Position numbers and translations under genes: made by a program
In this document: one piece after another, positions 1 to 55,975 of the stretch
Position numbering within the stretch: the first letter of the stretch is position 1
How the letters are laid out: each line of letters opens with the position of its first letter
The notes under the pieces: generated by a model
Database searches by the model: none
Seen by the model: only the letters and a program-made list of their open reading frames with translations
What the model was told of the DNA's origin: nothing
Source of the DNA: a virus
Taxonomy: Duplodnaviria; Caudoviricetes
Direction: 5' to 3' (one strand)
Length of the DNA: 55,975 nt
IMG/VR virus record: IMGVR_UViG_3300030012_003256
Coordinates: 1-55,975 of that record

Positions 1-51
1 TTCGCATTATCTATTCCCTAGTAAGTTTGTTAGGTAAGGGGGAGAAATAAC

Positions 52-1671
52 ATGAGCGCAGAAGATATATTTTTAGGTAGCCAAGCAAGTTTGACATTAG
101 TTCCTGAAGTGGACTTATGGATTCCATTAAATCACACGAATAGCACAACAACCGTTTTAGAATGCGGTGATTCGTGGGAAGCACATTTTTTACTTGTAAA
201 TAACCTATATGTTGGGTGTATTGTTGAATTATATGATTCAGCCGCCCAAACCACAGTAGTTTCAACTCACACTATTACAGCCAATACTGCTAATTCGTTC
301 ACTATTTCACCCGCCCACTCGCACACCTTAGCAAGTGGAGATTTTATTCATATTAGAGGATATGGCGCACCTTGCGTTGGTGAAAAGTCTACTAACACAA
401 AGAGGCTTAATGCTGATAATTGGTTAGGTATTCTTGAAAGTGCTACCTTCCCTGATGTTGAGGTAGAGATGAAACAATTAAATTTGTCTCTCGGTGGTTC
501 AAGAAACTATACTTATCAATATAAAGGCATTGAAACCGCAGGTGCGGCAAATCTTAATCTTGTCGCAAATCATGGTGCTTTTCTATATTATGCTTTGGGA
601 CGATGCACAGAAATTACTGCTACATTTGGGAACCCTTCGGGTCATTCTCCTGTTGATGTATTAAATGCTCATGGAACTCCTACTGTTGATGATAGACGGC
701 ATGTTTATCTTGAATCATCTAATGCTACTGGAGAACACACAATTACTACATTTTTAGAACAAGGCCCAATCTTTTACAAAACAGCGAGAGCATCAGATAC
801 TTTACTCCCACCTCTTCTTAACGGATTTGATACTGCGGCAACTACAGAATTAGTCAATAGAACAACTACTACTGCAACTGCTTTAACAAACCCAATTACT
901 TACAAATTTGAAGAAGCAAATGGTGAAAAACTACCTTCTTTTGCTTTAGAACAAACTTTGGCTAAGACTAGCACATTAACTACGAATACTGAATCCGATT
1001 CAGAAGATACTACTTTTGTTCGTATTGCTAGAGGAAACCGAGTCAATACCTTAACAATGACGGCTAACGAAAATGAAGAAATTAAAATGACTCTTGACTT
1101 AAATGCAAGAGCAGTTCACAAATTAGAGCAAGATGAAAATTATGAAGCAAGAGGCGGAATTACTGATAATCGTCAATTATTTAATTTTGAGCAAGCCAAT
1201 GACTCAAGCACAACTGATAAAGATGCTGAATTTTTAGAGCCTTTCTTCTTTTCAAGTGGATTGTTCAGCGTATTTGGACAACAGTTCTTGAAAATTACAA
1301 ACCTTACTTTGACCATCAACAATAATCTTCAAGACAAGAGATTTGTGGGTATTGGTAATAAATCAATCAAAGACGCTATTCCAGCACAAAGAACCTATGA
1401 AGTTTCTTTTACTGCTATGGTGACTGATGATAAATTGTTTGAAGAATTGTTAAATCAAACAGAAGTAGGTAGTGCAACAGATACTCTCTTAACTCTACAA
1501 TTTGATAAAGCAAATGGAGAGCAGATTTTGATGAAGTTCCAAGACTATTTCCTTAGTTCTGCAAACTTTACTATTCCTGATGATAAAGGCCCAATTACCG
1601 TTGAAGGAACGGTTATGCCGAGAACATTAAACTCATGCACAGTTAAGACTCATTGGGTTTTGCAGGGGTGA
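52..1671 (+). CDS. major tail tube protein
   Basis: 539 aa, beta-rich. C-terminal half resembles siphovirus tube proteins (SFALEQ...VNTLTMTA...LTLTINNNL...VSFTAM...ITVEGT). Lies directly upstream of chaperone and tape measure. Confidence 0.7.
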   Translation: MSAEDIFLGSQASLTLVPEVDLWIPLNHTNSTTTVLECGDSWEAHFLLVNNLYVGCIVELYDSAAQTTVVSTHTITANTANSFTISPAHSHTLASGDFIHIRGYGAPCVGEKSTNTKRLNADNWLGILESATFPDVEVEMKQLNLSLGGSRNYTYQYKGIETAGAANLNLVANHGAFLYYALGRCTEITATFGNPSGHSPVDVLNAHGTPTVDDRRHVYLESSNATGEHTITTFLEQGPIFYKTARASDTLLPPLLNGFDTAATTELVNRTTTTATALTNPITYKFEEANGEKLPSFALEQTLAKTSTLTTNTESDSEDTTFVRIARGNRVNTLTMTANENEEIKMTLDLNARAVHKLEQDENYEARGGITDNRQLFNFEQANDSSTTDKDAEFLEPFFFSSGLFSVFGQQFLKITNLTLTINNNLQDKRFVGIGNKSIKDAIPAQRTYEVSFTAMVTDDKLFEELLNQTEVGSATDTLLTLQFDKANGEQILMKFQDYFLSSANFTIPDDKGPITVEGTVMPRTLNSCTVKTHWVLQG

Positions 1672-1675
1672 TTAA

Positions 1676-1774
1676 ATGGTTTCCAAAGCAGAAAAAGGTC
1701 GCTTGATTAGAGAAGCATCTAAGAAAAAGAAGGTTAAGAAAGAGACTACTAAAAAATCTAAGTTAGCAGAATAA
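1676..1774 (+). CDS. small basic protein (32 aa, MVSKAEKGRLIREASKKKKVKKETTKKSKLAE)
   Basis: Read manually; GGGGTGA SD-like motif upstream; fills the gap after the tube gene. Confidence 0.5.
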   Translation: MVSKAEKGRLIREASKKKKVKKETTKKSKLAE

Positions 1775-1814
1775 TATTCCACCAACACCGTTTGTTTGTT
1801 TGTTGGTATAAAAG

Positions 1815-2192
1815 GTGGATAAAATGTTGAACAAAAAAGTTGTATCAGATAAAAGCGTGCTTTTTGCACTAACCGAGCCAAAACTACACTATATTCGTGT
1901 AGCACCTGAGAAAGAAGAATACCTCAAAGTCTGGGTAAAAGAACCCACATGGCTTGAGGTTGATAAGGCCATGAACGCCATGATGAAGATTGATGCAAAG
2001 CGTCAAGACATGGAGTTAGACCTAAACGCTATGTTTAGATTCATGGTTGAAAATTTCGTAGTAAAGACTGAACCAAGTCTTTCTGCGATTGACATTTTAC
2101 GACTCACGCCGTATATCGGCAATCAGTTAAAAGAAATTCTCCCAAACCCGTTTTCGGCGTTAGAGGAGGATGAAGAAAAAAACGAAGACTAA
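1815..2192 (+). CDS. tail assembly chaperone (gpG-like)
   Basis: Sits between tube and tape measure; ends over the slippery heptamer A AAA AAC (2177-2183). Confidence 0.7.
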   Translation: MDKMLNKKVVSDKSVLFALTEPKLHYIRVAPEKEEYLKVWVKEPTWLEVDKAMNAMMKIDAKRQDMELDLNAMFRFMVENFVVKTEPSLSAIDILRLTPYIGNQLKEILPNPFSALEEDEEKNED

Positions 2193-2413
2193 AGGGGGTA
2201 TTCAAGGGAAGACAAGGTTCCCCTGAAGATATTTCCTTGATTATCGTTTATACTTTAGCGAAAGCATTAGCAATAAGCCCATTAGAAATCTATAAAATGC
2301 CGAGTTCTCTTGTTATAGATTTATTGTCAGTTCATAAAGTTATGATGGAATTAGAAAAAGAAGAGATGGATAAGATAGAAAAACAATCTAAATCTAGTAT
2401 GAGAGGAATGTGA
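2177..2413 (+). CDS. -1 frameshift extension of tail chaperone (gpGT-like)
   Basis: The -1 frame is open from the slippery site to TGA 2411-2413 (..LAKALAISPLEIYKMPSSLVIDLLSVH..) and overlaps the tape measure start. Confidence 0.7.
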   Translation, partial: KKRRLKGVFKGRQGSPEDISLIIVYTLAKALAISPLEIYKMPSSLVIDLLSVHKVMMELEKEEMDKIEKQSKSSMRGM

Positions 2414-4089
2414 TAGATATGAGTAATGTCACCGTTTTGACTCAAGAAACTAATACCTTAACAGATTCATTAAATGAAATGAATAAGGCGTTAGCATCTA
2501 TGAAAAAATATTATGATAATTTAAATAAAACTCAAGAAGAAGCATTAAAACTTAAGAAATTAAATAAACAAGAATTAAGAGAAACAGTTCAGGACGAAGA
2601 AGGGTTAAAAAAGAGAACTAAAATTCTTAATACAACTTTAAAACTAAATAATGATATGCTAACTTTTGGCATAAAAAGCCTTAGAGATTATAGAAAAGCG
2701 GGAGGAACAACCTTAGAATACCTTGCTACTTTTATGACTTCAACAAAAGAAGAGGTTAGATTACTTGGTTTTGAGGCCGCTTCTGCTAGAAGGTTTATGT
2801 ATGGATTTCTACCGCCCGGAATGTTTAGATTGGTAAATAAAGTAGCAACTGCTTTCAATGGTATGGGAAGCGCAATAAGAGCAATTAGGGATTCTGCTTC
2901 AGGTGCAAATAAAGAAAGCAGTAATTTATTTTCTACTCTTGCGGCTGGAATGGTCGGTCTTGCTAAATTACCTAAAATGACTTTAGGTGATTTTAAGAAA
3001 GGGTTGGGCGGAATAACAAAAGTAGTAGGTAAAGATTTTGAAAGAGCAAAAAAAATAAAACAGTCAAAGAAAGATGAAAAAGACCTACTAGTATCAATTA
3101 AAAAATTAGAAGCGAAAGGCAAACAACCTGACTACTTAAAAACCCTACTTAAAAAACAGAAAAAAAGAACCTATGACATGGAAAGAAGAAGAAATAAAGC
3201 ATTAGAAAAAACCAAAATAGGCAGGGCGATTTTAGCGATGAATAAAGTATTCACAGCATTACAACCAAAAAATATTGCTCGTTTCTTTGTGAAGGCTCTT
3301 CAATTTTTCTTAAAGGGCATGATATATATGACTCTAACTCTGGCTGTCCTTTATATCTTATACAAGACAGTTGGAAAAACATTGATAGCAGCGTTTAAAG
3401 AAGCATTACCAACAATAAAATTAGCAGGTCAAGTAATAATGGGTTCAATTTCTATGATTTGGTCAGGGATTACTGATATATGGAATGGCTTTTTCGGTGA
3501 TGGAAACCTATCTGATGTTATAGATGGTATGATTAAAATTGCTGTTGGTATTATCGGTGTAGCAGTTGGAATTATTGGAGCAGGTCTATTATTCATAGGT
3601 GGGATATTTGTAGAATTTTTTAAACAAGGATGGGTAAGATTCACAGAATACCTTAAAGGTGTGGGGAGTAAATTTTCTGAAAAAATAGGATATATTGCGG
3701 GTGTTATTGCTTTTATTGTAGTTGTTGGTGCTTTCATTATGAGTGCGCCAGTTTGGTTAGCGGCTCTTCTTGGTTTAATTGCATATAGACTTGTGAGATT
3801 ATTTACAGATAAAATACCCTTTATGGCTAATGGAGGCATCGCTCAAGGAGGACTAACTGTTGTTGGTGAAAAAGGCCCAGAATTGGTAAATCTTCCAAGA
3901 GGAGCAAGAGTTAATTCTAACCGAGATAGTAAAAAGATGGTTGGAGGAAAATCTGTTGTAAATAACTTCAATATTACTGTTAATGCAAAAGATTCTTCAA
4001 AAGCAGAAATGCGTAGAATGGCAGATGAAATTGGTCGCATGATTAATTCTAAAATTAACAGAAGCACTTCTTCAAGTACATTTAGGTGA
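2410..4089 (+). CDS. tape measure protein
   Basis: Helical/coiled-coil protein with hydrophobic Gly/Ile stretches; C-terminal MANGG..VGEKGPELV..P motif typical of TMPs. Confidence 0.8.
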   Translation: MIDMSNVTVLTQETNTLTDSLNEMNKALASMKKYYDNLNKTQEEALKLKKLNKQELRETVQDEEGLKKRTKILNTTLKLNNDMLTFGIKSLRDYRKAGGTTLEYLATFMTSTKEEVRLLGFEAASARRFMYGFLPPGMFRLVNKVATAFNGMGSAIRAIRDSASGANKESSNLFSTLAAGMVGLAKLPKMTLGDFKKGLGGITKVVGKDFERAKKIKQSKKDEKDLLVSIKKLEAKGKQPDYLKTLLKKQKKRTYDMERRRNKALEKTKIGRAILAMNKVFTALQPKNIARFFVKALQFFLKGMIYMTLTLAVLYILYKTVGKTLIAAFKEALPTIKLAGQVIMGSISMIWSGITDIWNGFFGDGNLSDVIDGMIKIAVGIIGVAVGIIGAGLLFIGGIFVEFFKQGWVRFTEYLKGVGSKFSEKIGYIAGVIAFIVVVGAFIMSAPVWLAALLGLIAYRLVRLFTDKIPFMANGGIAQGGLTVVGEKGPELVNLPRGARVNSNRDSKKMVGGKSVVNNFNITVNAKDSSKAEMRRMADEIGRMINSKINRSTSSSTFR

Positions 4090-4094
4090 TTTAA

Positions 4095-4709
4095 ATGAGT
4101 TATGTATATCTAAAATTACAAAAACATAGTGGTAGTAGTGCAACAATTGATACTATTCCATTGAAGGTGAATAGCATAAGTGTTTCGGTTGATAAAACGA
4201 TTCCCGCTATTCCTATTCCTTTAAGTGGTTTAGCAACAGGAGAATCAACTACCGTTGCTTTAGATTTAGGAATGTCTAATAAAAGAATTTCATTAAATGG
4301 GATTATTGTTGATACAGAAATAAGAAGAAGCCACACTAAATCAGGAGGAAGTGCTACTAACCTAACTTTTACAGCGCAAGAAGTCGCTCAAATGATTGCT
4401 TCGGGTGTTGATTCAACAGGTCTGGCTTCTTATCAAGCAATTAATGAATTGGTCATTCTTATGGATTCAAAGGTTGATGAAAACTATGCAGAAAGAGCCA
4501 GCACCATTCAAATTCCTTTAACCTTTAGAGCAAGAGGAAATGCCTTAGAAAAGGACAATACGAATGTTATCGGTTCATTTGCTTTTCCGACATCTTCAAC
4601 ATCTAAAGGTCTTAATGGATTTATTCAGAGTTTTTCTTATGAAATGACAGGGGAAACAATTGAAGTTTCTTTTAGTTTAGAATTTGTTGTAGCAAATGTT
4701 CTTCCTTGA
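4095..4709 (+). CDS. distal tail / tail-tip protein
   Basis: Follows the TMP; beta-strand pattern RISLNG...IQSFSYE...FSLEF. Confidence 0.55.
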   Translation: MSYVYLKLQKHSGSSATIDTIPLKVNSISVSVDKTIPAIPIPLSGLATGESTTVALDLGMSNKRISLNGIIVDTEIRRSHTKSGGSATNLTFTAQEVAQMIASGVDSTGLASYQAINELVILMDSKVDENYAERASTIQIPLTFRARGNALEKDNTNVIGSFAFPTSSTSKGLNGFIQSFSYEMTGETIEVSFSLEFVVANVLP

Positions 4710-4718
4710 GGTTTTATC

Positions 4719-5906
4719 ATGTCATACGCTATTTTTACAGGAAAACAACGCTCGCTTGTTTTTCCAATTATGTGTAATGGTTTTTTGACAATTGATTATT
4801 CAGATAATGTAGTTTCATCTGCATCAGGAATACCTTATGGTATCTGGGATTTAGATAATAATTTTACATTTGAGTGTGTATTGACTCCCTATGAAATTAA
4901 TGGTTATGGAACTCATAGTAGTACGGGCGACACTTACATACCGACTACTGGGAGTCTTTCAAAGGTAAGTCATAGCGATGGTTTGGGTATTGTTTCCAAT
5001 AGTAAAAAAATAATGCCTGCTTTAGAGGAATCTATCTATACTGCTGGAACACAAAATAATCATCAAAGCGAATTATATTTACCAAGAGCAAATCGTAAAA
5101 ACCATGAAATGAGAATTTTTCATAGCACTAACTTTCAAGTGAGTTTAATAAATGATACTCTACATAACGAAAATAATCCGGCAAGATATAAAATAAAAGT
5201 CGGAATTAAGTTAGGTTCGGCCTCTATGGAAAACTTTACAACTGATGCTGTAATTTTACCGAATGAAGGGGGTCAATACAGTTATTCTTCTACACCCGAC
5301 TTACAGGGCTTTGATACTGATGGCAAGTTAAAATATAGAAGGATAAGTTTTGCTCTTGCTGGTTCATCAGGAACTACTCTTAAGATGACGACTGGAACAG
5401 GAGTTGATGATAAGTTATTTGAAAATGTTGAATTATTTACTAGAAGTGGAACAGATTTAGTATCTATTGGTCTATTTGATAGTAAGCCTTCTGCTAGCAC
5501 TATTACTCTAAAGTCTGCACTAACGAGAACTATTTCTTCTGGCGACCCAATTTTTATTAAACATATTCAAGAGCCGAGTTATATTAATAACATATATCAT
5601 ATTGCCTGTTCTTGGGATAATCAAAATAAAGAGATACTTATCTTTTTTAATGGTCGTTTAGTTAAGACAGCAACACACACCCAAACAGATTCATTTACAA
5701 TGGCCGCAGAAGATTTTTATGTCGGTGCAAATGGAACAGGGGCAACGGGGGCTAATTCAGCCACTACTAATAATCAATTTATGGGAGAATTGCATGAATT
5801 GAGTATTATGAATATCAGAAAAACTGAATTTAGTGCAGTTAATAACCTAATGCCTAATTTAAATAATACTGTTTTATATTTAAGATTTGAGGAGGTGGAT
5901 GAATGA
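4719..5906 (+). CDS. LamG/ConA-like domain tail protein
   Basis: FTFECVL...YHIACSWD...IFFNG...FYVGA...FMGELHELSI is the LamG-like pattern. Confidence 0.7.
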   Translation: MSYAIFTGKQRSLVFPIMCNGFLTIDYSDNVVSSASGIPYGIWDLDNNFTFECVLTPYEINGYGTHSSTGDTYIPTTGSLSKVSHSDGLGIVSNSKKIMPALEESIYTAGTQNNHQSELYLPRANRKNHEMRIFHSTNFQVSLINDTLHNENNPARYKIKVGIKLGSASMENFTTDAVILPNEGGQYSYSSTPDLQGFDTDGKLKYRRISFALAGSSGTTLKMTTGTGVDDKLFENVELFTRSGTDLVSIGLFDSKPSASTITLKSALTRTISSGDPIFIKHIQEPSYINNIYHIACSWDNQNKEILIFFNGRLVKTATHTQTDSFTMAAEDFYVGANGTGATGANSATTNNQFMGELHELSIMNIRKTEFSAVNNLMPNLNNTVLYLRFEEVDE

Positions 5907-8900
5907 GCATTAATATTGAGGGAGATGATTTCAATACTCCCACTAACCCCTATCTAATTGATTCTTTAAGCGGTGCTTCTACGGGGCATCGTGTTTATGC
6001 GGTTATTGCTACAGATGGAGAAATTTCAGCAAGCATTACTGGATGGGTTTCCGGTTCATCTATTACAGAAAATAATAATTTAAACAATACAAAAGGATTT
6101 AGAATTAAATGCTATGACTCTCTCACTACAACTGGAGTTAGATTTAATCCGAGTGCATCTGACTTAAACGCTAACGATTATTTTGTTCTTGTGCATTCTG
6201 ATAAGCCTTTACAACACCACTTTGCAAAAATTACTGAAGTATTAACAGAAGATGAATATGGGGATGCATTTGAATTTGAACCAAAGTTAGGTAATGAAAT
6301 AGCCAAAGATACAAAATTTATTATTTTTCAAATGCCCAAAAATACTGGCGTTGTTGCTATTTCGGCAGGAATGAAACAAGATGATGATTTAGGAAGTTTA
6401 GATAATAATTTTGAGGGAGAATTAGTTAGAAGGTTATCTGTAGCAAGACCGCTATTTTATTTCTATAATGATAGTTTAGATAAGCCGAATGAATTAGACC
6501 ATAATACAAAATATATGGTTCTTAGAGAAGTTAATGATGCCTCTACTTCTAATGGTGCTACATTATCAAAGGCAGACGATTCAAAACCTTTTACTACTGT
6601 TCAAGATTTTGGTAAGAAGGTTATTGATTACAGTAGGTTTAGTTATAGTATTACTATGACTGATAAATTAAGAGATTTAGATGATGATTCTACAAATTCG
6701 GTATCAAACGAGGGAAGCCCCGCTTCATTTAATTTTTCTTCATCAAGCGATGATTATAGTGGTAGATTTATCAATGCGGAAAGAGAAGCAGAAGATAAAA
6801 TTGACTCTACTGTTTCAAATATGAGATATACTGGGCCAAAAAGATATTTACATTATGACTTTTCACCTACTAAATCAAACTTTCTTTACAATGTATATGA
6901 CCATACAAATACCGAATCTATTGACGGCAAGGGCGGCTTTTCAGAAACCTCTATCATTGATAACGGCAGAATTATGCCAAGAAAGATAAAAGAGTTTGAC
7001 GCATATCGTGTAAGGCATAATATTCATCGTGGTGATATGAATGAGTTCTTTTCTTTGCCCGCAACATTTAGTTCAAAAACTTCTAATGCCGTATTTTCTT
7101 TTGAAACAGAATATAATTTAAATACTGTTCTAAATGCAGGAGATGAGGTCAAGTTAGGAGATAACATTTTAATTGTTCAGTCTTTTGGAAGCCTGTCTGG
7201 AACAACCCAAGAGATAACCTTCCAATCGTCCACCCATCCCTTTGTGAGAACGGAGAACGACGGTGTTTTTACCGCACAGTCCACGACACCGACAAGCGGA
7301 GATGTGCTTAAACGGCGAGCATATAACGCCACAGACGGGACGCTTATGCTTGATATTTCACTACTAAACGGCAGGTTTAGCAAGATGTATGTCTCTTTTA
7401 CATCATTAAATCATAATGAAAGATTTGCTACCATTACTGCTTGTGATGCTGTAAAAGGTATGATTACTCTCTCATTTAGTGATGACTCCTACAATACTAA
7501 TCCGTTAAGTTTTGCTAAAGGACAATATCAACTCTTTATTGAAAGATTTAATGGTGAAGTTGAAAATATTGAAAGTAAAAAGGAGAATGGACAAACTATT
7601 ATGGAGATTCAAGGAAGAGATAAGTTTAGTAAATTACTTTCTCCGATTGTGAATCTAAATACTTTGTTTAGTGAGGATATTATTTATTCTAGCAATAGCC
7701 CGTATAATAAATTAGCCTCCATTAAATCCGGAACAAACCTTAGTGTGGCCCTAGGAGCAATTTATGTAGATACAGGTATTGTTGCTTTAACTTCTAATTT
7801 TGACAATTACCCTGCTGTTGGAGATAAGTTATTTACTGTTAATGGATATTTAGGAGAAGTTGTAGATTTACTATTTCACGCAACAGTTAATTTAAGAATT
7901 GAAATCACCCCCGCAATAACAGAAGCGAACTCGGAAGAAATATATATTGCCACAGAAAAAAATTATATTCTCTCAAAAGCACTTGGCTCATCTCATCTTG
8001 CTACAAATAAACCATCTTCTCTTACAGGAGCCGCTAATAAGGGATTAATTTTTACATCAGGTAATAAAATCAAAAGAGTGAGTTTAACCGCAACAACAAA
8101 TGGAAATACTACAGTAAATATTTCAGCAACAGGAGAAGATACCTCAGACTTAGAAGCAGGTATGATTATATCGGGTCATAGCGGTATTCCTACGGGAACA
8201 ACAATTGTTTCGGTTGATAGCACCTCTGCAATCACTATAAGCGCATCAGCAACAAATAGTGCCGCCGAAGCAGGAACGGTTTTCTTTGGTGGCGAAGACA
8301 CCAGTTTAGTCTCAACGAGCGCAAACGCAAGCGAGGGAGCGATTGGTTATGCAATCAATAAGCCATCATCTATCTCAAATGACTTTGCTTTCCAAGCATT
8401 ATTGAAAGACGAACATGGAAGCGCAGGGTCATCCTCCTTTGATACGGTAAATACTCTAATTGATTTTGAAGTCGTTTCAACTTCAAAGAAGGACAACATT
8501 ACAGAAATTGAATTAGCCCCATATGTTCCTATCACTTTGGGAAGAAAAATACCTAATTTTGGAAATACAGAAGGATATACTTTAACAGAAAGGGCTACTA
8601 TTGAGCATACTGGTGCAAACATTAATAGCGCAAACCCGAATATTATTGAAGCCACAAATGACGGCATTAAAAATTTAGACCGAAATGACCCTGTATTTAT
8701 TGGTGCAAGTGCAGACACAGCCACCTTTGCAGGATTTGTTAGAACAAAAAAGATGATAAGAGGAACTGCCGACCAAAGTAATTTATTATATTTAGATAGA
8801 GACTTTACTACAACAGCAGGTCATAAAATATATTCTGTAAGTAAAGACACTCACGATTTATTTTTGATAAATGGGGCGCACTTATGGGGAGGAAAAATGC

Positions 8901-11900
8901 TTTCTTTGCCTCATAGCAAACTAACCTCATCCGGGCCAGTCCCTTTAAACTTAGATAATATCTATGGTAGTAACACAGATACAAATAAAAAATATGGACA
9001 ATCGTTATACAAAACAATTTCTATGTCTTTTGGACAGTTTAATATTTTACTGAAAGAGCCAAGTAATGCGGTATATGGTTTTAGACGAACCTATCCGAAT
9101 AATTCAAACTTTAGTTATTCTACAGTCGCTTACAAATTTTCTCCAAATATTTTATCTGATAATAAAAATGAATTTGATAAGACGGGAACGGGTAATGATA
9201 TTCACATGGACTTTGATATGAGGGGTTTTGGAAGTGCATATGGCTCATTATTTTCTGGTCTTGAAAGAATTAGAAGAAACCAAGACTCTAAATATCCCGA
9301 TGATTTTTCATCAAGCGTTTCAGCGACTGAATCTTTATTGTCCTCCATAAGCCAAAAAGTAAGTAATGCAGCAACATTATTTTTATATATCAATTCTGAT
9401 TTATTACCATATTCGTCATTAAGAAAAGATAGTCTGATGGACGGTAATAAAAATTTGATAAATTATAATTTATTTTTGGTAGAAAATAATAAGTTAAAGG
9501 ACAAAGTATTAGAATTTACGGAAACTTCTTCAGGTAATCAACTATTATTAACCGATAACTCATTTCAAACTATATCTATTACTGATAATACTGACATTTC
9601 TACTCTGAAAAGATTTGGACTGATGAGATTAACAGAAATTTGCTTTGATATTCATTTTAATTTATTTAATCCCGAAAAAGATACTGTTAAAAATAGAGAT
9701 TACTTTAGTGCAAGCCAAATTAATGGATATACCTTTTCTGCTGTTGGGACATTAAGTTCAACTTCTATCACAAATTCCTTAGCGGCCTCAAATACTACTT
9801 TGATTTTAGATACAGTAGAGTCTTCAAATCCACCAACAGGAACAGATATTCTTTACGATGCAAACTTTAAAAGAATTGGAACAGTCAGTAGTTATAATAG
9901 TGGAACTAAAACAATCACTTTAACAAGTGCCGCAATTTTAAATGATGATGCTACATTTACAGTAGGGACCGTTTTTCAACAAAGCAGATTAGACATTATT
10001 TTCTTAGAAGGAACTAAAGATGGAAATACTTTTATTTCTAAAGATAGAGCACATATACAAAAAGGTGCAATTATTACTGATAACTATTTATCTGATTCTG
10101 GTGATGTTTGGGAAGGCAATAATGATGGCGTATTAAATATGACAAATGAAGATATTATTTCTACACCGATACGATATAGATATTCTAACGCAGGTGGGAC
10201 TTTATCCGCTACCCCAAGAGCATTACCAACAAAGCCAATGGATGAGATATTTCCCGCGTCAAATGTTAGACAAATTTTTAAACATAGTATTGGAGTAATT
10301 CTAGACACTTATTTTATTGAACAGGGACAAAAGCACACAATTGAAAAAGGAGTAACTATTCCTTTTAATATCGGAAATCAAGTTGTTTTTGACGATGGAA
10401 CTACAAATAACTTCACAAACTTTATTACCTTAGGAAATACTTCGCCTAACTATCAATTTGGAGATAAATACCCAGATGGAACTTCTAACACCTTAACAGC
10501 GTCGGGTAGTCAACCTTACGAAGCAACAGGTGTTAAGTTTGGGATAAAACCTAGACTATACTATGATAGTGGAATTAGTGGATATTCTACAGCAACAATA
10601 TCTTCTTCCAATGGAGACTTATTTCAATATAATTTTGCAGTTTTTACTGGAAGTATTGGATGGATAGATTTCATAGACTTGACAGGTTGCTATTTGATTT
10701 CAGAAGCAGGATACGATACCGATTTACAGACGGCTGTAGATTCAGGAGATGAAAATACTAATTCATGTAGAAATATGAATGGAGTAATTCCTCAAGACAT
10801 AATTTATGTTGTTTCTCATACTGTTAGGAATGATAGTGATAGGCAACATCGCTTGGTTCTTGATAAAGAACTGACCCATCAAGAGGCATATCGCATACTT
10901 AAGCCAAATGAAACTACTTTTTATGATTTTATGCCAGAACAAATACATTTGAATATGCTTTCATCAAAGTATACAAAAATGCCAGAAGAAAACAAAGTAT
11001 ATGAAGTAAATCAAGATATTGAAATTGTAGAAGGAACAAAAGAAAAAACTTCAACAAAAGAAGGGCCAAGAAGAGAATCTTTCTTGTCTATGTTTGTGGC
11101 TGTTGACCCCGATAAACAAAGTAATAATGAGAATCATTTAATTGTAAAAAATGCAGAAAACTTTTTAGATATATTAGAAGAAGGAGAACATTCTCTTTTT
11201 GCCTCTGATGGAGAAAATAGTATGAAAATATCGGCTACCGTTAAGTCAGAATTTGATTTTACTGGAGAGCAAGATATTATTCTTACTTTATCTGATATGA
11301 AAACGATGAAAGGGGTCGTTAGTTTCTCTGAAACCTTTACCCTAAATACAACAGAAGAGTTAAAAATTGACCCAACGAGAGCATGTATTGGTTCTACTGT
11401 TAGCGTTGGTCTTGAAGGTGAAGACCTTATCAATGAATTACTTGAACAAGAGGGGATTGAATTTACAACCACTTCAACTGATACTCCAATGTATTTAGCA
11501 CCAAATTATCAAGGAGTAGATTTATTTTCAGCCATCCGATATATTCTTGATAGAAAGGGAATGAAACTTGTTGAAGAGAACAATGTGTTCAAGATTATTC
11601 CCGAAGATGAGGACTCTTTGAGAACAAACATTACAATTGATGATAGCGGTAATTTCCTGATTAGCGACTTTGAAAAAGTATCTACTCTTTTTGACTTCTT
11701 TAATGAAATTAATGTTTATGGAAACGCCCACAAAGCGATTCGCAAAGACCTTCGCTCAATACAAAAAAGAGGAAGAAAGACCTTAGAGGTTGTAGATAAT
11801 ACTCTACTGACTCAAGAAGAAGTAGATAAAAGAGCAACTAAACTTTTAAGAATACATTCTCGTCTTAATCAGAAACTATCTTTTACTATGCAAAATAAAG

Positions 11901-12304
11901 GAATAAATCAACTACGAGTTGGTGATGTTGTAAATGTATCTATTCCTAGAGAAAATATTCCAATGAATGAATTCATTGTTTTAGAGATGGAACATCAACT
12001 TACTGGTTTTATTAAATTAGAACTTGGCCGTTATAGCAAAGACCTTTCCGACATTTTCTCTGAACTGCTAATTTCAAATAAAGAAACAAAAGCAGCCTTA
12101 AGGAGCAACGATTTAAACACACAGGAAGTCTCGTTTAATTTCCTTGACACGGTGGACACCAAAGAGATTAAATTGTTGGTCCGTAAGAGAAGTGCGACAG
12201 GGACGACGCTCGGCTTCACTACCCCGATTGGCTTTGGATTACCTATTGGATTCGGTGGCGGAACAATCACAATTACTGATTTATTGGAGAAGGATTTAGC
12301 ATGA
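5903..12304 (+). CDS. large tail tip/baseplate hub protein (2133 aa)
   Basis: Ser/Thr-rich beta modules; C-terminal hub-like region (NEINVYG...LRVGDVVNVSIP...FIVLEMEH). Confidence 0.65.
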   Translation: MSINIEGDDFNTPTNPYLIDSLSGASTGHRVYAVIATDGEISASITGWVSGSSITENNNLNNTKGFRIKCYDSLTTTGVRFNPSASDLNANDYFVLVHSDKPLQHHFAKITEVLTEDEYGDAFEFEPKLGNEIAKDTKFIIFQMPKNTGVVAISAGMKQDDDLGSLDNNFEGELVRRLSVARPLFYFYNDSLDKPNELDHNTKYMVLREVNDASTSNGATLSKADDSKPFTTVQDFGKKVIDYSRFSYSITMTDKLRDLDDDSTNSVSNEGSPASFNFSSSSDDYSGRFINAEREAEDKIDSTVSNMRYTGPKRYLHYDFSPTKSNFLYNVYDHTNTESIDGKGGFSETSIIDNGRIMPRKIKEFDAYRVRHNIHRGDMNEFFSLPATFSSKTSNAVFSFETEYNLNTVLNAGDEVKLGDNILIVQSFGSLSGTTQEITFQSSTHPFVRTENDGVFTAQSTTPTSGDVLKRRAYNATDGTLMLDISLLNGRFSKMYVSFTSLNHNERFATITACDAVKGMITLSFSDDSYNTNPLSFAKGQYQLFIERFNGEVENIESKKENGQTIMEIQGRDKFSKLLSPIVNLNTLFSEDIIYSSNSPYNKLASIKSGTNLSVALGAIYVDTGIVALTSNFDNYPAVGDKLFTVNGYLGEVVDLLFHATVNLRIEITPAITEANSEEIYIATEKNYILSKALGSSHLATNKPSSLTGAANKGLIFTSGNKIKRVSLTATTNGNTTVNISATGEDTSDLEAGMIISGHSGIPTGTTIVSVDSTSAITISASATNSAAEAGTVFFGGEDTSLVSTSANASEGAIGYAINKPSSISNDFAFQALLKDEHGSAGSSSFDTVNTLIDFEVVSTSKKDNITEIELAPYVPITLGRKIPNFGNTEGYTLTERATIEHTGANINSANPNIIEATNDGIKNLDRNDPVFIGASADTATFAGFVRTKKMIRGTADQSNLLYLDRDFTTTAGHKIYSVSKDTHDLFLINGAHLWGGKMLSLPHSKLTSSGPVPLNLDNIYGSNTDTNKKYGQSLYKTISMSFGQFNILLKEPSNAVYGFRRTYPNNSNFSYSTVAYKFSPNILSDNKNEFDKTGTGNDIHMDFDMRGFGSAYGSLFSGLERIRRNQDSKYPDDFSSSVSATESLLSSISQKVSNAATLFLYINSDLLPYSSLRKDSLMDGNKNLINYNLFLVENNKLKDKVLEFTETSSGNQLLLTDNSFQTISITDNTDISTLKRFGLMRLTEICFDIHFNLFNPEKDTVKNRDYFSASQINGYTFSAVGTLSSTSITNSLAASNTTLILDTVESSNPPTGTDILYDANFKRIGTVSSYNSGTKTITLTSAAILNDDATFTVGTVFQQSRLDIIFLEGTKDGNTFISKDRAHIQKGAIITDNYLSDSGDVWEGNNDGVLNMTNEDIISTPIRYRYSNAGGTLSATPRALPTKPMDEIFPASNVRQIFKHSIGVILDTYFIEQGQKHTIEKGVTIPFNIGNQVVFDDGTTNNFTNFITLGNTSPNYQFGDKYPDGTSNTLTASGSQPYEATGVKFGIKPRLYYDSGISGYSTATISSSNGDLFQYNFAVFTGSIGWIDFIDLTGCYLISEAGYDTDLQTAVDSGDENTNSCRNMNGVIPQDIIYVVSHTVRNDSDRQHRLVLDKELTHQEAYRILKPNETTFYDFMPEQIHLNMLSSKYTKMPEENKVYEVNQDIEIVEGTKEKTSTKEGPRRESFLSMFVAVDPDKQSNNENHLIVKNAENFLDILEEGEHSLFASDGENSMKISATVKSEFDFTGEQDIILTLSDMKTMKGVVSFSETFTLNTTEELKIDPTRACIGSTVSVGLEGEDLINELLEQEGIEFTTTSTDTPMYLAPNYQGVDLFSAIRYILDRKGMKLVEENNVFKIIPEDEDSLRTNITIDDSGNFLISDFEKVSTLFDFFNEINVYGNAHKAIRKDLRSIQKRGRKTLEVVDNTLLTQEEVDKRATKLLRIHSRLNQKLSFTMQNKGINQLRVGDVVNVSIPRENIPMNEFIVLEMEHQLTGFIKLELGRYSKDLSDIFSELLISNKETKAALRSNDLNTQEVSFNFLDTVDTKEIKLLVRKRSATGTTLGFTTPIGFGLPIGFGGGTITITDLLEKDLA

Positions 12305-12639
12305 TAACTGATGAACTAAAAAGCCAAATTGCAACGCACATCAAGGATAATCTCTTTGATAGTGCAAAAGTGGGACTTGGGGGGAATGCTACAAGTCCTA
12401 CTGCTACCGATTTAGATGTGCCTTTAAGTGTTGTTCCATCAATCGTTAAAACAAAATCAGATTTGAATGTTATTGAAGTAAAGGTATCGGTAGCAGGAAG
12501 TTCTATCCAAGGACAGGTTATCCGTGAAGTAGGATTATTTGATGGCAGTAATTTGGTATATAGAACCAACTTTGAAGGCGTAGGCCCATTTTCCACAGCA
12601 GAAACATTAGAACTGTTTATTTTGTTGGAGGTTGAATAA
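12301..12639 (+). CDS. small tail/fibre-attachment protein
   Basis: KVGLGG...IREVGLFD motif as in fibre/collar N-terminal domains. Confidence 0.55.
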   Translation: MITDELKSQIATHIKDNLFDSAKVGLGGNATSPTATDLDVPLSVVPSIVKTKSDLNVIEVKVSVAGSSIQGQVIREVGLFDGSNLVYRTNFEGVGPFSTAETLELFILLEVE

Positions 12640-14248
12640 TATGGGAAGCGCACTTAATCCAGATACATACGGGCAAAGCACAACAGGCAACGCAAATCAA
12701 ATTGAAGATGGCGTAGATTTTCCTCATAGTGGGATTATTAAGGCTCTTTCAGATGGAATGGGACAAAACTATGCAATTGATGGTTTTGATATTTCTAGTA
12801 CAAATGCTACTGCTTTAACGGTTGCAGCAGGTAAAATTTTCAGAGATGGACAATTAGTTTCTGTTTCGGGTGCAAGTTTAACTCTTTCTTCTACCTACAC
12901 AAATGGCTATCATCTTCTTGTTGCTCCAAGTGGTAGTACCCCTACGGTTGTTTTGAGAAATCCGTCTGCTGTTGATAAAGTTCCTGATATTACTTCTGGA
13001 GACACAATTATTGCCGTTATTACACATACTGGCGTTAATCCTTGTAGTATTCAGTTTTTAACAGTCCATAAAAGAGAGCATTCCCTAAGCATTGGCAGAA
13101 ATAACTCAAGCGTTTATACAGAAGGATTAACAATTAAAAGCAACGCAGGGGATATTGAGTTTGAGTCTTTGGAAACAGATAAGGACATCATTTTCAAAGT
13201 GAAGGATGGTTCTAGTGTAGTAGATAGATTAATCCTTTATGGTGATAATGACCCGACATTTCCGAATACAGAAGTGAAAATTGAAGGCTCATTGTTAGCA
13301 ACAGAAGATATTCAAGCAAATAAAATTTCCCTTGGATATGGAAATTCACCGACTTCTGGACTAGCAGAAATAAGGGCATATTCTCCATCAGAACCTATGG
13401 TTTTCAAAACTGGTTCGGCGGCAGAAAGAATGAGAATAGATACAGTTGGTAAAATTGGAATAGGAACAGCATCACCTCAAAATAAACTTCATGTGAGCCA
13501 TACTGGTGCAGATGGAGATAATGGTATCATCATTGTAAGAGAAGACTCTACTACCGCCGATACTGATTTATTAGGCGGTATTGGTTTTGATTCCACAGAT
13601 GGAAATGTCCCATCATCAGTTTTGGAAGCGTCTGCTTATATTGCAGCATTAGCGGCAGAAGACCACGGAACGGGAGATAAAGGAGCAGATTTGACTTTTG
13701 GAACCGCCGCCATTGATGAAAATGACGATACTGTTTCAACAGAACATATGAGAATCCTTTCGGATGGAAAGGTAGGTATTGGAACCAATGCTCCACTTCA
13801 TACTTTCCATGCTGTTGATAGGACAAATAATTTTCCATATCGTTTTGAAGTTTCTGAGGGAAATTTAAGAATTAACAAGTTTGGTCATTTGCAGATACAG
13901 AACGAAAACTCTGGAGATGCGAATGCTACTTCTTTTGATGACCCTTTTTGGCAAATAGCGCAAAGAGATACCGGGGAGTTAGATATTGCCTTTGGCACAC
14001 CGGGAACGGGTAATGCCTTTGTTGGGGCTAACGATGATATAATCTCTATGAAAAGGGATTCAAATAGTGCAACAGGAGCAAAACAAATCGGTTTTCTCGG
14101 AGCAACTGCTGTTTCAAGGCCAGCCGCACCTTCCGCCGTTTCATCTATTGCCTCTAGTGGAGGAGCCGCACCTGCTGACCCTGAAGCCAATGCTGACGCT
14201 ATCAATGCGCTAATAACTGCTTTAACAAATTTAGGGCTAATTGGCTGA
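12632..14248 (+). CDS. tail fibre / receptor-binding protein
   Basis: Repeated ERMRI..GKIGIGT..P...LHV fibre motifs; last gene of the tail module. Confidence 0.7.
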   Translation: MNNMGSALNPDTYGQSTTGNANQIEDGVDFPHSGIIKALSDGMGQNYAIDGFDISSTNATALTVAAGKIFRDGQLVSVSGASLTLSSTYTNGYHLLVAPSGSTPTVVLRNPSAVDKVPDITSGDTIIAVITHTGVNPCSIQFLTVHKREHSLSIGRNNSSVYTEGLTIKSNAGDIEFESLETDKDIIFKVKDGSSVVDRLILYGDNDPTFPNTEVKIEGSLLATEDIQANKISLGYGNSPTSGLAEIRAYSPSEPMVFKTGSAAERMRIDTVGKIGIGTASPQNKLHVSHTGADGDNGIIIVREDSTTADTDLLGGIGFDSTDGNVPSSVLEASAYIAALAAEDHGTGDKGADLTFGTAAIDENDDTVSTEHMRILSDGKVGIGTNAPLHTFHAVDRTNNFPYRFEVSEGNLRINKFGHLQIQNENSGDANATSFDDPFWQIAQRDTGELDIAFGTPGTGNAFVGANDDIISMKRDSNSATGAKQIGFLGATAVSRPAAPSAVSSIASSGGAAPADPEANADAINALITALTNLGLIG

Positions 14249-14320
14249 AATTTTTAGTTGTATGGGCTAATCTCCTGATTTAGCCGAACAAAATAAATTT
14301 TTCAGCATGGATGAAAAACC

Positions 14321-14362
14321 AAAAAAAAGGCGAGGGAGGCCGAAGCCCCCCTCATTTTTTTT
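14321..14362. terminator. bidirectional terminator-like hairpin at the convergence of the tail and replication arms
   Basis: A-run, GAGGGAGGC-cgaa-GCCCCCCTC stem, T-run, between convergent genes. Confidence 0.65.
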
Positions 14363-14492
14363 CTGACCATATCCCTAAACAGGCTCTACATTCCCACAAT
14401 TTAACTTGTTCGGTTGAACCCACATAAAAACCATATAGCCGTCTGGCTATGGTTTTTTCCGAACAATACGGGCAAGCCTGCTTTAGACCCAT
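14352..14492 (-). CDS. 46-aa Zn-ribbon protein
   Basis: Manual ORF MGLKQACPYC...WECRAC..; two CxxC motifs. Confidence 0.6.
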   Translation of the reverse strand: MGLKQACPYCSEKTIARRLYGFYVGSTEQVKLWECRACLGIWSEKK

Positions 14493-14496
14493 TCAA

Positions 14497-14643
14497 TCAC
14501 TTTTTAGAGTCTTCACTCATAAGACGCTTCATATATTCTTCAACGCTTTCATCGGTGATTGAAGTTCCACCAAAAGCGGCAAAGAAAAGAAGCATCAGAA
14601 TGATGACAAAAATGATTAATCCGAACCAATCCCAACCATCCAT
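14497..14643 (-). CDS. 48-aa membrane protein
   Basis: Manual ORF MDGWDWFGLIIFVIILMLLFFAAFGG..; start coupled to the upstream stop. Confidence 0.6.
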   Translation of the reverse strand: MDGWDWFGLIIFVIILMLLFFAAFGGTSITDESVEEYMKRLMSEDSKK

Positions 14644-15248
14644 TACCAATTCACCTCCAAATCTTTGTGTTCTCCATGCTCAATAGAGAATCCTTTAACA
14701 AACCCATTATCCTGACCATATTTCCAAAGGTCATATACTAACTGTGTATCTTTCATACAATACTCAACAACCTCATCAAATTTACCCATTTTCCATAATC
14801 GGGGCGCATCTGCACTTTCCATCAATTTAAAATCATTCATTGTGCATTTTACCAAGTTTTTGAGTTGGTATCGCTCGCCGTGTTCTTTTAATATTGCTTT
14901 TGAGGTGTCAATATACTTCTTATCTTTAAGGTATTTAGTGATACAAAAAATATCCATCGAGTCTCTTAATATGGGTAAATCAAAAGCACCGATATTGTGG
15001 CCTAATAATAGGCCACCCTTTTGTAAATGATTATCTAAATCATATTTTAGTTCACTCAATGATTTAACAATGTGCCCCGATTTAGCAAAGGATTCAACGG
15101 GTTCATCAACATAAACAGTCCCGTTGTTTCCATCCCAAGTGGCTACTGTTGAAACCTGAAACATATGGGTATTACCGAAACCACCAATGTCATACGACAT
15201 ATTTTTGGTTTCAAGGTCAATAGCCAAAACTGACACTTTAATCACCAC
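14643..15248 (-). CDS. RNase H-fold DEDDy 3'-5' exonuclease
   Basis: ExoI IDLET, ExoII GHNIGAFDLP, ExoIII YCMKDT. Confidence 0.8.
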   Translation of the reverse strand: MVIKVSVLAIDLETKNMSYDIGGFGNTHMFQVSTVATWDGNNGTVYVDEPVESFAKSGHIVKSLSELKYDLDNHLQKGGLLLGHNIGAFDLPILRDSMDIFCITKYLKDKKYIDTSKAILKEHGERYQLKNLVKCTMNDFKLMESADAPRLWKMGKFDEVVEYCMKDTQLVYDLWKYGQDNGFVKGFSIEHGEHKDLEVNW

Positions 15249-15465
15249 TAGACCAAAGTTTAGAAATCTTTTCTTCTTCTTTGTCCACCTTTGGTTCTTC
15301 GTTGAGGTCGGTTCGTCGCTTCAGGAAAGCCACGATTTGCTTATTTGCTACGCTTAACATAGCGCAACATTCCCAACCATCATCACCATAGGTATTCAAA
15401 GTATCAACGATAACATTTGGCCCTTTAGAGATTTCAAAATATAATACTGTATTTTCCCACTTCAT
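15238..15465 (-). CDS. DUF4177-like small protein
   Basis: MKWE...LNTYGDDGWE...AFLKR pattern. Confidence 0.6.
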   Translation of the reverse strand: MKWENTVLYFEISKGPNVIVDTLNTYGDDGWECCAMLSVANKQIVAFLKRRTDLNEEPKVDKEEEKISKLWSSGD

Positions 15466-16940
15466 TCTATATCACCTGCGATGTATTTAACATATTTGCT
15501 TTGCCCAATATTTGTTTCTTCAAACTTGTGCTTGATTGATGTGTAGTTGCGATAGACTTGAGATTGTGATTTCTTAGATTTCTTTTTCACAGTCTCAAAC
15601 AATTTTCCTTTGTGAACAAATCCTTCTTCATTTTTGTCAAGAACCTCAAATGCTTTCTTAAAGATTGATTCATCGGCTTTCTCGGCTTGCGACTTCTTCC
15701 GCACCCGTAGGCTTCGCTCCAACCAATCAACCAATGTCATATAAGACTGTCGGACAATTGTTGCGGCTTGACGGACATTATGCCCAGTTACGATGAATTT
15801 ATCGTTTTTATTTTTAATTGAAGGTGCAGACGCAACACTACATAGAACTGCCATTTTCATGAGAATTTTCATCAATCTGGTAGTAAAATTTGACGCAATC
15901 GCTTCAACTTCGGGGCGAGTATTCCAAAGATAATTGTTCATGTTATTGTATTCTAATCTGAGAACATCGTTGTAATCTGGTGAATACCTCATCACTTTAA
16001 GCGGGTCGCCGCCTACCTCTCTAAATCTTTCTTCAACTAATTCATAAATAGTAAATAAAGCATTTGAATATCTCTCAATCTCTTGCTCAACGGGAATGTA
16101 TTTTCCTGCTTGGTCAATCTGTTCAAGACGCATTTTGTGTTGAATAAACTTAGGAACTTCCCAAACAAACAAAAGCATTCTTTGAAGAACACCTTTTTCA
16201 GCCATAACATCATTTAGATTGCTAGGTGGATAAGTCATAGCCATAACAGAACGCTGTGAGAAACATTCCATAACTTGATTTTCAAAAGAAGTCAGAGCCT
16301 TTGAGATAATCCAAGATTCTCCAGCCAATGAATTCATTAGAGTATTCATATAGACAATGGACTTTTCTTGATGTTGGCTCTGTTTAAAGATACCCGAATA
16401 TTCAAACTCATCCCAATGAGCCAAACCGTTTCCTTCCAATTGACCAGCAATTCTTTCCCAAACAATTTCTCCTTCATCATCAAATTCTTTCTTAAATCCA
16501 CCGATAAGAACAGCATCTGTGTAATCTGTCAAACCAAAAATATCAAAGGTTCTTTTCATTGTTGGTCTATCTTTTAGAACCAATGAAGGGTGCTTCCCCT
16601 TAGCATTAATTTTTTCAAATACCTTTCTTGAAACAGGCCCAACAAAGTTCCACAATGTAGATTTACCAGTTCCGCTTGTTTGAACCCAACAAAAATGTAT
16701 TCGGGTATCTTCAAGATTGCTTCCACTTGGGACATAGATAAAGTCTTTAACAATTTGTCCAAGGATTGTAAAGAAAGAAATACCAGCAGGAATATCATTA
16801 TAATGAGAAAACTTTACTGCTTCCCCCTGAAAATCCCTAATTACTTTAGGTAATGCTTCTCTAAATACAGACGCATTGGCTTCAAAATTATCCCAATACA
16901 AATCCATGTCTTCGCTTTCATATAAATTTTCTTCTTTCAT
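15462..16940 (-). CDS. MCM-like AAA+ replicative helicase
   Basis: Walker A SGTGKS, Walker B HWDEFE, LQR and TTR arginine motifs, C-terminal winged-helix-like region. Confidence 0.65.
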   Translation of the reverse strand: MKEENLYESEDMDLYWDNFEANASVFREALPKVIRDFQGEAVKFSHYNDIPAGISFFTILGQIVKDFIYVPSGSNLEDTRIHFCWVQTSGTGKSTLWNFVGPVSRKVFEKINAKGKHPSLVLKDRPTMKRTFDIFGLTDYTDAVLIGGFKKEFDDEGEIVWERIAGQLEGNGLAHWDEFEYSGIFKQSQHQEKSIVYMNTLMNSLAGESWIISKALTSFENQVMECFSQRSVMAMTYPPSNLNDVMAEKGVLQRMLLFVWEVPKFIQHKMRLEQIDQAGKYIPVEQEIERYSNALFTIYELVEERFREVGGDPLKVMRYSPDYNDVLRLEYNNMNNYLWNTRPEVEAIASNFTTRLMKILMKMAVLCSVASAPSIKNKNDKFIVTGHNVRQAATIVRQSYMTLVDWLERSLRVRKKSQAEKADESIFKKAFEVLDKNEEGFVHKGKLFETVKKKSKKSQSQVYRNYTSIKHKFEETNIGQSKYVKYIAGDIE

Positions 16941-17626
16941 ATTTTCACCTTCTCTTCCGAGTTTAATGTGGAGATTATTCTGTTGGCTAAGGTTTCTCCA
17001 ATTCCTTCAACGGCTTGCAATTCATATGCTGAACACTCACCTATTTCCATAATAGAGCCAAATTGTTTTATTAGTTGTTTTGCTTTTTTAATAGATACGC
17101 CTTTGATACTGCTTAGTAAATCAATTCTTAAATCATCTGTTGTTAATCTTTTAAATACTTGTGGGGCTATTGTTTCTCTTGTTAGTGGTTTCATCTTACT
17201 TACTGCGGTTATAATCAATGCTGCTTCTTCTTCTGTTTGTACCCAAAAGGGCTTAATGTCTGTATCAAGAACAATCCTACCAATTGCTCCAAGAAATTTA
17301 TTATTCAACATAATACTTCTTGAACCGACTGTCATGTTGCTCTTTGAATTTTCAATAACATTCAAAATTGCTTCTTGCATATCTCCATGAATAATTACAA
17401 TATTAGTAGCATAATGTCTATCCATGTTGTCTAATTGCGTCCATAATCTTTTAGACATTACTGAACCTAAGAAATCCGTTGTTGATTTTGCTTCAAAACA
17501 AACATCATCAAAAACATAATCACCAATTTCTAACCATTTAGTTTCAGTTGGTATCTGCATGGCTTTTGCTTTCTGCATGACTAATTTAGCCAATTTTGAT
17601 TTTTCTCTTGAATCAATCACTAGCAT
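16937..17626 (-). CDS. ERCC4/XPF (Hef-type) nuclease with HhH
   Basis: IDSRE, GDY, FEAKS..D, and a C-terminal (HhH)2 (IKGVS/VEGIG). Start moved to MLVIDSRE. Confidence 0.85.
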   Translation of the reverse strand: MLVIDSREKSKLAKLVMQKAKAMQIPTETKWLEIGDYVFDDVCFEAKSTTDFLGSVMSKRLWTQLDNMDRHYATNIVIIHGDMQEAILNVIENSKSNMTVGSRSIMLNNKFLGAIGRIVLDTDIKPFWVQTEEEAALIITAVSKMKPLTRETIAPQVFKRLTTDDLRIDLLSSIKGVSIKKAKQLIKQFGSIMEIGECSAYELQAVEGIGETLANRIISTLNSEEKVKI

Positions 17627-18668
17627 TTGAATACCTCCAGCACTTGCCCACACAAAATCCTTCACTAATCAATCTATCACAATGCGGCGTATTGTAGTTA
17701 TTATGCACAGTAAATCTTGCGTGTTTCTTTGTGGTATTTTTATCCCAATCAAGCCATACTGAATCAGATTTACCAAAGACTCTTTCAAGTTCTTCAACCA
17801 CCGACTCAAGCACTTCCTCTTTAAGTTGGTGTGTATTTAGGTCTTGGTAGCCTGAAAGCAAGTCCCGATACCAAGAAACGAGGTATGCTCTTGCTATATG
17901 CGTCGGATTCTCCACCATGACCGCATTATGCAAACAGGGCAAAATAGGCAATTTTCCTACGCCCTTCGGCACAGAAACCGACCCTTGCATTTCCTTGATA
18001 GGGGGTGCTTCGGGGAAAATGGCCTCCACTTTTCCGCCCTTTCGGAAGGATAAAAGGCGAGGCTCTTTTGCTAATAAGAGTATTTCTTCAATACTAAGAG
18101 ATAAGTCATCAACTGTTAAAGGAACACAATAGAGAGCATTTCCTTGACCATCGGAAGAAGACATATTAACTGTATTTGGAACTCTTCGTAGTCGGGTAAT
18201 TTGACCAACTCTTTCATCAAGAGTATTATTTTTACCTACTTTAGAAATTAAGTATTCTTTAATTTCTTTAAAAAGAGTCTGAACATTTCTCATGTTATTA
18301 GTTCTCTTACCGAAAATGAACAAATGGAAACCACGGCCTGAAAAGAAAAGAGTATGAAGATAATTTCGTTGAATGACCAACTGCATAACCTCCTTTACAT
18401 CACGCCATGCTTTATCTAATTCATCTTCATGTGCATCAAAGTCCAAAAAAATTCTATCAATAATCACCGTTGAATCAATAGCCATTTTTTCACTAAAATG
18501 TTCAAAGTCATAAACAGTAGTATATACATTCGTTCTATTGTTTTGAGATTGAACGAATTTAATATACTGTTCTTTACTTTCCATCTTCTTTCTTTTCATC
18601 TGCGGAGCGTTTTTGATTTGACTTCCCGCCCAAACCATTCTCGGAAATTTCATTTTTATTACCTCCAA
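17613..18668 (-). CDS. archaeo-eukaryotic primase, PriS-PriL fusion
   Basis: LDFD, SGRGFH and RLRRVPNT catalytic motifs, then LPC..H..R...PHC..C..C of the PriL Fe-S domain. Confidence 0.8.
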   Translation of the reverse strand: MEVIKMKFPRMVWAGSQIKNAPQMKRKKMESKEQYIKFVQSQNNRTNVYTTVYDFEHFSEKMAIDSTVIIDRIFLDFDAHEDELDKAWRDVKEVMQLVIQRNYLHTLFFSGRGFHLFIFGKRTNNMRNVQTLFKEIKEYLISKVGKNNTLDERVGQITRLRRVPNTVNMSSSDGQGNALYCVPLTVDDLSLSIEEILLLAKEPRLLSFRKGGKVEAIFPEAPPIKEMQGSVSVPKGVGKLPILPCLHNAVMVENPTHIARAYLVSWYRDLLSGYQDLNTHQLKEEVLESVVEELERVFGKSDSVWLDWDKNTTKKHARFTVHNNYNTPHCDRLISEGFCVGKCWRYSNASD

Positions 18669-18939
18669 AATTAATTGTTGCTGTATTTAGTAATTCTTTA
18701 ATTGTTTCTGCTACCTGTACCTGTAATGAAGTATAAACTATATCTCCTAAGACATGATATAATTCCATACCAACATATGATTCTTTTATTCTAACTTCAT
18801 TGGCTAAAGTAAATCTTTCCATTAGTGTCAATTCCTCTGATAACTCATTACAAATTAATGAAATTGTTGATTTCAAATCTGCTATTTCATTAAATGTCCA
18901 ATTCCTTGATAGCACTTTCTTTTTAATTAGTTCTTTCAT
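18574..18939 (-). CDS. hypothetical protein
   Basis: ORF in a tightly packed operon; likely start MKELIKK. Confidence 0.55.
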   Translation of the reverse strand: MKELIKKKVLSRNWTFNEIADLKSTISLICNELSEELTLMERFTLANEVRIKESYVGMELYHVLGDIVYTSLQVQVAETIKELLNTATINFGGNKNEISENGLGGKSNQKRSADEKKEDGK

Positions 18940-18943
18940 TATA

Positions 18944-19861
18944 TCACAACCATGAATCATTTTGTGCCGCTTCACAAATTCCATAATAAGAACAATACTG
19001 AGAGCAGGTTTTCATGTAAAATGTAGCAGGGAAATGTCCTTGCTCATAAGTATAAATTAACTTAGCAATATTATCCCAAAGAGCCGTCATGGAACGCTTC
19101 TTAACAGGTTCAACGGTAATGTGATTAGCCACAGGATAATACCAACCCCAATGACTAACCTCCATGTCTTTTGTCAATCCATATTTTTCAAGCACTTCTT
19201 CGGGTGCATTCTCAATCATCAATTGATAGAAAGCCATTTCTTGACGCATAGAAGAAGCCTTAGAATCTTTCCAACTGCCTGTCTTATATTCAAAAGGAAT
19301 TAGTTTCCCATTCTCAATAAACACACGGTCAATGATACCTTGAAGTCTCACAACATAATCTCGTTGTAAAGGATATTTCTTACTTACATTTTTAGGAACA
19401 GTAATTTCACAATCAAATAATTTTTCATTGATAACTGGAAGAAATTCATCAACTCTTTTTTCGCTTTTTGCCTCAATGAACCGTTGTGCCTCAAATGCGG
19501 CAACAGTTAGAGAAATATCAAAATAATCATCAATAGGCATTAAAGCGGTGCAATATTCTAAAATTTCTGAGTTATTCATGCCCTCTGCCTTTTTAATATC
19601 AAATTCTTCAAAGAAAGCCTCTCTATGATTATGTAGAATAGTTCCTTTTCTCATCGCTTCTGTTTGGTCTGTTGGTAATCGCTGAATATAAGCAAATTCG
19701 TATTTCTTGTTGCACCAACCAAAAGAATTTACTAAAGAAGATTTACTAATCTTTAGAATTGGTTTTGATGGGTCGTCTGCATTTTCAGGCTTCCAATCAT
19801 AAGTAAAGTCTCTCATAGACTTAATTCTTGCTTCATATTTTTCATCTGTATTCAAAACCAT
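18944..19861 (-). CDS. Cas4-like PD-(D/E)XK exonuclease
   Basis: GTILH, GIIDR, EYKTG, QMAFY; one N-terminal Cys plus C-terminal CxxxCxxxxxC Fe-S ligands. Confidence 0.8.
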   Translation of the reverse strand: MVLNTDEKYEARIKSMRDFTYDWKPENADDPSKPILKISKSSLVNSFGWCNKKYEFAYIQRLPTDQTEAMRKGTILHNHREAFFEEFDIKKAEGMNNSEILEYCTALMPIDDYFDISLTVAAFEAQRFIEAKSEKRVDEFLPVINEKLFDCEITVPKNVSKKYPLQRDYVVRLQGIIDRVFIENGKLIPFEYKTGSWKDSKASSMRQEMAFYQLMIENAPEEVLEKYGLTKDMEVSHWGWYYPVANHITVEPVKKRSMTALWDNIAKLIYTYEQGHFPATFYMKTCSQYCSYYGICEAAQNDSWL

Positions 19862-20745
19862 TCCTCCAATGTTTTTTGTATTCTTCCTGTTCTAATACTG
19901 GATAAATCCCAGTCCATAGCCTTAAAAATAGGTTCAGCCTTCTTCAAAACCTGTTCGGCATAGTGTTCAAGGTCGGGAAGAAGGCCGCTAAAGTCTTTCA
20001 TTTCAACACCGGATATAAACTCAACGGCTCGTTTTTCATGTGTCAAGGGATGCGTATAGACATCGTTCATACCCTTTACTTTCAAAAATAAATATGAATC
20101 ATCAAAATTAGCGTCATATTTTTCCCAAGCATATAAAACACCAGCAATACCCGAACCTATTGATGGCTTTTTGCCTTCAATTGTAGTAAAGTTCTTTATT
20201 GGTGAAGCACATTTGGGGCAAGCCCTATATTTCATGGTAATACAATCTCTCAGATGATATTTTGAACGACATTCGGGGCATTTTACCTCAAAACGATTTC
20301 TTCTTAATCGGCTTCTTTTAATAAAAGAATCAAGAGGCATTTTACCAGACATGATTTCTTCATAGGTTTTATGAAGAGAGGCAACGATTTCTTCCTGTGT
20401 TTTCTCACTAACCCACATTTTAAGAGTCCGAGTTTGCACTTCTTTTGCCATTTTTGTTTCACTAACACGCTTTGCAGTAAAACCTGTCATTGTGAACTTT
20501 GGCTCATCAAGCCATACTCCATCATCCCAAGTAATCAATCCTGCGTTTCTGTTTTTCGTAGTGCCGACCCCAAGAGCCGAATAAAACTTTTCAAACTCCA
20601 GACTAACGGGATGCTGTTCAAGTCCGAGAACATTCGGGAAACTTTTTTTGACTTCATCTTCAATCACCTTAATTGCTTTTTGTGCGGCTTCTACGGAATC
20701 AATTTGCACATAGATAGAATCTGTATGTCCATAAACCACTTTCAT
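19852..20745 (-). CDS. polB: family B DNA polymerase, C-terminal part (motif C, thumb)
   Basis: Starts MKVVYGHTDSIYV; LEFEK, KNRNAG; CxxC...CxxC insertion. Confidence 0.85.
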   Translation of the reverse strand: MKVVYGHTDSIYVQIDSVEAAQKAIKVIEDEVKKSFPNVLGLEQHPVSLEFEKFYSALGVGTTKNRNAGLITWDDGVWLDEPKFTMTGFTAKRVSETKMAKEVQTRTLKMWVSEKTQEEIVASLHKTYEEIMSGKMPLDSFIKRSRLRRNRFEVKCPECRSKYHLRDCITMKYRACPKCASPIKNFTTIEGKKPSIGSGIAGVLYAWEKYDANFDDSYLFLKVKGMNDVYTHPLTHEKRAVEFISGVEMKDFSGLLPDLEHYAEQVLKKAEPIFKAMDWDLSSIRTGRIQKTLEEWF

Positions 20746-20749
20746 GTAA

Positions 20750-20944
20750 TCACCTCAAGGTAAAAAGCATACCAACTGGCTGTTGTTGCATTTTAGCGAC
20801 TTCTCCCTGAAGTTCCAAAATTTGTCTTTTCATTAATTGAAGAGAGCGAAGTTTAAATTCCATATGCTCCAATTCGTCTTCTAAATGCGCTTTCATCTTT
20901 TTAATTTCTTTAAGTGCTTCTAAATAATATTTTTCTTCTTTCAT
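20750..20944 (-). CDS. coiled-coil hypothetical protein (between polB halves)
   Basis: ORF track; SD present. Confidence 0.55.
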   Translation of the reverse strand: MKEEKYYLEALKEIKKMKAHLEDELEHMEFKLRSLQLMKRQILELQGEVAKMQQQPVGMLFTLR

Positions 20945-21072
20945 AATACCACCACCAGTAATGTAATGATTGTCGCAATATTAACTACATTAACCATCAT
21001 TAAAATTTTGTTGCTTCTGCTAATCATCATCAATAATTCCTCCAATAATTCATTCGTCCTGTCCATCATCAT
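20941..21072 (-). CDS. 43-aa membrane protein (between polB halves)
   Basis: Manual ORF MMMDRTNELLEELL...VNVVNIATIITLLVVVL; ATGA-coupled. Confidence 0.55.
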   Translation of the reverse strand: MMMDRTNELLEELLMMISRSNKILMMVNVVNIATIITLLVVVL

Positions 21073-21259
21073 TTTCATTCACACCTTGCTCAATATTTAC
21101 AATGATAGCGTTCCTTTTTAGATTATTCATCATCTGAAATATTTCTTTTACCTCTTGCATCGTTATTTCATAAGTTTCTTCTGTATCATAGGATAATTTA
21201 ACAGTTATAAATTTAGTTCTCATGTTCAGTCCTCCAATATGTTCTTTTATTTCTATCAT
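21050..21259 (-). CDS. hypothetical protein (between polB halves; start probably ~21223)
   Basis: ORF track. Confidence 0.5.
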   Translation of the reverse strand: MIEIKEHIGGLNMRTKFITVKLSYDTEETYEITMQEVKEIFQMMNNLKRNAIIVNIEQGVNENDDGQDE

Positions 21260-21437
21260 CTACAATAGTAATTAATTTAGAATGCCTTGATAAATAGGAA
21301 CCTATTGTAGTCGTGTTTTCTAAATATCTTAAGGTTTTCATTTTATCAACCATTCTATCTTTCATTTGTGCCGCAGAAAAACCGTCTGGCATATTTGGTA
21401 TTTCTTTATCAATTTTCTTACTTAAAAAACTATTCAT
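21213..21437 (-). CDS. small winged-helix-like protein (between polB halves)
   Basis: FSAAQM...TTTIGSYLSR..YWR, similar in pattern to 27154-27384. Confidence 0.45.
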   Translation of the reverse strand: MNSFLSKKIDKEIPNMPDGFSAAQMKDRMVDKMKTLRYLENTTTIGSYLSRHSKLITIVDDRNKRTYWRTEHEN

Positions 21438-23124
21438 CTATTTTCATCTCCTTTGCTTTAAATGCGGCAAGTCTAATTGCTTCTCTTGCACTTGCGGTAA
21501 TAGATGCGGCTAAATCAACATCAGCCCATCCAAATCCTTGAAAAGCAACAATGCCATAAAAAGAGGCCATTAATCGCTTTACTGCCATTTGATTGTTATA
21601 CCATTTAGCATACTCGCCGTTGTCCTCCTTTTGTGCTTGATACATAAGTCGCTTATATTCATTTCGCAACTCCTTCAATTCAAGAACGGCTCTCGGTAAA
21701 AGACCGAGTTTATCTGTTTTATAGTAAAGCATATCTTGATATTTAACTTCACTAAAATCTCTTGGTGTAAGAATATTTACAGCAAATTCTGTTGGTTGTT
21801 TTGATTTTGTTTCCCAACTAATATTGCGAGCAATCATCATTGAAGGATATAGACCAGCAAAATCAAAAGCGGCAACATTCAAATGTAATCCGTTTGTCTC
21901 TTCGCTTAACGGGTCATAAATCATCGCACCTTCATATTCTTTGCGTTCATCAACCTTTTTACCTGTTGGTGCTTTCCAAGTAGCATTTCGCATAAAATAA
22001 ATACTACCCATATGAGAAGCATAGAAACAAGCATCAAATGGTGCTTTCAATAACCTTTGAAGTGAAAGAATCGCTTCACTACAAAAATTAGTCTCATCAA
22101 TTTCAACCATCAGTTCAACATCTCTCACAGCATACTTAAGATAAGTTCCTGTATCTTCTAACCAACCTTTACGATAAAACTCGTTAGTATCTGGAAACTT
22201 CCAAGAAACCAATTTCTTTTTGTTAAGAACAGTCTCTCCGATATAATCAAGCGATAAAGAAGGTAATGTTCCTCTTTGGCTGTCATTCCATTGTCTTTCA
22301 AAAGCAAGGTCTAACGAGAGGGTTATGCGACCCCCTACGGGTTGCTCAATGGGAGAGAACCCACTTTCACCATAGGCGAAAGAGAAGCCGTCCTTGACCT
22401 TTTTAACGCCCTTAACGAAGCCAATTGGAGACATGATGCGAGGGTCAAGACCCACGGCACACACCCGTTCAAATAATTTCGGTAAATCAGCAAAATGACC
22501 AAACCAAGCAATTAACATATCTGGGTCTTTTACAATCATTGTAGTCATAAAAGATTCAAGCATTTCTTTTTCTGAAGGAAAAATATGCAAGTGCGTTTCG
22601 GTGTCGTTGGAAAGTGCTTCCCAATCAAAGGAATGCTTCGTGTGCATTTTATTAGGAAACCAGACCCATTGAATATACTTTTCATCGTAGTTATCATAAG
22701 AAACAATTGTTGTAATGCAATCGTGATATTCTCCGCCTTGTTGCCATTCCATATCCCAATACCACTTTCGCAGTTTATATTCAGGCATTTCATCTAATTC
22801 ATCAACACAATACCGAAAATGCAAAGGAACATCTGCCTCATAGGTTTCATTCCACATCTTCTTTGCATTACGAACATCATTTGCATTCTCAACAAAAACT
22901 TTTTTCAAAGACTTCCCTTCAAGATTAGTCCAGTTGCCACGAACATATTCAAAGTCTCTAGTAATATATTTACTTGGCGAATAACTAAAAAATTCTGTGG
23001 CTTCTTCATCCACAAAGAAGTATGGTCTAAAATTTACCATTTCATACTTTCTTTCACCGTTTTCTCTCCATGCTTTATATATTCTCATTCCATCATTCAT
23101 TTTATTAATAATCACTAATATCAC
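21430..23124 (-). CDS. polB: family B DNA polymerase, N-terminal part (exonuclease, motifs A and B)
   Basis: FRPYF, YEADV, WDME, YAVRD, DFAGLYPS, QMAVKRLMASFYG, ITASAR. Confidence 0.9.
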   Translation of the reverse strand: MILVIINKMNDGMRIYKAWRENGERKYEMVNFRPYFFVDEEATEFFSYSPSKYITRDFEYVRGNWTNLEGKSLKKVFVENANDVRNAKKMWNETYEADVPLHFRYCVDELDEMPEYKLRKWYWDMEWQQGGEYHDCITTIVSYDNYDEKYIQWVWFPNKMHTKHSFDWEALSNDTETHLHIFPSEKEMLESFMTTMIVKDPDMLIAWFGHFADLPKLFERVCAVGLDPRIMSPIGFVKGVKKVKDGFSFAYGESGFSPIEQPVGGRITLSLDLAFERQWNDSQRGTLPSLSLDYIGETVLNKKKLVSWKFPDTNEFYRKGWLEDTGTYLKYAVRDVELMVEIDETNFCSEAILSLQRLLKAPFDACFYASHMGSIYFMRNATWKAPTGKKVDERKEYEGAMIYDPLSEETNGLHLNVAAFDFAGLYPSMMIARNISWETKSKQPTEFAVNILTPRDFSEVKYQDMLYYKTDKLGLLPRAVLELKELRNEYKRLMYQAQKEDNGEYAKWYNNQMAVKRLMASFYGIVAFQGFGWADVDLAASITASAREAIRLAAFKAKEMKIDE

Positions 23125-23885
23125 CCGTTAATTTGTGGTGCTTTTATTAACATTCTGTCTTCTGCTACCATAAGGATAGGGAAGTCGTCTTTTAAATACA
23201 CATTTACCATTTGTTCTTTCTCAAATAAAGAATATAGCGGTCCACTAAATTCAACTGTTGCTGATTCTCCTAATTGAAAAACAGGAGAAACAGTTTCTTC
23301 ATATTTATTACTTGTACCATCTCTTGAAGATATTGAAAGAACCTGTTCGTGATAATTTAATTTATATACACCTGTTTTAACCAACTCACAATTCTTAATC
23401 GCATTAACCAGTTGGTTTTGTGTAAGACTGATTCCTGCTTCAAATTTTGATTTACCGAAATTAAAAAGCATTTGAGGCTGAACTTCATAACTTACATGAT
23501 TCAAAAGACCACGCATTCTTGAAATAGAATCTTCTTGAGGATGGCGAACCACCAAAGGAATAGATGCTTTTCTGTTTTCAGTAGTCAATTGAATAAAATC
23601 CCCAACCGAGAACTTTACCTCTTCTTTGAATGATTTAAGATACGGAGCAACTTTCGTAATATCAATGACGACAACACCATTTTCTTCACCCTCAACTGTC
23701 AAATTTAATTGAACGGCAACAGTATTATTGCCGTTCCAAATAGAAAGAACATTACCTTCCAGAAATAAAGAAGCATAGTTTCCAAGACTCGTATTTCCGA
23801 ATCCACTTCCACTAATTCCTTTACCTTTCATTTGAACTTGGGTTAACGCTTTTAATAATTTTTCACTATCAATTGTAAATTTCAA
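23121..23885 (-). CDS. PCNA-like sliding clamp
   Basis: 254 aa, two-domain clamp pattern ending LIKAP; adjacent to polB and RFC. Confidence 0.7.
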   Translation of the reverse strand: MKFTIDSEKLLKALTQVQMKGKGISGSGFGNTSLGNYASLFLEGNVLSIWNGNNTVAVQLNLTVEGEENGVVVIDITKVAPYLKSFKEEVKFSVGDFIQLTTENRKASIPLVVRHPQEDSISRMRGLLNHVSYEVQPQMLFNFGKSKFEAGISLTQNQLVNAIKNCELVKTGVYKLNYHEQVLSISSRDGTSNKYEETVSPVFQLGESATVEFSGPLYSLFEKEQMVNVYLKDDFPILMVAEDRMLIKAPQING

Positions 23886-24673
23886 ATTAATCCCTCACGC
23901 AATTCGGGGATTCCATTCCAAGAAATGTTAGGAGCCTTGCCTTCACGAACAGTCCATGTTTTACCCACTAAATTACCATTTGTCCTTGACCCTACTAATT
24001 TTGCAATATAGTGTAATTCACCTTTAATATTCTTTTTTTGACAATGTATCTCTTGTTCTAATTTTCCGCCCCAATCTCGCCATGCGGGTTGAACACCAAC
24101 TGGTGAATTATCTACATATTTTTCTACTTCATGGGTTATAAAAATTACATCACACTTGAGTCTATAAATAGAAATCATCAGAGCCTCAAAAGTTTTATTT
24201 CTCGGTCCGTATTGATATGGCATCATTTTAGTCACTTTAGTAGGGTCAGGATTTATTTTGTAAATACAACTATTAAACCAAGTATCTACTCCATCAAACA
24301 CAAAGATAGGATTTTCACCCTCTTGTATTTTGCTGTGGACATATTTAACAAAATCTCTTGAGTTTTTCTCAGATTTGTAAATGTCCAATTTAGCATCAAT
24401 GTCTTGAACTATTGGGTCAAATACTTCAATTCTTTCTGTTGCATCATGGCAAGTAATCCATGTGGATTCTACTCCGCTATCCCAATCAAGAACATATATT
24501 TTTCTATCAGGAAAATCCAAAGCAAGACCAGTTTTACCTGTTTTTGGTTCTCCCCAAATACCTAAAACCAATCTTGGCTGTTTATTTTGCCTTTTATTTT
24601 CCATTTGTTTTTTGTGCATTTCCAAAAATGTTTCACTTGGAAGCGCACTACCGCTTGAACTTGTTAATCCCAT
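23882..24673 (-). CDS. Sak4/AAA_24-like RecA-fold ATPase
   Basis: GEPKTGKT, VLDWDSG, VFDGVD, IFITH. Confidence 0.75.
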   Translation of the reverse strand: MGLTSSSGSALPSETFLEMHKKQMENKRQNKQPRLVLGIWGEPKTGKTGLALDFPDRKIYVLDWDSGVESTWITCHDATERIEVFDPIVQDIDAKLDIYKSEKNSRDFVKYVHSKIQEGENPIFVFDGVDTWFNSCIYKINPDPTKVTKMMPYQYGPRNKTFEALMISIYRLKCDVIFITHEVEKYVDNSPVGVQPAWRDWGGKLEQEIHCQKKNIKGELHYIAKLVGSRTNGNLVGKTWTVREGKAPNISWNGIPELREGLI

Positions 24674-24677
24674 ATTA

Positions 24678-24929
24678 TCACCAAATTAAATCTTCTTCTT
24701 CTATTTCAATTTCTTCTCCCCTTAGACGAGTCCATGACTTAACCAAGTCATGCAGTTCTTCTAAAGACGAACAGACATATCGGGCTTCCTTTGTTCCAAT
24801 ATGAAGTTTAACCCAATAAGTGCCTGTCTCATTTTCGTTTTCTTTCCAAGTAATAAAATCAACATTGAATAAATCAATCATATAACTATTACTTTTGATT
24901 AAATATCTTTTATTAAATAAATTTTCCAT
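24678..24929 (-). CDS. hypothetical protein
   Basis: ORF with GGGTGA SD. Confidence 0.6.
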   Translation of the reverse strand: MENLFNKRYLIKSNSYMIDLFNVDFITWKENENETGTYWVKLHIGTKEARYVCSSLEELHDLVKSWTRLRGEEIEIEEEDLIW

Positions 24930-25011
24930 AATTTCACCCCCTCAAGGGAGAGGCTTCGCACCCCTTTGACCGTCATTATCGCCAACGGCTACACAATTGA
25001 GTTAAACTCAA

Positions 25012-26226
25012 TCAAAACCAGTCAAAGTTTTCTTCAACTGGCTGTGCGACTTCAACCGCAGAACCATGACGAACTGTGCAGTAAAGACCAGCAACATTGA
25101 TTGTTATTGGTTCAACGCCTTCATCAGTTGTTCTTTGACTTGTTCGGCCAATAACGATAACAGAAGAACCAATGCCGAAGTCAAGAGACAAATGCTCTGG
25201 AATCCAACAAGTAGTAATTGCATCATCATCATAAGATATTTCAGCATTCAAATCTGTTAGGTTAATGATTCGGTTTCCATTTTTAGTTGGGGTCATGTTC
25301 ATATTGCACACAGTTCCATCGGTAATAACGAAACGCTCTCTTGAAGCCTGATGTTGTAGTTCAAGATGCGCTCTTTCCAACTCAACAAGAGGATAAAGGT
25401 GCTTATCAAAGTTGTTTCGCAGACAGTCTTCAAAGTCAAACGAAGACATATCACGATACAAGTCATTTTCTTTATCCATTTCAGCATTCATTGTGAGACT
25501 ACTAAAAGTCAAATCAGTTGCCCCATAAAGGTCTGTTCCATTCTCGTTAGCAACACAAAGGAAATGACACCATTCAAAGGTATTTGGTTTGAAATCAACC
25601 CCTCCTTGGTTCTTGTAAGAAAAGAAATAAGGCTTCATTTCACCATTTCCGATTTGACCAAAGAAAACACCTGTTCGTCGGAACAGTTCCTTTGGTAATG
25701 GCATTCCATAATTTTCGTTCTTTCCGCCATTCATGTAAGTTTCTGTTGCATCAAGAGGAATATAGACTCGCTCATCTTCAAGAATTTCTGCACCTTCTGG
25801 CAACTCATCTCTAGTGGCTTCTCTATATTCTCCTTTATGATAGCGAGAAATAATCCACTTTCCTAAAGCATTTTTAGTTGCTACTGCAACAACACCCTTT
25901 TCAAGAGCATTATCGGAATCACGAAGAAATTCCTCCTTTGCTTTGTTTCGGTTCCAACTCATCGTATCTCTTGGTGCATCAAGAGAAACAAAGAACCCAA
26001 AAGCGTTCTTGTAGAAAGAATCATTTGATTTTGAATCATTATCAGACTTCTGCGCTCGTCGGGTGTTTGCGACAAAGTTTCTCCAAAGACCCAATGCAAT
26101 AGGGTTGGAGGTTTCAATGCCGTTTTCAGAACAAATTTCTTCCAATTTGCTCGTCGCTTCTTCAACGCTCAAGCCAATGACCTTTGCGCCTTCTTCAATT
26201 TGGTTTTTCATATCCATTTTTTTCAC
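25012..26226 (-). CDS. RPA-like OB-fold ssDNA-binding protein
   Basis: C-terminal OB fold (ITDGTV...NLTD...CW...GIGSSVIVIG..INVAG) and an acidic-aromatic tail EENFDWF. Confidence 0.6.
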   Translation of the reverse strand: MKKMDMKNQIEEGAKVIGLSVEEATSKLEEICSENGIETSNPIALGLWRNFVANTRRAQKSDNDSKSNDSFYKNAFGFFVSLDAPRDTMSWNRNKAKEEFLRDSDNALEKGVVAVATKNALGKWIISRYHKGEYREATRDELPEGAEILEDERVYIPLDATETYMNGGKNENYGMPLPKELFRRTGVFFGQIGNGEMKPYFFSYKNQGGVDFKPNTFEWCHFLCVANENGTDLYGATDLTFSSLTMNAEMDKENDLYRDMSSFDFEDCLRNNFDKHLYPLVELERAHLELQHQASRERFVITDGTVCNMNMTPTKNGNRIINLTDLNAEISYDDDAITTCWIPEHLSLDFGIGSSVIVIGRTSQRTTDEGVEPITINVAGLYCTVRHGSAVEVAQPVEENFDWF

Positions 26227-26239
26227 CTTTTTTGTTTTT

Positions 26240-27151
26240 TTATAGTAATTGACCCATCATCCATGATACTAACACTTTCGGGGTCATTGTGTTAGAACGC
26301 CATTCGCTTTCGCCTAATGTTCGTAGGAATTTAAATTTTGTTGTTGAATCCAGATTTTCTGCATTAATAACTGCATCATGCAAACCGACACAAATATCTC
26401 TAACTGATTTACCATCATACAAGAAATCATGGACTTTGCTGAGAGCATTTGCACTTTTATTCGTAATTAATATTAACAATTCGTTATATTCAGTCAAACC
26501 GATTTCAAGTTGTTTTGAAAGAGGGGAATTGCTTGCTTTAGCGGCTTGCAGTTCGGTTATCCCTCGTCTTAAATCACCATGAAGAGAGTATATAAAGGGC
26601 TTCATCTCTTCTGCGGTAAATCGTGTTATTTCTTCACGCTTGAGGATTGATTGTAATACATCAAGCATAACTTCATTAGAAAGAGGTTTGAAATGATAAT
26701 TTGCACATCTGCTTTGAAGAGCAAAGATAATTTTATTCCTATCATTACAGGTAATAATAAAACGAATATTACCTGCATACCTTTCCATAATACGCTTCAA
26801 GGCATTTTGAGCATCAGTAGTCATACCATCCATTTCATCAAGAAGCATGATTCTAAACGGAACATCTCCAATAGTGCCGCTTTGGGCATAGTTCTTAATT
26901 GTGGTTCGCACCGTTTCTAAACGCCTATCATCTGAAGCATTCACCTCAATAAAATTATCATTAAAATTATCGCCTAATACTTCTCTTGCTATCACCATTC
27001 CTGCTCCTGTTTTACCAGTTCCGGGATTTCCGTATAATAGAAGATTAGGAATATCCTTTTCTTCAATCCAACTTCTAGCGTCCATTACAAAATGTTCTTG
27101 TCCTTTGATTTCTTTAATTGTTTTTGGTCTATATTTTTCTGTCCATAGCAT
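26240..27151 (-). CDS. rfcS: replication factor C small subunit
   Basis: WTEKYRP, GNPGTGKT, EVNASD, LDEMD, AQNALKR, LQSRC. Confidence 0.92.
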   Translation of the reverse strand: MLWTEKYRPKTIKEIKGQEHFVMDARSWIEEKDIPNLLLYGNPGTGKTGAGMVIAREVLGDNFNDNFIEVNASDDRRLETVRTTIKNYAQSGTIGDVPFRIMLLDEMDGMTTDAQNALKRIMERYAGNIRFIITCNDRNKIIFALQSRCANYHFKPLSNEVMLDVLQSILKREEITRFTAEEMKPFIYSLHGDLRRGITELQAAKASNSPLSKQLEIGLTEYNELLILITNKSANALSKVHDFLYDGKSVRDICVGLHDAVINAENLDSTTKFKFLRTLGESEWRSNTMTPKVLVSWMMGQLL

Positions 27152-27153
27152 TT

Positions 27154-27384
27154 TTATTCCTCCTTAACTGTATATATTTTAGTTTTATTTGATAATCTAT
27201 CATAAACAACAAAGGGTCGTCTTTTTAAATATTGTGCTAATATATCTGTTGTGATACACATTGTGCTCAATTTCTTAATTGAAAGCAGTTTAGTTCTTAA
27301 AGTGTTTGCTGTCATTGGCCCATCCTTTTTTAGAATTTTTTCTGCTTCTTTCATCATTACTTTTTTTCCTGTTGTTCTAGGCAT
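27154..27384 (-). CDS. small winged-helix protein
   Basis: ILKKDGPMTA..L pattern. Confidence 0.5.
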   Translation of the reverse strand: MPRTTGKKVMMKEAEKILKKDGPMTANTLRTKLLSIKKLSTMCITTDILAQYLKRRPFVVYDRLSNKTKIYTVKEE

Positions 27385-28222
27385 AGTATTCCTCCAATGT
27401 TCGTTGTTGAACCTCTATTGGGTCTGTTTTTTTTCTTTTTCTTTTTTCACCAATTTTAAGTAGTCGGCATTCTGCATTTGTTAATTTCTTCTTTGCCCAT
27501 TCTTTAATTTGCGGGTCTTTTAATAGTTGATTTAATATGATGGGGTTTTTAACGCCTAACTTACGGGAAAGATATGGTATTTTAGAATACTGTCTCCTTC
27601 TCGGCATATTTAACCGACCTGCCATGTTTCCTTGATGCGAATACGCCAACATTTCATAGAAGTATCGCTGACTCCAACGCCTTTTGACTACACCATCAAC
27701 AAAAATTAGCCTGTTTGGATGCATATTTTCCGCCAACCAAGATAGAATCTGCGTATCGGCTGGTTTATTGAACAAAAGCAAGTCTTTAATCAAATCACGA
27801 TTACTCTCCTTCAAATATTCATAACAAAGAGAATAAGTGTCTCTTTCGTAAGAGAAGGGAGGCTCTGAATGTGGAGCCATAGTTTGCACTTGATTACGAA
27901 GAAAGTTGTTGCTTCCTGCTCTTTTGATTTTACACATCGCCATGATATTTTTTGGCACAGATTTTTGATTAATAGAAGTTAAAACTATTTGGCCTCTATA
28001 TCTGCGAAGAATATCAAGAATTGCTTCTTTATCGGGTTTATAATGAACATCTTCAATAATGATACCTCTTTCAATCGGGAAAGAGCCTACATCAAAGTCA
28101 ATATCATTTGCATACATCACGATAGGGTCATTCACAAAAGTCTTTGCTTTTGTTGATTTGCCTGTTCCGTGTTTTCCTGTTAGTAGTATTGGTCTTTCTT
28201 TATTATAATTGGTTAATCCCAT
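27377..28222 (-). CDS. truncated RFC large subunit-like clamp loader
   Basis: GKHGTGKST, IIEDV, WLAEN; C-terminal PIP-like QRTLEEY. Confidence 0.65.
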   Translation of the reverse strand: MGLTNYNKERPILLTGKHGTGKSTKAKTFVNDPIVMYANDIDFDVGSFPIERGIIIEDVHYKPDKEAILDILRRYRGQIVLTSINQKSVPKNIMAMCKIKRAGSNNFLRNQVQTMAPHSEPPFSYERDTYSLCYEYLKESNRDLIKDLLLFNKPADTQILSWLAENMHPNRLIFVDGVVKRRWSQRYFYEMLAYSHQGNMAGRLNMPRRRQYSKIPYLSRKLGVKNPIILNQLLKDPQIKEWAKKKLTNAECRLLKIGEKRKRKKTDPIEVQQRTLEEYYA

Positions 28223-28627
28223 TCATATTACTCCTTTCAATTCAAATATTCTTTCTAATCCTTCTGCATTACGGTGTTCTCCATGAGAAACTAAATGCAC
28301 TACTTCTCTAAATACTGTCCATTCGTTCTTTGCATCTGGAAGATTCGGTGTCATTTCAACTATCTTGTATAGATTCTTTATACCGCCTATCTTAAGAATA
28401 GGTCTTGGTCGCGTTTTACTCTCCTTTTCTTTGTAAGAAGAGGTAATTTCATGTTGTAATAGGCTTCTCTTAACACCCAGAAGAAACTTTTCATCTGCTC
28501 TTAATGACAGACCTAATCTAACAATATATCCCATCTTTGATGGAGGACTTCTCTCTAAAATGAAGTCCATCTTAGAAAGACCAAGAAGAATACCAATAAG
28601 CATATCTTTACTATACATAAGAAACAC
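28223..28627 (-). CDS. LAGLIDADG-fold protein (degenerate)
   Basis: Typical C-terminus K.EW..FREVV.L...EH.N.EGL.RI; first helix reads LIGILLGLS. Confidence 0.6.
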   Translation of the reverse strand: MFLMYSKDMLIGILLGLSKMDFILERSPPSKMGYIVRLGLSLRADEKFLLGVKRSLLQHEITSSYKEKESKTRPRPILKIGGIKNLYKIVEMTPNLPDAKNEWTVFREVVHLVSHGEHRNAEGLERIFELKGVI

Positions 28628-28994
28628 TCCTTGTTATTCCTTGAAAGTCGGCTTTATATCTTAAAAATTCTAATCCATCTAAAATAGTTTCCTCAACTAA
28701 TTTCATAATATTTTCTTCGGGCATATCATGGGAAGCATAAATAACATTTAGACTCGTTCCTTGAAATGTTCTATGAAGAACCGCAGTTTCTTCAGAAATT
28801 GGGTCAAACAATAATACTGCCCGTCCCTCCTGTCCAGAGGGTATTTTGCTGGAAATCATAACTATTAATCCTTTAGTTAAAAGTTTGACTTCTTCAGAAG
28901 TCATATCCCCATATACTAAAAAGTTGTAATTAAAGACATACTCATACTCATCAACCAGTTTTTGTAATACTGGGTCATTGACCATTTTATTCAC
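28611..28994 (-). CDS. hypothetical protein
   Basis: ORF track; overlapping start/stop. Confidence 0.55.
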   Translation of the reverse strand: MNKMVNDPVLQKLVDEYEYVFNYNFLVYGDMTSEEVKLLTKGLIVMISSKIPSGQEGRAVLLFDPISEETAVLHRTFQGTSLNVIYASHDMPEENIMKLVEETILDGLEFLRYKADFQGITRSVSYV

Positions 28995-29433
28995 TCTCGT
29001 TCATATATTCTTTATTTTCGGGCCAATAACCGTTAGGTGCAGTATTTGTCTCAAGCCAAAAGAAGTGGGCGGCAGTTAAGCGAGAGTGTCCCATCATTAA
29101 AGCATTTTCCTCGGCGTTGCTGACCAAATTAGAAATTGCTGTTTCAACCCACTCACCAATAAAATACTTTGCATCATTAGATACAGTTAAATCAGTTGTA
29201 TTCTTAATAAGTTGAGTCAAATTTATTTTTGTTGTTCGTGGAATTGGTTTTGGTTTTGGTTTTTCAGGAATAATAAGTTCTCCATTTAGAATATAAGGGC
29301 AGTATTGTTGCTCAACAATCTTAGGTCTGCCCTGTTCATGTAAAATATTCTTCAAATGAGCCTTTCCGCCTTCAATCTTTAAACAACGATATGTCGTTGT
29401 TCCAATAATTGTCATATCACCCTGTTCAATCAT
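28987..29433 (-). CDS. protein with C-terminal histone fold
   Basis: INLTQLIK..TDLTVSNDAKYFIGEWVETAISNLVSNAEENA..MGHSRLTAAH fits alpha1-L1-alpha2-L2-alpha3. Confidence 0.65.
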   Translation of the reverse strand: MIEQGDMTIIGTTTYRCLKIEGGKAHLKNILHEQGRPKIVEQQYCPYILNGELIIPEKPKPKPIPRTTKINLTQLIKNTTDLTVSNDAKYFIGEWVETAISNLVSNAEENALMMGHSRLTAAHFFWLETNTAPNGYWPENKEYMNESE

Positions 29434-29795
29434 TCTTCTAACACCTGCCTCAAAATAGCCTCAATCACAGAAAGGTCAGCGTTATTATTTTCAAACATGG
29501 AAAGACACAGTAAAATTAATTGTTTATATCTTTGTTCATTTTCTGGTTTAAAATCTTTTATGCCGACCCACTCTGCTACCTTGCGTTGATTCTTTCTTGG
29601 CTCAATCGGTTTTCCCAACAACTGCGACCTTCGCTCATACAAATGAATAAGCATTTTACTATTCCATTTAATTATCCTGGAAATATGACCTAAATGACTA
29701 TTTACCTGTTTTAAACTCATATCTGTAATTTTTCTAACCTTCCCTGTTGAATCTGCAATATGGTTTGCTCTTGCTTTTGCATCTGATTTACTCAT
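29430..29795 (-). CDS. hypothetical protein
   Basis: ATGA-coupled ORF. Confidence 0.55.
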   Translation of the reverse strand: MSKSDAKARANHIADSTGKVRKITDMSLKQVNSHLGHISRIIKWNSKMLIHLYERRSQLLGKPIEPRKNQRKVAEWVGIKDFKPENEQRYKQLILLCLSMFENNNADLSVIEAILRQVLEE

Positions 29796-30214
29796 TCTTC
29801 TTCACCTCTTCTAATGGGCCACCCGTCTGGACGGAAATGGTTTAACATAAGACGAATAAATTTTTGAGTCTTTTCAAAATTCATTCTCCGAGAGAAAACG
29901 ATTTCCGAAATCATTTGAAGCACATCTGGGAATTTTTCCCCATAGTCTGTCCAGAAACGAGAAGAATTCATGCTTTCAGCGAGTTCTACAAATCTCTGAT
30001 TTTCATATTCTTTCTTAAACTCAAGCCAAGAAAGAAGAAGACCTTTATCCATGCGAAGAATAAAGTCTTCTAATTCGTATTCTCTCCAACCATTAGTTGT
30101 TGATTTTCCTTTCCAAAGTTGGCGAGGGTGAGTGTTTTTGAAACGAGGCCATTTCTTTCGCAAGTCTGCAAGAATTTGTTCTTGTTCTTCATCAGTTAAT
30201 TTATCCCATTTCAT
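29792..30214 (-). CDS. hypothetical protein
   Basis: ATGA-coupled ORF. Confidence 0.55.
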   Translation of the reverse strand: MKWDKLTDEEQEQILADLRKKWPRFKNTHPRQLWKGKSTTNGWREYELEDFILRMDKGLLLSWLEFKKEYENQRFVELAESMNSSRFWTDYGEKFPDVLQMISEIVFSRRMNFEKTQKFIRLMLNHFRPDGWPIRRGEEE

Positions 30215-31758
30215 TCTAATCTCTCCACATCTTCTAAGGTATTAATATCCGCAACAAATTTATCATCACGAATACGAATACATCTTGGGAATCTAAGCCC
30301 AATATCATTATTAGCATCTCGGCTAACCAAATCAGCCTTGACTTCAAGAACAACAACAGGCGAAACAAAGAATCGCCCATTATCAAAGGATTCAACATTA
30401 CGCCGTAGCGTATTCGTGAGGTTGATTAAATCGCTATCCGAGAAGCCTGTTCCACACCATCCGACGCTGTGATAACCATTATTAGCCCTCACGCCTAATT
30501 CGTAAGTGCCGAAAACATTTGACCGCTTTCCTTCCCCGTATTTTGCGGAGAGGATAACAACATCAAGATTAATCTGCGGAGGTTTGTATTTAGCCCAAAA
30601 AACGGAGCGTTTTCCTGATTGGTAGGGTTGGCTTGCATCCTTAACGATGATTCCTTCAAACCCTTCGTTGATTGCTTCATGGTAAAAGGCCATAATGTCG
30701 CCCTCGGTTATACGGTGTGCTTGATTCGGCAAGTCTTTCATCTTCTCTAAGCGTTCCGTATATGATAAATCCATGACTGTTTCGTTGTTCAACATAAGAC
30801 AATCAAAAATAACCCACTTAACTTTGACTCGTTCCATAGCCTCTTGAACATTCTTTGAATGAACCCTTGTTCCCATTTGCTTATGAGGCGCAGGTGCGCC
30901 ATTTTCCAAAATAGGATAGATTTCACCATCAAGAATAGCGTTTTCAATATCATAGGCTTGAACCAATTCAACAACATCGGGAAATTGTTGAGTCACGATT
31001 TTACCTTTACGATTAAAAATAATTGTTTTATTTCCATCAATATGAATTTGATAGCGGTTTCCATCGTATTTGTAATCAACAACAAAATCAGTCGGCCACT
31101 TATTCATCGGAACTTCCTTAGCAAGCATTGGTTTAATGAATTTTCCATATGTTAGATTACATGGAGGATTAGAGCCAGCATTATAGTGATAACAAACCAC
31201 CTCAACAGAATTAAAATTCAAATGTTTCTTTACATCTGCTTGCTTCTTATTGTAGTGCTTGGCGATAATCTTCGCAACTGTTCCTTCATTGATTCCGTTT
31301 CGTGGCGTTCTAAGCATATACCGAATAAACCAGCGTCGTGCGTTTGCAGACATAGCCAAAATTGATTCCTCAATCATTTCAAATTCATTAGAATCAATCT
31401 TTCCACAATTCATGTTCAGTAGTCGGTGAACATACTGAACAGAAAAGTTTCGTTGTTTTTCTGCTGATGAATCAAGATGATAAATCGCTTCGCCCAAATC
31501 ATCGTGAGCGTACATCAATCCATCAATTTCATCATCAAAAACATCAAAGATTTTAGCAATCCATTTCTTTGCTTTTGCTAATCCAAGATTATTCGCTTCA
31601 AGTTTATCTTTATCAAGAATTTGCAAAACCAAAGAAGGACTACTCTTCTCCGTTGTGAATGTTTCCAAGTCCCGTGAAATCCGACTTATCTGTTGAGTCG
31701 GTGTCAATTGGTCTGTCGCTTGTAGCATTCTGCTCATATTTTCCCATGTCATTTTCAA
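30211..31758 (-). CDS. lig: ATP-dependent DNA ligase
   Basis: KPMLA, KYDGNR, LDGE, FDCL, EGIIVK, WAKYK, LRFPR. Confidence 0.93.
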   Translation of the reverse strand: MKMTWENMSRMLQATDQLTPTQQISRISRDLETFTTEKSSPSLVLQILDKDKLEANNLGLAKAKKWIAKIFDVFDDEIDGLMYAHDDLGEAIYHLDSSAEKQRNFSVQYVHRLLNMNCGKIDSNEFEMIEESILAMSANARRWFIRYMLRTPRNGINEGTVAKIIAKHYNKKQADVKKHLNFNSVEVVCYHYNAGSNPPCNLTYGKFIKPMLAKEVPMNKWPTDFVVDYKYDGNRYQIHIDGNKTIIFNRKGKIVTQQFPDVVELVQAYDIENAILDGEIYPILENGAPAPHKQMGTRVHSKNVQEAMERVKVKWVIFDCLMLNNETVMDLSYTERLEKMKDLPNQAHRITEGDIMAFYHEAINEGFEGIIVKDASQPYQSGKRSVFWAKYKPPQINLDVVILSAKYGEGKRSNVFGTYELGVRANNGYHSVGWCGTGFSDSDLINLTNTLRRNVESFDNGRFFVSPVVVLEVKADLVSRDANNDIGLRFPRCIRIRDDKFVADINTLEDVERLE

Positions 31759-31891
31759 TCATCTCCTTACTATTATTTATTTCTTTAATCAGTTGTTTTA
31801 GAAGTATACTGATTTTTCCTTCATTTCTTTCTGAATAAGTCCACATAGCGTTTGCTAAATAGACCCAATCATTCTTCTTCATTTTTTCCAC
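31640..31891 (-). CDS. hypothetical protein
   Basis: ORF track; tail overlaps the ligase start. Confidence 0.45.
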   Translation of the reverse strand: MEKMKKNDWVYLANAMWTYSERNEGKISILLKQLIKEINNSKEMIENDMGKYEQNATSDRPIDTDSTDKSDFTGLGNIHNGEE

Positions 31892-32222
31892 CTAATGCTT
31901 GCAAAAGCCGCAAAAAATTAATCATAATTTGTTCAACCACCTGTGCCTCTTCAACTTGTCCTTGTTCAAGAAAACGATGCATCATGTGAATAAGTGTTGC
32001 TTGAGTAATTGCTGGTGCTAATCTAGCAAGACTATTGTTCATTGAGATTTCCCAATAACAAACAAAACTGGCTCTTGCTAAATAATTTGCTCCGTCTGCT
32101 AATTCAGCATAACCTTGATTAAAGTGGTCAAGGTTTAATTCATTAGGAATTAATCCCTTCATTTCTTTTGCCCATTCTTCAAATGCTTTATCATCAACGG
32201 TAGTATTGTATAGTTCATTCAT
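31869..32222 (-). CDS. hypothetical helical protein
   Basis: ATGA-coupled ORF. Confidence 0.55.
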   Translation of the reverse strand: MNELYNTTVDDKAFEEWAKEMKGLIPNELNLDHFNQGYAELADGANYLARASFVCYWEISMNNSLARLAPAITQATLIHMMHRFLEQGQVEEAQVVEQIMINFLRLLQALGGKNEEE

Positions 32223-32521
32223 TCTTCTTCCTCTCCTTTCTTTGTATTTGCTTCTTCATCCATAAATTGCCTCATAGCCTGATACATTCTTCCAAATGCC
32301 ATTTCAACATGCGGTAATTGAACACGGCAACCTCTCCCACTATTCGGGGGCATAGGCATTCTTTGTTCAATATATAAAGCAAATAAATCCACTAATTCTC
32401 CTGCCTTTGCTCTAAACTTTGTTAGAGACTGACCATGAGAATTACCCCATTGTCTTTCAGGGTTGGCTTTTCTTACTGCTTTCTTCGCTTGTAGTTCACT
32501 TATTTTAGTTCTCTCCGTCAT
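32219..32521 (-). CDS. possible divergent histone-fold protein
   Basis: ISELQAKKAVRK-(PERQW)-long helix-GRGCRVQLPHVEMAF resembles the histone ...GRKTV..EDVELA layout. Confidence 0.4.
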   Translation of the reverse strand: MTERTKISELQAKKAVRKANPERQWGNSHGQSLTKFRAKAGELVDLFALYIEQRMPMPPNSGRGCRVQLPHVEMAFGRMYQAMRQFMDEEANTKKGEEEE

Positions 32522-32726
32522 TGAGTTCCCTCCTTAATATATCTAATAATGTTTTTGCTTCTTCTCTATTCAGGCGTATGCCTTTATTAGTTGGTTTATC
32601 GCTATTGTACCAGCGAATATCAACCACTTCAATGTTCCAATATAGGCCCATCTTAATTTTACAATCTTGGTTTGCGTTCCGAACAATTGTTCCTTTTACT
32701 TCTAATTCATCTGTCAATTCATCCAC
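32505..32726 (-). CDS. PC4/Sub1-like ssDNA-binding protein
   Basis: VDIRWY...PTNKGIRL signature. Confidence 0.8.
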   Translation of the reverse strand: MDELTDELEVKGTIVRNANQDCKIKMGLYWNIEVVDIRWYNSDKPTNKGIRLNREEAKTLLDILRRELNDGEN

Positions 32727-33109
32727 CCCTGTTTGAATCTGTCTAACTCCTGCTTAGATGTAAAATACCTTGGAGTATCTAAAGAATCAAGACGATTAAC
32801 AATCCAACACACCCCACCAAGGGACGATATTTGAACGACTTCATATTGACCATCATTTAATTCTAACACTTCAACTGTATTAACTTCAGGATTTAATCCA
32901 TACTTTTTAGTCAATTCATTTGCTACTGTTTGGATATTTTCAGCAACATATTTGATGATGTGTGTCCGTTGAATAGGAATTCTCGGTTCAACATCAATCT
33001 TCAATGAACCTGTAAATTTGCAGACCCTACATTTATTTCCTTCACAAACAGGGCATCTAATTTGAGCCTTGTGTGGTGCAGGTAAAACGACAGTTATTGC
33101 TTTTTTCAC
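32714..33109 (-). CDS. DnaJ-type Zn-finger protein
   Basis: CPVCEG..CRVCKFTG. Confidence 0.5.
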   Translation of the reverse strand: MKKAITVVLPAPHKAQIRCPVCEGNKCRVCKFTGSLKIDVEPRIPIQRTHIIKYVAENIQTVANELTKKYGLNPEVNTVEVLELNDGQYEVVQISSLGGVCWIVNRLDSLDTPRYFTSKQELDRFKQGWMN

Positions 33110-33219
33110 TTTTTATCCCCCTTAAGTTGTTCCCAACAATCTTGACACATACCATATCTTCGGATATAATATCCACCAAAATGAGGAATAATATTTTTCT
33201 TACACTTTGGACATTCCAT
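33106..33219 (-). CDS. 37-aa Zn-finger microprotein
   Basis: Manual ORF MECPKC...GMCQDCW; GGAGG SD. Confidence 0.55.
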   Translation of the reverse strand: MECPKCKKNIIPHFGGYYIRRYGMCQDCWEQLKGDKK

Positions 33220-33221
33220 AT

Positions 33222-34745
33222 TTATTCCTCCACCAATACTGCAACATCTGTTGAATAAAACAATTGAGCAATTGATAATGCCGCTAAGAAACTGTTCTTA
33301 GAAACCTTCACGGGGTCAAAGACTCCTGCTTTAAACAAATCTTCGTGCTGACACGAAACAGCATTAAAACCCCAGTTAGGATTTGTTCCATCAATTGTTT
33401 TTTCAATTTCAAAAGAAACAATCCTTGTTTGCTCGGTAAAGTTTGCATTATCCAAAAGAACATGATAAGGCTCAACAACAGACTTTTTAAACCAAACTGG
33501 CGCATCAATAGCGTGAGCAAGACGAATGAATGGAACACCACCACCAACAACAATACCTTCTTCAAGAGCCGCTTTTGTTGCATTAAGAGCATCATCAAGT
33601 CGCTCTTTCTTTTCTCGCATTTCAATTGATGAAGAAGCACCAACTTTGATTGTAGCAACACCGCCCTTTAGACGAGTAATACGAGACTTAATTCGTGCCG
33701 CATCATATCCTTTCATTTCACTCAATGTTTTTTTGAGCGTAGCAATTCGTTCATCAGCATTTCCCTCACCACCCATAAAGGTAGTATTTTCTTTACTGAT
33801 GATAACCTTCTCACAAGTCCCAAAATCAGAAACAACAAACTGTTGAGGACTGTCTTTGCTTTCGTGGTTGAATACCTTTCCACCAACAATTGCTTGAATG
33901 TCAGCCAATTCATCAATTTGTGCATCACCAAAGTTAGGTGCAAGAATAGCCGCACACTCCACAGTCTTATTAATCAGATTCATCAATAAATTGTTCAACG
34001 CTGAACTTTCCATACCCTTACAAAGAATCAGCAAAGGTCTTCCGTTCTGCGAAGAATACTCAAGCATTGGCAACAAATCCTTAAAAGAACGGAAAGGAAT
34101 GTTGGATAAGAAAATCAATGGGTTTTCAAATTCAACCTTGCCGCTTTCGGTGTTGCACATTAAATGACTGATATATCCTTCAGGAACTTCCATTCCCTCT
34201 CGGAGAATCAATTTTGTAGCATAATTGTTAGATTCTTCAACGGTGATAACACCATCACGACCGACCGTATTAAACGCTTCTTGAATCAAATGGCCAAGAG
34301 AAGCATCGTTATTCGCAGCAATTGTAGCAATATTTAGAATATCTGAATCTTCGACTGACATCGAGATATTATCTAAGAAATTAATAGTTTGTTGGCGAAG
34401 GTTCTCCATCAAGAGGTTAAAGTCGTGTGCTGTCATTTTATCTTCATTATTAAATAATTCATTACAAAAAGCCTGTGCAAGAATACAAGCCGTTGTAGTT
34501 CCATCACCTGAACCTTCTTGTGCCTTACTTGCCAGATTTTGAACTAATTGCACACCCATTTGAACATAAGGGTCTTCATGGGAAATATACTTCGTAATTG
34601 TTACACCGTCATTAATTACAACTGGTGGATTACCCTGCAAAATAACAGTTTTTGCTTGTGGCCCTAATGTTGGTTTAACGGTATCAGCCACCAAGTTAAT
34701 TCCTTGTAGCAGTTTTTCTTTTACTTCTCTTCCTTTAATAATCAT
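33222..34745 (-). CDS. groEL: group I (GroEL-type) chaperonin
   Basis: TLGP, INDGVT, GDGTTT, DGVITVEE, APNFGD, GGVATIKVG, DDALNATKAA, DPVKV. Confidence 0.92.
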   Translation of the reverse strand: MIIKGREVKEKLLQGINLVADTVKPTLGPQAKTVILQGNPPVVINDGVTITKYISHEDPYVQMGVQLVQNLASKAQEGSGDGTTTACILAQAFCNELFNNEDKMTAHDFNLLMENLRQQTINFLDNISMSVEDSDILNIATIAANNDASLGHLIQEAFNTVGRDGVITVEESNNYATKLILREGMEVPEGYISHLMCNTESGKVEFENPLIFLSNIPFRSFKDLLPMLEYSSQNGRPLLILCKGMESSALNNLLMNLINKTVECAAILAPNFGDAQIDELADIQAIVGGKVFNHESKDSPQQFVVSDFGTCEKVIISKENTTFMGGEGNADERIATLKKTLSEMKGYDAARIKSRITRLKGGVATIKVGASSSIEMREKKERLDDALNATKAALEEGIVVGGGVPFIRLAHAIDAPVWFKKSVVEPYHVLLDNANFTEQTRIVSFEIEKTIDGTNPNWGFNAVSCQHEDLFKAGVFDPVKVSKNSFLAALSIAQLFYSTDVAVLVEE

Positions 34746-34935
34746 AATTAATCTCCTCCAATCTAAGTATTAACTCAATTGTTTTCCAAATGAACTTATA
34801 ATTGTTATCTGTGGGATTAGTAGAACAAAGATACAATAGATATTCAGCAAAGTCTTCATCAGCATTTAAATGCCATGTTGCCCAACCATGAAACTTCTCA
34901 ATCTTATTCCTATATTTTTGTTGCCTAAAAAACAT
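34735..34935 (-). CDS. hypothetical protein
   Basis: ORF track. Confidence 0.5.
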   Translation of the reverse strand: MFFRQQKYRNKIEKFHGWATWHLNADEDFAEYLLYLCSTNPTDNNYKFIWKTIELILRLEEINYDY

Positions 34936-34936
34936 T

Positions 34937-35164
34937 TTAATCCCCTAACTCCTCTAAACAAAGCAAAAGATAATCTTTATGAATAATGACATTGTCTTCG
35001 TATTCATGATATTTCTGGTCTGAATCAAACATCACTTTTTTTCCTTCAATATGAGGAAGACTTGGTGCAGAAATACAAATACCATATCCGTCGTTTTTTA
35101 CATGTATTCCCCCAATAATAGTAGGAGGGATATTAATTAAAACATATTCACCAATAGCAATCAT
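34937..35164 (-). CDS. GroES-like co-chaperonin (divergent)
   Basis: AIGEYVLI...TIIGGIHV...G.CIS..GKKVMF...IIHKDYLL parallels the GroES layout; 2 genes from groEL. Confidence 0.6.
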   Translation of the reverse strand: MIAIGEYVLINIPPTIIGGIHVKNDGYGICISAPSLPHIEGKKVMFDSDQKYHEYEDNVIIHKDYLLLCLEELGD

Positions 35165-35286
35165 TCTTCTTCACCATACCATTCTGTTTTATTTACTTCC
35201 TTTATCCCATCATGGTCATTACAAGAAGAACATGACCAATAGCCTAAATTATCATTTGCCTCTGTTTCGCAGAAAATACAAATCAT
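35161..35286 (-). CDS. 41-aa Zn-ribbon microprotein
   Basis: Manual ORF MICIFC...WSCSSC. Confidence 0.5.
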   Translation of the reverse strand: MICIFCETEANDNLGYWSCSSCNDHDGIKEVNKTEWYGEEE

Positions 35287-35294
35287 AATTTTTG

Positions 35295-35597
35295 TCATTC
35301 TTCTTCATCTCCCATTACCGGAATAGCGACCCATGCTCGCCTATCGTGAGAAACCCAAGTATAAACATGAGTCTTGTAAAACTCTTCAAGACGCTTTTCA
35401 CGAACAGTTCGCTTTTCATTTTTCTTTCGCCATTGAATACCCTTATCAGTTCTTTGTTTATTCTCATCATTTGGATGAGCCTTAGCATGACGCTTTGCTC
35501 TTTCCTTCAAAGAAATTTTTTCAGGTTTTTCCATAGGTCTATCTTGATATTTAGCGGCTGTGCTTAATCCTTTCTTAATTGTTTTAAATCTTGTCAT
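35295..35597 (-). CDS. basic hypothetical protein
   Basis: ATGA-coupled to the JAB gene. Confidence 0.55.
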   Translation of the reverse strand: MTRFKTIKKGLSTAAKYQDRPMEKPEKISLKERAKRHAKAHPNDENKQRTDKGIQWRKKNEKRTVREKRLEEFYKTHVYTWVSHDRRAWVAIPVMGDEEE

Positions 35598-36178
35598 TCT
35601 TCTTCACCCCATGTTTGTGTTTTAACTGGCTCATTGTTCAAGTATATTTCTAATTGCTTAGGATTAAATTGGCTGTCCCAAAAACCATAGTGTCCTTCTC
35701 CACCAAGAACATATGCACATTCCATATTCGGCTCCCAAATAGAAACTGTCCGAATATCCGTTCCACTAAAATATGCGGCTCCAAATGGATGAGTATGAAT
35801 CCAACAACGGATAGGAAGAGACATACCAATTGGAGGCTCAAAGAAATCAACAAAACCCGGACTTCCTGTTGAAACGAAACAATTATTCTTTCCATCAATT
35901 ACAACCTGCACTTCAAGATTAGGGAGAGTTTCTGTTGATGCTCGCCAAATAGTTTCTTGAAATTCTAAATGGTGCATAGCAACGCCTTGCAATTTTTCTC
36001 TTGGCCCAACACAAGAACGCAACTGTTGATTCAAAAGAAACTCATAATGTGCTTTAATGTCATCAATTGCCTTTTGACGAAAATATTCCAATTCTGCTTG
36101 TTCAATTTCATAATGGTCATAAATATCATCACCATCATCATTACCATCTTTAATCATTTTATCTTTGATTCTTCCCAT
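35594..36178 (-). CDS. JAB/JAMM (MPN+) metalloprotease
   Basis: Intact E...H-T-H-P-x6-S-G-T-D (LEVQ...WIHTHPFGAAYFSGTD). Confidence 0.88.
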   Translation of the reverse strand: MGRIKDKMIKDGNDDGDDIYDHYEIEQAELEYFRQKAIDDIKAHYEFLLNQQLRSCVGPREKLQGVAMHHLEFQETIWRASTETLPNLEVQVVIDGKNNCFVSTGSPGFVDFFEPPIGMSLPIRCWIHTHPFGAAYFSGTDIRTVSIWEPNMECAYVLGGEGHYGFWDSQFNPKQLEIYLNNEPVKTQTWGEEE

Positions 36179-36180
36179 AT

Positions 36181-37239
36181 TTATTCACCTCTTAGTCGGT
36201 TCAATTTTCTTTCCATTTTTGCCTCAAGGCGAGCAACCTTAGCGGCCCGTCTTTCTGCTTTCTTTGCCACCCTGCGCTCCTTTCGTGAGGGCTTTTGGGG
36301 CTTCTCGGTTCGTGGACTCTTCCGCTTCATAACGATGTCCGAAGCCTCCATAAGCATAGCAATATGCTCTGGTTCTGAAGAATCAAATAGCATTTCAAGC
36401 CTTTGAGCAACAACCCAGAAAGGTCGTGCAAATGCTTCTCTTACTTCATCAATAGACATTTCATAGAAATTTACCAAGATGTTCATATCTTGGGAACGAG
36501 TCCAAGCAAAACTATTTTCATTCTTTTCATTAGACTGCAAAACTACTGGTTCATCTTCCAGAGGCTCTGGTTCTACAACAGTTTCAATCTTCTTTCTTTC
36601 CGTTGGTAGGAACTTTCGCAGTCGTGAAGGAACAGCAGATTCTTCTTTCATTTTAAACCATTCACCACTTCTCATAAGTTTGCTTCGCTTTGCTTGACAG
36701 GCTTTACTTGACCTTCCAATAACTTCAGAAATTTGATTCCAAGTTTTATTAGAATGATACATGTCAAATAGTAATTTAATTTGCATTTCAGACCAATTCC
36801 TTGTTTTCTTCTTTTTAGAGAGAATAACAGGATTTGTTGTTTCTATTTCAGATTTTCCCATATTTAATTGAATTAAATCGGAAGCCTCTCCCTTTGTCAT
36901 TCCTCTTGTTTCAAAAGAATCTGCAAGAGCCATTCTGTCCTTTATTCCTGAATCTGGTGCAGTCAAAGAGGCTAATGTCCTCAATTGACGGCGAGTTGCG
37001 CTTTCAGCCCTCCAATTCTTTTGGCTAAGAATAGGCTTTGGTGCAAGGCTTTCTTGAATAGTTTCTTTCTTACTACCTTCTTTAGTAGAAACAATAGAAT
37101 CATATTTTCGCTTTAGGTTTTGTACTAGCCTATCATGTCCATATTTTTCTAACATCAATTCTCTAATTTCTGTATAAGTGCTACCTGCGCTTCTCATTAC
37201 AACAAGCGTGGCTATTTCTTCTGCGGTATATTTTGGCAT
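36181..37239 (-). CDS. multi Myb/SANT-like HTH DNA-binding protein
   Basis: Three repeats: YTAEE.., WSEMQIKLL..WNQISEVIGRS.KAC, WTRSQD..; plus an AT.RQL...MTKGEASDLI module. Confidence 0.6.
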   Translation of the reverse strand: MPKYTAEEIATLVVMRSAGSTYTEIRELMLEKYGHDRLVQNLKRKYDSIVSTKEGSKKETIQESLAPKPILSQKNWRAESATRRQLRTLASLTAPDSGIKDRMALADSFETRGMTKGEASDLIQLNMGKSEIETTNPVILSKKKKTRNWSEMQIKLLFDMYHSNKTWNQISEVIGRSSKACQAKRSKLMRSGEWFKMKEESAVPSRLRKFLPTERKKIETVVEPEPLEDEPVVLQSNEKNENSFAWTRSQDMNILVNFYEMSIDEVREAFARPFWVVAQRLEMLFDSSEPEHIAMLMEASDIVMKRKSPRTEKPQKPSRKERRVAKKAERRAAKVARLEAKMERKLNRLRGE

Positions 37240-37252
37240 TTTTTATTCCTCC

Positions 37253-37810
37253 TTACATATTTATTACGGTGTATTCTTTTACTTCTTCTCCGTTGAAGAA
37301 CCTTTGAATCCATTGTGCGCCTAATCCTGCGATTGCGACTTGCATAAAATGAACTCCTGTATTTGTTCCATCCCATGAATCCCCTTGACAACTGAAAGAA
37401 CCTTCTTCACCTGCTAAGAGCATATCATACATTTTAGGGTCGGCCTTGTGCGACACAAGGGCGGCGTTTCTACCCTGCGCTCGTAGGTCAAGCCATTTAA
37501 GACTTGTGTTGTATAATGTTCGCCTGACGCTCAAGTTATCAACACAACAAACCACAAGGTCATAACCCTGCATCTGCTTCTTAGTCAAAATAGGATATTC
37601 GCTACCAAGACTGACAGAATCATAATTTTCAGCCATAATGGATGCCTTGTTGCGACTTACATGACCGAGATTAAAGTTTTGATAAGATATATTCTTATCT
37701 TCAACTGAATCTGGGTCAGCCACAGTTATATCATAAAGACCTACTTTATCTAAAAGGGGAATTAGAAAACTTCCAATTCCACCTGCTCCAATTACTAATA
37801 CTTTTCTCAT
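37253..37810 (-). CDS. ThiF/E1-like ubiquitin-like-protein activating enzyme
   Basis: VIGAGGIGS, DPDSVEDKNISYQ, NKA, CVDN..VR, WLD; candidate catalytic Cys in FSCQ. Confidence 0.9.
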   Translation of the reverse strand: MRKVLVIGAGGIGSFLIPLLDKVGLYDITVADPDSVEDKNISYQNFNLGHVSRNKASIMAENYDSVSLGSEYPILTKKQMQGYDLVVCCVDNLSVRRTLYNTSLKWLDLRAQGRNAALVSHKADPKMYDMLLAGEEGSFSCQGDSWDGTNTGVHFMQVAIAGLGAQWIQRFFNGEEVKEYTVINM

Positions 37811-38289
37811 TCATATTCCTCCTTATCAAGTTCTTCATAATATGCAATATTATCAGCATATTCCTTTTTAATTTTCTTCCAATGAATTTCGTGAGAACAA
37901 AATTCACAATTTTCATCTCCACAATCTTCCATTCCAATCTTCTTCTCAAGCGTATAATTGAGATATGCGTCATATTCAGGATGCCAGACAACTAAATGCC
38001 CCATATCCTCGTATTTCTTAACTTCTGCTTCTTCTTTGGAAAGAGGCATAACATCATTTACATTTACATTTGTCTTACAAATAGGACAATCCCAATTAGT
38101 CCTGAGCATGAAATCTAAATCTAGTGGTGCTGATGTCAAAAAACGATTGTTTTGTTCTCGCAAATAAAGTTCAGCCTTTTCTTTACAGAAAGGACAGTCT
38201 GTTCTTAGTCTCTCAAGAACACTAGCAACTCCTTTTTCCATTTCATCGGCAAGTTTTGATTCATCAAATTCTTCAATTACTTTTTCCAT
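37807..38289 (-). CDS. Cys-rich Zn-binding protein coupled to E1
   Basis: CPFC...CPIC and CGDENCEFC.H; ATGA overlap with E1. Confidence 0.55.
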   Translation of the reverse strand: MEKVIEEFDESKLADEMEKGVASVLERLRTDCPFCKEKAELYLREQNNRFLTSAPLDLDFMLRTNWDCPICKTNVNVNDVMPLSKEEAEVKKYEDMGHLVVWHPEYDAYLNYTLEKKIGMEDCGDENCEFCSHEIHWKKIKKEYADNIAYYEELDKEEYE

Positions 38290-38291
38290 AT

Positions 38292-38468
38292 TTATTCCTC
38301 CACTAAAATCATTCTAGGAACAATAAGTTCATCAGTTAGCACACAATTCCAATTACAAGTAAGATTAACAGGCAGACCTGCCGCAAGTATCTTATTTTGA
38401 TGTTGGATTTGCCGCATCATTTGGATGCAACAAGGGCAGTCTGTGTTTAATTTTTTATCTTTATACAT
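38292..38468 (-). CDS. 58-aa Cys-containing protein
   Basis: Manual ORF; GGAGG SD. Confidence 0.5.
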   Translation of the reverse strand: MYKDKKLNTDCPCCIQMMRQIQHQNKILAAGLPVNLTCNWNCVLTDELIVPRMILVEE

Positions 38469-38480
38469 ATTTATTCCTCC

Positions 38481-38807
38481 TCAAAATGTTTTACCATGCA
38501 TAAATTCACGACTTTCGTTGTATTCTATTTTTGCTAGAATTGCTCCTGCAATATCTAAATCTTTACCAAACGCATAATCCATAATACGAATTACTGCATC
38601 GGCTAATTCTTCTTCAAGATTACTAAACTCCATAATCTTTGACGAAGAAGGATTACCTTCACGCAAAGCCTCAAGTGCTTCGCTAATTTCAGCATGAATC
38701 AAGGCCATGCGTTCTCCGTCATTTGGTTCTTCTTTCCAAAAACCATGATTAACAGCGTTCTTATAAACTTTCTTTGCAACTTTATTCCATTCTTTAGAAA
38801 ATGTCAT
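38481..38807 (-). CDS. MazG-like NTP pyrophosphohydrolase
   Basis: LIHAEISEALEA...EEELADAVIRIMD...K..YN..R. Confidence 0.85.
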   Translation of the reverse strand: MTFSKEWNKVAKKVYKNAVNHGFWKEEPNDGERMALIHAEISEALEALREGNPSSSKIMEFSNLEEELADAVIRIMDYAFGKDLDIAGAILAKIEYNESREFMHGKTF

Positions 38808-38992
38808 TGTTTCACCTCAATATATCCTCGCTCAATCTGAACCTTTCGTGGTAAGCATTTTGCACACATAGCAAACACTTCTCCATTATTTACCCAGAGT
38901 TTTGATTCTTCACGGCTCATTTCTTTTCCACATTTATCGCAAGTTGTAATAGCACGATAATGCTCATTTGTTTTGTTTTTATTTTTTACCAT
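38804..38992 (-). CDS. small Zn-finger protein
   Basis: CDKCG...CAKC. Confidence 0.55.
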   Translation of the reverse strand: MVKNKNKTNEHYRAITTCDKCGKEMSREESKLWVNNGEVFAMCAKCLPRKVQIERGYIEVKQ

Positions 38993-39852
38993 AATTTTTT
39001 CCCCCTAATTTCTTTAACCTTTTTCATATCGAGATAGGATAAAAGGGTTCTAGTATTTTTTAATAAACTATCTCTTTTTTTGTTTGTTTTTTCACAAATG
39101 TATTTTTGTGTAATTTCTGTGTGTGAAAGAATCACATTTGCAGTAATCCAGCAAATACATTCATAGTGATTAACTGTTTTGTTATAGTCATTTGCTTCAA
39201 GAATAGTTTCAAAATATTCCATTGTCTTGACCGCTTCTTTATTAAAATCATTTCCAGCATTTAGTTTAGAAAGAACTCTATCTAAAAGAAAGTATTTATT
39301 CTCACGCACAGGTCTAAAACCTACATGTTTCTTTATCTTCTTTACTACCTTTTTTGCTTTTGGTATTTCAGAAGATAAGTCTAAAGCCACCTCTTCAAAG
39401 GTATGCGGTGTTCCTTGTTTTAGTAGCAGAAAATATACAATAGATACTGCTCTTGTCTCATAAGTGTCGCTAGTTGAAAATACGCCCCTATTGAATAAGT
39501 CAAGATATAACTTATGCATTTCTTCTTGATTTAGAAGATGACTAAATGGTGCAAAAACCATATTGCAGTTATGCAGACCGTCCATTACATATGGTGGGAG
39601 AACTGAATTAATAGTTTTCTTAACTACATGTGATTTAATATTTTTAATATCACCAACAATGGAAGAACCCAATCCACGATTGAATAGTCCCAAGTTAGCA
39701 GTATGGGTCGCTTCTCCACCTTTAAAGCCTAAAGTGGTCTGCTCAAAGATTTGAACATCAAGAACAAGACCGCATACAGAACAGACGGTTTCTCCAAGAG
39801 TTTCGTCAAATTCGTTGTTTCGGCTTCCACAATCTTCACATTTCAATTTCAT
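38986..39852 (-). CDS. tfb: TFB/TFIIB-like transcription initiation factor
   Basis: CEDCGS...GETVCSVCGLV Zn ribbon followed by two cyclin-like repeats. Confidence 0.8.
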   Translation of the reverse strand: MKLKCEDCGSRNNEFDETLGETVCSVCGLVLDVQIFEQTTLGFKGGEATHTANLGLFNRGLGSSIVGDIKNIKSHVVKKTINSVLPPYVMDGLHNCNMVFAPFSHLLNQEEMHKLYLDLFNRGVFSTSDTYETRAVSIVYFLLLKQGTPHTFEEVALDLSSEIPKAKKVVKKIKKHVGFRPVRENKYFLLDRVLSKLNAGNDFNKEAVKTMEYFETILEANDYNKTVNHYECICWITANVILSHTEITQKYICEKTNKKRDSLLKNTRTLLSYLDMKKVKEIRGKKLW

Positions 39853-40966
39853 CAAAATCAAACCTATTTTCATTTTTATTACCGACCAAATAGCGTCGGA
39901 TGGTGCTCACAATTTGTATCGTAAAAGTGTCATTTAATAAGGCTAACGCTCTTGCGGCGAATTGGTCGCCAAGTGAGGAACCCTTTGCCATATTGTCAAT
40001 ACAAATTGGGCCTCGCCAATCTATGTCATCTTCATCATCTTTTCTAATGGGTTGCCAAACATATGTTGAAACCATCTGAATTTCAGACTTAAATTTAGTG
40101 TCTGTAATTTTCCAGTCGTAGTCCTTTCCTTTAACATAGAGAGAAGAAAGTTCACCCTCTTCATCATAAGTGGCTCTAAGTCTGTCGGGGTACTGGTTAA
40201 GAAGTTCTTGAACCAATTCAATGGCTCTTTGTTCAACAATATCTTGTGTTCGGTTCTGCGAAAGAAATGCTCTCATCACTTTCATGCTTGATTCCGAACC
40301 TTCTTCATCCATTAGACGATAATAAAGTTCATCGGGGCTAATATTTACCCAAGAACCGACTTTCTTCCCATGAAGATAAAAATTACAGAAAGTATTTAAT
40401 TCTCGGACGGTCATTGTTCCCCAAATACCATCACTAATCTCAACTGCGATTTCTTTATCGCCAATCTGCTGACAGTTAAGACGAACCTCAATTTTTTCAC
40501 GACTCTCATTAAAATCATAAAAGAAATAAGGAATACGATTTTCAAGACAATACTTTACATCAGCAGGTAGATTCAGCGTTGCATACAAAGTAAGTAATAA
40601 CTTAGCAGGGTCTTGTTCAAAACAAGATTTATATGTCAAACGAGCCAATGCAGAAATAATATCTGCCAAATTAGCAACCTTGCCATTTATTTCATAACGA
40701 ATACCTGAACGAGAAAGCAATACGGGACAGGAACCAATTTTAACTAAATGATTAAAAGTTGGCTGAAAGCCATTTCTACGATTATATCTTGTCTTTTTAG
40801 GAGACAAATAGCCCCGCCAGTAGTTCTCAATTCCTGCTAAAACAGGGTCTTTCTTTGACCTGTTCGGCCTAATAAGTTCTCTGGAAAAGGTAAAGGTTTC
40901 ACAATTAATTGTAGTGTTATATTTTTCACCACTATCATCGGGTTTTTGAATTTGAATTTCTGCCAT
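39836..40966 (-). CDS. uncharacterised protein; candidate divergent E2 (UBC-like) C-terminal domain
   Basis: IDWRGPICIDNM resembles the UBC active site ID..G.ICLD; no HPN motif. Confidence 0.4.
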   Translation of the reverse strand: MAEIQIQKPDDSGEKYNTTINCETFTFSRELIRPNRSKKDPVLAGIENYWRGYLSPKKTRYNRRNGFQPTFNHLVKIGSCPVLLSRSGIRYEINGKVANLADIISALARLTYKSCFEQDPAKLLLTLYATLNLPADVKYCLENRIPYFFYDFNESREKIEVRLNCQQIGDKEIAVEISDGIWGTMTVRELNTFCNFYLHGKKVGSWVNISPDELYYRLMDEEGSESSMKVMRAFLSQNRTQDIVEQRAIELVQELLNQYPDRLRATYDEEGELSSLYVKGKDYDWKITDTKFKSEIQMVSTYVWQPIRKDDEDDIDWRGPICIDNMAKGSSLGDQFAARALALLNDTFTIQIVSTIRRYLVGNKNENRFDFDEIEM

Positions 40967-40970
40967 ATTT

Positions 40971-41132
40971 TCACATCACATACATATTTTTATTATCATT
41001 ATCACAGAAATTGTGGATTTCCTTTTGTATTTCTTCTATTGACAACAATTGTTTTCCACAGACTCTACATTGTGTAGCGACCTGCTTATTTTTTCTCCTA
41101 TTGAGAATATATTTTGGGTCTTTTTCTTTCAT
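40971..41132 (-). CDS. 53-aa C2HC Zn-finger protein
   Basis: Manual ORF ..QCRVCGKQL....IHNFC. Confidence 0.55.
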   Translation of the reverse strand: MKEKDPKYILNRRKNKQVATQCRVCGKQLLSIEEIQKEIHNFCDNDNKNMYVM

Positions 41133-41469
41133 ACATTTTCACCATTTTTTCTTTGATATTTTTTTCGTGAATACACACTTTACAATTATGTTTAGGGCAT
41201 TCTTTTTCATGATAATCTAACATTTGTTTTATTTTTTCTGATTCGTCTTTAAAATATTTATGAAATCCTTTACTGATTGCTTCATCGTTATTCCAAAGAG
41301 TTTTTAGAAAGGTTTGAGAAAGTCTCCATATTTTTTCTTTATCATCTTGAAGAGAATGACAGACATTAATAGCCATAGCCAATCTATCAAGATTTGAATT
41401 ATCATTATAATTACACATTTGGATTATTACACTTTCACATTCCTTATAGGAATTAAAAAGCGTTGTCAT
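41098..41469 (-). CDS. hypothetical protein
   Basis: ORF track; H..CPKHNC..C motif. Confidence 0.5.
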   Translation of the reverse strand: MTTLFNSYKECESVIIQMCNYNDNSNLDRLAMAINVCHSLQDDKEKIWRLSQTFLKTLWNNDEAISKGFHKYFKDESEKIKQMLDYHEKECPKHNCKVCIHEKNIKEKMVKMYERKRPKIYSQ

Positions 41470-41477
41470 ATTCCCAC

Positions 41478-43352
41478 CTAAATTTCACAAGCACCACCCG
41501 CACAGGCTAGTTCGCCCGATAGGTCAGTATTGTCTTGAGTTTCAACAACTTTAGACAAATCAACTTGAGTCAGAGTTTTGCTTAATTCTTTAAACATTTC
41601 AGCATTACAATCTTCGAAGGGTGCTTGAGTATAAGACCCGCCATCATAAGGTAAAACAGATAAACCGTTATAATAATGTCTGTTAATCCACATCCATTCA
41701 GCAACCTTCTCCCATTCATCTTCTTTGATAGAAACTGTTGCTGAAACATTATGTGTATTCAGCCCGTCATTATGACCCGCACCAACCCAACGAATACTAA
41801 AGTTCTTAACTCGCTCTAATAAATCAAATACTGATTCGTGGCGAGTGATTGCTCCTTCTGGAGCCTTTTGAGGAATACTAATAACTGCTTGTTCAATCGG
41901 ATTAAAGAACTCATCTTCAACCAATTCGGGATGATTACGAATCAAGTAGTCATAAATGGCTTCATTTTTGCCTACTCTAATTCTGCGAATGTAGTAATCG
42001 TTGTGCCAAGCATGAATGCCACTTGATGTTCCAAGAACAAGAGAAGTGGTTCCAGCAGGTTTAACACAAGTTGTCCGTGAAGCAGGATTAATACCGATAA
42101 TTTTGGCAACTCTTTCATTTTCTTTTTTAACTTCATATGCGGCCATTTCTAAATCAAGATGTTCCACAACATTGGAAGCGATACCTGTCATAGAAACACC
42201 AAGCAAAGCATCTTTTTCTGTTGCTTTACGCCATACTTCACGAAGATAATGAAAATCAGTATATCCCGCTTGAAGCGTTCCGAGGAAAGCGGCGGCAGAA
42301 ACTCTTGATTCTAAATCTGCTTGGTCAATTACATTTGACGCATTTACTTCCGTAAGATTACAAAACTGATATGGTCGCAAAGCAATTTCACAGCAGGGAT
42401 TCGTTCCCCAGTCTTTGTCATTATTGAAATAAATTCCCGGTTCTCCTGAACCCGATGCTTTAATTCTGTTCCACAAATCCATAAAGAAATCTTTCTTTAC
42501 ACGGTGTCGCAATAAAACTGCTGAATTGTTTGCTCTTCCTCTTTGAGCATTCTTTTCCCACCAATTGCCAGACTTACATGCAATCATTTCGTGGTCATCT
42601 GCTGAAAATAAACTTATCATAGCCGCACGACGAATACCGCCACTTAAAACTGCATCAGCAATATGACACATAATATCATGTGCTTGGATTGGTTTTAACA
42701 TAGAGCCGTTAGGAATGTTTTGGAGCATACCTTCAATTTTGACAAGACATTCTCTTAGTGGCTGTGGGCCGGGGGCTTTTCCACCGGAAGTTTTCAAAAG
42801 AGAACCTTTTGGTCTAATATCAGAATAATCAAATGTAGGCGTAGATGTTCTAACTCCTGTATAACACTCCATCAAAATCTTAACTGCGTCAGCCCAACCT
42901 TCTATTGAATCATTCACTAAATATCGCCTTTGGCGATTTGGATTAGGATGTTGAATCGGTGCCAGCAATTCAACATGATGTCGCTGAACAGAATATCCAA
43001 CTCCTGTTCCACCCAATAACAGAAACATAGCCTCACTAAAAGCAACATGGGTATCAATAGGCATATATGCACAATTATATACACGATTTGGGCTAATCTC
43101 AATTGGCTTACCACCAAACTGCATTGAGCGCATAGATGGCAATACTTTCTTTGTTTTCACAAAATGAGTATAAACATCTATAATTTCATCCTTAAGTTGT
43201 GGATAGGTTTTAATGTGCATTTGCATATTTCTCTCAACGATTTCATCCCAAGTTTCTCTTCGGGACTTTTCTTCGCTAAATTTAGCATATTTCATATGCA
43301 CCGTAATATCTGATAATATCTTAATGTTTTGTTCTTGTATCATGTTTAACAC
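41478..43352 (-). CDS. nrdJ: class II (B12-dependent, monomeric) ribonucleotide reductase
   Basis: PSMR, NCAY, GTGVG, TNPCCEI, CNL, KPAGT; C-terminal CAGGACEI. Confidence 0.9.
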   Translation of the reverse strand: MLNMIQEQNIKILSDITVHMKYAKFSEEKSRRETWDEIVERNMQMHIKTYPQLKDEIIDVYTHFVKTKKVLPSMRSMQFGGKPIEISPNRVYNCAYMPIDTHVAFSEAMFLLLGGTGVGYSVQRHHVELLAPIQHPNPNRQRRYLVNDSIEGWADAVKILMECYTGVRTSTPTFDYSDIRPKGSLLKTSGGKAPGPQPLRECLVKIEGMLQNIPNGSMLKPIQAHDIMCHIADAVLSGGIRRAAMISLFSADDHEMIACKSGNWWEKNAQRGRANNSAVLLRHRVKKDFFMDLWNRIKASGSGEPGIYFNNDKDWGTNPCCEIALRPYQFCNLTEVNASNVIDQADLESRVSAAAFLGTLQAGYTDFHYLREVWRKATEKDALLGVSMTGIASNVVEHLDLEMAAYEVKKENERVAKIIGINPASRTTCVKPAGTTSLVLGTSSGIHAWHNDYYIRRIRVGKNEAIYDYLIRNHPELVEDEFFNPIEQAVISIPQKAPEGAITRHESVFDLLERVKNFSIRWVGAGHNDGLNTHNVSATVSIKEDEWEKVAEWMWINRHYYNGLSVLPYDGGSYTQAPFEDCNAEMFKELSKTLTQVDLSKVVETQDNTDLSGELACAGGACEI

Positions 43353-43735
43353 CTATATTTTGTCCTTTTTGGCAAAGCATCTAAAGTTGTAAAACTAAAG
43401 ATAAATGGTGTTTGTCCATCTGTCAAGACCCATTCTTTTTCCTCCACAAAAGACCAATTCTTAAAATCAAGAATTGCTTCTTTTCCGTGTGTTGTAAATA
43501 AATCTTCAACAGAAACAAACACCTGCCCTGCGTAGTCAATCCGAGTTTGTCCCTCGGCATAAATGTAGCCCTTCCGCCCCGTCGCAAGGATATGACGAGG
43601 TGGGTAAAAATCGGGCTTCACAACTGCTAAACCATTGAGCAGTAATGCGTTTTTGGCGTATTGCCAGCCCTTCAAATCAAGCATTAATTTAAGGGCATCT
43701 TCGTGAATAAAATTGAGCAAATCGGGTTCCATCAC
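43346..43735 (-). CDS. hypothetical protein
   Basis: ORF track. Confidence 0.55.
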   Translation of the reverse strand: MMEPDLLNFIHEDALKLMLDLKGWQYAKNALLLNGLAVVKPDFYPPRHILATGRKGYIYAEGQTRIDYAGQVFVSVEDLFTTHGKEAILDFKNWSFVEEKEWVLTDGQTPFIFSFTTLDALPKRTKYRC

Positions 43736-43737
43736 TC

Positions 43738-43780
43738 AAAAAAGGGGAAGCCGCCAGTTAATATAACTAACGACTCCCCC
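43738..43780 (-). terminator. terminator after the Ubl gene
   Basis: Minus strand GGGGAGTCG...CGGCTTCCCC followed by T6. Confidence 0.6.
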
Positions 43781-43814
43781 GATTGTGGGCGATTGAGAAC
43801 AGAAAGAATTACTT

Positions 43815-44021
43815 TCAGTAATTCCCTCCAACAATAGCAGGGGTCAAGTCCACCGCTTGAACGGTGTCCCAGTTAATCTCTGCTATTGCTTCTCTCGCAA
43901 CCATTTCTCCATCAATAAAAACCCAATGGGTCGGATGGTCGCCAATTTGCTCAATCACTTCAGATGAAGCGAGCATTAAGTCTGTATGTCCTGTTTCATT
44001 CAAAATTCGTAGTCTAATCAT
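43815..44021 (-). CDS. ubiquitin-like (ThiS/MoaD/SAMP beta-grasp) protein precursor, 68 aa
   Basis: VFIDGE strand and C-terminal VDLTPAIVGG-NY; AGGAG SD before ATG 44021. Confidence 0.8.
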   Translation of the reverse strand: MIRLRILNETGHTDLMLASSEVIEQIGDHPTHWVFIDGEMVAREAIAEINWDTVQAVDLTPAIVGGNY

Positions 44022-44042
44022 TGTTTCAACTCCTGTTGTATT

Positions 44043-44078
44043 CTTTCCTGTTCTCAATCATATATAAAGGGCTTCATC
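44043..44078 (-). promoter_or_regulatory. archaeal-type promoter of the Ubl gene
   Basis: GATGAAGCCC-TTTATATA; 31/36 nt identical to 51500-51535. Confidence 0.7.
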
Positions 44079-45447
44079 AAACGGGGTGGCCCCCACCCTG
44101 TTGTTGCTTTGCCTTTAATCTGTCAATTAATTCACTTGCCTCAAATTTGGTTTTCACCTTCTCATCATATCCGAGGTCTTTTAGATATTTGAGTTGTTTT
44201 TCCGTAGGTTTTAAGTCATTATACTTTCTGTGTAAGAAAGTAATGTCTTCCTCAGAAAGAGACTTTCTCCCTTCCATTCTTTCTTTGATTCTAACGAGTA
44301 TATTAAGTTCATTAGAATGTGAAGCCCAAGTTTCATCAAACATAGGTATATTGTATTGAGCACAACCAAAACGGAAGGTTCGGTTTTGCTCACGAAGAAA
44401 TGCTTTACTACGCTTCTGTTGTCGTTCAAATTCTTCTTGAATTTTCTTTTTACGCAAAAGACTAAGTCTTTCTCTTTCTTCACGCTCTTTACGGAGTTTT
44501 TCCTGATATTCAGGAGACTGAATATACCTACGATGTTCTTCTAACTTTGCCTGTCTTTCGGCTTCTAAACGACGGCGGCGTTCTTCCTTTTCTCTTCTTT
44601 TTTGAGCAAGATGAGCCTTTCTTTCTTCTATTCTTTTCTTTTCTTTTAAGAAAGGAATAGACAGTTCACCGGACTTAACATAAAATAATGCAAGGTCTTT
44701 CATCAGATTATCGTTTGGAAAACCGTGAACCGTTTGCTGATTCTTTGGATTATCGGGATGGTTCCAACGCCAAACAATAGATGCCATTTTATATCCAGTT
44801 TGTCCAAATCTGCCCTCTGCTCTTTTACGAATAGTTGTAATAAAGCGGCTTTCTTTGAGTTCTTCATCCCAATATTTGTCTCCTTTTTGGTGAACATTAT
44901 AAAATAAATCCATTTCACGAACTGCTTCAAACATCATTTCAAATGCTTGGCCCTGTTCAGCCCACCATGCTTCTGCTTTCATAGACTTAATACGAACATT
45001 AATCCATTCCTTGATTTGTTCATCAGTAATCATATCAGCAGAAATATTTAACTCCTGAGAAATTTGACGAACAATCAAATATGAATTGATATGGTCGCTA
45101 CCGACACATTCAACATTTCCATTCTCTGTATTTTCAATACGGAAATGATATTTAATCCGATGTCCACAAAGGCACTTGCCATATCCATTTCTGGAATTAG
45201 AAATCCATTCTGGCATTCTTTCTTGAGGAACATAATAGTCCGACCAAAAGACTTCACCAGTAGCAATCCATTCATGTTTTGCTTCTTCGTAATCATCTGC
45301 TACGGATAGTTCTACCATTCTCTCTTTCAAAATTCTATCCCATTTACCTTCACCTAATTGGCGTTTGACAGAGGTAATATCCAAATTATTCCTCTGTGAA
45401 TCCCAATCATCATCGTCTTCAATAGGTATTAATATTCTTCTCCTCAT
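44077..45447 (-). CDS. hypothetical protein (Zn-ribbon, coiled coil, C-terminal PT.KQ..L module)
   Basis: CLCGH.I...VGSDHI; PTEKQLKYLKDLG..TKFEASELI. Confidence 0.6.
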   Translation of the reverse strand: MRRRILIPIEDDDDWDSQRNNLDITSVKRQLGEGKWDRILKERMVELSVADDYEEAKHEWIATGEVFWSDYYVPQERMPEWISNSRNGYGKCLCGHRIKYHFRIENTENGNVECVGSDHINSYLIVRQISQELNISADMITDEQIKEWINVRIKSMKAEAWWAEQGQAFEMMFEAVREMDLFYNVHQKGDKYWDEELKESRFITTIRKRAEGRFGQTGYKMASIVWRWNHPDNPKNQQTVHGFPNDNLMKDLALFYVKSGELSIPFLKEKKRIEERKAHLAQKRREKEERRRRLEAERQAKLEEHRRYIQSPEYQEKLRKEREERERLSLLRKKKIQEEFERQQKRSKAFLREQNRTFRFGCAQYNIPMFDETWASHSNELNILVRIKERMEGRKSLSEEDITFLHRKYNDLKPTEKQLKYLKDLGYDEKVKTKFEASELIDRLKAKQQQGGGHPV

Positions 45448-45716
45448 AGAAACTCCCTATCCTCTTTTTCAAAGTTATACTGTTCTTTCAAATATCCAGT
45501 TAGAATATCATCCATCTTTTCTTGTAGTCCGTCAATAATGCCTGCAATAATGCGACGATTAAGACTAATCCACAATTTGTGATACATATTGATTACCACC
45601 TTTGGTTGGTCTTCCTCGTTTTGAGTAATCACAATCGGCGGCATTTCATCAGTATCAATAATTCTAAATTCTACATTTGGTTTCATATTTAAGGGATTCA
45701 TATTAACATCCTCCAT
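45444..45716 (-). CDS. hypothetical protein
   Basis: ORF track. Confidence 0.55.
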   Translation of the reverse strand: MEDVNMNPLNMKPNVEFRIIDTDEMPPIVITQNEEDQPKVVINMYHKLWISLNRRIIAGIIDGLQEKMDDILTGYLKEQYNFEKEDREFL

Positions 45717-46069
45717 TTTGCTTTTAACGAATCTGGATGCTGAATGTAATTACATTCAAAATTACCATTTTCATCATAGATTGGTTGCTGTAAATGCTCT
45801 TCGCAGAAGAGTCTTGCTTCGTTTGTCATTTGATATTGATTAACATTATCTAATGTTGCACTAAAAGTAAAAAAACGAATATCGTGCTTTCTAAATGCCC
45901 TCTGAATAGTAATACATATAGAGCGAATAAAATTTGTCGGTGTGCGTTCTAACTTTTTATCAAGACCGTGTGCTACAATTGCTTCATGAATATCATTAGG
46001 CGATAAGCGACTATACCTAATAAATTCATTAATAACTGCAGTTTCAATAAGATTTCTTTTTGTAAACAT
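45698..46069 (-). CDS. hypothetical protein
   Basis: ORF with SD; TTTATATA about 55 nt upstream. Confidence 0.55.
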   Translation of the reverse strand: MFTKRNLIETAVINEFIRYSRLSPNDIHEAIVAHGLDKKLERTPTNFIRSICITIQRAFRKHDIRFFTFSATLDNVNQYQMTNEARLFCEEHLQQPIYDENGNFECNYIQHPDSLKAKWRMLI

Positions 46070-46146
46070 ATTTCTTCCTCATTTTTTTATTTTAAGGGGC
46101 GATGAAAGACCGCCCCTACGAGAGTATATAAAGAACGCAAAAATAG

Positions 46147-46222
46147 TGGCGGGCGTATCAGGATTTGAACCCGAATCCCCGGCTTAGAAGGCCAGAATGC
46201 TATCCAATTACACCATACACCC
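46147..46222 (-). tRNA. tRNA-Arg(UCU), CCA encoded
   Basis: GGGTGTATGGTGTAATTGGATAGCATTCTGGCCT-TCT-AAGCCGGGGATTCGGGTTCAAATCCTGATACGCCCGCCA folds as a cloverleaf. Confidence 0.92.
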
Positions 46223-46238
46223 ATGCGAGCCACCATTC

Positions 46239-46637
46239 TCATTCTTTACTATAAAAGCCTCCTATTAAAAAGGCTTCGTTGATATTTTTGGTATGAATAA
46301 TGTTTTCAATCCTTCCCAAATCATCAACTACGCTTTTATCTGCTCCTTGAACAATAAATTCAGATAAGAGCAAAGCCATGCGTTGTGGACTTGCGCTGAC
46401 AATCATTTTAGATAATTGCTCAACCAAGTGGTCTTTATATTGCATGTGCGCTAGACAATCAAAACACTCAATTCTTTCAAGAGTATCATGTTTATGATTA
46501 GGAACGACATACCAAAGTTTGCCTTCGCACTTTTCACAAGCATCCATATGAAATCCTCCCATATCGTGCATGATTGCGACAATATCCTTTACAGAAACTC
46601 TGTTCTGGATAACCATATTTGTTTGCTTTTGATTCAA
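46239..46637 (-). CDS. Zn-binding hypothetical protein (start uncertain)
   Basis: CEKC...CFDC. Confidence 0.5.
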   Translation of the reverse strand: MNQKQTNMVIQNRVSVKDIVAIMHDMGGFHMDACEKCEGKLWYVVPNHKHDTLERIECFDCLAHMQYKDHLVEQLSKMIVSASPQRMALLLSEFIVQGADKSVVDDLGRIENIIHTKNINEAFLIGGFYSKE

Positions 46638-46686
46638 AGACTTTCTTACATTTATTATTACTACAAATTACTTTTATTGTTTTCAT
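46534..46686 (-). CDS. small Zn-finger protein
   Basis: MKTIKVICSNNKC...FCKGYC; GGAGG SD. Confidence 0.5.
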   Translation of the reverse strand: MKTIKVICSNNKCKKVFESKANKYGYPEQSFCKGYCRNHARYGRISYGCL

Positions 46687-46688
46687 TT

Positions 46689-46883
46689 TTATTCCTCCTC
46701 TTGATAAAAGTGAGCATGAACAAACAAAATTAGCCAAGAGTAGAAGTCCAAATTGTGTAGTCCTTCTGACATATCTTCTTTGTATTGTTCTTTAACAATT
46801 TCTTCAAAGGTTTCAAAATGCCTCATAAAATACATTTCTTCTTTTATTCTTTCTTTATCATAAAATGGGTTTGGTTCTTTCAT
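46689..46883 (-). CDS. hypothetical protein
   Basis: ORF with SD. Confidence 0.5.
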   Translation of the reverse strand: MKEPNPFYDKERIKEEMYFMRHFETFEEIVKEQYKEDMSEGLHNLDFYSWLILFVHAHFYQEEE

Positions 46884-46885
46884 TT

Positions 46886-47572
46886 TTATTCCTCCATAAG
46901 TTGTTGTGGATAGCGGGGCTTACGGGCATTGTAAGCACGAACACCCACATTGTATTTCTTTGCATAGTGGTTTGCAGGAAACCAATCGGGACGACGGTTT
47001 TTACGCCATTCAGCAAAACGCCACTTGCCTTCAAGATAATAATGGCGGTAGGAACCAATTACAAAATCCCAATCATCAGTTTGCCTACCATACTGAACTC
47101 TTTGGGTATTATGAAACTCGTCTGCATTAATGCGATATTTGTCATCCATAGCAATTGAAACGGGAGTAAGTTTATTCAAAGGATAATTGTGATTTTCAAT
47201 TAATTCACGGTATGAACCGCAATCAACAATTCTTTTCTCTGTTCCGTGTTTTTTCTCATAACGATGAGTGTATTCAGAACAAAGAAACACACCGTGATAT
47301 AAAAGCCAGTCAAAGTTAGCCAAAGACTGCCTCGCCCAAATGGTTGAGGGGTGATTTAGCATGGCTGGCTTCATCAATTCGGACTCGGTGGCGAGGTGAA
47401 AAGCCTTAAGGTCTTTCAATTGAGGTTCTTTATCGTGTTCTTTGACATATTGCATATAAAGAATGTTAGTATGCAACATTTGACAGGTTTCAGTCGGCAT
47501 CTTGACAATATGTTTGTCAATCATTTCTTTAGCCGCTTGTTTTGGACTTCGTGATAGTGCAAAGATATTCAT
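46886..47572 (-). CDS. pyrimidine-dimer DNA glycosylase-like (endonuclease V-related) protein
   Basis: MNIF.L...P..AA...DKHIVKM..E..QML, NHPSTIW.R, EYT.RY.K.H, YR.YY. Confidence 0.75.
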   Translation of the reverse strand: MNIFALSRSPKQAAKEMIDKHIVKMPTETCQMLHTNILYMQYVKEHDKEPQLKDLKAFHLATESELMKPAMLNHPSTIWARQSLANFDWLLYHGVFLCSEYTHRYEKKHGTEKRIVDCGSYRELIENHNYPLNKLTPVSIAMDDKYRINADEFHNTQRVQYGRQTDDWDFVIGSYRHYYLEGKWRFAEWRKNRRPDWFPANHYAKKYNVGVRAYNARKPRYPQQLMEE

Positions 47573-47576
47573 ATAA

Positions 47577-47741
47577 TCAACTCCGTGATTTTAGGTATGC
47601 TTTGTAGGAGTCCATACCTTGACTCCGATATAATTTGTAAAGCCTCGCTTCTCGTTCAGCAGTAGCGATAGGCTTCATTAAAAATTTTTTATCAAAGAAC
47701 CGATGGCTCTCTGGTTTAAGTTTATCTTTCATTAATTTCAT
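47577..47741 (-). CDS. 54-aa basic protein
   Basis: Manual ORF with GGAG SD. Confidence 0.45.
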   Translation of the reverse strand: MKLMKDKLKPESHRFFDKKFLMKPIATAEREARLYKLYRSQGMDSYKAYLKSRS

Positions 47742-48002
47742 TTTTATCTCTCCATAAAGGGCGAGGAAAATAGGTTCATGCCAAAAACCAGCACTATTAC
47801 TGATGAGATAAGTACTTTCCTATTTTTAGTCGTAAAACCCCTGTGCAGGAAAATAAAGGCGTATAGCGTCAAAGACTTACAAAAGAAGTTTGAGGGTGTT
47901 GCGACCAACAACACCAACCCATTTAGGTAGCACCATTTCCTTATTTTTTATTTTGCTTAAACCTGCTATCAAATCGAGCGCACATGAGGCTCGAAGTGAA
48001 TA

Positions 48003-48185
48003 TTATTCAATAATTAGTTTTGATTGATTTCCATTCCAAGTGATTTCAATTGGAATACGGAATGTTCTTTCACCAATCGCACCACATTCCAAACAAACAA
48101 AATGCTGGTCAATTACATTAAATCTACCATCAATCATTCTTAAGTCTTCTGCGGTTAATTCATATTCATCGTGTAGACAATTCAT
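48003..48185 (-). CDS. small Zn-binding protein
   Basis: C.H...CLECG. Confidence 0.5.
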   Translation of the reverse strand: MNCLHDEYELTAEDLRMIDGRFNVIDQHFVCLECGAIGERTFRIPIEITWNGNQSKLIIE

Positions 48186-48240
48186 AGTTGTCCCTCCAAA
48201 TACTTTTCAAATAGTTGTTCAAGTATTGCATCAATATATT

Positions 48241-48462
48241 TCATTCATCTTCCTCCGGTAGATTAGTATATTTCACAATATGATTACATCTGGCAAAGTG
48301 AGCAATTTCTTCTACTTCAATGGCATAATCATCTGCTTCTTGCCATTCATTCAATATATGTTCAAGAATGCTGGTGTTCCAATCAGGATATTCCATCAAG
48401 AAACAGACCACATCATTGTCTGACCATTTATCTACAATTTTCATAAACTCTTCATATTTCAT
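48241..48462 (-). CDS. hypothetical protein
   Basis: ATGA-coupled ORF. Confidence 0.5.
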   Translation of the reverse strand: MKYEEFMKIVDKWSDNDVVCFLMEYPDWNTSILEHILNEWQEADDYAIEVEEIAHFARCNHIVKYTNLPEEDE

Positions 48463-48746
48463 TCTTCTTCCTCCGAAAGTTTCTTAAGCATTTCTTGGAC
48501 TTGTTTTGCCCAAGAATCAACACATAGCATATCGAGGAAAGCATTTCGGTAGTTTCCGTCTTCGTAATGTTTTAGTGCATCTCTCATACAAAGTGCCATC
48601 ACATGAATTTTTCTTTCTGGTTCAGAAAGAATATCTTCTTCTGCTTCCGTATATTTGCTGTTCAGTTCAATTTTAAATTCTTTTAGTATCAACATTTTTA
48701 TTTCTCCTATGTTTTGTTTAGGGCTTTGCACCCTTTTGAGCGTCAA
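48459..48746 (-). CDS. hypothetical protein (start probably ~48695)
   Basis: ORF track. Confidence 0.5.
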   Translation of the reverse strand: MTLKRVQSPKQNIGEIKMLILKEFKIELNSKYTEAEEDILSEPERKIHVMALCMRDALKHYEDGNYRNAFLDMLCVDSWAKQVQEMLKKLSEEEE

Positions 48747-48808
48747 AATTATCCAATTCGTTCACGCTTACACGAACAGAGCAGGGGAAACATCATCCCT
48801 GTGGAATA

Positions 48809-50242
48809 TCAATTAATTCCCGGCCTTGGGCCAACAAAGAATAAATTCTGCTTTGCTCTGGTAATAGCAACATAACAAATGTTGTTTTCCTCATGTCCTC
48901 CCTTCGGATGAGGCATTCTATTCGTAGCAAGGATATAAACATTATCTGCTTCAAGTCCCTTTGCTTTATGAACAGTAGAAAGCATAATTTCTCCAACATC
49001 AGGATTGTCAAAAACACGCTTAATTTCTTCAATGATTCCACCGACAGTTGTTGCTTTACCAACAAAGATAGCGATACAATCCCGCCTATCTTCAAGAGCA
49101 AAGGCTTGAGACTTTTTATCTTCGCTAATTAATTTTTCATATTTAAAATCAAAGTCTTTCTCATACAATTGCCAGAACTCGTCTGAACCCATATGTTTAT
49201 TCTTTGAAATCTTCTCAACCGCCATAATTAATCCTTTAGTCATATCACGACCAAGAATATATGCAGATTTACCCGCACTAATTAATTCGTAAAACGCCCC
49301 AACTAAAGGTGCATTATATCTACAAAGAACCATATCATCTGCTTGTGGATTAAACGGAGCATCTTCAATGACACTACCATTAATTGCATTTTCATGGTAT
49401 TTTAGTTCAGGAACATATCTATTGGCTTCTTTAACAACCGATACGGGACACCGCCATGTAATTGAAAGAGGAAAATCGCTGATTTTTCTCTCGCCCTTTG
49501 AAAGACGCTGATGAAACATGGCAATTGAGTTTGAGTCAGCCCCACGGAAGCCGTAAATTGCTTGGTTTTTATCACCAACAATAATACAACGACCACCATT
49601 AACGCTTCGCATAATCAACTCACGCTGGCTTTCATTGAAATCTTGTGCTTCATCAACAAATAGAATATCATAGCGAGGAAGAGGGTAATTATTTACCAAT
49701 GGCAACCAAACCATGTCATCAAAATCAATCAAATGAGTTTGAGTTTTGCACATCGTAAGAATGGCTGGCATGGCTTCAAGAACGATATTTAATTCTCGTT
49801 CTGAATGAAAGTTGATGTTATATTCACCAATAAGTCCGTGTAGTGATTTGATGTCTTTTGCATCAATAAGGCTACCTTTGACTAAAGAAACCAGTTTCTT
49901 TACAGGTGGTATGTGAAAGTCCTTCCCAAGAAGTTCTTTTACAATATTATTTACTTTAAAGTTATTCACCTTTGTTCTTACTCCAGCACTACGAATAGCG
50001 GCAAATCCAAAGGCATGGAAAGTTTTTGCTTCTACATTGTCCGGTAGTCGCTCTTGTAATTCAGTAGCAATTGATTTATTGAAAGCCAAAAATGCTGCTT
50101 TTGTATTTTCAGGGAGTCTGTTTGCACCTTCAACAATAGTGAAGGTTTTACCGCATCCTGCACCTGCGCTAACAAATACATGGTCTTCTGTGTTTTCAAT
50201 TGCATTCCAAATGTTTTCTTGTTCTTGTGTTCCTTTTATCAT
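48809..50242 (-). CDS. SF1 UvrD/Rep-like helicase
   Basis: AGAGCGKT, AFNK, TFH, VDEAQD, VGD.NQAIYGFRGA, TVHKAKGLE, YVAITRA. Confidence 0.92.
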   Translation of the reverse strand: MIKGTQEQENIWNAIENTEDHVFVSAGAGCGKTFTIVEGANRLPENTKAAFLAFNKSIATELQERLPDNVEAKTFHAFGFAAIRSAGVRTKVNNFKVNNIVKELLGKDFHIPPVKKLVSLVKGSLIDAKDIKSLHGLIGEYNINFHSERELNIVLEAMPAILTMCKTQTHLIDFDDMVWLPLVNNYPLPRYDILFVDEAQDFNESQRELIMRSVNGGRCIIVGDKNQAIYGFRGADSNSIAMFHQRLSKGERKISDFPLSITWRCPVSVVKEANRYVPELKYHENAINGSVIEDAPFNPQADDMVLCRYNAPLVGAFYELISAGKSAYILGRDMTKGLIMAVEKISKNKHMGSDEFWQLYEKDFDFKYEKLISEDKKSQAFALEDRRDCIAIFVGKATTVGGIIEEIKRVFDNPDVGEIMLSTVHKAKGLEADNVYILATNRMPHPKGGHEENNICYVAITRAKQNLFFVGPRPGIN

Positions 50243-50346
50243 GTTTCTTTCTCCTGTAAATTAGGGAATAGGTGGAGAAGGAGGCAAAACCGAACTTAAT
50301 CGGTCATACTTCGTTTGTTGCCCCTGCCTCAACTTCTCCGTGAAAA

Positions 50347-50433
50347 TGGTGCTGAGAGCAGGATTTGAACCTGCGAACCGTTAAGGACAGGAGTTTAAGC
50401 CCTGCGTGTTTAACCATGCTCCACCATCTCAGC
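50347..50433 (-). tRNA. tRNA-Leu(UAA), CCA encoded
   Basis: GCTGAGA...CAGGG-CT-TAA-AC-TCCTG, long variable arm, GTTCAAATC, TCTCAGC-A-CCA. Confidence 0.9.
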
Positions 50434-50582
50434 ATTTGAATTTGTATAATGAAATGAGAATATTTACATTAAATAGATGGAATAGTGCAACCATTCGGCG
50501 CACTTCAACAGGGGCAGGAGCGAGCCGTATAAGACCGGCGGCACCCCCCTCACTCTTTGTTGGCTGTTTGATTAAATCCTCA

Positions 50583-50843
50583 TCAATTAAACCTAATGAG
50601 GTAGATAAGCCACAAACAAAGACCTACAACAATTGACCCCCAAAAAAGTCTCAATCGTACATTGTTTGGAGGATTACATTTTTTCTTCAAGCAGTAATGA
50701 CTGGTTGAAATAACCCCATGATGCACATAGGATTCAAGAAGATGATTTGAACCTTCAGGAATATCAATACCGCAAGACTGGCAAATATAGTCTTGTTTTG
50801 CTTTGACATAAACTTCTTCAACAAGACGCATTAAATCACCCAA
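50583..50843 (-). CDS. Zn-finger plus C-terminal TM protein
   Basis: KAKQDYICQSCG..I; hydrophobic C-terminus. Confidence 0.5.
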   Translation of the reverse strand: MGDLMRLVEEVYVKAKQDYICQSCGIDIPEGSNHLLESYVHHGVISTSHYCLKKKCNPPNNVRLRLFWGSIVVGLCLWLIYLIRFN

Positions 50844-50910
50844 AGGAGGAAGAAGAGAGGAAAAGCCCGAAAGCCCCCAAGTTCATGCGCCTCTCTTCTT
50901 CCATTTGTGG

Positions 50911-50949
50911 AAAAGGGGGGAATAGGGAACCTTGGCTCCCTATTCCCCA
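50911..50949 (-). terminator. terminator after 50996-51463
   Basis: GGGGAATAGGGA...TCCCTATTCCCC hairpin plus T-run on the minus strand. Confidence 0.6.
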
Positions 50950-50995
50950 TTGTTCAGTTCAAGGAACTGGAAATGCAAACAATAAAGAATTAACT

Positions 50996-51463
50996 TTATT
51001 CTTCGGAGGAAAGGAGGGAATCAACGCTTCCGTCCCATTGTCCGTCTTTATACAACTTTCCGAGGTTGTTGCGGGTTCGCTTAACAACTGCGGAAGCGTA
51101 TTCATTTGCATCTTCAAAAGCACCGCCACCAGATTTGATGTGCTTCATGGTAATTGCACCGATGATTTCATCGTGGTTAAAGTAGCCAGTAGCGGCTTCT
51201 TCAACAACTCCACAAATTCGGTCAATTGATACACGAACTGCGGCTGGAACAGCAGATTTTTGACCCCTTCGGAAAGGTGTGCCATCTCTGCCCTTCAAAA
51301 GTGCTTTCAAAGCACCTTCGGCGGCGGTTCGCTCATCAGGGTTGTTAGACCCAATTTGCAGGTTCAATTCAACGACTTGACGCAATCCAGCATCAAGCGA
51401 GGTGTCGGCTTCAAGGTATTCATTGACCTCAATAACGAGGCTTTCCCATTGTGTGTCGTCCAT
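50996..51463 (-). CDS. unknown protein, paralog family member 1
   Basis: Shares L.LG...D.R, RRG..S, GG.F, YKDG.WDGS with 53552 and 54725. Confidence 0.7.
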   Translation of the reverse strand: MDDTQWESLVIEVNEYLEADTSLDAGLRQVVELNLQIGSNNPDERTAAEGALKALLKGRDGTPFRRGQKSAVPAAVRVSIDRICGVVEEAATGYFNHDEIIGAITMKHIKSGGGAFEDANEYASAVVKRTRNNLGKLYKDGQWDGSVDSLLSSEE

Positions 51464-51499
51464 ATTTTTTCAACTCCAAGCCATTTTGTTGGCTCTGAA

Positions 51500-51535
51500 C
51501 TTTCCTCTTGTCAATGGTATATAAGGGGCTTCATC
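51500..51535 (-). promoter_or_regulatory. archaeal-type promoter, twin of the Ubl promoter
   Basis: GATGAAGCCCCTTATATA..TTGA.AA.AGGAAAG. Confidence 0.7.
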
Positions 51536-51724
51536 TCCAAGGATGAGGTGTAATTTTTGCACCGCCGAAGGCAGAACCGAATCCGGCGAGGGCAGATTTG
51601 AATTTGCATAGCGGCATCTTTCAATCGTGTTTAAAATGAATCAAATGATTTCTTTTATCTTTACTTTGCCCTAATGTAATTAATTGTTCAAAATGAATAG
51701 CGATTGAAAGACATTAACGCTTCC

Positions 51725-52055
51725 ACGCCATGAGAACCTTTCTCATGTGTTTCGCAGTCCATGAGAATCGGGGTTATGCAACACAACCTTTTCAAAACTA
51801 AACGAAAACAGCATTTTGCCCCACCTTTTTCGCATTTCTCATTTTCGCATGGGGGGCCATGATATTCTCCCTCTCATAATAGGGCACTTGTGTAAAGACA
51901 CATAAGCCCCTAATTTTAGAGGGGCATATTTCAGACACAGTATGATAATAATGAGAATATGATAATATATGTAAAACATATATCTTCTGCTACACAACCC
52001 TTTCATATTTGAGGGGATAGTGTTTCTCATCCCATGAGAAGTTCATGCGAAACAG
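51725..52055. repeat. cluster of ATG(A/C)GAA / TTC(T/G)CAT iteron-like repeats (candidate origin)
   Basis: About 12 copies in both orientations in the noncoding gap at the strand switch. Confidence 0.5.
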
Positions 52056-52293
52056 TTCATACTTCTCTATAATACTAATATTCATATTCGTATTCTTATA
52101 CGAATTAATATAAGAACAATTGAATACTACCCAAATGACTCAATATCAAATTAAGGGGTAATAATTTATACAAAGTAATGCAGTTGAAGCATATGTAAAA
52201 CAACATAATGTCGCTTTTAATGATGTATTCAAACCATATGGTTTGAGACACTTTGTAGACTTAAACCCTATATTCTCTAAGAATGGCTTAATT

Positions 52294-52578
52294 ATGTGCA
52301 GAGAATGTGTAAAAGCCTTGACCACCATTAGCCCGTTGATGAAAGCCCACCTCAAAGAGAAGTTCAATGAGTCTATGAAAAACGATTTGAAGATTCTTGA
52401 TGCCAATGTTCCGTTTCTTCGTGCTTACGAAATGCACGCTGAAGCCCTTAAACACACCATTGATTCGGTCTTGATGGAAGAAATCGGTGATATGGTCGTT
52501 TCTCTCCTTACCGGCGATATGTCCGGCATGATGGAAATGTTGGGCGAATCCAGCGACTTTCAAAAGGAGTGGGCTTGA
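52294..52578 (+). CDS. hypothetical early protein (probably leaderless)
   Basis: ATG 28 nt after CCCTATATT; MCRECVK start. Confidence 0.6.
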   Translation: MCRECVKALTTISPLMKAHLKEKFNESMKNDLKILDANVPFLRAYEMHAEALKHTIDSVLMEEIGDMVVSLLTGDMSGMMEMLGESSDFQKEWA

Positions 52579-52737
52579 ATGAAGAAAGAAATGAAAGAAA
52601 TCGTGTTTGAAATCCTTAACTATGCTGTTGATGCCTTGAAGTATGAAAGCCGTGGTGATGAACATTACAAAATCTCTTTGAGTCTTCTCAAAAGTTCTTC
52701 ACAACAACTTTTCTATTCTTGGGAAGAGGAAGAATAG
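52579..52737 (+). CDS. 52-aa hypothetical protein
   Basis: Manual ORF with AGGAG SD. Confidence 0.55.
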   Translation: MKKEMKEIVFEILNYAVDALKYESRGDEHYKISLSLLKSSSQQLFYSWEEEE

Positions 52738-52819
52738 TGCCTTCGGGCCATTAAAACAAAGCATGACCATATGGTTGTATTGCTTTGCAATTAAAACCAT
52801 ATACTGCAAAAGCACCCCT

Positions 52820-53400
52820 CTTTTGCTTCGGGGGTCGCTCCCCCGAAGGGGATTGACCGAATACCCTTGTTGGTGGGGGTAAGGTGTGATTTTTCTTGTA
52901 GTGAGACACATAGCGAATATGACGGCCAAGCGGTATAGATTATTTGTTCCCTGTGAAAGCGATTAAGGCTCAAAAGGCGCATGGCTACTAACCATGTTCG
53001 TAAAATCAGCAGACTGGCTCTTAAGACACTAAGAGCACCAAAAAGTGAGAGCGACCCAATCGTTTCAGTCTTGGAGATACCCAATTCTTCATCCCATCCT
53101 TCACATTCCTATGGCTATTAGTGGCCATAAAACCATAGTGAAACAAAGCCGAAACACAGCGTAGTAAATCGTGAAAGCAACAAGTAGCCTTCTATTGGTA
53201 TACCAGTTTTAGGAATAAGGAACAAAGTAGCGTAGTTAAGCGGATATGTATGGAGTAGGCGGCGTTTTATTCTCACAGCCACCTGTTAGAGAGCAACTGA
53301 TGTAGGAAACAGCATTGGCAATTGTAAAGGCACAAACGGGCATATTAGTAAAAATATCAATCATAATGAGACTTTTCCCTGCCCCGTTTGTTGCCCCCTC
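52820..53400 (+). ncRNA. candidate large structured noncoding RNA (~570 nt)
   Basis: Cassette-type promoter and end motifs, no + strand ORF >=60 aa, many hairpins and long-range complementarity. Confidence 0.55.
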
Positions 53401-53551
53401 AAAATATATTGGGGTTAAACATTACATTTGCAAAGCATTAAACCATATGGTTGTAGACTTTGTATTACAACCCTATTATATTCAATAGGGAATCCATTGT
53501 TGCTTCAAGGGGCTAACTTGAGCAACACCAACCGAAAAGAGGTGAAAAAAC

Positions 53552-54091
53552 ATGAAGAAAAACAACTGGATAAGTAATGCAAACAAAGTGCGAGCATGGG
53601 CCGAAAATCAAGACCCAAGCGATAACTTGAGTGCCGTTATGCTTTCCCTTCAACTGGGAGACAATGCGGCCAATGATGACCTTCGTTCTACCTATTGGAC
53701 AGCAATTCGTTCAATTGGTTCAACTATGGATGGTTTTCCACAGGCCCGCCGTGGCAGGGAAAGCAATCTATCAGAAACGCAGGAACTTGTTTTGGCGACT
53801 GTGGAGGAAAGCGTGGCATATGCCTTTGCTCAAATCCCTACTGAATACCACGAACTACTCCTTACGGTAATTGTTCCACACGGGCGAACTGGTGGCGTTT
53901 ATGGCTCCTTTGACGAATTGTGCGCTTCTTTCAAGAAGCAAGCACATAACTACATCATTCAATCAATGAAGGATGGTCGTGTGGCTATGACCAAAGACGG
54001 CGAATTTGACATGAAGGGCGACCTTCTTCAAATCACGCCCCGAACCAAGCCTATCAAGGCTGAATCTGACGGAGGTTCGGCAGAAGAGTGA
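53552..54091 (+). CDS. unknown protein, paralog family member 2
   Basis: GAGGTG SD; DDLRSTYWTAIRSIGS..FP.ARRGRES..PHGRTGG. Confidence 0.8.
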   Translation: MKKNNWISNANKVRAWAENQDPSDNLSAVMLSLQLGDNAANDDLRSTYWTAIRSIGSTMDGFPQARRGRESNLSETQELVLATVEESVAYAFAQIPTEYHELLLTVIVPHGRTGGVYGSFDELCASFKKQAHNYIIQSMKDGRVAMTKDGEFDMKGDLLQITPRTKPIKAESDGGSAEE

Positions 54092-54230
54092 TTGCAACAG
54101 GTTAGCCCCTTGTTGCCCCCTTTAGCCTTCGGGCTATTGGGGTTCGCCATTACATTAACAAAGTCTCAAACCATATGGTAAGAGAAACTTTGTGGCTACG
54201 CACCCTATATTGTATTAGTTAGGCTTTATC

Positions 54231-54461
54231 ATGTTTACCCGACAGCATTACGAAAGAATAGCCGAAAACCTTGCAGATAACCGAGAGGTTCACCCTAAGA
54301 CCATTGAAATTATGATTTGGTCATTCAAGTGCGATAATCCACGCTTTGACGAGAACCGCTTTCTTGAATACTTCTACGCCGAATATGTCGAAAGCCACGG
54401 TTTCCAGTACCCTTGGGTATTGGAAGAGGATAACCCAAAATTGACCATTCCTCATGTATGA
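54231..54461 (+). CDS. hypothetical protein (leaderless)
   Basis: TRQHYE.IA...F..DNPRFD..RF motif seen in small phage proteins; same promoter spacing as 52294. Confidence 0.7.
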   Translation: MFTRQHYERIAENLADNREVHPKTIEIMIWSFKCDNPRFDENRFLEYFYAEYVESHGFQYPWVLEEDNPKLTIPHV

Positions 54462-54724
54462 GGTAAAACCGCCCGACAATTGGCGACCCTCGGCCAATTA
54501 GCCCGACCCGAACAAACAGGGAAGGCAGGGATTAAAGACCACCCACGGAGAAAAGGGTTAATTCTCCGTGGGTGGCATCGGGCCGTTTCACTTAATTAAC
54601 AAAGCATATTACCATATGGTTGTAATGGCTTTGCCTGCACTTTAATTACAACCTTATACTGAATAGTGGGGTCTTGGTTGCTTCGGGGAGTTATGAAGCA
54701 TCAAACCCACTTGGAGGAATTGAT

Positions 54725-55231
54725 ATGAATACGAAAAATTGGACGAAAAACACGAATGCCGTTCTTGCGTGGCTTGGGCGTGAAGAACGAGGTGATAACG
54801 GTAAGGCCATTGAATTGAGCATTATGCTTGGAAATGGTGCAGAGAACGACGATATGCGTTCTACTTACTGGACGGCTATCCGAAGTATTGGGAGCGTTTA
54901 TGACGATTTCCCAGTCGCTCGCCGTGGTCGGGAGTCTTCACTTCCCGACTATGTGGAGCAAAATGCGCTTTCTGTGAAGAATGCGGTTCAAAATGCCTTT
55001 GCCACCATTGGTAGTGCTGACTTGATTTTGCAGGTCATTCTGCCTCATGGACGAACTGGCGGTGCTTTTGCAGATATTGAAGCATTGGCGGAGAACTACG
55101 CTGAAAAGGCGTACAAGGCTCTTTTGACCGGCTACAAAGATGGTCGTTGGGATGGCTCGCTTGATGGCGAAATGCCCAACATGACCCCACCTGCCGTGAA
55201 AACGGCTGAAGGAGGTCAAGAAGAGGAATGA
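54725..55231 (+). CDS. unknown protein, paralog family member 3
   Basis: GGAGG SD before ATG 54725; DDMRSTYWTAIRSIGS..FP.ARRGRES..PHGRTGG. Confidence 0.8.
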   Translation: MNTKNWTKNTNAVLAWLGREERGDNGKAIELSIMLGNGAENDDMRSTYWTAIRSIGSVYDDFPVARRGRESSLPDYVEQNALSVKNAVQNAFATIGSADLILQVILPHGRTGGAFADIEALAENYAEKAYKALLTGYKDGRWDGSLDGEMPNMTPPAVKTAEGGQEEE

Positions 55232-55288
55232 TGCGGATTAACTCCCCGTTGCCCCTTTTTGGGGTTTCCGTAAACTGGCAAAGCCAAA

Positions 55289-55494
55289 CCATATGGTTGT
55301 AAAGTTGTTAATAACTACTATATAGGTTTGTATAACTGGTGTAGTTATTCATCATAGATGGCTGTAAACAATGTTTAAACAGTTGCGTAATGCGTTCTAT
55401 AGAAAAGCGTTAGTGTATATTTAACGAAATAAACAAAAAGAAATGGTAGTTATTAACAACTTTTCGCGCTTCATAAGAACATACAACCATATGG
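55289..55494. repeat. nested inverted repeats
   Basis: Perfect 18-bp IR at 55301-55318 / 55446-55463, inside inverted CCATATGGTTGTA copies. Confidence 0.75.
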
Positions 55495-55664
55495 CTTTGT
55501 TTCAAATTTTTTAAATTAGTTTGTTTTAAAGAATTATCGTTTAAACCACCTATTTTGAATAAAAACGCTTTAATTATTCATCTTTAAAGCATTAAATTAC
55601 TTTGCCCCAAGGCAATAACCGCCACTATTATAGGGTATGGCGTTCACCCAGTAAATGATACAGA

Positions 55665-55901
55665 ATGTCTCCCGAACAAGAGGCAAAAGACAGATTAACC
55701 GAAGTATTCACAATAATCAAAGATACTCTAGAAGATGCAAATAAGAGTAAACGAACATTAAGGAAACTTACTGATGAAGAGAAAGCCGCAATATCAGAAA
55801 TAACAAATAAATTAAAACAAGTTAGAACTAATTTATCCAATTATTTAAAAACATTTAGAGTACAAACAAGCCTACAAGATTTTAACACGGGCCAAAACTG
55901 A
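55665..55901 (+). CDS. coiled-coil hypothetical protein
   Basis: 78-aa ORF; TATTATA upstream. Confidence 0.55.
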   Translation: MSPEQEAKDRLTEVFTIIKDTLEDANKSKRTLRKLTDEEKAAISEITNKLKQVRTNLSNYLKTFRVQTSLQDFNTGQN

Positions 55902-55975
55902 TAATCTTTAAAACATATACTTTTTATCCTGGGAATACATTTTTTATCATTTAAATGAGGACGCAAGTGCCAAAA

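Follow-up and report, generated by a model that had tools for sequence, protein, structure and literature searches.

GOLLD and ROOL are large phage-associated RNAs that form multi-copy particles. The described system closest to the locus analysed here is the manA motif, known since 2010 as a cis-regulatory riboswitch candidate (Weinberg 2010, PMC2864571). A 2026 preprint that has yet to be reviewed ('Structural assemblies for an RNA world', bioRxiv 10.64898/2026.07.01.735769) describes bacterial and phage manA RNAs of <200 nt that form decamers and a 60-subunit cage built from pentamers, with an intermolecular L5-L7′ kissing loop as an interface in both pentamer types; the closed, RNA-only oligomers were obtained in vitro with five manA constructs and observed by cryo-EM.

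Here we describe an element, at 52820-53400 of a viral contig, which we identify with high confidence as a manA-type structured RNA gene. Taken as a whole, we consider it reasonably probable that a magrovirus here carries a separate gene for a structured RNA built of modules, the 5′ manA-type domain of which may self-assemble. New in this locus are an expanded, sub-threshold manA variant, a different host domain, the organisation as a stand-alone gene and the fusion to a second domain that is not filed in Rfam.

The virus and its manA-type domain

The window, i.e. the whole stretch of DNA that was analysed and to which all positions refer, is a 55,975-nt IMG/VR viral contig with an estimated completeness of 59%. 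Its gene products include a family B DNA polymerase (PolB), an ATP-dependent DNA ligase, a Cpn60/TCP-1 chaperonin, a ribonucleotide reductase and a tail tube protein, and the same gene set is described for group B magroviruses, presumed viruses of marine group II archaea (Philosof 2017, PMC5434244). That study names a tRNA-Leu and tRNA-Arg pair, chaperonins and ATP-dependent ligases as magrovirus traits, with ribonucleotide reductase in group B (PMC5434244); the contig encodes tRNA-Arg(TCT) and tRNA-Leu(TAA), and also a UvrD-like helicase. Among cultured viruses, the best PolB matches were those of haloarchaeal tailed viruses, at ~24% identity. Since the gene set fits group B magroviruses and PolB is nearest to haloarchaeal tailed viruses, the host is likely to be archaeal, and we infer from the gene content that the contig belongs to a group-B-like magrovirus of marine group II.

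The 179-aa protein encoded next to the element belongs to a family with 238 matches in marine metagenomes, and 28 viral loci were gathered via an alignment of this family. By BLAST, the element was matched in 19 of 26 related viral records at 69-89% identity, while a search of 52740-53480 against 50,697 deposited phage records gave no match and an exact 18-nt core had one close relative as its sole match in IMG/VR. The closest relative, G001, is a complete 96,765-nt contig in which the element is 84% identical and the neighbouring protein 97% identical. Stops occur in all three + frames of 52820-53400, and the overlapping + strand ORFs are 39, 46, 39 and 57 aa long, in agreement with an earlier note on this DNA that had seen no such ORF of at least 60 aa. 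A 97-aa ORF is present on the minus strand (52791-53084); neither the minus-strand ORFs, this one included, nor the small neighbouring proteins had any Pfam or PHROG match. The alignment of the window with G001 contains four 1-nt indels within the element, which rule out coding on either strand. Conserved minus-strand coding, a possibility raised in that note, was thus not found, as the 97-aa ORF combines the lack of a family match with these indels.

Apart from two tRNAs, no part of the window reached an Rfam gathering score, and within 52600-53600 the only family found at E < 1 by cmscan was manA (RF01745; 19.7 bits against a gathering score of 55.2, E 0.004-0.013), in an alignment that is local and partly wrong. 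Full-length RF01745 alignments, covering model positions 1-192 over 255-276 nt, were obtained for ten of the 19 homolog loci at 41.9-54.6 bits (E 2e-7 to 3e-11), and one further locus scored 20.5 bits. G012 (89% identity with the window) reached 47.4 bits, the match in G001 was weak and local, and neither the window nor any homolog attained the gathering score of 55.2. Five loci (G016, G015, G013, G011 and G014) align with module A, the 5′ domain of the element (Table 1), yet gave no manA match at E <= 1; the locus L066, in which module A is clear (79% column identity), gave none at E <= 0.01; and three of the 19 loci, which do not have module A, gave none either. Because loci that align well with module A remain without a match, the RF01745 model is at its sensitivity limit for the magrovirus clade. 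The Rfam comparison suggested earlier has therefore identified manA, below threshold in the window and full-length in 10 of 19 homologs, and the accompanying idea of a new large viral RNA class does not hold for the element as a whole, the 5′ 274 nt of which are an expanded manA relative.

Table 1. Positions of the RNA modules, their helices and loops, and the flanking cassette elements in the window.
Feature	Position	Strand	Basis or remark
Palindrome ACCATATGGT	52766..52775	+	Cassette head; presumed operator or upstream promoter element
A/T-rich box AAAACCATATACTG	52793..52806	+	Candidate archaeal BRE/TATA element; putative promoter
Module A, expanded manA-type RNA domain	52825..53098	+	Homolog RF01745 matches, covariation, MFE z, RNA-library contigs
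P1	52826-52848	+	
Closing helix GGGAU/AUCCC	52849-52853 with 53091-53095	+	
Junction UGAC-GAAUA, P3 hairpin, UAAGGU	Between closing helix and P4	+	
P4	52887-52893 with 53002-53008	+	
P5	52894-52906	+	
P5 hairpin loop UGUAGUG, mapped to manA L5	52897..52903	+	52899-52903 complementary to 52986-52990
P6, enlarged 49-nt arm	52907-52955	+	
P7, enlarged	52960-53000	+	
Apical loop of enlarged P7 arm CUACUAA, mapped to manA L7	52985..52991	+	Partner of L5 loop
P8 with two inner hairpins	53011-53071	+	
P9	53073-53090	+	
Module B, conserved domain	53105..53272	+	17-sequence alignment, pair counts; no Rfam match
Module B stem around invariant UGGCCA (53122-53127)	53109-53114 with 53133-53138	+	Three pairs changed on both sides
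Module B helix GAAAC/GUUUU (GUUUY across homologs)	53140-53144 with 53264-53268	+	
Module B helix GCC/GGC	53148-53150 with 53258-53260	+	GGC/GCC in one lineage
Variable module B arm, tip palindrome UGGUAUACCA	53196-53205	+	
Hairpin GCCA/UGGC + CUGUU/AACAG, 20-nt loop	53278..53319	+	Window and G001 only; other homologs without this stretch
Terminal hairpin CAAACGGGCA / UGCCC(C)GUUUG, conserved UUCCCUG on 3′ side	53333..53390	+	Read from alignment, uncounted
GCCCCC-loop-GGGG hairpin, then UU	53393..53416	+	3′ end motif common to neighbouring protein cassettes; putative terminator

The Rfam consensus letters of the junction (UGAC-GAAUA, P3 and UAAGGU) are matched in the window, G012, G005 and G009. 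P1 differs by group and pairs in each of them (CUUCGGGGG/CCCCCGAAG, CUCCAGUC/GACUGGAG, UGUCGG/CCGACA and GUUGG/CCAAC), as judged by eye only, MAFFT gaps being inconsistent in P1, P3 and the short ACC/GGU helix. The GNRA-capped P6 of the consensus (cugccc-gaaa-gggcag) is absent; instead there is an arm with covarying helices and a non-GNRA apical loop, and the RF01745 alignments of the homologs carry insertions of 38-40 nt in P6.

A structure of 64 pairs was drawn by hand from the Rfam alignments and the same 17 viral sequences on which it was scored, leaving out P1, which is shifted by MAFFT gaps. Pairing amounted to 90.9% against 68.0% in shuffled alignments and 39-44% with slid partners, and covariation to 0.545 against 0.183, a score reached by none of 500 shuffles; this control exaggerates significance, since the sequences are related and the structure was drawn from them, yet the slid-partner controls, which keep this relatedness, score far lower. 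Covariation among homologs, the absence of which had been named as an argument against an RNA, is therefore present, with 47 of the 64 pairs changed on both sides. Most unpaired cells come from G007-G009, three nearly identical rows that are misaligned in the 5′ third. P4 and the base of P7 are 100% paired and changed on both sides throughout (7/7 and 3/3 pairs), followed by P9 (95.3%, 3/5), P8 (89.2%, 5/6) and P5 (88.2%, 2/3). The closing helix (helix 1) is 92.7% paired, with one pair UA in 12 sequences and AU in two, and the outer pair of the helix closed by UAAGGU (helix 2) is AU in ten, CG in two and GC in two.

When folded alone, 52825-53098 reproduced most of the drawn helices, with an MFE z of -2.37 (4 of 200 shuffles as good). 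The complete 581 nt were not more stable than shuffles (z -1.09 on the + and -1.56 on the minus strand), nor was 53099-53415, comprising module B and the 3′ part (z +0.51). An RNAalifold structure computed on the MAFFT alignment was rejected because P1 and P8 were absent from it and one of its helices (columns 53-60/231-237) conflicts with the manA layout.

Module B and the modular 3′ part

In the majority of the viruses module A lies 5′ and is followed by module B. The two are also found separately: G003, G004 and G005 have module A joined directly to the 3′ hairpin region with no module B, and G018, G025 and G021 have module B with no module A, immediately 3′ of the stop codon that ends an 84-aa ORF. 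In G012, modules A and B are followed by the next promoter, the 3′ part being absent. Five further module B loci gave no manA match at E <= 0.01 by cmscan, yet L066 with its clear module A is one of them, and the description 'B without A' is restricted to G018, G025 and G021, where the ORF ends at module B. The RNA is thus modular and not a single pseudoknotted fold of 570 nt.

None of the 19 loci gave an Rfam match to module B at E <= 1. The 14 pairs of this module are 95.0% paired against 86.3% in shuffles, and their covariation of 0.230 (shuffled, 0.115) was equalled by none of 500 shuffles. The variable arm ends in a palindrome in all 13 regions scanned, the sequence of which varies between viruses, with the RNA tips GGUAUACC, GGCGCGCC, GGCAUGCC, GCCAUGGC, GGCUAGCC, CCAUGG, CCUAGG and ACUAGU (as DNA, GGTATACC, GGCGCGCC, GGCATGCC, GCCATGGC, GGCTAGCC, CCATGG, CCTAGG and ACTAGT). 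The 6-nt palindromes cannot close on themselves as hairpins, and those of 8 nt always have a palindrome in their central four bases as well, a pattern that self-pairing between copies would be expected to select. A degenerate module B motif has a single occurrence in each of 21 IMG/VR contigs (33-185 kb), and in five further contigs module B is followed immediately by a long T run. Since this T run follows in five contigs and module B follows an ORF in G018 and G021, module B behaves as a 3′-terminal module.

Ahead of the terminal hairpin, an additional hairpin (53278-53319) is seen only in the window and G001, and two of its pairs are compensatory between them (CUGUU/AACAG in the window, CGCUU/AAGCG in G001). 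A hammerhead-like CUGAUGU..GAAAC within this stretch (53297-53310) was discarded, as no ribozyme family matched at E <= 10. The terminal hairpin itself changes in a compensatory manner between lineages and reads ACGGGCA/UGCCCGU in the window, ACGGACA/UGUCCGU in G016, G015, G013 and G011, and ACACACA/UGUGUGU in G014. Six hairpins had been read previously from the window alone, and all six are present in the sequence, but only four coincide with supported helices: TACCC/GGGTA is P3, CATGG/CCATG the tip of P7, GCTCTTA/TAAGAGC the first P8 hairpin and CAAACGGG/CCCGTTTG the terminal hairpin. Of the other two, TCCCC/GGGGA conflicts with P1 and the closing helix, and a competing arrangement in module B, which covaries, stands against TATGGC/GCCATA.

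Cassette organisation and RNA libraries

Sequences that had been pointed out as shared between the element and its neighbours recur beyond expectation, namely CCATATGG seven times, GTTGCCCC six times and TTGCTTCRRGGG (<=1 mismatch) four times. All occurrences of CCATATGG lie within 52234-55494 (0.61 expected; 0 of 100 shuffles reach seven), and the palindrome upstream of the RNA is kept in G001. The count of GTTGCCCC compares with 0.63 expected (0 of 100 shuffles as many), with four copies on the + strand in the cassette region, and that of TTGCTTCRRGGG with 0.80 expected (1 of 100 shuffles reaches four). At 53390, 54112 and 55248, GTTGCCCC is followed by a loop and GGGGTT; the latter two copies stand directly 3′ of the two neighbouring protein genes.

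The A/T-rich box AAAACCATATACTG lies ~24 nt ahead of the first base covered by RNA-library contigs, and AACC[A/T]TA stands unchanged in 9/9 aligned homologs, with constant spacing to the first hairpin. A looser form, AACCNTATWNNG, has three matches (0.96 expected; 10 of 100 shuffles reach three), and a sigma-70 scan showed no excess, with 10 sites against 10.1 in shuffles. The earlier note had described one promoter common to the neighbouring genes, which stands as far as the cassette framing is concerned, but the exact box AACC.TATACTG is found at 52795 and 54650 only, i.e. in a single neighbour, with variants in the other cassettes. Because the RNA comes with a palindrome and box upstream as well as the 3′ motif, and the next gene (179 aa) is preceded by a separate CCATATGG at 53443, the RNA forms a gene unit of its own within a promoter-to-terminator cassette.

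Marine metatranscriptome assemblies (Logan contigs; four runs from two samples of one study) were compared with 52400-53900. Contigs without any difference from the window span 52825-53098 in both samples of this one study, as had been asked of transcript data at the outset; two records start at 52825 and three end at 53095 or 53098, so that the covered stretch begins a single base ahead of P1 and stops with the closing helix. These assembled contigs are silent on RNA strand, ends and level, and their ends, which match the manA domain, are a weak hint of a separate ~272-nt species. The version of a relative is also present in RNA libraries, as loose ends matching G015/G013-type sequence. Word depth over module A is in the hundreds in X1 and X2, depths that cannot rank genes. 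Contig cover is nil in 52400-52807 and 53114-53521, where absence of cover is no evidence either way, and in the next gene is confined to 53533-53784 at low word depth. The proposal of a structured noncoding RNA in its own cassette is therefore supported by the cassette motifs, conservation, covariation and RNA libraries.

Proposed self-assembly and competing explanations

The loops mapped to manA L5 and L7 are complementary over five pairs. Where both loops are present (14 sequences), pairing reaches 97.2%, compared with 88.2% in shuffles and 15-51% with slid partners. The central pair is AU in eight sequences, GC in three and UA in three, and the stem that presents the L7 loop (helix 10, 52980-52984/52992-52996) is 100% paired, with 5/5 pairs changed on both sides. 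The numbering of L5 and L7 follows our own count of hairpins in the Rfam consensus and is consistent with L6 being the GNRA loop. Inspection by eye for further loop-loop complements (L8-L9 and L3-L8) revealed none that covaries. Judged from these sequences, the magrovirus RNA appears to keep, by compensatory change, the complementarity that builds manA particles.

On this basis, we tentatively propose a mechanism of self-assembly. Transcription would start near 52825, ~24 nt after the archaeal TATA-like box AAAACCATATA, and the transcript would end at the shared GCCCC/GGGG hairpin. Copies of the 5′ domain would then probably join via the complementary, covarying L5 and L7 loops, as in the manA RNAs observed by cryo-EM, and the palindromic loops of module B may add further self-association. 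The predicted result is a closed multi-copy RNA particle rather than the cis regulation of a gene. In a more specific and more doubtful version, the manA-type domain of ~274 nt would exist as a separate RNA in infected marine group II archaea and form pentamer-based, RNA-only particles via L5-L7′, with module B as a self-pairing domain not described before, made up of the invariant UGGCCA loop and a lineage-specific palindromic tip, that could sit on the manA domain or on an mRNA 3′ end and bring copies together.

The foremost alternative is a monomeric RNA acting in trans on a protein or RNA of the host or the virus, for example as a decoy, sponge or guide; L5 and L7 would then kiss within one molecule and no particle would form in vivo. 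A stand-alone unit that is present in RNA libraries suits such a role, and the L5-L7 covariation is equally compatible with intramolecular and intermolecular kissing; the legend 'pseudoknot?' was indeed placed on manA by Weinberg 2010 (PMC2864571). However, L5-L7′ connects protomers in both of the manA assemblies described (10.64898/2026.07.01.735769), and the loops of module B stay palindromic despite sequence change, as expected for copies that pair with each other and not for a protein site. We thus regard the monomeric RNA as unlikely.

A cis-regulatory leader or riboswitch of the downstream 179-aa gene is improbable. manA RNAs were found mostly in potential 5′ UTRs and hence considered riboswitch candidates (Weinberg 2010, PMC2864571), and in the window and in G003-G005 the RNA stands directly upstream of this gene family. 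Against this, the terminator-like hairpin at 53393-53416 and the second cassette with its CCATATGG intervene, ~450 nt of other conserved RNA separate module A from the start codon, and RNA and gene homolog lie 1.6-2 kb apart in G012, G016 and G013. It is the stand-alone layout, together with the conserved and covarying L5-L7 complementarity, that disfavours a leader role.

Very improbable is a single ~570-nt pseudoknotted RNA of a new class, as pictured in the earlier note, held together by two crossing long-range helices, 52832-40/53049-57 and 52943-50/53219-26. Both are perfect complements in the window and no Rfam family reaches its gathering score here, but neither helix is kept among homologs, and by an arithmetic estimate 580 nt contain ~2.6 complementary 8-mers ((580^2/2)/4^8) and 0.6 9-mers by chance. 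The first is 69.3% paired against 60.4% in shuffles (17 sequences), with a covariation of 0.313 against 0.203 that none of 500 shuffles reached. However, its formation would take up the top of P1 together with the 5′ strand of the local hairpin 53050-53054/53060-53064 (helix 13; 87.1% paired, 4/5 pairs changed on both sides), and the helix is lost in G011, G010 and G022; our interpretation is a lineage-specific coincidence, with an alternative contact as the most that could be claimed. The second is at shuffle level (67.6% against 67.1% paired; covariation 0.035 against 0.044) and was rejected, since it does not covary, its 5′ strand lies inside the local helix 7, where 7/7 pairs have changed on both sides, and it would join modules that occur apart. 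Modules A and B are each found without the other, and module A is of manA type.

That the locus holds no RNA gene, only the remains of a protein gene or an element acting as DNA, for instance palindromes bound by a protein, is extremely improbable despite the 97-aa minus-strand ORF and the numerous DNA palindromes of the region, given that the ORF has no family match and the nearest relative differs by 1-nt indels, that compensatory changes occur in 47/64 pairs, that the palindromes vary between viruses, unlike the site of one protein, and that RNA libraries contain the stretch.

If true, the version with pentamer-based particles in infected archaea would provide the first such RNA particles in the archaeal virosphere, and would hint that manA RNAs exist as particles in their own right and not as riboswitches. 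A full-text literature search, with the supplements of Weinberg 2010 (metagenomic manA members) outside its scope, returned no link of manA or of non-coding RNA with magroviruses, and a manA relative as its own gene in viruses of archaea represents a host domain without an earlier report in the literature searched. A natural and abundant example makes the idea of manA self-assembly testable, and with module B the short list of RNAs from archaeal viruses gains a conserved domain that belongs to no Rfam family.

The HIV-1 DIS is a palindromic kissing-loop dimerisation site. Module B resembles it in an apical sequence that varies but stays self-complementary, and additionally has the invariant UGGCCA loop; unlike the DIS dimer, that of module B is a prediction, and its longer palindromes could close a short stem with a 4-nt loop. 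GOLLD and ROOL are likewise large structured viral RNAs without a coding role that are expressed as separate genes, but the element matches no family model of theirs and has manA architecture. Compared with manA, the magrovirus domain is longer (274 nt against a 192-position model) and stays below the gathering score, its P6 (49 nt) and P7 arms are enlarged and its P8 contains two hairpins. It occurs in a virus of archaea, whereas manA is found in cyanophage or a gamma-proteobacterium, and instead of lying in a 5′ UTR (Rfam type Cis-reg) it has its own promoter-like cassette with a shared 3′ hairpin and is fused to further RNA modules. The two nevertheless share the order of helices, from P1, the GGGA/UCCC closing helix, UGAC-GAAUA, P3 and UAAGGU through P4 and P5 with its GU-rich loop to P7, P8 and P9, as well as the CCCAYCCUU tail, the complementary L5 and L7 loops, and marine and viral carriers.

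An array of small cassettes around the RNA

At least seven small cassettes are arrayed across positions 52234-55494, each headed by a palindrome, (A)CCATATGG(T), with an A(A/C)CC-N-TAT box 20-30 nt downstream of it. A GTTGCCCC-loop-GGGGTT hairpin closes several of the cassettes at their 3' end, and the array as a whole looks like a set of swappable genes under one common regulator site. The gene for the 179-aa protein next downstream of the RNA has a 5' leader (53499-53526) that opens with TTGCTTC, as the RNA does, and that, as read from the sequence, can form a hairpin, GTTGCTTCAAG / CTTGAGCAAC. This protein has a 185-aa paralogue with which it shares 45% identity (see table); searches of Pfam and PHROG gave no match for either. 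In marine metagenomes the family counts 238 relatives, and its PHGRTGG motif is invariant.

Coordinates of features in the window and in related viral records
Feature	Record	Position	Strand
Protein, 179 aa	window	53552-54091	
Protein, 185 aa	window	54674-55231	
tRNA-Arg(TCT)	window	46147-46222	minus
tRNA-Leu(TAA)	window	50347-50433	minus
Family B polymerase ORF	window	21430-23124	minus
84-aa ORF, module B at its stop codon	L052	1246-1500	
84-aa ORF, module B at its stop codon	L054	1247-1501	

Module B in related viral records

Module B, the conserved domain without an Rfam match, does not follow a manA-type domain in three of the related viral records; it starts there where an 84-aa ORF reaches its stop codon. 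A run of five to seven or more T residues follows module B in the related records L060, L064, L066, L075 and L077. Separately, a stretch of L060 (9576-9675, minus strand) matches the threonine operon leader family below threshold, scoring 38.6 bits where the gathering score is 55 (E 7e-4); this match is probably due to chance.

Other parts of the window and likeness to group B magroviruses

The ~1.8 kb at 50440-52230 contain only short or overlapping ORFs, have a higher G+C content (0.41-0.43) than the ~0.35 found elsewhere, and gave no Rfam match at gathering score. The tRNA-Arg and tRNA-Leu genes make up the pair that Philosof 2017 (PMC5434244) describes for group B magroviruses. The ORF for the family B polymerase has a length of just 564 aa, and its Pfam match is partial, covering positions 37-193 of 453 in the polymerase-domain profile. 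It may represent a split polymerase, an arrangement that the same paper reports for magrovirus group B1.

Follow-up and report, generated by a model that had tools for sequence, protein, structure and literature searches.

Paired untranslated regions at the putative transcript ends of two paralogous genes in a probable marine archaeal virus

Two paralogous viral genes, referred to here as genes A and B, each appear to be transcribed from a common viral promoter type into an mRNA that starts G-C-U-U-C and whose ends pair with one another. Approximately 24-30 nt of the 5′ untranslated region (UTR), counted from nucleotide 1, are predicted to pair with the stop codon and the next 21-22 nt, which would close the mRNA as a panhandle around its whole reading frame. 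Judging from aligned copies, the pairing is kept via matching mutations in dozens of related viruses, and we hold it very probable that the panhandle is a selected RNA element. Its most likely job is protection of the mRNA ends, possibly coupled to translation, a protective function to which we assign a probability of roughly 0.55.

The stretch of DNA analyzed (55,975 nt, hereafter the window), which its sequence indicates to be a fragment of a marine archaeal tailed virus, encodes XPF, a split PolB, a thermosome, a TFIIB-like protein and an ATP-dependent ligase. By this gene content the virus looks like a magrovirus, as the content matches the published description of magroviruses as tailed viruses of Marine Group II archaea with dsDNA genomes of ~90-100 kb, an archaeal-type replication module (PolB, RFC-like, ATP-dependent ligase) and a chaperonin/thermosome gene (PMC5434244). 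The main text of that description makes no mention of promoter, repeat, palindrome or paralog. Relatives occur in marine samples as contigs about 92-97 kb long; a tblastn search of GenBank phages returned no match, no provirus was confirmed among 185,579 species genomes, and Rfam 15 at the gathering score identified two tRNAs in the window and nothing else.

Gene A (53552-54091, plus strand) encodes 179 aa and is preceded by a Shine-Dalgarno-like GAGGUG at 53539-53544, and gene B (54725-55231, plus strand) encodes 168 aa and is preceded by GGAGG at 54713-54717. The ATG at 54725 is common to all relatives as the start of gene B; the TTG at 54674, called as its start by the ORF finder, falls within the promoter and leader and was rejected. 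The two proteins are 46% identical in amino-acid sequence, which bears out their predicted paralogy, and the A-B gene order is maintained in relatives. A third and more distant paralog, gene C (50996-51463, minus strand; 27-28% identity), differs in its promoter and has an ordinary hairpin as terminator. The proteins of genes A and B fall into no Pfam or PHROG family, and a search of the ESM Atlas gave no usable match for the encoded protein. Its AlphaFold model (mean pLDDT 77) is mostly helical; Foldseek returned nothing significant for it (best E 1.2), and VIA-align returned generic three-helix bundles only (best Z 7.8 over 59 residues).

Stem architecture and transcript register

Direct reading of the sequence recovered both stems at the positions originally predicted. 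In gene A, 53507-53525 pairs with 54092-54111 through 11 Watson-Crick pairs followed, in order, by U.G, U-A, G-C, a 1x2 internal loop and 4 pairs; the window-wide list of inverted repeats contains a perfect 12-bp repeat at this place (53506-53517 with 54101-54112). In gene B, where the listed repeat is 20 nt long and 80% complementary, 54684-54703 pairs with 55229-55248 through 10 bp, a 4x4 loop (5′ UGAA against 5′ GGAU, giving U.U, G.A, A.G and A.G) and 6 bp. While the reported arms do pair, the true helix is longer by five bases outward: outside these arms GCUUC pairs with GU(N)GC, which is GUUGC in both genes, with a conserved U.U mismatch.

With this extension, the 5′ arm of the gene A panhandle (53502-53525, plus strand) consists of GCUUC and the arm originally reported and begins at the putative +1 (G 53502); its 3′ arm (54092-54116, plus strand) begins right after the stop codon and ends in GUUGC, with the closing C at 54116. 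The 5′ arm of the gene B panhandle (54680-54703, plus strand) runs from the putative +1 (G 54680) through GCUUC, helix I, the loop UGAA and helix II (GCAUCA), and its 3′ arm (55229-55252, plus strand) has UGA, the stop codon, within helix II and likewise ends in GUUGC, with the closing C at 55252. Besides the stop codon, helix II often takes in the last codons. The stem spans nucleotides 1-24 (or 26), its 5′ strand stopping ~8-10 nt before GGAGG, so that both GGAGG (nucleotides 34-38) and the GAGGUG of gene A lie outside it.

Both genes had been described as framed by two short motifs. These are present, TTGCTTC at 53500-53506 and 54678-54684 and TTGCCCC at 54113-54119 and 55249-55255, but TTGCCCC is not one motif: it is composed of the closing GC of the stem and the first Cs of the next hairpin. 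The hairpin after the gene A panhandle (54117-54142, plus strand; CCCC ... GGGG around an inner stem-loop) directly adjoins the closing pair and is likely a 3′-end or terminator structure. The hairpin after the gene B panhandle (55253-55264, plus strand), a short CCC-UUUUU-GGG(G), also adjoins the closing pair and is followed by UUU. Of 82 copies, 63 have a hairpin of at least 4 bp that begins no more than 2 nt from the closing C, including 53 in which the distance is 0 nt.

The region around the genes is a mosaic of repeated promoter modules of a common type, in which a palindromic CCATATGG box is followed by ACC-N-TAT 25 nt upstream of the putative +1. Promoter A (53428-53480, plus strand) consists of the palindrome CAAAG-N-CCATATGG-N-CTTTG, with CCATATGG at 53443-53450, then ACAACC and the TATA-like TATTATATT, whose T-A-T (53477-53479) occupies -25 to -23. 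Promoter B (54599-54661, plus strand) has its CCATATGG box at 54612-54619, followed by ACAACC and the TATA-like TTATACT, with T-A-T (54655-54657) again at -25 to -23; the same promoter box lies at -29 to -23 in every unit. Two leaderless neighbors on the plus strand share this promoter class, namely a single gene (54231-54461), in which the A of the ATG falls exactly at the putative +1, and a two-gene unit (52294-52737, comprising 52294-52578 and 52579-52737) with its ATG at the same position. The single gene served to calibrate the start-site position internally, and the leaderless spacing was found again in relatives. As this spacing places +1 at the A of ATG in the two leaderless neighbors and at the G of GCUUC in genes A and B, the stem would start at nucleotide 1. 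We infer that the transcripts of A, B and a neighboring noncoding unit begin at the G of GCUUC, and the 3′ end is predicted to lie just past the abutting hairpin structure. A start site downstream of the 5′ arm would have spoken against the original prediction; the promoter register instead puts the predicted +1 at the first base of that arm.

One sample was represented by four metatranscriptome runs, which contained 0.11-0.22 of the sampled words. Their contigs, compared with 53400-55320, matched the coding region of gene A only (53533-54066, 100% identity), and within that stretch they showed no transcript starts or ends and no joints, back-joined ones included.

Compensatory changes in related viruses

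A single sequence is weak proof of such a stem, and comparison with relatives is decisive. Among 500 shuffled 3′ flanks, 1 attained the duplex energy of gene A and 138 attained that of gene B, the latter energy not being unusual when taken alone. Inverted 10-mer repeats spaced 150-2500 nt apart are numerous in the window (394 raw matches, compared to a mean of 243 in 20 shuffles), and the inverted-repeat list is uninformative about the stems.

Relatives were gathered with a 13-sequence alignment, and 80 of 307 metagenomic relatives were taken in. Covariation was assessed over 16 pairs in 68 transcripts of the B type (alignment A4), in which 84.1% of cells are paired compared to 73.1% in shuffles, and both sides of a pair have changed in 137 cells compared to 33.8 ± 5.6; neither value was reached by any of 500 shuffles. 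The covariation score was 0.380 for the proposed partners, 0.154 after shuffling, and 0.09-0.13 when partners were slid by one to three columns. Helix I alone occurs as 29 distinct sequences among the B-type copies. When A and B copies were considered together, at least 12 of 14 GC-anchored end pairs could form in 77 of 93 distinct copies, as opposed to 36 of 465 non-cognate pairings, and the mean energy of the 5′/3′ duplex was -37.4 kcal/mol for cognate and -23.8 kcal/mol for non-cognate partners (n = 95), with the cognate partner better than every distant partner in 69 of 95. In 77 of 82 full transcripts, the minimum-energy fold had 9 or more of the first 14 nt paired to the 3′ arm. The stems thus differ in sequence yet stay paired through compensatory changes over ~90 distinct copies, as had been anticipated, and these changes, together with the promoter register at the first base of the 5′ arm, support the idea of a selected end-to-end closure of the mRNA.

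The same data bear on whether the arms could instead be a DNA element, that is, inverted repeats acting as recombination arms or as the ends of a mobile cassette. Each gene is indeed flanked by inverted repeats lying between short direct motifs (TTGC...), and the mosaic of promoter modules would fit such an origin. A shared recombinase site, however, has no need of arms that differ by gene and lineage and nevertheless stay complementary. The pairing also tolerates G.U and takes in the stop codon; the arms are bracketed exactly by the putative start site and the 3′ hairpin, and the A-B gene order is constant. In comparison with integron attC sites and transposon terminal inverted repeats, no recombination core or terminal repeats common to the copies were found, and the arms covary. 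The integron core motif is GTTRRRY, which GTTGCTT does not fit. Arms that vary among copies and lineages, take in the stop codon, carry G.U pairs and have no core in common other than the transcript-end motifs make the recombination arms suggested earlier extremely unlikely. The excess of G.U cells (26) over A.C cells (18) is modest, but it favors the sense strand, the orientation shared by the promoter, the Shine-Dalgarno site and the hairpin.

Beyond pairing itself, several positions of the B-type stem are conserved. The mismatch at position 4, mostly U.U, is unpaired in 64 of 68 copies, the closing G-C pair is kept in 67 and the C-G pair in 62, and a purine-rich (G/A) internal loop of variable sequence invariably separates helix I from helix II. 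The near-invariant mismatch and the fixed place of the loop suggest specific recognition by a factor, beyond mere pairing. The stem could accordingly be read as a platform on which a viral or host factor, possibly L7Ae or another K-turn binder or else the protein that the gene encodes, recognizes the GCUUC/GUNGC end with its U.U mismatch or the purine-rich loop. The tandem G.A of the loop, which the original prediction had noted, is present in gene B but is not universal, GA occurring on both strands in only ~25 of 68 copies. Because the loop is symmetric (4x4 in B, 1x2 in A) and variable, the L7Ae or K-turn site is unsupported, and a kink-turn, with its 3-nt bulge followed by conserved tandem sheared G.A/A.G, was not found in the stems. 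The encoded proteins belong to no recognizable RNA-binding family or fold, and conservation of GCUUC may reflect an initiator or initially transcribed sequence. We therefore consider a protein-binding platform a distinctly unlikely primary role.

Possible functions of the closed ends

In the explanation that we prefer, end protection, the stem would put the 5′ triphosphate end out of reach of exonucleases that need a free end, and the GC-rich 3′ hairpin, which can stack on the closing G1-C pair, would hide the 3′ end as well, so that complete transcripts would be long-lived. Stability may additionally be tied to translation, because the stop codon lies in the stem and the region adjacent to the Shine-Dalgarno site lies beside it. 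Such pairing does not appear to be a general need of the transcripts of this virus, since the leaderless neighbors and paralog C do without it. In the leaderless gene at 54231, a 6-bp match between the first codons and the post-stop sequence is not kept in relatives, and paralog C has no convincing end pairing, its leader and 3′ UTR sharing only a 6-bp match without covariation (4 copies) that was left out of the counts.

The neighboring noncoding unit (52825-53415, plus strand) has the same promoter class, a GCUUC start, a GUUGCCCC-hairpin end and no conserved ORF, and is a candidate conserved viral noncoding RNA. At its 5′ end, the long-range stem is replaced by a local hairpin, CUUCGGGGG-UCGCU-CCCCCGAAG, that starts from nucleotide 2. 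Its fold (52825-53397) is no better than that of shuffles (z -1.1), and in an Rfam search of 52700-53500 the only hit was a weak one to manA RNA (19.7 bits compared to a gathering score of 55.2, E 0.011). Sequestration of the 5′ end looks like a theme common to A, B and the noncoding unit. The comparison also counts against end protection, which leaves the distant 3′ partner unexplained, since a local hairpin suffices in the noncoding unit.

Termination-reinitiation coupling occurs in archaea, and the stem might be a translation device that sets the stop codon beside the ribosome-binding site, so that terminating ribosomes would start again on that mRNA as in a prokaryotic closed loop, or that gates translation until the transcript is full. 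The presence of the stop codon in helix II and the short distance between the end of the 5′ strand and GGAGG are consistent with this, as is the requirement of haloarchaeal translational regulation for both the 5′ and the 3′ UTR (PMC2636863). On the other hand, the noncoding neighbor has a paired GCUUC 5′ end without any translation, and a ribosome that has reached the stop codon has to open a large part of the 3′ arm. A translation device is thus unlikely as the main function.

Archaeal pre-rRNAs are excised and circularized from long processing stems, and the panhandle could similarly be cut by a double-strand-specific or splicing-type endonuclease, or its adjacent ends ligated into a circular mRNA. 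In the 53 of 82 copies with no nucleotide between hairpin and closing C, G1 would lie at the hairpin base in a nick-like arrangement. However, inspection of the stems revealed no bulge-helix-bulge (two 3-nt bulges on opposite strands, 4 bp apart), and a primary 5′ triphosphate would need further processing before a ligase could act on it, making this reading very unlikely. A more speculative proposal, which we consider quite doubtful, is that the stem, besides shielding, is a dedicated signature of viral transcripts and that a viral or host factor reads the GCUUC/GUNGC junction with its U.U mismatch, where the abutting hairpin would keep the 5′ triphosphate end against the 3′ end much as at a nick in an otherwise continuous helix. 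If so, the factor might tell viral from host messages during host mRNA shut-off, or the ends might be trimmed and ligated into a circular, exonuclease-proof mRNA around which ribosomes would circle.

Relation to known end-paired RNAs

To our knowledge, direct pairing between the UTRs of one mRNA has been described for a few bacterial messages only, and there it rests on experiment and not on broad comparison. A search of the literature found no description of end-paired mRNAs in archaea or archaeal viruses. Flanks of archaeal and bacterial rRNAs and the ends of segmented negative-strand RNA viruses form terminal helices that are cleavage substrates or polymerase promoters. Like these, the viral stem joins the 5′ and 3′ flanks of one RNA in a long terminal helix; unlike them, it belongs to the mRNA of a dsDNA virus, and no bulge-helix-bulge was found.

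The B. subtilis hbs mRNA, in which a 14-bp interaction of the 5′ UTR with the 3′ UTR modulates RNase Y cleavage (Braun, Durand and Condon, 2017, PMC5737220), resembles the viral case in its long-range UTR pairing within one message. As that report presents it, hbs is small and highly expressed and the pairing affects the access of ribonucleases to the leader, but this is a bacterial system whose 14-bp pairing overlaps with an internal RNase Y site and not the 5′ terminus (PMC5737220). The viral stem, by contrast, would function in an archaeal host, is ~24-30 bp long, starts from the putative +1, includes the stop codon and is directly followed by a hairpin; it is documented by covariation, whereas hbs is documented by experiment.

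In S. aureus icaR, the 3′ UTR reportedly covers the Shine-Dalgarno site, thereby repressing translation and inviting RNase III. There, as in the virus, a C-rich segment of the 3′ UTR pairs with a G-rich segment of the 5′ UTR of the same mRNA (PMC3868564). The viral pairing differs in covering nucleotides 1-26, with GGAGG outside, and in neither A nor B does the 3′ UTR pair with the Shine-Dalgarno site. What the viral genes have in common with the hbs and icaR kind is a 5′ UTR complementary to the 3′ UTR of the same message, with the complementarity evolutionarily kept. Haloarchaeal translation control (Brenneis and Soppa, 2009, PMC2636863) offers an archaeal parallel in that both UTRs are jointly needed post-transcriptionally; it concerns cellular genes and growth-phase regulation, and the abstract refers to neither direct base pairing nor covariation.

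Set beside these systems, the viral stem is an example from nature whose comparative evidence is unusually clean, in which the putative first transcribed nucleotide is paired and the whole reading frame enclosed, and dozens of compensatory changes maintain it among uncultured ocean viruses of an abundant group. It provides a testable handle on how archaeal mRNAs are protected or recycled without caps and poly(A) tails, on how archaeal viruses secure the expression of early genes, and on rules for designing mRNAs that are stable in archaeal hosts. The region also yields a viral promoter that is defined and whose start-site register can be measured, as well as the conserved noncoding RNA candidate.

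Pairing of the predicted transcript ends in genes A and B

The paralogous genes A (53552-54091, +) and B (54725-55231, +; 168 aa), whose proteins are 46% identical, had been predicted to be enclosed each by complementary 5' and 3' arms that close the mRNA end to end, and direct reading of the sequence confirmed the relationship of the genes, the location of both stems, and the presence of both motifs proposed to frame them. In panhandle A (53507-53525 with 54092-54111, +), 11 Watson-Crick pairs are followed by U.G, U-A, and G-C pairs, a 1x2 loop, and four further pairs. In panhandle B (54684-54703 with 55229-55248, +), which also appears in the inverted-repeat listing of the window, 10 bp are followed by a 4x4 loop (U.U, G.A, A.G, and A.G) and a 6 bp helix that contains the stop codon. 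A third paralog (50996-51463, -) shares 27-28% identity with the A and B proteins. The perfect inverted-repeat cores measure 12 bp in A and 10 bp in B. The duplex energy of gene A was reached by 1 of 500 shuffled 3' flanks; that of gene B is not unusual, as 138 of 500 shuffled 3' flanks reach it, and 10-bp inverted repeats with similar spacing occur often in the AT-rich sequence of the window. For these last two reasons, the window sequence alone is weak evidence for the stems.

For comparison, 116 loci yielded 160 family members, 99 of them with distinct flanks (68 B-type, 27 A-type, and 4 belonging to the more distant C-type). Every A and B copy follows the same plan: a 5' G-C-(U/A)-U-C precedes a G-rich arm, and a complementary C-rich arm, starting at or just past the stop codon, ends in G-(U/C)-N-G-C with CCC immediately after. 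The arm sequences are diverse, with 29 distinct 8-nt cores in B-type and 8 in A-type copies, and the partner arms change along with them. Covariation was counted over 16 pairs in an alignment of the 68 B-type transcripts (A4) and compared to 500 shuffles. Paired cells made up 84.1% versus 73.1% in shuffles, and 137 cells had changed on both sides of the pair versus 33.8 +/- 5.6, neither value being reached by any of the 500. The covariation score was 0.380; shuffles gave 0.154, and sliding the partners gave 0.09-0.13. Double changes occurred in 10 of the 12 outer-helix pairs. An alignment-free count found 12 or more of the 14 end pairs in 77/93 copies versus 36/465 mismatched partners, with mean duplex energies of -37.4 kcal/mol (cognate) and -23.8 kcal/mol (non-cognate). 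Of 82 whole transcripts (~600 nt) folded to minimum energy, 77 contained the stem, including both window copies. We put the probability that the panhandle is a real, selected structure at roughly 90%.

Within the stem, position 4 is nearly always a U.U mismatch (unpaired in 64/68 sequences of A4), and a purine-rich internal loop lies between the variable outer helix and an inner one in which GCAU pairs with AUGA(U)GC, so that the stop codon is used in pairing; in many copies this helix reaches into the last codons. The tandem G.A loop of the original prediction holds for gene B of the window but is not general: about 25 of the 68 B-type copies have GA in both strands. G.U cells outnumber A.C cells in B-type copies (26 versus 18), a modest excess that would lean toward sense-strand RNA. 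That the arms act at the DNA level is very improbable. The stems contained no canonical K-turn, and searches of protein families and structures gave no explanation for the A and B proteins; a role as a protein-binding platform appears unlikely. Nor was a bulge-helix-bulge motif found in the stems, and processing or circularisation is less likely still.

Almost all 5' arms (54685-54693 and relatives) are rich in G and look like Shine-Dalgarno sequences (GGAGG, GGGAG, GAGGG), so that the 3' arms look like the anti-Shine-Dalgarno sequence. This likeness could simply reflect compensatory changes of the transition type, or it could be relevant to ribosome binding. Translational coupling through the stem is conceivable, though doubtful.

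A shared promoter and the start of the stem

A common promoter precedes each of the five units between 52.2 and 55.3 kb: a palindromic CAAAG-N-CCATATGG-N-CTTTG box followed by ACC-N-TAT. CCATATGG occurs seven times in the window versus 0.6 expected (52234, 52767, 53443, 54171, 54612, 55289, and, inverted, 55487), each time within this palindrome just upstream of a TATA-like box, and probably serves as the operator through which a dimeric regulator controls a single regulon of early genes. The standard TATA spacing is absent at 55289 and 55487, and these two copies flank a 34-nt inverted repeat (55301-55334/55430-55463).

Aligned on the first stem base, the profile shows A-C-C at -29 to -27, T-A-T at -25 to -23, T at -1, and G at +1, which is the spacing expected of an archaeal TATA box with its initiator. 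With the T at -25 as a ruler, +1 falls on the A of the ATG in two leaderless genes and on the G of GCUUC at 52825 and 54680; in gene A the TAT is duplicated, and the second places +1 on the G of GCUUC at 53502. In the leaderless units (52294-52737 and 54231-54461, both +), the ATG lies exactly 25 nt past the T of the box without a Shine-Dalgarno sequence. Homologues of the 54231 gene keep this distance and likewise lack a Shine-Dalgarno sequence in 18 of 19 distinct rows, the remaining row having GGAGG instead. From the register shared by leaderless genes and GCUUC units, we infer that the stem would start at the first transcribed nucleotide. In four metatranscriptome runs, all from one sample, the contigs identical to gene A span only 53533-54066 and are uninformative about transcript ends or circles.

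An archaeal tailed virus as the source

Pfam matches to an ERCC4/XPF nuclease with HhH, an ATP-dependent DNA ligase, an RFC-like AAA protein, ribonucleotide reductase, and a tail tube protein, alongside a thermosome-type chaperonin (33222-34745, -), a TFIIB zinc ribbon protein, and a divided family B DNA polymerase, indicate from gene content that the source is an archaeal tailed virus. A ThiF-family (E1-like) protein (37253-37810, -) is encoded as well. The TFIIB zinc ribbon protein (38986-39873, -; Pfam E 9.7e-9) is possibly a viral TFB that steers host RNA polymerase to viral promoters of the kind described above. The polymerase is divided between two ORFs (Pfam; 19852-20745 and 21430-23124, -) about 680 nt apart; split polymerase genes have been reported in one magrovirus group (PMC5434244). 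The gene set agrees with magroviruses as outlined there by Philosof et al., making magrovirus a likely label; the main text of that paper makes no mention of promoters or repeats. The record is estimated to be 59% complete; its relatives comprise contigs of ~92-97 kb and 307 marine metagenome relatives (80 of 307 kept), and no provirus was found in reference genomes. Overall G+C is ~35%, and the early-gene region differs in composition, with 41-42% at 50000-54000 versus 33-40% elsewhere in the window.

Proposed end protection and a candidate noncoding neighbour

Of 82 copies, 63 have a 3' hairpin of at least 4 bp that starts no more than 2 nt after the closing C, and in 53 the gap is 0 nt. The hairpin can stack on the closing G1-C pair and leads into a short U-rich stretch. 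The neighbouring unit of ~570 nt (52825-53397, also delimited as 52825-53415, +) shares with genes A and B its promoter class, the GCUUC start, and the GUUGCCCC-hairpin end. More than 40 related loci contain it at 70-94% nucleotide identity, and no conserved reading frame was found across them; its substitutions lack three-base periodicity, and indels are frequent. The sole Rfam match, to manA RNA, is weak (19.7 bits, E 0.011), and the unit is a candidate large viral noncoding RNA. Its 5' end forms a local 9-bp hairpin from nucleotide 2, kept in nine copies. Coding and noncoding transcripts of this promoter class therefore both have a paired 5' terminus, which favours 5'-end protection over a purely translational role.

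Protection of the ends and stabilisation of complete transcripts is the function we rank first, at slightly better than even odds. The location of the stem at the 5' terminus, the hairpin that abuts it, and the noncoding neighbour all agree with this role, which has a bacterial precedent in hbs (PMC5737220), but it leaves unexplained why genes A and B use a distant 3' UTR as partner. Literature searches turned up no account of mRNAs with paired ends in archaea or archaeal viruses. Separately, the 13 nt that end the noncoding unit (53385-53397, CGTTTGTTGCCCC) recur identically at 50312-50324 (+), adjoining a viral tRNA-Leu gene (50347-50433, -).
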